Assembly (NCBI GenBank): GCA_046542505.1
Contig: JBKHBH010000032.1
Location: forward strand, 1 to 19,718
DNA length: 19,718 nucleotides
Source of the DNA: Thermovirgaceae bacterium
GTDB taxonomy: Bacteria; Synergistota; Synergistia; Synergistales; Thermovirgaceae
Reading direction: 5' to 3'
Part shown: piece by piece, positions 1 through 19,718 of the stretch
How the letters are laid out: each line of letters begins with the position of its first letter
How positions within the stretch are numbered: the first letter of the stretch is position 1
The notes under the pieces: model-generated
Told to the model about the DNA's origin: nothing
Seen by the model: the letters and a program-made list of their open reading frames with translations, nothing else
Database searches by the model: none
Translations under genes and position numbers: made by a program

Positions 1-370
1 CATCGCCGCAGGCGTGGCCGTTTTGACCGAAGACCGCCAGGCCTGCCGCCGGGCCATGGGACAACTCATCCGCGACCGGCGTCGCATTGAACGGGAGCTC
101 GAGCATATGGGCTGCCGCGTCACTCCGTCGGCGACAAACTTCGTCTTTTTCGAAACACCCGTCGACTGTGCGACCGTCTCGGACATGATGCTAAAAAAGG
201 GCGTGATCGTAAGGTCCTGCGACATCTGGGGCTACGACAACGCCATCCGCGTCACCGTTGGAACCACCGAAGAAATGGACCGGTTTTTGTACACCCTCCG
301 GGAAGTCCTCGGAGAACTTGAAGATTGCAATCCAGTAACAACGGGAGATGATGCCCATGGTGCTTTTTGA
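1..370 (+). CDS. hisC: Histidinol-phosphate aminotransferase-like (class I/II PLP aminotransferase), 3' fragment
   Basis: C-terminal HisC-type motifs PSATNFVF, GVIVR and IRVTVGT. The frame is open from the window edge; the stop overlaps the next gene. Confidence 0.75.
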   Translation, partial: IAAGVAVLTEDRQACRRAMGQLIRDRRRIERELEHMGCRVTPSATNFVFFETPVDCATVSDMMLKKGVIVRSCDIWGYDNAIRVTVGTTEEMDRFLYTLREVLGELEDCNPVTTGDDAHGAF

Positions 371-1493
371 GGAGGTCAGCAAAATCTACGAAGACGGGAC
401 AAAGGCTGTAGACAAACTTGACCTCGAAGTGGCCAAGGGGGAGATCGCCGTTTTGATAGGCCCTTCCGGCTGCGGCAAGACGACGACCCTCAAGATGGTG
501 AACCGCCTCGAATCATGCACGGAAGGAATCATAAAAGTCGACGGGCAGGATATCAACTCCGTGAATCCCGTCACGCTCAGACGGAACATCGGGTATGTCA
601 TCCAGGAAACGGCGCTGATGCCCCACCTTTCGGTGGCCGAAAACATCGCCATGGTCCCGAAGCTTCTGGGCTGGAAGAAAGACCGCACCAGAAAGCGTGT
701 GGACGAGCTTCTCGAAATGGCGGGCCTTGACCCGGCCATTTACCGGTACCGCCTTCCAGACCAGCTCAGCGGCGGCCAGAAACAACGCATCGGCGTGCTG
801 CGCGCCCTTGCGGCCGATCCGGAGGTGGTCCTCATGGACGAACCTTTCGGCGCCCTGGATCCCATCGCCCGCGAACGCCTCCAGAACGAGCTCCTGGAGC
901 TGCAGAAGACGGTCAAAAAGACCATTGTCTTTGTCACCCACGACATGGACGAAGCCCTGCGGATCGCCGACAAGATCGTCCTCATGCGCCAGGGGCATAT
1001 CGAACAGATCGGCTCGCCCGACGACATCCAGCACAACCCCGTGAACGATTTCGTGAGAGACTTCATCGGCGAGGACAGGCTTTCCCAGATATCTCCGGAT
1101 TCCAGCGTGGAGGTTCTCGTCCAGGACCCGATTCTCAAGGTTTCACCCAAACGGACGGCCTCCGACGTCCTGGATTTCATGGAGGACGAGGGATGCGAGA
1201 CGGCCCAGGTTGTGGACAACACCGGCAAGTGGCGGGGGATGGCCCTGCTCTGGCTCCTCAAACGGGCGGCGAAAAACAAGGGGCCCGTCACCGACGGAGT
1301 CCGGAAAGACCGGAAACTTTACATCGAAAACGCCGTACTCCGCGACGCGGCGGAGATGCTGGCCGACCAGGATTTGCCGATACCTGTCATCAACCAAGAC
1401 GGGGAATTCAAGGGGATCGTCACCCAGGCCGGTGTGGCCAGGCTTACCATCGGCAGGCTTACACGCTACAACGGAAAGGGGGATGACGAATAA
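357..1493 (+). CDS. Osmoprotectant (OpuCA/ProV-like) ABC transporter ATP-binding subunit with degenerate C-terminal CBS pair
   Basis: Walker A GPSGCGKTT, signature LSGGQ, Walker B VVLMDEPFGALD, H-loop VTHD, plus LRRNIGYVIQ. ATG 357 chosen because GGAGATGAT precedes it; 348 and 351 are alternatives. Confidence 0.93.
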   Translation: MVLFEEVSKIYEDGTKAVDKLDLEVAKGEIAVLIGPSGCGKTTTLKMVNRLESCTEGIIKVDGQDINSVNPVTLRRNIGYVIQETALMPHLSVAENIAMVPKLLGWKKDRTRKRVDELLEMAGLDPAIYRYRLPDQLSGGQKQRIGVLRALAADPEVVLMDEPFGALDPIARERLQNELLELQKTVKKTIVFVTHDMDEALRIADKIVLMRQGHIEQIGSPDDIQHNPVNDFVRDFIGEDRLSQISPDSSVEVLVQDPILKVSPKRTASDVLDFMEDEGCETAQVVDNTGKWRGMALLWLLKRAAKNKGPVTDGVRKDRKLYIENAVLRDAAEMLADQDLPIPVINQDGEFKGIVTQAGVARLTIGRLTRYNGKGDDE

Positions 1494-2203
1494 TGCTGAA
1501 TCAGGAGCAGTTCTTTCAGCTCTTCATTACCTACGTCACCCGGTACTGGCCCCGGATCCTCAGCCTGACCTGGGAGCACATGTTCATTGCAGCCATCGCC
1601 CTGGCAATTACCATGGTGACCTGCATCCCCCTGGGGATCTACCTGACGAAAAACGAAAAGCTGTCCCCCTATGTCATCGGTGTGGCCAACATTTTCCAGA
1701 CAATCCCGAGCCTGGCGCTTCTGGGCTTTCTGATCTTCATCTTCGGGATCGGCAACGACAACGCCATCTGCGCCCTCTACCTCTACGCCATTCTCCCCGT
1801 ACTCCAGAACACCTACACGGGCCTCAAGAGCGTCCCCCCGCATCTCGTGCAGGCGGCCCGTGGCATGGGTATGACGGAATACCAGATCCTGACGAAGGTC
1901 CAGCTTCCCATCGCCATGCCCATCATCATCGCCGGGATCCGGGTCGCCACCGTATGGGTCATCGGGACGACGACTCTGGCGGCGGCCATCGGAGGAGGAG
2001 GCCTGGGCCGCCTAATTTTCTCGGGCCTGGCATCCATCAGGAACGAAGTGGTCCTTGCCGGCGCACTGCCCGCCACGGTGTTGGCGCTGGTTGCAGACCA
2101 GGGACTCAAATGGCTGCAGAAATACCTCAGCCCGAAAACGCGCGCCATCCGCCTGGCCAAAAAGGCCGAGCGGGAAGAACTGCAAAGAGCCGTCGCACGC
2201 TAG
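1493..2203 (+). CDS. Osmoprotectant ABC transporter permease (OpuCB/CD-like)
   Basis: QTIPSLALLG, NTYTG, EAA-like QAARGMGMT and IGGGGLG motifs. TAATG stop/start overlap with the ATPase. Confidence 0.93.
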   Translation: MLNQEQFFQLFITYVTRYWPRILSLTWEHMFIAAIALAITMVTCIPLGIYLTKNEKLSPYVIGVANIFQTIPSLALLGFLIFIFGIGNDNAICALYLYAILPVLQNTYTGLKSVPPHLVQAARGMGMTEYQILTKVQLPIAMPIIIAGIRVATVWVIGTTTLAAAIGGGGLGRLIFSGLASIRNEVVLAGALPATVLALVADQGLKWLQKYLSPKTRAIRLAKKAEREELQRAVAR

Positions 2204-2237
2204 AGGCGGAGAACAAAAACAAAAGGAGCTGTTGCAT

Positions 2238-3164
2238 ATGAGAAATTTTCTGAAGACAAGTTGTGTCGCACTGCTGGTTCTCTCGGTGGCAATCGTCGGA
2301 GGTCTGGGGACCGCAGCAATGGCCGCCGACCAGGATCCCATGGAATACAAGGGGAAAATCAGGGTCGGGGCCCAGACGGTGAACGAATCCATCGTCCTTG
2401 CCTGGATGGGCAAGCTGCTTCTTGACGAATACACGGGCCTCAAGGTGGACATCAACACCGAGTTCGCCGCGTCATCGGTCTTGCACCAGGCCATGGCCCA
2501 GGGGGAACTCGACGTCTATCCGAGCTGGACAGGTACGCAGCTGACGGGGATTCTCCGTTACGAGGGCCCGAACCTCCCTGGCGAGGAAACCTTCAAGATG
2601 GTCAAGGAAGGTTTCGAAGAGAACTTCAACATGACCTGGGCGAAGCCCCTGGGGTTCAACAACACCTACGTCATGGCCGTCCAGCGTGAAACCGCCGAGG
2701 AATACGGCCTCGAAAAGGCATCGGACCTCAAGGACGTGGCCGGCAAGATGAAGCTCGGCTCCGACGAGAACTTCGACACCCGTCCCGACGCCTACCCCGG
2801 CTGGTCCGAGACCTACGGCATCGAGTTCAAGGATGTCGTCCCCATGCAGTATTCCATGATGTACCGGGCCATCGCCAACAAGGAAGTGGACGCCATCGCG
2901 GCCTACTCTACGGACTCCAGGATCGCCAAGCTCGATCTGGTCATGCTCGAGGACGACAAGGAATTTTTCCCCGACTACAGTGCAGCCTATGTCATCGACA
3001 TGGACACCCTCGAGGAGTACCCCGCCATCCTTCCCATCCTGGAAAAGCTCAGCGGAAAGATCGACGAGGTCACCATGTCGGCTCTGAACGGCCGTCATGA
3101 CGACGGTGAGGAACCGGAAGACATCGCCGCTGACTTCCTGAAGGAAATCGGCCTGCTGCAATAA
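2238..3164 (+). CDS. Glycine-betaine/OpuCC-family ABC substrate-binding protein
   Basis: AAGGAG RBS upstream of ATG 2238; signal peptide ending AMA-A; motifs WTGT, FNNTY, YSTD and FPDY. Confidence 0.9.
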   Translation: MRNFLKTSCVALLVLSVAIVGGLGTAAMAADQDPMEYKGKIRVGAQTVNESIVLAWMGKLLLDEYTGLKVDINTEFAASSVLHQAMAQGELDVYPSWTGTQLTGILRYEGPNLPGEETFKMVKEGFEENFNMTWAKPLGFNNTYVMAVQRETAEEYGLEKASDLKDVAGKMKLGSDENFDTRPDAYPGWSETYGIEFKDVVPMQYSMMYRAIANKEVDAIAAYSTDSRIAKLDLVMLEDDKEFFPDYSAAYVIDMDTLEEYPAILPILEKLSGKIDEVTMSALNGRHDDGEEPEDIAADFLKEIGLLQ

Positions 3165-3190
3165 CCCCAATCAAAGATGGACAAAAACTG

Positions 3191-3225
3191 AAAAGGGGCC
3201 GCCCCGACGAGGGCGGCCTTTTTTT
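3191..3225 (+). terminator. Intrinsic terminator of the ABC operon
   Basis: GGCCGCCC-cgacga-GGGCGGCC followed by T7. Confidence 0.88.
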
Positions 3226-3235
3226 CGTTACCGCT

Positions 3236-3264
3236 TTGCCTTGAACCAGGTTCCGTGATAGGCT
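3236..3264 (+). promoter_or_regulatory. Putative sigma70 promoter for the UPF0182 gene
   Basis: TTGCCT (3236-3241), 17 nt, TAGGCT (3259-3264), with an extended -10 TG. Confidence 0.45.
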
Positions 3265-3343
3265 GTAAAAATAAAAATTTTCTAAATCTGTGAGGCGATT
3301 CGCCATGTCAATGAAAGATATCTTCCAGAAGGACGGCGAGGGA

Positions 3344-6130
3344 ATGAAGAACTTCAAGCTGCCGTCATTCAGGTTCAAAAAGAGTCTTTCCATCATTCTG
3401 GGGCTCCTTGTTCTCTCCTTCGTTCTCTTCCCGGCATTTGCACGGTTTTACACGGACTACCTCTGGTTCGGCGCCCTCGACCTGACAAGCGTTTTCTGGA
3501 CCAGGATCATTCCCCAATGGATACTGTTCGCCGTAGCTGCAACCGCAGCGTTTCTTATCTTCTCCTTCAGTTGGCTGAGAGCGCGTCGCGGGGCGAAAAA
3601 GCTTGACGAAAAGGGGGAAACGCCGCTTCACGCCAGAGGGTCCGGCGTCATCGTTCTCGCCGCATCCGTCCTGCTTTCGGTGATGAACGGACTCGGGGTC
3701 CGGGGCGAATGGGCCATGATCCTGCGCTTTTTGAACCGGACGCCCTTCGGGCACACCGATCCCCTTTTCGGCAAGGATGTGGGTTTCTACGTCTTCGAGC
3801 TCCCCTTTTACGGCTTTCTCCAGGACTGGCTTTTAGGCGTGCTCATCACGGCCCTTCTGGGCTCCGCGCTGATCTACATCATGGGGTGGCTCCCGAAAAT
3901 CCGCGAAGAAAACAGGTTTTCCTTCCCGCCCCAGGCCCGGCGCCAGCTGACATTCATGGGCGCCCTGGCCGTTTTCGCCTGGGGGGCGGGCTTCTGGATC
4001 GAGCGATTCGACCTGCTGTTTTCGGCCTCGGGCATCGTCTTCGGGGCGGGGTACACCGACATCCACGCCAGGCTTCTGGCCATCAACATCATGCTGGCCC
4101 TCTCAGTCATCGTGGGTGCGCTGCTTCTTCTGAACATCTTCAAGCGGACCTGGAAGATGGCAGCCGTCGCCGTGGTCCTTCTGGTGGTGACCAATGTGGC
4201 GATCATGGGCGTCTACCCCGGGATCGTCCAGAAATACATCGTCGAACCCAACGAGTTCCAGAAAGAACAGCCTTACATTCAATACAACATCGACAATACC
4301 CTCAAGGCCTACGGTCTCGATACTCTCAAGATTGTGGACTACACCCCCGAGACAACGGTAACGGCCGAAGATATCGACAAGGACGAGGATATCATCAGGA
4401 ACGTCCGCCTCTGGGATTACCGGCCGCTTCTGAGGTCCTACAAGCAGCTCCAGGAGATCCGCTCCTACTACGACTTCGAGGACGTGGACATCGACCGATA
4501 CACCTTCGACGGGACCTACCGGCAGGTCATGCTCTCCACAAGGGAACTCGACCTCGGCCAGTTGCAGAGCCCGTCATGGGTGAACATGCATCTTGAATTC
4601 ACCCACGGTTACGGCATCGCCATGAATCCCGTCAACGAGGTCGACGGGGAAGGCAAGCCGGTTTTTTTCATCAAGGACCTGCCGCCTGAAATCAATGTGC
4701 CCCTGACCATCGACCGCCCCCAGATCTACTACGGGGAAAAACGCCAGCCCTACGTGCTGGTCATGACAGAGACCAAGGAATTCGACTACCCCATGGGAAG
4801 CGCCAACGTGCGGACCACCTACGAGGGAACCGGCGGGGTGGGTATCGGGTCGCTGCTCCGGCGCCTGGCCTTCGCCGTGCGCTTTGCCGATTCCCAGATC
4901 CTTTTCACCGACGCCACCCTTCCCGAAAGCCGGATCATGTTCCACAGGAGCATCGGCGAGCGGGTCCGCAAGGTGGCACCATTCCTCTTCTATGACAGCG
5001 ATCCTTACATGACGGTCCAGGATGGAAGGCTTGTCTGGATCCAGGACGCCTACACCGTCACCGACAGCCACCCCTACTCGGAGCCGGTCAATAACTCGGG
5101 AGGGCGGATCAATTACATCCGAAACAGTGTCAAAATCGCCGTCGATGCCTATAACGGCAAGATGACCTTCTACGTGGCGGACCCGGAAGACCCGCTTATC
5201 AAGACCTGGGCCAAGATCTTCCCGGACCTGTTCACGCCCATGGATGAAGCATCCGATGCCTTCTGCGCCCACCGCCGCTACCCGAAGGGACTTTTCTCCA
5301 TCCAGAGCGAGATCTTCAGGACCTATCACATGTCCGACCCCAACACCTTCTACAACAAGGAAGACGTCTGGGAATTCCCCCAGGCCGGTGTTTCTGGGGC
5401 CCTGGATGCCTACTATCTCGTGATGCGCCTCGCCGACGAGGATGAGGCTGAATTCATGCTGATTTCGCCCTTCACGCCAAGCGGCAGGGACAACATGATC
5501 GCCTGGATTGCCGGCCGGTCGGATCCGCCAAACTATGGGGAACTTATGGTCTACAAGTTCCCCAAGCAGCAGCTCATCTACGGGCCGCGCCAGGTGGAAG
5601 CCCTCATCGACCAGACTCCGGAGATATCGGCCCAGCTGTCCCTGTGGAGCCAGCGCGGCTCCGACGTCATCAGGGGGAATCTCCTGGTGATCCCCATGGG
5701 CGAGTCGCTGCTCTACGTGCAGCCCCTCTACCTGCGGGCCTCCAACAGCGATTTGCCGGAACTTAAGCGGGTCATCGTCTCTTCGGGCGGACGCGTCGCC
5801 TGGGACGAAAATCTTGACGACGCCCTTGAAAATCTTTTGGGAAGCAGGCCGATCGCCGCCCCCGAGCCCACGGAAGAAGGCGACATCGAAATCGACGAAG
5901 AAGCCCTGGAAGAAGAAACGGTGAAAACCGAAGGGCAAATGGTTTCGCCCGAAATCCCCGAGGGCTCACCGGCCGAACTTTCCCTCAGGGCCCAGGAGCA
6001 CTTCGAGGCGGCCCAAAGGGCTGCGAGCCGTGGAGACTGGGCCAGGTACGGAGAGGAGCTTGAAAGCCTGCAAAGAATCATCAGGCAGCTCGTAAACGTC
6101 ACAGGCGAAGTACCCAAAGAGACACCGTAG
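3344..6130 (+). CDS. UPF0182 family membrane protein
   Basis: YTDYLWF, DPLFGKDVGFYVFELP, NVRLWD, DVDIDRY, THGYG, NYIRNSVK and GSDVIRGNLLVIP motifs; N-terminal TM helices. GAGGGA precedes ATG 3344; earlier starts are possible. Confidence 0.93.
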   Translation: MKNFKLPSFRFKKSLSIILGLLVLSFVLFPAFARFYTDYLWFGALDLTSVFWTRIIPQWILFAVAATAAFLIFSFSWLRARRGAKKLDEKGETPLHARGSGVIVLAASVLLSVMNGLGVRGEWAMILRFLNRTPFGHTDPLFGKDVGFYVFELPFYGFLQDWLLGVLITALLGSALIYIMGWLPKIREENRFSFPPQARRQLTFMGALAVFAWGAGFWIERFDLLFSASGIVFGAGYTDIHARLLAINIMLALSVIVGALLLLNIFKRTWKMAAVAVVLLVVTNVAIMGVYPGIVQKYIVEPNEFQKEQPYIQYNIDNTLKAYGLDTLKIVDYTPETTVTAEDIDKDEDIIRNVRLWDYRPLLRSYKQLQEIRSYYDFEDVDIDRYTFDGTYRQVMLSTRELDLGQLQSPSWVNMHLEFTHGYGIAMNPVNEVDGEGKPVFFIKDLPPEINVPLTIDRPQIYYGEKRQPYVLVMTETKEFDYPMGSANVRTTYEGTGGVGIGSLLRRLAFAVRFADSQILFTDATLPESRIMFHRSIGERVRKVAPFLFYDSDPYMTVQDGRLVWIQDAYTVTDSHPYSEPVNNSGGRINYIRNSVKIAVDAYNGKMTFYVADPEDPLIKTWAKIFPDLFTPMDEASDAFCAHRRYPKGLFSIQSEIFRTYHMSDPNTFYNKEDVWEFPQAGVSGALDAYYLVMRLADEDEAEFMLISPFTPSGRDNMIAWIAGRSDPPNYGELMVYKFPKQQLIYGPRQVEALIDQTPEISAQLSLWSQRGSDVIRGNLLVIPMGESLLYVQPLYLRASNSDLPELKRVIVSSGGRVAWDENLDDALENLLGSRPIAAPEPTEEGDIEIDEEALEEETVKTEGQMVSPEIPEGSPAELSLRAQEHFEAAQRAASRGDWARYGEELESLQRIIRQLVNVTGEVPKETP

Positions 6131-6135
6131 GAAAG

Positions 6136-6206
6136 CCCTTTTTTGCGAAAAGGGTTCAGCAAGGTACACAAGAAAGGAGCCGGCTTGAAGCCGGCTCCTT
6201 TCTTGT
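6136..6206. terminator. Bidirectional terminator region between convergent genes
   Basis: Hairpin CCCTTTT..AAAAGGG (6136-6154) and a perfect 19-bp inverted repeat 6168-6186/6188-6206. Confidence 0.8.
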
Positions 6207-6227
6207 TTCTCCAGTTCGACTGTTTCT

Positions 6228-7598
6228 TTACTCTGCAAACAGAAAGGTCATACTCTCGATTCGTTTCAACAGGGCCCCTTCGGGGTCGGCCTCCGGGAGC
6301 TCCTTCCCCGGTTCCAGGGAGGTGAAGGCTGCCTGCCCCACGACCTTGCGCCCCTCCCTGCCGCCTTCAATGGTACGAATCCCCCAGAATGTGTGGAAAA
6401 GGACGATGTCACCCCTGAAGGTCCCCACGTAGAGCATGACGTGCCCGGGCATCCAGAGAAGGGTCCGAAAGGGCATGCCTCGCCTTTTGATTTGCTCCTC
6501 CTTCTTTGCTCCAGAAAGGTCTGAAAGAGCAACCCGTCTGCCCCGGGCGGCCTGGTCAGAAGAATGTCTCGGGACCCACAGGCCGAAGGGAATGAAAAGG
6601 TCGCGGATCGTCCCGGAACAGTCCCTGTTCCCGAAAAGCCCTCCCCAGCCATAGGGTTCGCCCTCCATTTTTGACATGATTCTCGCCATGTTCCAGGGGG
6701 TGTATTCCAGGGGGAAGGGGACAACTTTTTCATGAGGAACGTCAACGGCCACAAACTCAGCCTTGCCGCCCGATGCACGAAAGGGAACGAGGACGCTCAA
6801 AACACCGACAGAGCCCGAAGCCCTCTCAATGGGCAACAGGCCGCCGATCCCGATCCTTGAAAGAAACCCTTCCCCGGAAGACGTGAGGGGGATATCCTCG
6901 GCCACAGCAGCCGCCAGGGGTCGGGACAACCATTTCCCGACAAAGCCCTCGTCAACGAAAGCCATATTCCGCACGTCGATCCACCCCGCCGCCTGGGGGG
7001 ATTCCACAAAGGCCCAGCCTTCGTCTTGTGAAAGGTGGCTCACGAAAAGGGGCTCACCCGGCTTGAGCGCCGTCTGCTGGAGATAGTCGAAGGGGAACCC
7101 TTCGCCTGGGAGGGAAGGGTCCCTGAACAGGGGGCCTTCCGTGGGGAAGTTCCTCAAGCCCGTCTCCCGCACGGTGATGGCCCGCTCGTTGAGGGTCCCG
7201 TAGCAATCCATTCTCGCCTGCTCTCTCATGGAGGCAAACCAGGCTTCCCCCGGTGGCCTCAGGTTCGACCCCACGAGGGACGGATCCCCGGGGGCAAAGG
7301 CCTTCCAGGCCCACATGACGGCGTCCTTGTCATGGGCTGGTCGCGACCTCGACCAGGGGTCAAAAAAACTGTCCCGAAAGGCTTCGGCTTCCATCTCCAG
7401 GACCAGGGGATCTATCAGGGGTTCGTTCGGCTGCTCCGTCAGGTAACGGAAGGGGTTCTGGGGAAATCTCCCGATGTCCGCTATGGCCGACTCCGGCGTG
7501 GACTCCATCGCGAAAGAGCGGGATATGGTCGGTCCCGGGCTACCCGCTGCCCATAGAAAGCAAACGCTCAGCAATGCGGCGATCATGATTTTCTTCAT
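6228..7598 (-). CDS. Secreted SH3-domain NlpC/P60 peptidoglycan endopeptidase
   Basis: Signal peptide; GEGFPFDYLQQT and SH3-like WAFVE..GWI; catalytic PYGWGG..RDCSG (Cys) and GHVMLY (His). Confidence 0.88.
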   Translation of the reverse strand: MKKIMIAALLSVCFLWAAGSPGPTISRSFAMESTPESAIADIGRFPQNPFRYLTEQPNEPLIDPLVLEMEAEAFRDSFFDPWSRSRPAHDKDAVMWAWKAFAPGDPSLVGSNLRPPGEAWFASMREQARMDCYGTLNERAITVRETGLRNFPTEGPLFRDPSLPGEGFPFDYLQQTALKPGEPLFVSHLSQDEGWAFVESPQAAGWIDVRNMAFVDEGFVGKWLSRPLAAAVAEDIPLTSSGEGFLSRIGIGGLLPIERASGSVGVLSVLVPFRASGGKAEFVAVDVPHEKVVPFPLEYTPWNMARIMSKMEGEPYGWGGLFGNRDCSGTIRDLFIPFGLWVPRHSSDQAARGRRVALSDLSGAKKEEQIKRRGMPFRTLLWMPGHVMLYVGTFRGDIVLFHTFWGIRTIEGGREGRKVVGQAAFTSLEPGKELPEADPEGALLKRIESMTFLFAE

Positions 7599-7738
7599 GG
7601 CGTGATTTTACCCTCCGGGGAGAATTCTCCACTTCTCTTGTGACAAGGGGTGTTTCCATGGGATAATACCTTTGCGCTTTGTCAAAGGGATACCACTCCG
7701 GTGTGCAAACGGGACGGCCCGAAAGGGAGGCAGACCTC

Positions 7739-8239
7739 ATGACCGGCCTTGATGAACAATTCGTGATCCTTCTTAAAGTGTCGCTGGCCATCATTCTCGG
7801 AGGGATCATCGGCCTCGAGCGGGAAATGATCGGAAAGCCCACGGGCATGCGCACCCACATGCTCATAGGCGGTGCGTCGGCCCTTTTCACGTCCCTCGGT
7901 ACCGTCATCGTGAATTACTACGGCACGATCACCTGCACGGGGCTTGTCCAGGCAGACCCCATACGGGTCATCCAGGCCATCGTCCTGGGAATCAGTTTTA
8001 TCGGCGCTGGAACGATCCTTCAGCATCAGGAACGCCGCAAGATCATTTACCTCACCTCTGCGGCGTCCATTCTTTTCACAGCGGCCATTGGCATCGCCAC
8101 GGCACTGGACCAGTACGTCATATCCTTCGGCTGCGTCATCGCGGTCTGGGTGGTCAACCGCGGCCTCCGGTACTTCGACAAGAAGGTCCTGAAGCAACGG
8201 CGCACGCCTTCCCAGGCAAAGGACATTCCCCCGGAATAA
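7739..8239 (+). CDS. MgtC/SapB family membrane protein
   Basis: IGLERE, GMRTH, DPIRV, GISFIGAG and LTSAA motifs; GGAGG RBS before ATG 7739. Confidence 0.9.
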   Translation: MTGLDEQFVILLKVSLAIILGGIIGLEREMIGKPTGMRTHMLIGGASALFTSLGTVIVNYYGTITCTGLVQADPIRVIQAIVLGISFIGAGTILQHQERRKIIYLTSAASILFTAAIGIATALDQYVISFGCVIAVWVVNRGLRYFDKKVLKQRRTPSQAKDIPPE

Positions 8240-8270
8240 CCCCGTCGGTGAAACCCTTTCGCCTGTGCTG

Positions 8271-9482
8271 CTACTCCTCGAGGAATCGCTCCAGGTCCTT
8301 GACGTCAAAGGCATGGGAGAAAGCCGTTTCCCTGGTGATGCGCCCCTTCTTGAAGAGCGCCGCCAAAGCGTGCTCCATGAGCTGCATTCCCTCTGAAGTA
8401 TTGGTGGCCATGACGTTCCTGATCTGCTCCGGGCGGCCCTCCTTGATGAGGTTGCGCACAGCGTAATTGGCCACCACGACCTCGGCGGCCAGCACCCGCT
8501 TTCCGTCAACGGTGTTGATCAGCTGCTGGCTGCACACTCCGATCAGGATGTTGGCCAGCTGCATTCGGATCTGGTTTTGCTGGTAGGGCGGGAAGATGTC
8601 GATGATCCGGTCTATGGTTCCCGGTGCGTCCTGGGTATGCAGCGTGGCCAGCACGAGGTGTCCCGTTTCGGCGGCGGTGATGGCCGACGAAATGGTCTCA
8701 AGGTCACGCATCTCACCGATCATGATGACGTCCGGGTCCTGGCGGAAGACTCGCCTGAGACCCTCGTGAAAGTCCGACGAGTCCCGGCCTACCTCACGCT
8801 GGTCGATGAGGGCCTCTTTCGGCTGGAAAACGTATTCGATGGGGTCTTCCAGGGTAATGATGTGCAGCTTGCTCCGGCTGTTGATATCCTCGACGATGGA
8901 AGCAAGGGTCGTGGATTTTCCGTGCCCTGTGGGCCCGGTGATCAGGATGAGGCCGCGGCGTTTCTTGGCAAAGCGGGAGATGATCCACGGAAGCCCCAGG
9001 TCCTGCATGGAGGGGATCTTCGATTTGACATGCCTCACGGCCATGGAGGGCATCCCCATGGCCATGTAGGAATTGATCCGGAACCGCTCGCCCCCGAGTA
9101 TGGGAAAGACGAAGTCGGCATCACCCTTTTCCCTGTATTCACGGTATCTTTCGGGGCTCAGGATCTGCTCGACGTAGCCGAAAATTTCTTCAGCCTCGAG
9201 GGGATCCATATGGGTGAAAGGATACAGGTGCGTATCCAGAAGGCGGACGAAGGCGGGAAAACCAGCTTTCAGGTGAAGATCGCTCGCCTGTAGTTCAACC
9301 ATGCTTGTCACCATCTGGGTAAAGTCCCTCGGTGCTCCCGGGGCGTTGAACTCGGGGTACCCGACGGGAAAATCGTATTGGTCCATCATGAACTTGGGTG
9401 CGCCTGCGGAGCTGAACGCAACGTATTCAGCCCGCTGGATCGCATCCAGGGGATGGCGGGGCTGCTCATTTTTTGCTGTCAT
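8271..9482 (-). CDS. pilT: Type IV pilus retraction ATPase PilT
   Basis: ASDLHL, GPTGHGKST, EDPIE, QREVG, RQDPDVIMIGEMRD, AETGHLVLATLH and AVRNLIKE; AAGGAG RBS before ATG 9482. Confidence 0.9.
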   Translation of the reverse strand: MTAKNEQPRHPLDAIQRAEYVAFSSAGAPKFMMDQYDFPVGYPEFNAPGAPRDFTQMVTSMVELQASDLHLKAGFPAFVRLLDTHLYPFTHMDPLEAEEIFGYVEQILSPERYREYREKGDADFVFPILGGERFRINSYMAMGMPSMAVRHVKSKIPSMQDLGLPWIISRFAKKRRGLILITGPTGHGKSTTLASIVEDINSRSKLHIITLEDPIEYVFQPKEALIDQREVGRDSSDFHEGLRRVFRQDPDVIMIGEMRDLETISSAITAAETGHLVLATLHTQDAPGTIDRIIDIFPPYQQNQIRMQLANILIGVCSQQLINTVDGKRVLAAEVVVANYAVRNLIKEGRPEQIRNVMATNTSEGMQLMEHALAALFKKGRITRETAFSHAFDVKDLERFLEE

Positions 9483-9553
9483 CTGACCTGCTCCTTTCAC
9501 AGGAAAACAGACTATTCGTGACTCTCTGTTATCGAAACCTGCGACGTACAGCC

Positions 9554-9582
9554 ATGATGAACCGATAAAGCCCTTTTGTCAA
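9554..9582 (-). promoter_or_regulatory. Putative sigma70 promoter for pilT
   Basis: Minus strand TTGACA, 17 nt, CATCAT. The -35 overlaps one arm of a 10-bp inverted repeat (9572-9581/9606-9615). Confidence 0.55.
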
Positions 9583-9814
9583 CTTCGCCGAAGGAGAACT
9601 GCATATGACAAAAGGCTGCGTGAATCCGTCTCGCACCACTCCAAAACCCCAGGATGAACCGGGATTCCAGCCTGTGGCGGGCCCTGGTGTCACCTGAAAG
9701 AAGCACAAAAAGCACCCGGCCGGATTCCTTCTTTTCGCTGTTCTTTTCGTGTACCATTATTCTGCAAATGCTCTTTTACAGGAAGTTCAACCGGCGCAGG
9801 GGGGCCAGACAGAC

Positions 9815-10381
9815 ATGAATGTGAGCGAACACCTGTTGAAACGCTGTCTCGACGTCATCGAGGGAGACATTTTCCCCCTGACAAGACAGGCCGTTACCGA
9901 AGGCCACAATATTTTCGGAGCCGCAATCCTCAGGGGGAAAGACCTCTCCCTCGTCACCGCAGGGACGAACCTGCGCGGCATCAACCCCGCATGGCACGGC
10001 GAGATCGTCACCATCGGGAATTTTTATGCCCTAAAGGAGCGGCCCGATCCGGAAGAAACGATCTTCCTCTGTACCCACGAACCCTGTTCCATGTGTCTTT
10101 CGGCCCTTGCCTGGTGCGGCTTTCCGGAGGTGCTTCATCTCTTCGGGTACGAGGAGACCCGCGATGATTTTGCCATGCCTGGCGATCTCGACATCCTCGC
10201 CGAAGTGTTTTCCACCACCGTCCCCATCAGGGAGAACCGGTATTTCCGGATGGAGTCCCTGCAGGAGGCAGCCGCCGGTTTTGAAAACTCCTCCCACTGG
10301 CTCAAACGGATTGCAGTCATCCGCGAAGCCTACAAGACACTTGTCCCCATCGTTCTTTCCGGCAACCCCCTGCACCCATAA
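9815..10381 (+). CDS. Cytidine/nucleoside deaminase-fold Zn-dependent deaminase
   Basis: FGAAIL, HGE and EPCSMC Zn-binding motifs; start uncertain. Confidence 0.85.
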   Translation: MNVSEHLLKRCLDVIEGDIFPLTRQAVTEGHNIFGAAILRGKDLSLVTAGTNLRGINPAWHGEIVTIGNFYALKERPDPEETIFLCTHEPCSMCLSALAWCGFPEVLHLFGYEETRDDFAMPGDLDILAEVFSTTVPIRENRYFRMESLQEAAAGFENSSHWLKRIAVIREAYKTLVPIVLSGNPLHP

Positions 10382-10394
10382 AACCCGAGGGAAG

Positions 10395-10439
10395 AAAAAA
10401 GGCCCGAAACTCGTCCCCTGAAGGATGTTCCGGGCCTTT
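10395..10439 (-). terminator. Terminator between convergent deaminase and ferritin-like genes
   Basis: AAAGGCCCG..CGGGCCTTT arms (10398-10406/10431-10439), with U6 on the minus strand. Confidence 0.65.
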
Positions 10440-10468
10440 CGTGAAGCCGCCTTCCGGTGGAACGTCCC

Positions 10469-10978
10469 CTAAAAGGGCTCGAACCCCATTTCGGCCATAA
10501 AATCTTTGTGCAACGCATCGTATTGCTCGTTGATCATCTTTTGATGTCCGCCTTCCCATTCGGCGAGCATTTCAAGAATTTCGCGTCCCTCGCTGTCATC
10601 CACGCTCTTCGCGGCGTTTTTGTAAAAGTTACTGAAATCCGTCTCGATGGACATGGCCATCCGAAGTACTCCCATATCGCCTGTGAGCTCCCCTATAGGG
10701 GGTTCCGCCTGTGTTCCGGCTTTCTTTGAGGAAATTATTTCCGCCCCGGCCGCTTCCTCGACGGGAAGCTCCGCCGCCCTGTCCCAGCTTTGGTTTTGCT
10801 CGAGACTCTCCTTCTGCTTCAAAAGATAATCGTAGTGGCCCTTTTCCCATTCCGCGAGATTCGCCACAAGCTGCTTTGTCTCTTCCTGGACGACTTTCTC
10901 CAGGGAGTCGAGGTAAAAATCTCTCGCCTCCAGTTCCATCTTCATGGCGAATTCAAGAATCTTCGCCGCCGCTTCCAT
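10469..10978 (-). CDS. Ferritin-like/rubrerythrin family di-iron protein
   Basis: Two repeated helix pairs: AMKME..FY..LAEWEKGH and AMSIE..FY..LAEWEGGH; AAGGAGG RBS. Confidence 0.85.
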   Translation of the reverse strand: MEAAAKILEFAMKMELEARDFYLDSLEKVVQEETKQLVANLAEWEKGHYDYLLKQKESLEQNQSWDRAAELPVEEAAGAEIISSKKAGTQAEPPIGELTGDMGVLRMAMSIETDFSNFYKNAAKSVDDSEGREILEMLAEWEGGHQKMINEQYDALHKDFMAEMGFEPF

Positions 10979-11058
10979 ATTCGCAACCCCTCCTTTGAAA
11001 CATCATCCTGATGATGCGTCATCCTGGATTGCAAGCTTCAAGACAATTGTACAAGATT

Positions 11059-12105
11059 TCAGACAGTACCGGGAGGTATTTTGATCCGGCCCTCACCTTT
11101 CTGGAACAGGCCTATCTTTGCCGACCTGGTGAACCCCCGGGATCTGCAAAAAGCAAGCATAGCATCCGCCTGTTTTGCTTCTACTGCCAGCAAAAGGCCT
11201 CCCGAGGTCTGGGCGTCGAACAGAACGTCCGCCCTTTCCGGCGGAATCGTTTCGAGTCTGTCAACACGGCCCTCGTAAAGCTCCCTGTTCCGATAGCTTC
11301 CGGCGGGAACAAGGCCGATGGCGGCCTTTTCAGCCGCCCCAGGCAGAAGCGGAAGGGACGGAGCATCAAGAATCACGTCCAGTTCCTTTTCCGCCAGCAT
11401 GTCCAGAAGGTGTCCCGCAAAACCAAAACCTGTGACATCGGTACAGGCCGAAACGGCCCCGTACAAATCCTCCGGGAGGTGTCGAGGCAGGTCGTTCAGT
11501 GCCGTCATGGCCTTCACGGCGGCTTCCACCTCGCCGGGTTCGTCCATTTCGGCCTGGAGAGCCGTAATGATAATCCCCGTCCCCAGGGGCTTCGTCAGGA
11601 TCAGGGCATCACCGGGCCTGGCGCCCGTGACGCGCCAGATCCTGTCACGGTCAACCTCACCGTACACGGTGAGGCCATACTTCGGTTCTTCGTCCTCCAC
11701 GCTGTGCCCCCCGGCGAGTACCGCCCCCGCCGCAAGCACCCGTTCCTGTCCCCCCTTGAGGATATCCCGCAGGATCTCCACGGGCTGGCAATTCACGGGA
11801 AAACCCGCCACATTCAGGGCCACCACGGGAGTCCCGCCCATGGCGAAGACATCGCTCAGGGCGTTGGCCGCCGCGATCTGCCCGAAGACATACGGATCGT
11901 CCACCACGGGGGTGATGAAATCAAGGGTGAGAATGCCGGCCCGTTTTTCGTCAAGAATCCAGAGCGCCGCATCCTCGCCGTGCTCCCACCCGGCAAGAAG
12001 CCTGTCCCCGGCCGGAAGCACCAGGTCTTTCAGTATGGTCTCAAGGTCCGCCGGACCTATTTTCGCCGCTCACCCACTGGCATGAGAAAGTTCGGTCAAA
12101 CGCAT
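11059..12105 (-). CDS. selD: Selenide, water dikinase (selenophosphate synthetase), selenocysteine-containing; Sec12 = UGA at 12072-12070
   Basis: From ATG 12105 (AGGTGA RBS) the frame reads MRLTELSHASG-U-AAKIGPADL into the tracked ORF. Motifs DFITPVVDDP, AANALSDVFAMGG, LTKPLGTG, TDVTGFG and DAQTSGGLL. Confidence 0.96.
12044..12058 (-). promoter_or_regulatory. Bacterial SECIS element of selD
   Basis: Hairpin AGGUCC-GGC-GGACCU starts 11 nt after the UGA; its loop begins with G. Confidence 0.8.
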
Positions 12106-12167
12106 GTCCTGTCACCTGCCTTTTTTGGGGGATTATTCACCCCACCTGCACGGCCCCCCGTAAATCC

Positions 12168-12204
12168 AACCCCTTCCGCTCAAAAAAGCTTCGGTGGAAG
12201 GGTT
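12168..12204. other. Intercistronic stem-loop between tusA-like gene and selD
   Basis: AACCCCTTCCGC..GTGGAAGGGTT imperfect inverted repeat. Confidence 0.45.
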
Positions 12205-12218
12205 ACCTGTTATCCTGT

Positions 12219-12440
12219 TTACTTTTTAAGTATGACCCTGAACCCGCCTTCGGGCAATTCCTCGGCTTCCACGGCCCAGCTTCTGCTTCCGGCGAAACGG
12301 CCCACGTTCATTCGTGACGTCATGGTGTCCACCAGAACGTGAATTTCGCCGGAAGAAACCTTTTCGATGGCTTTTTTCGTCTCCAACACAGGCTGGGGGC
12401 ACGAAAGCCCCCTAGCATCGACGATGATCGGTTCCGGCAT
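12219..12440 (-). CDS. TusA/SirA/YedF-family sulfur/selenium carrier protein
   Basis: 73 aa with DARGLSCPQP (CPxP); AAGGGTGA RBS; lies between yedE and selD. Confidence 0.9.
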   Translation of the reverse strand: MPEPIIVDARGLSCPQPVLETKKAIEKVSSGEIHVLVDTMTSRMNVGRFAGSRSWAVEAEELPEGGFRVILKK

Positions 12441-12469
12441 TATTTTTCACCCTTTCCTTAACCTTAAAC

Positions 12470-13561
12470 CTAAATCTTTTCGCGCATCAGAAACCCAACG
12501 ACAAGACAGAAAGCAAGACCGACAAAAACCCCGGCCGGGCCGTAGGCCCCAGGACCCGCCGGAGAACTTGCCATGCTGAAGTTATGGGCGATCCCGGCAC
12601 CAACGAGCATGCCGAGGATAAAGACTGCCGCGTCACCGTCACCTTCGCCGCTCATGATGAACTGCCGTCCTGGACATCCGCCCGCCAGGGTGAAGGCAAG
12701 ACCCGACAGGACCATTCCCATGGCGTTCCAGAGCACGTTCGTGTGGGCCACTGGCTGATCCTCGAAACCGAACCTGAACTGCCCCAGGATGAGATTGGTC
12801 ACCAGGGCTGCGGCAAGAAAGGCCATGACGCCGTTGAACAAATGTGCGTCCCTGAGCATGATCAGGTCGCGAAGGGCCCCCACAGTGCAAAAGCGGCTGC
12901 GCTGGGCCCACCAGCCGACGAGAAGTCCCACGGCAAGGGCGATGGCCACGGGGGCCGCCATGGCGCCAGGCCCCTTTTCGGAAAAGAATATTGCCGAAGT
13001 GCCCTCGGGGCCGAAACTCGGCTTTAGGATAACGAAAGCCAAAACCGTTACTGCCACGGCCGGCATGATGTACCCGGCGGCCTTTTTCACCGGATAGCTG
13101 CGGCCCAGGCTGAATCCGTTCCAGAGGAAAACTATGCCGATAGCGATTCCCGCCACCAGCCCGATGACACCCGGCAGGGCGTTCAGGTCGCCGGCACTCA
13201 GGCGGATGTAGGCCCGCCAGGGGCACCCGAGGAAGACCAGGGCCCCGATCATGGCGAACATGCCCAGAAAAAACCTGATGACAGGGGAGGAGCCTGTCCT
13301 TGGCCTGTACTCCCCGTAGGCAATGGAAGCGACGAATGACCCCAAAATGAACCCTGCAAGTTCCGGTCGAAGATACTGAACCACGCTAGCCCTGTGAAGC
13401 CCCAGGGCCCCGGCGATATCCCTGGCGAAGCAGGCGACACAGATCCCCATGTTTCCGGGGTTCCCCCAGTACGTCAAAAGCGGCGCGAGGATCCCGACGG
13501 CTGTCCCCGTCAGTATGGGCCCCATGCGGGACATGAGAAGACGGTTCAATGGCTGAAACAC
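12470..13561 (-). CDS. yedE: YedE-family putative selenium transporter (seleno-YedE type)
   Basis: GNPGNMGICVACFARDIAGALGLH, QYLRPE, LGCPWR, QRSRFC and GGCPGRQ; multiple TM helices. GTG 13561 follows AAAGGTGGGAG by 6 nt; ATG 13534 and 13525 lack an RBS. Confidence 0.9.
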   Translation of the reverse strand: MFQPLNRLLMSRMGPILTGTAVGILAPLLTYWGNPGNMGICVACFARDIAGALGLHRASVVQYLRPELAGFILGSFVASIAYGEYRPRTGSSPVIRFFLGMFAMIGALVFLGCPWRAYIRLSAGDLNALPGVIGLVAGIAIGIVFLWNGFSLGRSYPVKKAAGYIMPAVAVTVLAFVILKPSFGPEGTSAIFFSEKGPGAMAAPVAIALAVGLLVGWWAQRSRFCTVGALRDLIMLRDAHLFNGVMAFLAAALVTNLILGQFRFGFEDQPVAHTNVLWNAMGMVLSGLAFTLAGGCPGRQFIMSGEGDGDAAVFILGMLVGAGIAHNFSMASSPAGPGAYGPAGVFVGLAFCLVVGFLMREKI

Positions 13562-13565
13562 TAAA

Positions 13566-13703
13566 AACTCCCACCTTTCCCGAAGAGTGAATATGAAACG
13601 GTCCACCGGGCGGCGCACAAGGGCACCGCCGCATCACAAACAACATGCGGGCACGCTCCAAAGGTGCCGGTTCCCGTGGCGGCACTCCGGGAAAGCAGGA
13701 GTT
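13566..13703 (-). promoter_or_regulatory. Structured 5' leader domain able to sequester the yedE RBS
   Basis: 13703-13683 pairs with 13589-13566 (21 bp) and encloses three abutting hairpins at 13610-13668. Confidence 0.7.
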
Positions 13704-13732
13704 CAGTTTGTCTGCCAAAAGGATTTGACGAT

Positions 13733-13903
13733 TCAGAGAAAGAGAGGGGAAAGGCTGAAGGAGTCCCCGCCCGAACCGCCTTGCTCCAATGGGGCAAAAG
13801 CATTGTCCCGTCGACCCGGAGTACCGGAAGCGCTGTCGCACCCCCAGGCGCGTGAATGCGGAACCCGCATTCCATCCGGGCCTCACCGGTATCTGCGTAC
13901 CAT
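13733..13903 (-). CDS. Putative selenocysteine leader peptide: MVRRYR-U..., 6 aa if UGA terminates, 56 aa on Sec readthrough
   Basis: AAGGAGG, 8 nt, ATG 13903; UGA at codon 7 (13885-13883); SECIS-like hairpin follows; next stop is UGA 13735-13733. Confidence 0.6.
13854..13872 (-). promoter_or_regulatory. SECIS-like hairpin in the leader uORF
   Basis: GAAUGCGG-GUU-CCGCAUUC begins 10 nt after the UGA; G-U starts the loop; lower stem CCCGG/CUGGG is possible. Confidence 0.65.
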
Positions 13904-13944
13904 GGGCGAGTCCTCCTTTCTTGTGTGAATGAAAAATCAGGAAC

Positions 13945-13976
13945 ATGATACCACACAGTTCAAGGCTTTTTGACAA
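13945..13976 (-). promoter_or_regulatory. Putative promoter of the selenium operon
   Basis: Extended -10 TG-G-TATCAT (13953-13945); TTGTCA upstream at a non-optimal 20-nt spacing. Confidence 0.5.
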
Positions 13977-14149
13977 TGTGGCTCTTGCATTCCGGAATGG
14001 TCGTTTTAACCCGGACGCGGCGGTTCCCGGAGAATCTTGTTCCGGCGGCAGGCCATGCAGAATATGCCCTCGAGAATATGGGAAAAGGGGCAGGATCGGA
14101 AAGACCGGCGAAAACTTTTAAAACAAGCTTTTTTGAAACAGTTCTCAAG

Positions 14150-14980
14150 CTAAACGGGCAGGAGGATCTCCGTGCACGGGGCATTTTCGTGGGAAGGCAT
14201 GTCATCCAGCAAAGGCCGTTCGCACATATCCTCGATGATGCGCCGGCCGTCCCAACGCACGATCGCCAGGGTCCCGTCGCTGTGCTCGACCAGGGCGGAA
14301 CAGCTTTCCACCCAATCACCGGTATTGCAATACAGGACGTCGTCCAGGCACTTGATCGACGGTCGGTGGATATGCCCGCATATGACCCCCCGGGAGTCCG
14401 ATTTTTTCGCGATGTCAAGCAGGGTGCTTTCGAAATCGCTGATGAATTTCACGGCATCCTTTACCTTGTGTTTGAGGTACTCTGACAGTGACCAATAGGG
14501 AAGCCCCAGCCACGACCGTACCCAGCCTGTCAGAACATTCAGGTACAAGGCCGCTCCGTAGGCGTTGTCTCCGAGGAATGCGAGCCATTTCCTGCAGGTC
14601 ACCACAACATCGTATTCGTCACCGTGAATGACCAGAAAGGAGCGCCCGTCGGCGGTCTTGTGTCTGGCTTTTTTGCAGACCCGGATGCCCCCGAAGGAGT
14701 ATCCGTCAAATTCATCCATGAATTCGTCGTGGTTCCCCGTCACGTAATGGACTTCCGTGTGCCTGGACATTTTCATGATCCGGCCCACAACCCTGTTGTG
14801 GGATTGGGGCCATACGGCCCGTTTTCGCAATTTCCACCCATCGATGATGTCACCGACGAGGAAAAGCTTTTCACACTGGATGGCCCCCAGGAAGGAAAAC
14901 AGTATTTCCGCCTTGCACCATCTGGTCCCGAGATGAAAATCCGAAATGAAGACCGTCCGGTAGGCCGTCTTCTCCTTCAT
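14150..14980 (-). CDS. PlcP/LpxH2-like metallophosphoesterase (often annotated UDP-2,3-diacylglucosamine diphosphatase)
   Basis: SDFHLG, GDIIDGW, WPQSHN, GNHD, HGD, YWSLS..KVKDAV, CGHIH and NTGDWVESC; ATGA overlap with the upstream glycosyltransferase. Confidence 0.85.
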   Translation of the reverse strand: MKEKTAYRTVFISDFHLGTRWCKAEILFSFLGAIQCEKLFLVGDIIDGWKLRKRAVWPQSHNRVVGRIMKMSRHTEVHYVTGNHDEFMDEFDGYSFGGIRVCKKARHKTADGRSFLVIHGDEYDVVVTCRKWLAFLGDNAYGAALYLNVLTGWVRSWLGLPYWSLSEYLKHKVKDAVKFISDFESTLLDIAKKSDSRGVICGHIHRPSIKCLDDVLYCNTGDWVESCSALVEHSDGTLAIVRWDGRRIIEDMCERPLLDDMPSHENAPCTEILLPV

Positions 14981-16128
14981 GACTTCACCCCCGCATTCAG
15001 CGGTGCAGTCTCTTCGGCAGCGAGGTTCTTCACGGAGACAATATCCCGGGCGACAGTCCGCGCGGCATCAGGCCGGGCGATGCCCCTGCAGGCTTCCTGC
15101 ATTCTCAGAAGCCGCCCCCGGTCCAGGTCAAGTTCCAGGACTTTTTCCGGAAGATCCCTGAAATTTTTGACCCATTCACCTGCTCCCGCGTTTTGGAGTA
15201 TCTCCGCGTTCTTGGTTTCCTGACAGGGTATGGGGTCAACCAGAAGCATCGGCAGCGAGCAGCACGCCGCCTCTGCCGTTGTCAGCCCTCCCGGTTTCGT
15301 GATCAAAAGGTCCGACGAGGCGAAAAGAGGGGCCACATCCCTCACGAAGGGCAACACCATCAGGTTTTGATCCGCACCCGTTTCCGGCTTTTGTCTTCCC
15401 AATATTTCAAACAGGCCGGGGTTTCTCCCGGCTATGACGGTCAGCCTGACCCTTTTCAACCGATGCAGTATCCCCGATACCGCCTGGAGAACTTTTCCGT
15501 CCGGAATGGAACTCCCGAGCAAAAGCACGTTGAGCGGACCGCCGTTTTCAGGATCCCTTTCAGGCTCTATGCAAAACGCCCGCTTGACCGGAATGCCCGT
15601 GACCTTCGTACACAACTTGGGGACACCCATCATCCGCAGCTTTCGGGCGGCGTCATCAGTCGGAACATGATACCTGTTGACGTGGTCGCAGACCCACATC
15701 CTGTGGAGGTCCAGGTCGGTCACCACCACATGGAGCTCACCCTTGTACAGGCCCCGCGCTTTCTGCCGGGCAACGGCATACATCGGCAAAAAATGGGTGG
15801 CGACAACGCAATCGGGACTGTTTTCCCCCAGGAATCTCGAAAAACGGGCGACGCGATCTGCGCTCAACCGGTCAATCAACTGGACGATTCTGCTTTCTGA
15901 GCGGTCCCTGTCGGTAATCCTGTACATCGCCCGACAAAAGGGCCTTGAATGTTCTCCCGCCAGATGGTATCCATCGGAATAAACAGAACGAAATATTCGG
16001 TCGGCAAACTGGAGGATATCCGCCGTTACCGACTCTTTCCCCATATCCCCCAGAGCTTCCGATACCGCCTCAGCCGCAGCCCTGTGGCCGTTTCCCGAAG
16101 AGGCGTATATAACGAATGTGGGCTTCAT
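14977..16128 (-). CDS. UgtP/MGDG-synthase-like diacylglycerol glycosyltransferase (GT28)
   Basis: GNGHRAAA, VATHF, VVTD..H..W, VTGIPV, ITKPGGLT and QETKNA motifs; AAGGGGG RBS before ATG 16128. Confidence 0.87.
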   Translation of the reverse strand: MKPTFVIYASSGNGHRAAAEAVSEALGDMGKESVTADILQFADRIFRSVYSDGYHLAGEHSRPFCRAMYRITDRDRSESRIVQLIDRLSADRVARFSRFLGENSPDCVVATHFLPMYAVARQKARGLYKGELHVVVTDLDLHRMWVCDHVNRYHVPTDDAARKLRMMGVPKLCTKVTGIPVKRAFCIEPERDPENGGPLNVLLLGSSIPDGKVLQAVSGILHRLKRVRLTVIAGRNPGLFEILGRQKPETGADQNLMVLPFVRDVAPLFASSDLLITKPGGLTTAEAACCSLPMLLVDPIPCQETKNAEILQNAGAGEWVKNFRDLPEKVLELDLDRGRLLRMQEACRGIARPDAARTVARDIVSVKNLAAEETAPLNAGVKS

Positions 16129-16207
16129 CAGCGCCCCCTTTCCAGTCTCTCCCGATGACCCGTCGGAGGGACGTCTGCGATATCCGGCGTTTATACGCCG
16201 TAATTTC

Positions 16208-16252
16208 ACTCTATCAGGGCCCTGTAACAGTTTCTTTACATTTGTGTTTCAG
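16208..16252 (-). promoter_or_regulatory. Pho-box-like (OmpR/PhoB family) promoter of the glycosyltransferase-plcP pair
   Basis: 11-bp-period half-sites CTGAAAC-acaa-ATGTAAA-gaaa-CTGTTAC, then 10 nt, then TAGAGT. Confidence 0.6.
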
Positions 16253-16376
16253 TTTCATTCCCGAAGGGACAGAAAATTGTCCCGGAAAACCCGACTGAGC
16301 TGACCAACCGCCTTGACGAAAGTCTCGCGCCCAAAAGGGCGCCTGCTCCTCTCCCGTTTCGACTGGAGGGGCGGCA

Positions 16377-17573
16377 TCATTCGACAGAATAGACCCCTTT
16401 CGTTCCCAAAACGGACTGATCCTCGTCAAGTGTCCCCGGTTGTTCATTTGGCTGCTGTACCCGGGCCGAAAACAGGACTCCCCCGATAACAGCCGTCAGG
16501 GGGGCGACAGTGACGAGACCGAAGCTTCCTACAAGGGTATGAAGGATCTCTGCGGCAACGTAATTGAGGTTCAGGATGTTCAGGACGGGGGTGCCCTGGC
16601 CGATAAAAACCATGAGCATGGTGCTGTAGCCGCCGAAATAGGCCAGAAGGAGAGTCGTGGTCATGGTCCCGATGACGGCACGGCCGACCTGAAATCCTGA
16701 CCGGATCCGTTTGGCCGGTCCCAGGTCGGGGCGATGGATATAAAGCTCATGCATCGAGGCGGCAACATCCATGGCCAGGTCCATGACCGCCCCGGAGGAA
16801 GCAATGAAAATGCCCGAAAGAAATATTTTCCCCAGGTCCAGGTGGGGATAACCCGAATACAGGAGGGTTTCCGCAAAGGGTTTCACGGCACCGTGAATGG
16901 AAAAGAGGTCAGCGAAAAGAATGGACAGGACACAGGTCAGGCCAAGCCCGGCGGAGGCGCCCAGAAAAGCGGTGAGGCCCTTGCGGTTGAACCCGGCGAC
17001 AAGGAAAATGATGACCCCTGTCAGGACGGCCGTAACAGAAATGGAGACAAGGATTGGGTCATACCCTTTGAGGTACCCCGGTAGGAGGATTTTCCACAGG
17101 ACGACGCCGGTGAACACAAAGGAGACAACCGCCTTGACACCCGTCCATCCTGCGAAGCCCACGACCAGGAAAATGAAGAGCCCCAGAAGGATGGCCTCGA
17201 TGTCCAGCCGGTAATGATCGGTGAGAGTGACATCGACAACCTTTTTCCCATGGGTGCTCAGCACGGCGAAGACCCGGTCCCCGGGTCTGAAGAGCTTGTC
17301 GAGCTCCATTTTCCCGACAAGCTGGTTATTCGCCTCGAAGACCTCACCCTTCCAGGGACCGTCGAGGATTCTCACCCGAAGGACCTGGTCCCCCGACTTG
17401 ACGATCCCGAATTGCTGAACCTGTGAATTGTCTGCCGAGAGAACAGCAGCCTTCGCGTGCACGGGCCCTTTCCCGTTGTCCTTGAGCTGGTTCGAGTCAC
17501 CGGGAATGAACAAGAAAATTCCGATAACGACGAGCAGTAAAAGGACGAATATTTTTTCCTTTTTGTCGCTCAT
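16377..17573 (-). CDS. YibE/F family membrane protein
   Basis: AGGAGG RBS; periplasmic beta region followed by many TM helices; SGAVMDLAMDVAAS, GRAVIGTMTTTLLLAY and AEILHTLVGSFG motifs. Confidence 0.88.
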   Translation of the reverse strand: MSDKKEKIFVLLLLVVIGIFLFIPGDSNQLKDNGKGPVHAKAAVLSADNSQVQQFGIVKSGDQVLRVRILDGPWKGEVFEANNQLVGKMELDKLFRPGDRVFAVLSTHGKKVVDVTLTDHYRLDIEAILLGLFIFLVVGFAGWTGVKAVVSFVFTGVVLWKILLPGYLKGYDPILVSISVTAVLTGVIIFLVAGFNRKGLTAFLGASAGLGLTCVLSILFADLFSIHGAVKPFAETLLYSGYPHLDLGKIFLSGIFIASSGAVMDLAMDVAASMHELYIHRPDLGPAKRIRSGFQVGRAVIGTMTTTLLLAYFGGYSTMLMVFIGQGTPVLNILNLNYVAAEILHTLVGSFGLVTVAPLTAVIGGVLFSARVQQPNEQPGTLDEDQSVLGTKGVYSVE

Positions 17574-17608
17574 TTTTTCGTCCACCTCCTGAAAGATCTT
17601 TCCCGGCA

Positions 17609-17662
17609 CAGGGCATCCGGGGGATCGATGGTCCCGCAACCACCGGCCCCCCGGATGTCCTG
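17609..17662. other. Long intercistronic GC stem-loop between alkaline phosphatase and YibE/F
   Basis: CAGGGCATCCGGGGG..CCCCCGGATGTCCTG (15-bp arms, 1 mismatch); no U-tract on the coding strand. Confidence 0.6.
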
Positions 17663-17681
17663 AAAAACCGTACCGGTTCCC

Positions 17682-19220
17682 TTATCGGGCGACCGCCAGG
17701 GATCTTTCTTCCAGAAGGTTCAGAAGGTTCTTTCCTACATCCGTATTGTCATAGTAGCCGGTAAAGGAGTCGGCCCCGGGTCCCTGGGCGAAAGTAGGAA
17801 CAGGGACCCCGGTATGGGAGTAGGATGTCCACGCCAGCCCGGCTTTGTTGTTCAACGTGTGAGTCAGGCTGACCGTGAGTGGTTCATAGCCCCCGTAAAT
17901 GAGGTACGTTTCTGCATAGTCGGCCTTTTCCGTTTTCTTTTGCATCGAACGGCTGAAAGCCTTTTCGATGGCCTGGAGTTCCCGGGCATTGAGGGCGAAT
18001 TGCAGGCGGTCTGCGGCCTCTTCATCGCCGGTCTTCGCCAGGGCTTCAAGTTCGGCGCGCTCTTGTTCCGAGAGGATCACCAGACCAAAGGCCCCCTTTA
18101 TTGCCTCTTTAAGGTCCGCCAGGTCGGCTTCTTCCGGTATTATGTTCCGCCTGTAATCATCAAGCACCTTGTCAAATCCGATGTAAGACATGGACTGCCG
18201 GCTGAGGTAATCCAGGTAGGTCCCGTATTTCGTCCCGGCAAACCCGATCGTCAGGCCGCCGCATTCATGGTCACCCGTCACGACCACCAGGGTCTCGTCG
18301 GGATGTTCCATCGCGAAATCCAGGGCAACGGCTACGGCGTCATCGAAGGCCAGCGTGTCTTTTATGGCTGCAACGGCATCATTCGCATGACAGGCCCAGT
18401 CGATCTTTCCGCCCTCCACCATCATGAAGAAACCCTCAGGGCCGTCGAGGAGCTCGATGCCCTTTTGCGTGAAATCCTCAAGAGTCAGCGGCTGGTTGTC
18501 GATGGAATATTCGAGGGCCATGTCCGGATCCAGTTCCGGGCTGACGGCAAAAACCTTGCCCGTCCCGGGTTCCAGAGCCGTGAACTCCTCCAGGGTCCGC
18601 GTCACGGTGAAACCCTTCTCGATGGCTACCTTGTACGCATCAACAGCACCATCAGGGCTTACCGGTTTTTTTAGTCCGCCTCCGGCAAAATAGTCGAAAT
18701 CGCTTTCGGCCAGTTCGAGGCCGATTTCATGGTAGTTTTTTCGTGTCGGCTGATGTGCGTAAAAACAGGCGGGAGTAGCGTGGTCGATGGAAACGCTCGA
18801 GACAAGACCGACTTTCATCCCCTTTTCCCTGGCTACCTCGGCCACAGTCTTGTATTCCCGGGTTTTTGACGGATCCATGGAAATGACTCCGGAATTGGTC
18901 TTGAAACCACAGGCGAGAGCTGTCCCCGCCGCCGCGGAATCTGTGATGAAGGCATCGGCCGCATAGGTTGTCGTAAGACCCTGATAGGGCATCTCCGTGA
19001 TGTGGAGTTTTTGTATCCCCGGTTCATCGGTTTTGCTGCCCTGTAGATAGATTTCCGCCGCATTCAACTGAGGAAGCCCTACACCGTCCCCTATGAAGAG
19101 AAAAACGTACTTCGGTGCCGCAGCGAAAGCCCTTCCTGAAACAGCCAGAAAAAAGGCCATGACTGCAAGAAGGAAAACCCCCTGAAACGCCCTTCGTGCT
19201 TTCCAGGACATCCCGTACAT
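17682..19220 (-). CDS. phoA: Alkaline phosphatase (PhoA family), exported
   Basis: IGDG, TDSAA (Ser nucleophile), HATPA, VEGGKIDWACH, GDHE and SHTG; signal peptide ending AFA-A; AGGGGGAG RBS before ATG 19220. Confidence 0.92.
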   Translation of the reverse strand: MYGMSWKARRAFQGVFLLAVMAFFLAVSGRAFAAAPKYVFLFIGDGVGLPQLNAAEIYLQGSKTDEPGIQKLHITEMPYQGLTTTYAADAFITDSAAAGTALACGFKTNSGVISMDPSKTREYKTVAEVAREKGMKVGLVSSVSIDHATPACFYAHQPTRKNYHEIGLELAESDFDYFAGGGLKKPVSPDGAVDAYKVAIEKGFTVTRTLEEFTALEPGTGKVFAVSPELDPDMALEYSIDNQPLTLEDFTQKGIELLDGPEGFFMMVEGGKIDWACHANDAVAAIKDTLAFDDAVAVALDFAMEHPDETLVVVTGDHECGGLTIGFAGTKYGTYLDYLSRQSMSYIGFDKVLDDYRRNIIPEEADLADLKEAIKGAFGLVILSEQERAELEALAKTGDEEAADRLQFALNARELQAIEKAFSRSMQKKTEKADYAETYLIYGGYEPLTVSLTHTLNNKAGLAWTSYSHTGVPVPTFAQGPGADSFTGYYDNTDVGKNLLNLLEERSLAVAR

Positions 19221-19221
19221 G

Positions 19222-19276
19222 AAAACTCCCCCTGTCATCTGAATTGAGACTCGTCTCGAATGATAGGGGGAGTTTT
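19222..19276. repeat. 17-bp inverted repeat linking the phoA promoter and RBS
   Basis: AAAACTCCCCCTGTCAT (19222-19238) / ATGATAGGGGGAGTTTT (19260-19276), one mismatch. Confidence 0.85.
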
Positions 19277-19315
19277 TCACGTTTGTATTACCGCAACGTA
19301 ACAATTTCGTTTCAA
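19260..19315 (-). promoter_or_regulatory. Pho-box-like promoter of alkaline phosphatase
   Basis: 11-bp-period half-sites TTGAAAC-gaaa-TTGTTAC-gttg-CGGTAAT-acaa-ACGTGAA, then 10 nt, then TATCAT. Confidence 0.6.
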
Positions 19316-19344
19316 TCGCGAAAAGCGAAAGGGGGGTTTGGGTT

Positions 19345-19718
19345 TTACAGGCGGCGGATGACCATGGCGACGCCCTGGCCGCCTCCGATGCAGGCCGTAG
19401 CCAGACCAAGTTCCTTGTCATGATGCCTGAGGGCATAGATCAACGTCGTCAGGATCTTGGCCCCCGTTGCGCCGATGGGGTGTCCAAGGGCGATGGCCCC
19501 TCCGTGGACGTTGCATTTTTCCATGTCGAAGGGCATCTTTCGGTGGACGGCAATAACCTGGGCCGCGAAGGCCTCGTTGAGCTCGATGAGATCCATGTCC
19601 TCCAGTGAAAGCCCGGCGATCTCCAGCGCCTTCGGCGCCGCCACGGTGGGGCCGAGACCCATATGGTCGGCGGCGAGGGCCCCGCTGGCATAACCGAGGA
19701 TCTCGGCCATGGGCTCGT
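19345..19718 (-). CDS. Acetyl-CoA C-acetyltransferase (thiolase), 3' fragment
   Basis: NEAFAAQ, GHPIGATG and CIGGGQG thiolase motifs; runs off the window edge. Confidence 0.93.
   Translation of the reverse strand, partial: EPMAEILGYASGALAADHMGLGPTVAAPKALEIAGLSLEDMDLIELNEAFAAQVIAVHRKMPFDMEKCNVHGGAIALGHPIGATGAKILTTLIYALRHHDKELGLATACIGGGQGVAMVIRRL

Follow-up and report, generated by a model that had tools for sequence, protein, structure and literature searches.

A helix predicted to mask the yedE Shine-Dalgarno sequence as a possible output of a putative selenocysteine-decoding leader in Thermovirgaceae

In this article, I describe a leader RNA in front of a set of selenium genes in which a long helix is predicted to hide the Shine-Dalgarno (SD) sequence of yedE, and I propose, at roughly even odds (a probability of about 0.5), that this helix is the SD-sequestering OFF conformer of the expression platform of a selenocysteine (Sec)-decoding leader that controls the yedE-yedF-selD operon. 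The proposal is built on the helix itself, on a pairing between the SD and a distal partner that is conserved lineage by lineage, on a mini-ORF that ends in a UGA followed by a SECIS-type hairpin, on a reading frame that stays open past this UGA and, within the genus, on an alternative pairing for the strand that masks the SD. The window, that is the whole stretch of 19,718 nucleotides that was analysed (contig JBKHBH010000032.1 of the Thermovirgaceae assembly GCA_046542505.1), carries the leader and its operon on the minus strand, and all features given below lie on that strand.

The operon begins with yedE (12470-13561, GTG start), which encodes a putative selenium transporter that scores 498.8 bits against TIGR04112 seleno_YedE (cut-off 200). 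Whether its true start might lie elsewhere was checked by orthologue alignment, and GTG 13561 was confirmed, the aligned start codon being ATG in ten and GTG in one of the 11 orthologues L002-L012, each with a GGAAAGGUGG-like SD 5' of it. The next gene (12219-12440) encodes a small TusA/YedF-N-terminal-like protein of 73 aa with a Pfam TusA match of 63.6 bits and a score of 60.1 bits against TIGR03527 YedF, which is under the cut-off of 110 for that family. It is followed by selD (11059-12105; AIRS and AIRS_C domains), in which codon 12 is an in-frame UGA (12072-12070) with its own SECIS hairpin, AGGUCC-GGC-GGACCU, 11-12 nt 3' of it; this makes SelD a selenoprotein here, and genome G014 has the UGA and the hairpin as well. 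The genome also provides SelB, a tRNA-Sec (76.3 bits, cut-off 47) and two grdB genes (L256 and L257, on G000:C95 and C108) with a UGA after TSST, a frame that resumes behind it (GTCTRCGA...) and, in both, a hairpin with the apical loop GGC 21-23 nt from the UGA. Transcription may start from a candidate promoter of the extended -10 type (13975-13945), read from the sequence as TTGTCA (13975-13970), a 19-nt spacer and TG-n-TATCAT (TG at 13953-13952, TATCAT at 13950-13945), with TGTGGTATCAT shared with the sister species L003; a consensus promoter scan returned no promoters, the 19-nt spacer of the candidate lying outside the 16-18 range of that scan.

The helix was first noticed in an initial annotation made from the letters alone, as 21 pairs between 13703-13683 (AACUCCUGCUUUCCCGGAGUG) and 13589-13566, and it holds base by base, with two G-U pairs (U13697-G13572 and G13696-U13573) and three bulged nucleotides (G13575, U13583 and U13584). 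Its 3' arm, the SD strand (13589-13566), recognised from the sequence, RNAfold and the orthologue alignment, includes the SD GGAAAGGUGGGAG (13580-13568), which lies 6 nt 5' of the GTG (13561-13559), and the claimed occlusion of the ribosome-binding site is thus borne out as far as pairing goes; its 5' arm is part of what I call the anti-SD strand (13706-13680), which folds and duplexes define as this arm together with the bases used in the alternative pairing described below. When 13710-13556 is folded with RNAfold, the minimum free energy (MFE) structure, at -65.7 kcal/mol, consists of this helix and three enclosed hairpins, correctly placed from the start at 13668-13650, 13649-13630 and 13629-13610, along with two short closing stems and a slight redrawing of the first hairpin, and 1 of 200 shuffled sequences was as stable (mean -53.65, sd 4.08, z -2.95). 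The same helix is retained when the 401-nt leader is folded. As a control from natural sequence, the 35-nt SD arm was paired with 957 non-cognate 244-nt stretches within the 19.7-kb window, and the cognate duplex energy of -31.6 was reached by 17 of them, six of which cover the arm in antisense; with these set aside, 11 of 951 remain, and judged alone the helix stands out at roughly the 1% level. Predicted folds, duplexes and the swap test described below all place the SD of the regulated gene in the grip of a distal strand, as in an attenuator. No RNA run is listed as carrying the locus; among DNA contigs, a low-depth (2x) variant from run X2 differs from the window at six positions (13695, 13706, 13708 and 13736-13738), one of which turns C13695 into U and keeps the pair with G13574 as a wobble, while the codon preceding the read-through stop is altered and the stop itself retained.

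The three hairpins between the arms (13668-13610) had been read as a cloverleaf domain, and a four-way junction closed by an SD-holding helix in front of selenium genes is a common riboswitch layout, which would suggest an aptamer for a selenium compound or another metabolite. I consider this very improbable: the insert has no conservation beyond the genus, being unalignable outside it, the anti-SD strand lies anywhere between 67 and 189 nt from the start codon, alignment A1 has zero conserved columns in the insert, and L169 has about 40 nt where the window has three hairpins. The sister species L003 is the sole relative that keeps hairpins at the same places, with different sequences. No Rfam family matches the window (the sole hit by E-value is the Xanthine riboswitch, on the other strand, with 15.5 bits against a gathering score of 36), which leaves standing the initial suggestion of an unrecognised RNA motif, and ARAGORN finds no tRNA or tmRNA genes in the window. 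Since the insert is conserved neither in length nor in sequence, a ligand-binding or tRNA-like core is unlikely, and the three inner hairpins are best seen as variable filler that holds both arms together and has no role as a sensor.

A conserved part of the leader lies further upstream, with its SD about 340 nt 5' of yedE. It is a mini-ORF (13920-13883) made up of the SD GAAAGGAGG (13920-13912), an ATG (13903-13901), five more sense codons and a UGA (13885-13883), delimited from sequence and alignment; its SD, ATG and UGA are invariant across 23 aligned leaders from genomes and metagenomes, and the module is nearly invariant. Ten nt past the UGA, and about 270 nt 5' of the yedE SD, begins the SECIS-type hairpin GAAUGCGG-GUU-CCGCAUUC (13872-13854), so assigned from the conserved pairing and the loop position: all 160 of 160 cells are paired in 20 distinct leaders, with one pair changed from AU to GC in eight of them, and the apical loop stands at +21 to +23 from the U of the UGA, as in both grdB copies, and at +20 to +22 in selD. 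The loop letters are GUU or GUC in the leader versus GGC in the genome's three selenoprotein genes. The leader has several of the features expected of a bacterial SECIS element, namely a UGA in frame with its own SD and start, a hairpin at a fixed short distance 3' of it and a frame that continues beyond, and Sec is probably inserted at the mini-ORF UGA. The initial suggestion that the helix could be the expression platform of a Sec leader fits these results, as the helix shares a conserved leader with the UGA/SECIS mini-ORF.

A covariance model of this module (R1) has a single match in each of 16 genomes out of 151 from the order (10 of 18 genomes in family f1 and four of five in family f9), and a generic scan, which looked for an SD, a start, 2-13 codons, a stop, an 8-15 nt spacer and a hairpin and in which the stop codon was varied, extended the search to leaders of other sequence. 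Among 81 distinct yedE upstream regions the pattern occurred with TGA in 44, with TAA in none and with TAG in one, and among 40 further phylum-wide yedE loci (one or two per genus) with TGA in 15, TAA in one and TAG in none, a few of these hits probably being due to chance. Pooled, the UGA pattern lies 5' of 59 of 121 yedE loci, against one each for TAA and TAG. Of the window's open frames with 250 or more codons, genes and spurious antisense frames taken together, 11 end in TGA, six in TAG and four in TAA, and stop-codon usage therefore fails to explain the TGA skew. A degenerate DNA pattern of UGA and hairpin, run over the genome contigs, was discarded as too loose, as it hit 120 stretches with none beside yedE; its double match in L094 is a coding repeat.

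Other leader types came up as well. In the metagenome loci L191, L195, L199 and L211, Sec mini-ORFs of other sequence lie 60-160 nt 5' of yedE, and behind them stand GC-rich hairpins with runs of U, resembling intrinsic terminators; these look like the same sensor with a transcriptional output. A minimal type, found in L221, L225, L226, L285-L289, L292 and L294 (family f4 and metagenomes) 175-240 nt 5' of yedE, consists of AUG, one codon (GCG or ACG), UGA, about 12 nt and a hairpin, for example GGCUCG-UGUAC-CGAGUC or GGGUCCA-CGGUC-UGGACCU. In family f5 (L017, L018, L019 and L210) the mini-ORF is just 79-91 nt 5' of yedE, the SD-masking helix (UUUCCGAAAGAGGG with CCCUCUUUGGAAA) encloses the entire mini-ORF and includes the mini-ORF SD, and the read-through frame runs across the yedE start.

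In the window, the frame past the UGA (13882-13733) has 49 sense codons and ends at a UGA stop (13735-13733), as translation and the leader table show, and the NCBIfam search with the read-through peptide matched no families. Measured from the UGA to the arm, at least 76% of the distance is free of stops in this frame in 17 of 17 leaders, and in 12 of 34 cases in the other two frames, a count read off the leader table for related leaders and not a formal test. For 15 of 17 leaders its stop is reached 8-37 nt ahead of the anti-SD core. The exceptions are L157, where it lies 3 nt within, and L152, a metagenome contig that differs from L153 by one read-through indel; the shifted frame of L152 ends past the anti-SD strand, and the indel may be natural variation or else a fault of assembly. 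As the frame stops before the helix, ribosomes that read UGA as Sec would be more likely to promote the helix than to melt it, and this, together with an MFE structure in L003 that is not the helix at all (see below), does not favour the earlier idea that a ribosome unfolds the helix.

The rigid register of the window helix was tried as the conserved feature and rejected, as 58.7% of cells are paired (MAFFT alignment A2, model-based alignment A5), no more than in slid controls in which the partners were displaced by 1-3 columns. Bulges differ among lineages and the CU/GA-rich arms pair in many registers, and because the bulges are lineage-specific, alignment-free swap tests were used. The genus-level leaders that enter here represent three distinct lineages. 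For most of the 15 leaders folded, the MFE structure brings a distal CU-rich strand onto the SD region of the same leader, the SD is predicted to be mostly paired in 17 of 17 (unpaired probability 0.001-0.254), and in the swap test the SD arm paired with its own upstream region at a mean of -25.35 kcal/mol against -20.97 with those of 13 other leaders, a difference that 0 of 20000 permutations matched. To judge from these predicted pairings, lineages keep a distal CU-rich strand matched to their own SD region, whereas the exact helix is not conserved. Between yedE loci with and without a leader, the accessibility of the SD region differs no more than weakly (medians 0.22 versus 0.31, p 0.027, among loci that are not independent), which speaks against the proposal.

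The anti-SD strand has a second set of partners, and both lie inside the read-through frame. Partner 2a (CGGUACUCCGGG, 13826-13815), predicted from duplexes and folds, pairs with 13691-13680, and partner 2b (GGAGCAAGGCGGUUCGG, 13787-13771), predicted from duplexes, pairs with 13706-13692; in the MFE structure 2a pairs with 13881-13875, at the foot of the SECIS domain. In the window (L001), 2a and 2b together bind 13706-13680 at -39.7 kcal/mol (z -3.9, 150 shuffles), versus -31.6 for the duplex with the SD strand, and alternative pairings with different sequences that reach beyond the bases of the SD helix were found in L003 (-37.6, z -4.2), L002 (-28.7, z -2.9) and L005 (-26.7, z -2.7). In 11 of the 15 leaders tested the alternative pairing is not significant (z above -1.6), and in a swap test of 14 leaders, where 28 of 20000 permutations matched, the signal was driven by L001, L003, L002 and L005, with the own partner ranking 7-14 in subgroup B, L012, L157 and L169. 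If the modelled transcript ends ahead of the SD strand, the arm folds onto the read-through region in L001, L003, L002, L004, L006 and L012, and to some extent in L005. For the sister species L003 the ON-like state (-153.6) is the MFE, versus -149.9 for the OFF state, and in the window the helix state is favoured (OFF -151.7 versus ON-like -142.8). The initial annotation had yedE off by default until a ribosome or ligand unfolds the domain, and of this the sequestered SD stands, but the description is too simple for an anti-SD strand with an alternative partner. In vivo, the leader would switch between the two.

In L007, L009, L010 and L011 a motif located immediately 5' of the yedE SD recurs in the mini-ORF, in the codons GCC AAC CGG AGU, and CAACCGGAGU occurs twice in L010. 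Both copies of the motif can pair with the anti-SD CUCCGG, an arrangement that the direction of control preferred below leaves unexplained.

Another reading would have the helix as a constitutive element that damps yedE initiation or stabilises the mRNA, with the Sec mini-ORF serving a separate purpose, for example as a SelB operator, or acting on transcription only. The window helix is indeed the MFE in every modelled state, GC-rich leaders fold extensively regardless of function, and the shortage of significant alternative pairings just described is what a constitutive helix would give. I nevertheless regard it as unlikely, since it leaves aside that the arms co-vary by lineage, that the read-through frame is kept open and ends just 5' of the arm, and that L003 prefers the alternative conformer. 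It also sits poorly with genome G014 (L244, G014:C19, about 1490-1900), where yedE and yedF are lost down to a 14-codon remnant and the mini-ORF, the hairpin and the SD-masking helix are kept together directly 5' of selD(U).

If the helix is the OFF state of a switch, the mechanism could run as follows. Ribosomes would initiate at the strong mini-ORF SD and meet the UGA (13885-13883) and then the SECIS-type hairpin; when SelB and Sec-tRNA(Sec) are available, Sec would be inserted and 49 more codons translated up to the stop at 13735-13733, just short of the anti-SD strand, and this read-through traffic would keep 13826-13771 single-stranded, leaving 13706-13680 free for the SD strand (13589-13566) and yedE blocked. 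Where Sec is not inserted, translation would end at the UGA, and the anti-SD strand would pair with 13826-13815 and 13787-13771, which are transcribed ahead of the SD strand; this alternative pairing would form first during transcription and persist, the SD would stay open, and the genes for selenium uptake and activation would be made. The overall layout would be that of a four-strand, ribosome-mediated attenuator with negative feedback.

The selenium-replete state would then be OFF, a direction suggested by the stop that precedes the arm and the competing partner that lies inside the read-through frame, by the terminator of L195, which is the MFE solely when the read-through frame is masked, and by M. 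maripaludis, whose yedE transcript, in the portion of the source available, is up 5.28 log2-fold on selenium depletion (PMC11097638). The corresponding models of L199 and L211 form the terminator in every state and are therefore uninformative on direction. Masking the read-through frame pairs the arm with the SD strand over at least 10 nt in 14 of 16 leaders, an outcome that is nearly built into the mask, and in equilibrium folds with a ribosome placed over either the UGA or the stop of the read-through frame, SD accessibility showed no consistent change. Equilibrium in the ribosome-free window favours OFF by about 9 kcal/mol, and the ON state would therefore need kinetic trapping; findpath barriers of 34-68 kcal/mol are crude upper bounds. 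Two points do not fit negative feedback: in subgroup B the mini-ORF itself holds CCGGAG, a copy of the partner of the arm's CUCCGG, and selD needs Sec, so that induction under complete selenium lack would be futile.

The futility of selD expression without selenium speaks for the opposite direction, in which the same parts are used and Sec insertion turns the operon ON, a reading that I hold to be unlikely. It could work in one of two ways. The helix might set the read-through stop beside the yedE start, so that ribosomes open the helix or hand over by translational coupling, and in L002, L012 and L169 the stop is just 8-10 nt from the arm, a ribosome mask at the stop raised the SD unpaired probability in L002, L168, L007, L012 and L169, and the L152 indel takes the frame through the arm; but the same mask at the window's stop left the SD unchanged (0.149), and the stops that precede the arm in 15 of 17 leaders do so mostly by 18-37 nt, a distance from which a ribosome that terminates there could not open the helix. 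Alternatively, termination at the UGA might expose a C-rich, G-poor tract to Rho, with the result that selenium lack leaves no yedE transcript, and the stretch from stop to arm does have this composition (in the window C 0.36 and G 0.12; among the leaders, 11 of 14 have G no higher than 0.20), with a precedent in Treponema primitia fdhF, where, according to the accessible part of the report, selenium raises transcription past the Sec codon (PMC3892789). Against both versions, selenium lack induces, and does not repress, yedE in M. maripaludis (in the same excerpt of PMC11097638), and the arm's strong second partner in the read-through frame would have no role. The tract itself, CU-rich and G-poor over 77 nt (13765-13689), spans the read-through stop and the anti-SD strand and holds several anti-SD-like motifs; it may serve Rho as an entry site or hold further anti-SD strands in reserve.

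Returning to the attenuator with negative feedback, its layout has a close relative in the translational attenuation of ermC and cat, where a leader ORF, an SD-masking helix and an alternative partner in the leader are combined and the position of the ribosome decides. Here, too, a short leader ORF has its own SD, the downstream SD is predicted to be masked, and the masking strand may have a second partner in the leader, but the sensed event would be UGA recoding via a SECIS hairpin and SelB in place of drug-induced stalling, and the masking helix spans a variable insert of about 95 nt. In attenuators of the trpL type, as outlined in the part of PMC3892789 that was available, cognate codons in the leader ORF report the supply of charged tRNA, and the related yedE leaders with terminator hairpins after the mini-ORF (L191, L195, L199 and L211) resemble them; the window differs in that its output is SD sequestration, with no terminator-like site found by a scan of the leader strand, and in that sensing would depend on one UGA codon, which requires a structure and an elongation factor of its own.

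Similarly, the E. coli selAB 5'-UTR contains a SECIS-like hairpin (Thanbichler and Bock, 2002), described in an excerpt of PMC13449736 as an undecoded operator 3 nt from the selA SD. As far as that excerpt goes, both systems would use a SECIS-type hairpin in the leader of a selenium operon to couple expression to SelB/Sec-tRNA status, but the hairpin here (13872-13854) follows an in-frame mini-ORF UGA, lies about 270 nt from the yedE SD instead of directly beside it, and is accompanied by a separate masking helix. In T. primitia fdhF(Sec), selenium controls transcription via translational coupling, and the outcome at a UGA/SECIS site decides downstream expression as it would here, whereas the site there, in the available passages, is the enzyme gene's own Sec codon and the output is transcript elongation, in place of a dedicated leader (PMC3892789). 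The polycysteine leaderless short ORFs of mycobacteria, presented in the accessible text as cysteine-responsive attenuators, likewise place the sensed amino acid in a short upstream ORF that controls operon genes, although with another amino acid and without a recoding signal (bioRxiv 10.1101/834739). A full-text literature search, covering passages of main texts (including PMC5322559, PMC13188914, PMC11955535 and PMC3847290), turned up no account of a Sec leader 5' of yedE or selD. With respect to known attenuators, the novelty would lie in what is sensed, namely the recoding of a UGA by way of a SECIS hairpin. In broader terms, I think it somewhat more probable than not that the helix is one of several interchangeable outputs of widespread, hitherto undescribed "selenocysteine attenuators", whose output would be SD sequestration here and intrinsic terminators elsewhere, and whose input, the UGA/SECIS mini-ORF, would gauge the capacity for Sec insertion and set uptake by YedE and activation by SelD accordingly.

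Little is known of how bacteria regulate selenium uptake. Only a LysR-type regulator is proposed for it in the consulted portion of PMC5322559, and the passages available of PMC11097638 state that no dedicated selenium transporter is known. The output side of the leader, that is the helix, the competing partner and the placement of the read-through stop, makes the mechanism testable by a few point mutations. If the proposal is true, the leader would also offer a natural and portable reporter of SelB/SECIS activity, and for the bacteria that carry it, a Sec-decoding leader would be a direct cis-acting selenium sensor that ties the function of YedE, YedF and SelD to Sec status.

Follow-up and report, generated by a model that had tools for sequence, protein, structure and literature searches.

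Amino-acid operons are known to be controlled by leader-peptide attenuators such as trpL, hisL, pheL, and thrL. In prfB, RF2 is sensed via a frameshift, and in tnaC, tryptophan is sensed via peptide-mediated arrest and Rho, with the stalled ribosome blocking the Rho loading site. In translational attenuation of the ermC/cat type, an antibiotic-stalled ribosome in a short leader open reading frame (ORF) opens a masked Shine-Dalgarno (SD) sequence.

In the selenium pathway of Escherichia coli, the selAB leader carries a SECIS-like hairpin 3 nt from the selA SD, which acts as an operator and has no UGA or leader ORF, as given in a summary of the work of Thanbichler and Boeck (2002) (10.64898/2026.03.03.709296). 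For fdhF(Sec) of Treponema primitia, Matson et al. (2013) describe translational coupling in which selenium raises the amount of mRNA (PMC3892789). Bacterial control of selenium uptake and Sec synthesis is largely unknown, and a comparative-genomics paper on yedE refers to the regulatory network as not understood (PMC5322559). A leader combining a UGA with a SECIS, of which the preliminary description of this locus knew no earlier report, was likewise not found in a literature search.

A UGA-containing leader upstream of yedE-tusA-selD

The window, that is the whole stretch of 19,718 nt analyzed here, carries on its minus strand an operon consisting of yedE (12470..13561; PF04143, E 6.5e-13), which encodes a YeeE/YedE family membrane protein and candidate selenium transporter with orthologues of 51-92% identity, a tusA/yedF-like gene (12219..12440; PF01206, E 1.5e-17), and the selenophosphate synthetase gene selD (11059..12105; PF00586 and PF02769), which itself contains a Sec codon at 12072-12070. 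A genome-wide scan for TGA plus hairpin yielded 1447 candidates and was useless for finding selenoprotein genes, and selenoprotein and Sec-machinery genes were identified by family searches instead. The genome encodes tRNA-SeC, selB, and grdA with an in-frame TGA, and SelB was present in 5/5 other element-bearing genomes tested.

Upstream of yedE, an extended -10 sequence (TGGTATCAT, 13945..13953, minus strand) was read by eye and puts the likely transcript start at about 13938, 5' of the leader ORF. Boxes resembling TGnTAT(C/T)(A/C)T were seen, also by eye, at an equal distance ahead of the ORF in relatives, and a consensus promoter scan of the window leader returned no site and no -35/-10 pair. 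The leader ORF (ATG GTA CGC AGA TAC CGG TGA, MVRRYR-stop; 13883..13903, minus strand) is preceded by a strong SD (GAAAGGAGGA, 13911..13920, minus strand) that is retained in leader alignments and separated from the ATG by 8 nt (ACTCGCCC). Its codon 7 is the in-frame UGA at 13885-13883, which is proposed to be the sensed (control) codon; a short SD-driven leader ORF carrying the control codon, a trait of trp-type attenuators, is thus present. After a spacer of 10 nt (13882-13873), the UGA is followed by the 8-bp hairpin GAATGCGG / GTT / CCGCATTC (13854..13872, minus strand; as RNA GAAUGCGG-GUU-CCGCAUUC), and the loop therefore begins 18 nt past the UGA. SD, ATG, six codons, UGA, spacer, and hairpin match the preliminary description base for base.

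bSECISearch looks for a hairpin about 10-11 nt past the UGA with an apical loop about 16-37 nt from it, and the window hairpin agrees with this spacing. A small apical loop with a G in its first two bases is present as GUU in the window and as GUC, GGU, GGUU, AGUU, AGGU, GGUG, or AGUG in relatives. The SECIS elements of grdB1 and grdB2 in the same genome begin 10 nt after the UGA and have an 8-bp stem and a GGC loop, and that of selD (stem 12058-12053, loop GGC, stem 12049-12044, minus strand) begins after 11 nt and has a 6-bp stem. The leader hairpin agrees in geometry with these native elements, and the similarity to selD claimed earlier holds. As the native loops are GGC, the letters of the GUU loop differ from those of the genome's proven elements. 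In the alignment of leaders, 97% of the stem cells were paired, compensatory changes occurred in 8/8 pairs, and 0/500 shuffles scored as high, with 28-66% of cells paired in slid controls. The covariance model built from the element (R1) had the window site as its sole match in the 2.14-Mb genome (40.6 bits, E 3.5e-5), and among 6 genomic copies of the hairpin core pattern only the window copy comes after a UGA-ended short ORF. These data indicate a SECIS-type element at which SelB would bind and Sec would be inserted, a prediction with indirect support from the open frame past the UGA and from the presence of SelB and tRNA-SeC.

Two R1 matches in other genomes (G011:C135 and G015:C6) were rejected as false positives, being long hairpins before a livH-like permease gene with no UGA-ended upstream ORF. 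No Rfam family reached its gathering score in the window, and a match to Xanthine on the other strand was at chance level (E 1.9).

Past the UGA, the frame stays open for 49 codons up to the TGA stop at 13735-13733 (13733..13882, minus strand), and reading through would give a product of 56 residues. Toward its end lies a pyrimidine-rich tract (CCUUCAGCCUUUCCCCUCUCUUUCUC, 13736..13761, minus strand) complementary to SD-type sequences, which in the MFE fold is paired with the SD region of the leader itself; in the consensus fold of Thermovirgaceae-type leaders, the equivalent tract is paired with the yedE SD.

Conservation of the leader in three phyla

Among relatives, the element was found in 16 of 25 usable yedE upstream regions. 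In a strict scan of yedE upstream regions it was detected in 18/77, compared with 2/77 for the TAA/TAG control and 3/77 for the reverse-complement control. In the Anaerolineae-class set, 30/35 leaders possess it versus 2/35 when TAA/TAG stops were used. Control rates in a relaxed scan were 15/142 and 10/142, and about 100 of the 142 distinct yedE leaders are without the element. As the scans selected for TGA, the constant presence of UGA is in part a result by construction.

In total, 64 distinct leaders of yedE (or selD) from Synergistota, Chloroflexota, and one Phycisphaerae record were collected, all with SD, short ORF, UGA, and hairpin, so that the element occurs in at least three bacterial phyla. 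Four doubtful rows (L224, L226, L229, and L236) were left out. A relaxed scan for GGU loops added 6 loci, from which L145 and L113 alone were accepted, as probable; L145 stands outside the count of 64 though the element is present there. There is one copy per genome, each time before yedE or, in the yedE-less genome G014, directly before selD(Sec). The alignment upstream of yedE, as called for in the preliminary description, therefore showed that ribosome binding site, short ORF, UGA, and hairpin are kept and that the stem covaries, and the same conservation extends to selD where yedE has been lost.

The peptides ahead of the UGA comprise 5-13 codons in the 64 leaders and differ in sequence (MVRRYR, MANRSR, MILWYHRRT, MKKPKR, and others), with Arg within the last three residues in most. 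A tandem UGA-NNN-UGA occurs in 4/64 leaders, which come from two leader types, and there the frame is open past the second UGA. All of the leaders (64/64) keep the frame past the UGA free of stops for 22 codons or more, whereas the alternative frames reach a stop before codon 20 in 47/128 cases. It ends with TGA in 33, TAA in 20, and TAG in 11 of the 64 leaders. The read-through products range from 22 to more than 100 residues and resemble each other only where the hairpin or pairing strands are encoded.

Alternative helices and the direction of control

Four strands on the minus strand of the window can form alternative helices. Strand 0 (ACCGGUGAGGCCCGGAUGGAA, 13871..13891) spans the UGA and pairs with strand 1a, forming the basal helix GCCCGGA:UCCGGGU in MFE folds; a ribosome with its A site on the UGA would occlude it. 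Region 1 (13768..13827), situated within the read-through frame, contains strands 1a (CGGUACUCCGGG, 13826-13815) and 1b (GGAGCAAGGCGGUUCGG, 13787-13771) and is complementary to strand 2 (AACUGAACUCCUGCUUUCCCGGAGUGCC, 13681..13708). Strand 2 is an anti-SD that pairs with the yedE SD in both the partition function and the MFE fold, and strand 3 (13559..13589) comprises the yedE SD region (CACUCUUCGGGAAAGGUGGGAGUU) and the GTG start codon (13561-13559). RNAduplex energies in the window were -23.7 (0:1), -41.3 (1:2), and -34.1 kcal/mol (2:3), with shuffle z values of -2.9 for 1:2 and -3.3 for 2:3. The three leaders of its own genus gave -23.7, -24.0, and -14.6 kcal/mol for 0:1, -41.3, -39.8, and -34.6 kcal/mol (z -2.9, -3.7, and -3.1) for 1:2, and -34.1, -28.7, and -32.7 kcal/mol for 2:3. 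The 12-bp helix of strand 1a is perfect in L001 and L117 and is retained with different letters in L118. More generally, the RNAduplex chains of Synergistota leaders are long interrupted duplexes with mean z values of -1.60 (2:3), -1.29 (1:2), and -1.61 (0:1).

In the free window leader, the yedE SD had a probability of 0.25 of being unpaired, and equilibrium folds of the full leader returned this value in all three states, with the UGA masked or not. Forcing the 1a:2b helix costs 8.6 kcal/mol. When the truncated L001 transcript was folded, strand 2 paired with region 1 unless a ribosome was positioned where the read-through frame ends. This helix formed with or without a ribosome at the UGA, suggesting that strand 0 is a weak competitor there. 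No intrinsic terminator was detected on the minus strand between 13400 and 14300 by a terminator search and a separate scan. Judging from these models, the output in the window is most likely masking of the yedE SD by a long helix that has an alternative partner in the read-through frame, and not a terminator.

In the case of the Anaerolineae-class leaders, a strong intrinsic terminator is located 3' of the read-through frame. It was found by scan in 22 of the 30 leaders listed, two of them rows later set aside as doubtful, and in the 20 leaders whose strand pairing was tested it starts 19-46 nt past the read-through stop. The read-through frame itself contains an antiterminator strand, and covariation is seen in both helices: the antiterminator has 16 pairs (91.5% paired, 7 compensatory, terminator-loop columns among them) and the terminator 13 pairs (93% paired, 6 compensatory). 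Strand 0 corresponds in these leaders to the last codons before the UGA (-17 to -4), the 0:1 helix being only 73% paired on alignment A2, and antiterminator pairing was not significant in 8/20 terminator-bearing leaders. In a truncated-transcript fold of L165, masking of the UGA region switched the 0:1 helix to the antiterminator. As the covarying antiterminator strand is within the read-through frame, termination is predicted upon read-through. As far as sequence comparison can tell, the Anaerolineae-class leader is a trp-style attenuator with UGA as its control codon. The preliminary description had proposed an attenuator for the 21st amino acid, and here the UGA-ended ORF is indeed tied to covarying terminator and antiterminator helices.

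According to the proposed mechanism, a ribosome would initiate at the strong SD of the six-codon leader ORF and arrive at the UGA, where SelB with Sec-tRNA(Sec), recruited by the hairpin 10 nt 3', would compete against RF2. With plentiful Sec-tRNA(Sec), Sec would be inserted, 49 further codons would be translated, and the ribosome would traverse region 1 (13827-13768); strand 2 (13708-13681), the anti-SD, has no other strong alternative partner. With region 1 occupied, strand 2 would pair with the yedE SD, lowering expression of yedE and of the genes that follow it. When Sec-tRNA(Sec) is scarce, the ribosome would terminate or linger at the UGA and cover strand 0, so that region 1 would be free to capture strand 2, the yedE SD would open, and the operon would be on. 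In Anaerolineae-class relatives, the same sensor would be connected to a true choice between terminator and antiterminator. For these steps we infer Sec insertion, SelB binding, the direction of control, and a release by RF2 slow enough to matter. The earlier claim of a leader heading yedE-tusA-selD and sensing Sec supply is supported at the sequence level, as every checkable part of it held. On balance, we lean towards ribosome-mediated control of the attenuator type over yedE-tusA-selD, with UGA as control codon and the operon off when Sec is plentiful and on when it is scarce. Similarly, we judge it somewhat probable that attenuation for the 21st amino acid is widespread, occurring in at least three phyla. 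A race between SelB/Sec-tRNA(Sec) and RF2 at the leader UGA (UGA-NNN-UGA in some lineages) would then set terminator or antiterminator in the Anaerolineae class, or a masked or open SD in Synergistota, and so feed back negatively on the uptake of selenium and the synthesis of selenophosphate.

The same Sec-sensing leader might also act in the opposite direction, which we regard as unlikely but deserving of some weight. Sec insertion would then bring the ribosome to the end of the read-through frame, where it would melt or cover the anti-SD or a pyrimidine tract, or would block a Rho loading site, so that selenium supply would switch yedE-tusA-selD on. Such a feed-forward direction matches the Sec codon inside selD itself. 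The anti-SD begins a few to about 30 nt past the read-through stop in most Synergistota leaders, and about 3-12 nt from it in L012 and Thermovirgaceae-type leaders. Masking up to the read-through stop raised SD accessibility by at least 0.1 in 6/20 leaders, for example from 0.33 to 0.49 in L009, 0.18 to 0.36 in L011, 0.17 to 0.27 in L012, 0.26 to 0.52 in L078, and 0.30 to 0.48 in L092, and these modeled increases fit the feed-forward direction. A C-rich, G-poor tract at or just past the read-through stop, together with the Rho encoded in the window genome, would suit the Rho version, and in T. primitia selenium is described as raising full-length fdhF(Sec) mRNA via translation past the UGA (PMC3892789). 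L055 and L239 have a read-through stop that overlaps with the start of yedE; overlaps of this kind are typical of positive coupling and count against the negative-feedback direction. Against the feed-forward direction, 19-46 nt separate the stop from the terminator stem 3' of it in the 20 tested leaders, mostly too great a distance for a block by the ribosome, and 27 nt separate it from strand 2 in the window, and the covarying antiterminator strand in the read-through frame predicts termination on read-through. In Aminiphilus-type leaders the read-through frame of 104-108 codons spans the yedE SD and crosses the start codon out of frame, which fits occlusion upon read-through. In the archaeon M. 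maripaludis, selenium depletion is reported to raise yedE mRNA 5.3 log2-fold (PMC11097638), which by analogy only points to negative feedback. The equilibrium calculations of SD accessibility did not separate the two directions.

The hairpin could instead be a SelB operator without UGA decoding, at whose position the short ORF merely ends, SelB/Sec-tRNA(Sec) altering folding or stability. Its SECIS geometry and the precedent of selAB (10.64898/2026.03.03.709296, citing Thanbichler and Boeck) agree with this proposal. However, the hairpin is about 290 nt from the yedE SD and not adjacent to it, its conservation goes along with that of a strong SD, an initiation codon, and, at SECIS distance, an in-frame UGA, the frame past the UGA is always open, and tandem UGAs exist, which makes an operator improbable.

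Less probable still, the ORF could be the gene of a small selenoprotein (56 residues, Sec at residue 7) that is co-transcribed with yedE and serves a separate function. The in-frame UGA, SECIS-type hairpin, and open frame would be expected of such a gene, whereas a Pfam search of the 56-residue peptide returned no family and protein sequence is not conserved, leader peptides and read-through products varying in length and sequence, in line with the earlier claim that the peptide has no recognizable domain. Furthermore, in some leaders it continues into yedE in a different reading frame.

A chance short ORF with a chance hairpin in a long intergenic region has next to no probability: GC-rich DNA yields many open frames and hairpins, as the control rates of the relaxed scan reflect, but judged by covariation, conservation across phyla, the single genome-wide R1 match, and the strict-scan controls, the leader is not a product of chance.

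Significance and comparison with known systems

If the proposal is true, these leaders would constitute a direct, protein-free ribosomal read-out of Sec-tRNA(Sec) supply and broaden classical attenuation to include a recoded stop codon. They would lend independent genetic support to YedE, TusA/YedF, and SelD acting jointly in selenium acquisition, provide reporters and genetic-code studies with a naturally occurring switch that responds to selenium, and allow SelB-RF2 competition to be tested in the context of regulation. Pipelines for finding selenoproteins would then meet true UGA plus SECIS sites that are regulatory and not selenoprotein genes.

Like the selAB leader of E. coli, the window leader would use a SECIS-type hairpin in the selenium pathway to report SelB with Sec-tRNA(Sec) for feedback, as that system is summarized (10.64898/2026.03.03.709296). 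In contrast to selAB, the hairpin stands behind a UGA that would be translated, far 5' of the regulated SD, and the leader is not of the selAB type. With fdhF(Sec) from T. primitia, as described by Matson et al., it would share that ribosome fate at a Sec UGA sets the extent of transcription (PMC3892789); there, however, the UGA is the catalytic codon within a selenoprotein gene, whereas here it belongs to a dedicated, non-coding-like leader ORF and the downstream genes are not the readout protein.

prfB and tnaC likewise use an early in-frame UGA to sense a translation factor or a metabolite, ribosome dwell altering downstream expression, but unlike the window leader they work without SelB, SECIS, or Sec-tRNA. 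With ermC/cat-type leaders the window would share its output, as a paused ribosome remodels the RNA and a masked SD opens; the signal there is an antibiotic-stalled ribosome and here would be the decoding of a recoded stop codon. In architecture, the UGA leaders resemble trpL, hisL, pheL, and thrL, in which a short SD-driven ORF contains the sensed amino acid's codon, tandem control codons occur, and ribosome position picks between exclusive helices (anti-antiterminator, antiterminator, and terminator), the first two of these features being shown by Anaerolineae-class leaders and the third predicted for them. The UGA leaders differ from this type in having as control codon a stop that SelB and SECIS would recode, the alternatives being Sec insertion or release by RF2 and not simple waiting for a tRNA. 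They also differ in that a SECIS hairpin belongs to the sensor, that synthesis of the sensed product takes place on its tRNA, and that the operon serves to import and activate an element without synthesizing an amino-acid skeleton. The window leader departs further from the trpL type in having, as its predicted output, SD masking in place of a terminator.

The leader ORF and its hairpin as a SECIS candidate

On the minus strand of the window, an SD sequence (GAAAGGAGGA, 13920-13911) is placed 8 nt before the leader ORF ATG GTA CGC AGA TAC CGG TGA (13903-13883), and after a 10-nt spacer from the UGA follows the hairpin GAATGCGG-GTT-CCGCATTC (13872-13854). The preliminary description had reported this arrangement (SD, 8 nt, ATG, MVRRYR uORF, UGA, 10 nt, 8-bp GUU hairpin) and each detail is correct; the 56-residue read-through peptide without known domain was also reproduced, as translation ends at TGA 13735-13733 and the product belongs to no Pfam family. 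Past the hairpin, another 290 nt of leader precede the yedE SD GGAAAGGTGG and GTG start (13561) on the same strand. The genes 3' of the leader are yedE (PF04143), a TusA-family gene (PF01206), and selD with selenocysteine (Sec) at codon 12; an unrelated metallophosphoesterase gene is located upstream, and no other gene of the window is selenium-related. A rubrerythrin/ferritin-like gene (PF02915, PF13668; 10469-10978, minus strand) is situated 3' of selD. An extended -10-like box, TGGTATCAT, was read from the minus strand at 13953-13945; boxes of this TGn-extended type occur about 40 nt 5' of the leader ATG in most Synergistota leaders, and no accompanying -35 is recognisable in the window or in these relatives. 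The leader ORF and yedE share a frame, and the four stops between their starts are all TGA (13885-13883, 13735-13733, 13705-13703, and 13636-13634); an unsystematic look revealed no SECIS-like hairpin behind the last three.

The genome decodes Sec, possessing tRNA-SeC, selB, grdA with an in-frame TGA, and two grdB genes. When the leader hairpin (UGA, 10 nt, 8-bp stem, GUU loop) was compared side by side with the proven SECIS elements of grdB1 and grdB2 (UGA, 10 nt, 8-bp stem, GGC loop) and of selD (UGA, 11 nt, 6-bp stem, GGC loop), it showed the geometry of the genome's own SECIS and a G-initial loop with different loop letters, and the near match to selD that had been proposed earlier was thereby recovered. 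No Rfam family matched the leader hairpin. SelB was found in 5/5 further carrier genomes tested.

Conservation of the leader and possible decoding of its UGA

The leader is real and conserved. YedE orthologues are present in 31/41 related genomes, and 16 of the 25 usable yedE upstream regions contain an SD, a start, 5-8 codons, UGA, about 10 nt, and a hairpin. A strict scan of species-representative genomes detected the feature in 18 of 77 usable yedE loci, compared with 2 when TAA/TAG stops were used and 3 on the reverse complement of the same loci; among the matches are Chloroflexota loci and a single Phycisphaerae record, whose stem letters differ considerably. Among distinct leaders from species representatives and 80 metagenome loci, about 41/142 carry the element. 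In the class of one Chloroflexota carrier (Anaerolineae-class leaders), 67/251 genomes encode a YedE of this kind and 30 of 35 usable leaders have the element (2/35 for TAA/TAG stops). Across 26 distinct UGA-to-hairpin stretches, 97% of cells are paired and 8/8 stem pairs have changed on both sides, a degree of pairing reached in 0/500 shuffles and in none of the slid controls (28-66% paired), so that the conservation with covariation for which the preliminary description had suggested looking is indeed seen.

A covariance model made from these 26 stretches gave a single match in the window's genome and matches in 16/151 genomes of the order, in two families only (11/18 and 4/5). Two matches were discarded as false positives: L208 (G011:C135:1142-1179) and L213 (G015:C6:100431-100468) are long perfect hairpins with the same GCGGGUUCCGC apex, located before a livH-like permease gene and lacking a UGA uORF, and these weak matches are probably unrelated to the leader. 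In genome G014 (L211, contig C19, 1501-1539) yedE has been lost and the leader, followed by a remnant of the yedE start region, stands directly before selD(Sec), so there the proposed sensor would act on selD directly.

In 64/64 distinct leaders no stop interrupts the frame behind the UGA for at least 22 codons; of the other two frames taken together, 47/128 meet a stop before codon 20, or 22/103 when just those open for 12 codons are counted. The read-through frame itself ends in TGA (33), TAA (20), or TAG (11). No homologous leader has a first stop other than TGA, a count to be read with the scan's own selection for TGA. Tandem UGA-NNN-UGA occurs in four leaders of two types (the Anaerolineae-class yedE leaders L228, L230, L235, and L242, with two in-frame UGA one codon apart as UGA AUU UGA or UGA GUU UGA); the hairpin is canonically spaced from the second UGA, after which the frame is open as usual. 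Such doubling is reminiscent of the repeated control codons in classical attenuators. The variant leaders L055 and L239 end in ...I-P-P-P, a polyproline run, before the UGA. A selenoprotein in its own right was rejected, because the read-through products match no Pfam family and resemble one another only in the parts that encode RNA elements. We consider the leader UGA and hairpin quite likely to be a Sec sensor.

Proposed expression platforms and probable direction of control

In our own scan, 22 of the 30 listed Anaerolineae-class leaders contained a strong intrinsic terminator (11-15 bp and a U-run), two of these leaders being among the rows subsequently excluded as doubtful. In the 20 leaders tested for strand pairing, the terminator starts 19-46 nt, mostly 23-37 nt, past the read-through stop. 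Strand 1, which spans the positions 33 to 14 nt 5' of that stop, is a near-copy of the terminator 3' strand and pairs with the terminator 5' strand and loop at -25 to -32 kcal/mol (z < -2 in 12/20). In a 15-sequence alignment, the antiterminator comprises 16 pairs (91.5% paired, 7 compensatory, terminator-loop columns included), the terminator 13 pairs (93%, 6 compensatory), and the helix of strand 1 with strand 0, made up of the final codons of the leader ORF at 17 to 4 nt 5' of the UGA, 14 pairs (73%). A ribosome held at the control codon UGA would thus cause antitermination, and a ribosome decoding the UGA would cover strand 1 and allow the terminator to form, which is the logic of the trp attenuator. 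This logic also accounts for the conserved ...H-R-R-T leader ends (CAC CGC CGC ACC) as RNA pairing. In folds of truncated transcripts, masking a ribosome footprint on the UGA moved strand 1 from strand 0 to the terminator 5' strand in L165; in L078 nothing but the mask at the read-through stop brought out the antiterminator, which in L092 was present in all three states.

No terminator was found in the window leader. Folding places the yedE SD in a helix of about 20 bp with the anti-SD (strand 2, 13708-13681), with a probability of 0.25 of being unpaired, and region 1 (13827-13768), inside the read-through frame, is complementary in two parts to the anti-SD. For the window (L001) and its congeners L117 and L118, respectively, pairing energies are -41.3, -39.8, and -34.6 kcal/mol for 1:2 (z-scores -2.9 to -3.7), -34.1, -28.7, and -32.7 for 2:3 (strand 3 being the yedE SD region), and -23.7, -24.0, and -14.6 for 0:1, where strand 0 (13891-13871) spans the UGA. 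The central 12 bp of 1:2 form without mismatch in both L001 and L117, and in the species with 82% YedE identity they are still paired, by other letters. In folds of a transcript that stops short of the SD, region 1 takes up strand 2 except when a ribosome sits at the end of the read-through frame.

In the consensus fold of Thermovirgaceae-type leaders, a 20-bp helix joins the leader's own SD and start to the end of the read-through frame, and a CCAUCCUUUCC tract pairs with the yedE SD. The former helix (columns 4-28 with 140-164 of the alignment, against a conserved CCGGAAGGYCGCCGGAAC...UCCUGA, about 20 bp) is invariant, and a similar pairing is present in the window's MFE structure; it might restrict leader translation to the first ribosomes. 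In Aminiphilus-type leaders and identical metagenome copies (L017-L019, L176), the UGA is merely 61-73 nt before yedE and the hairpin is imperfect with an apical GUGCAC.

If the leader is a sensor, negative feedback (Sec plentiful, operon off) is the favoured direction, held with less assurance than the sensor itself. It is favoured by the wiring of the terminator-bearing leaders, by the location of region 1 within the read-through frame, and by the Aminiphilus-type read-through frame (104-108 codons), which runs over the yedE SD and start in a frame other than that of yedE; by analogy only, it also agrees with the rise of yedE mRNA in selenium-depleted M. maripaludis (PMC11097638). Against it, the window leader shows no switching in equilibrium folds; in L012 and Thermovirgaceae-type leaders the anti-SD begins 3-12 nt past the read-through stop, and in folding the SD becomes somewhat more accessible when the RNA up to that stop is masked; and in L055/L239 the read-through stop overlaps the yedE start. 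Rho is encoded in the genome, which leaves room for control by polarity or in the manner of tnaC and also counts against negative feedback.

Comparison with known systems

Leader-peptide attenuators and stop-codon sensors such as prfB and tnaC are among the closest known kinds. Also close are the SECIS-like operator of E. coli selAB (preprint 10.64898/2026.03.03.709296) and the fdhF(Sec) mRNA of T. primitia, whose elongation depends on selenium (PMC3892789). Full-text literature searches, with subscription journals outside their coverage, found no description of such a leader, in line with the earlier statement that the arrangement was not known as described, and none appears in passages of a yedE comparative-genomics paper (PMC5322559), a 2026 selenoproteome review (PMC13188914), or PMC1794560; this regulatory leader is probably undescribed so far. 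We class it as a variant of ribosome-mediated attenuation with the Sec codon as control codon, a mechanism that is well supported by sequence comparison in the terminator-bearing relatives and plausible in outline for the window itself. None of the known systems (leader-peptide attenuators, the selAB operator, fdhF(Sec), prfB/tnaC) unites a dedicated leader ORF, a Sec UGA, a SECIS, and an expression platform.
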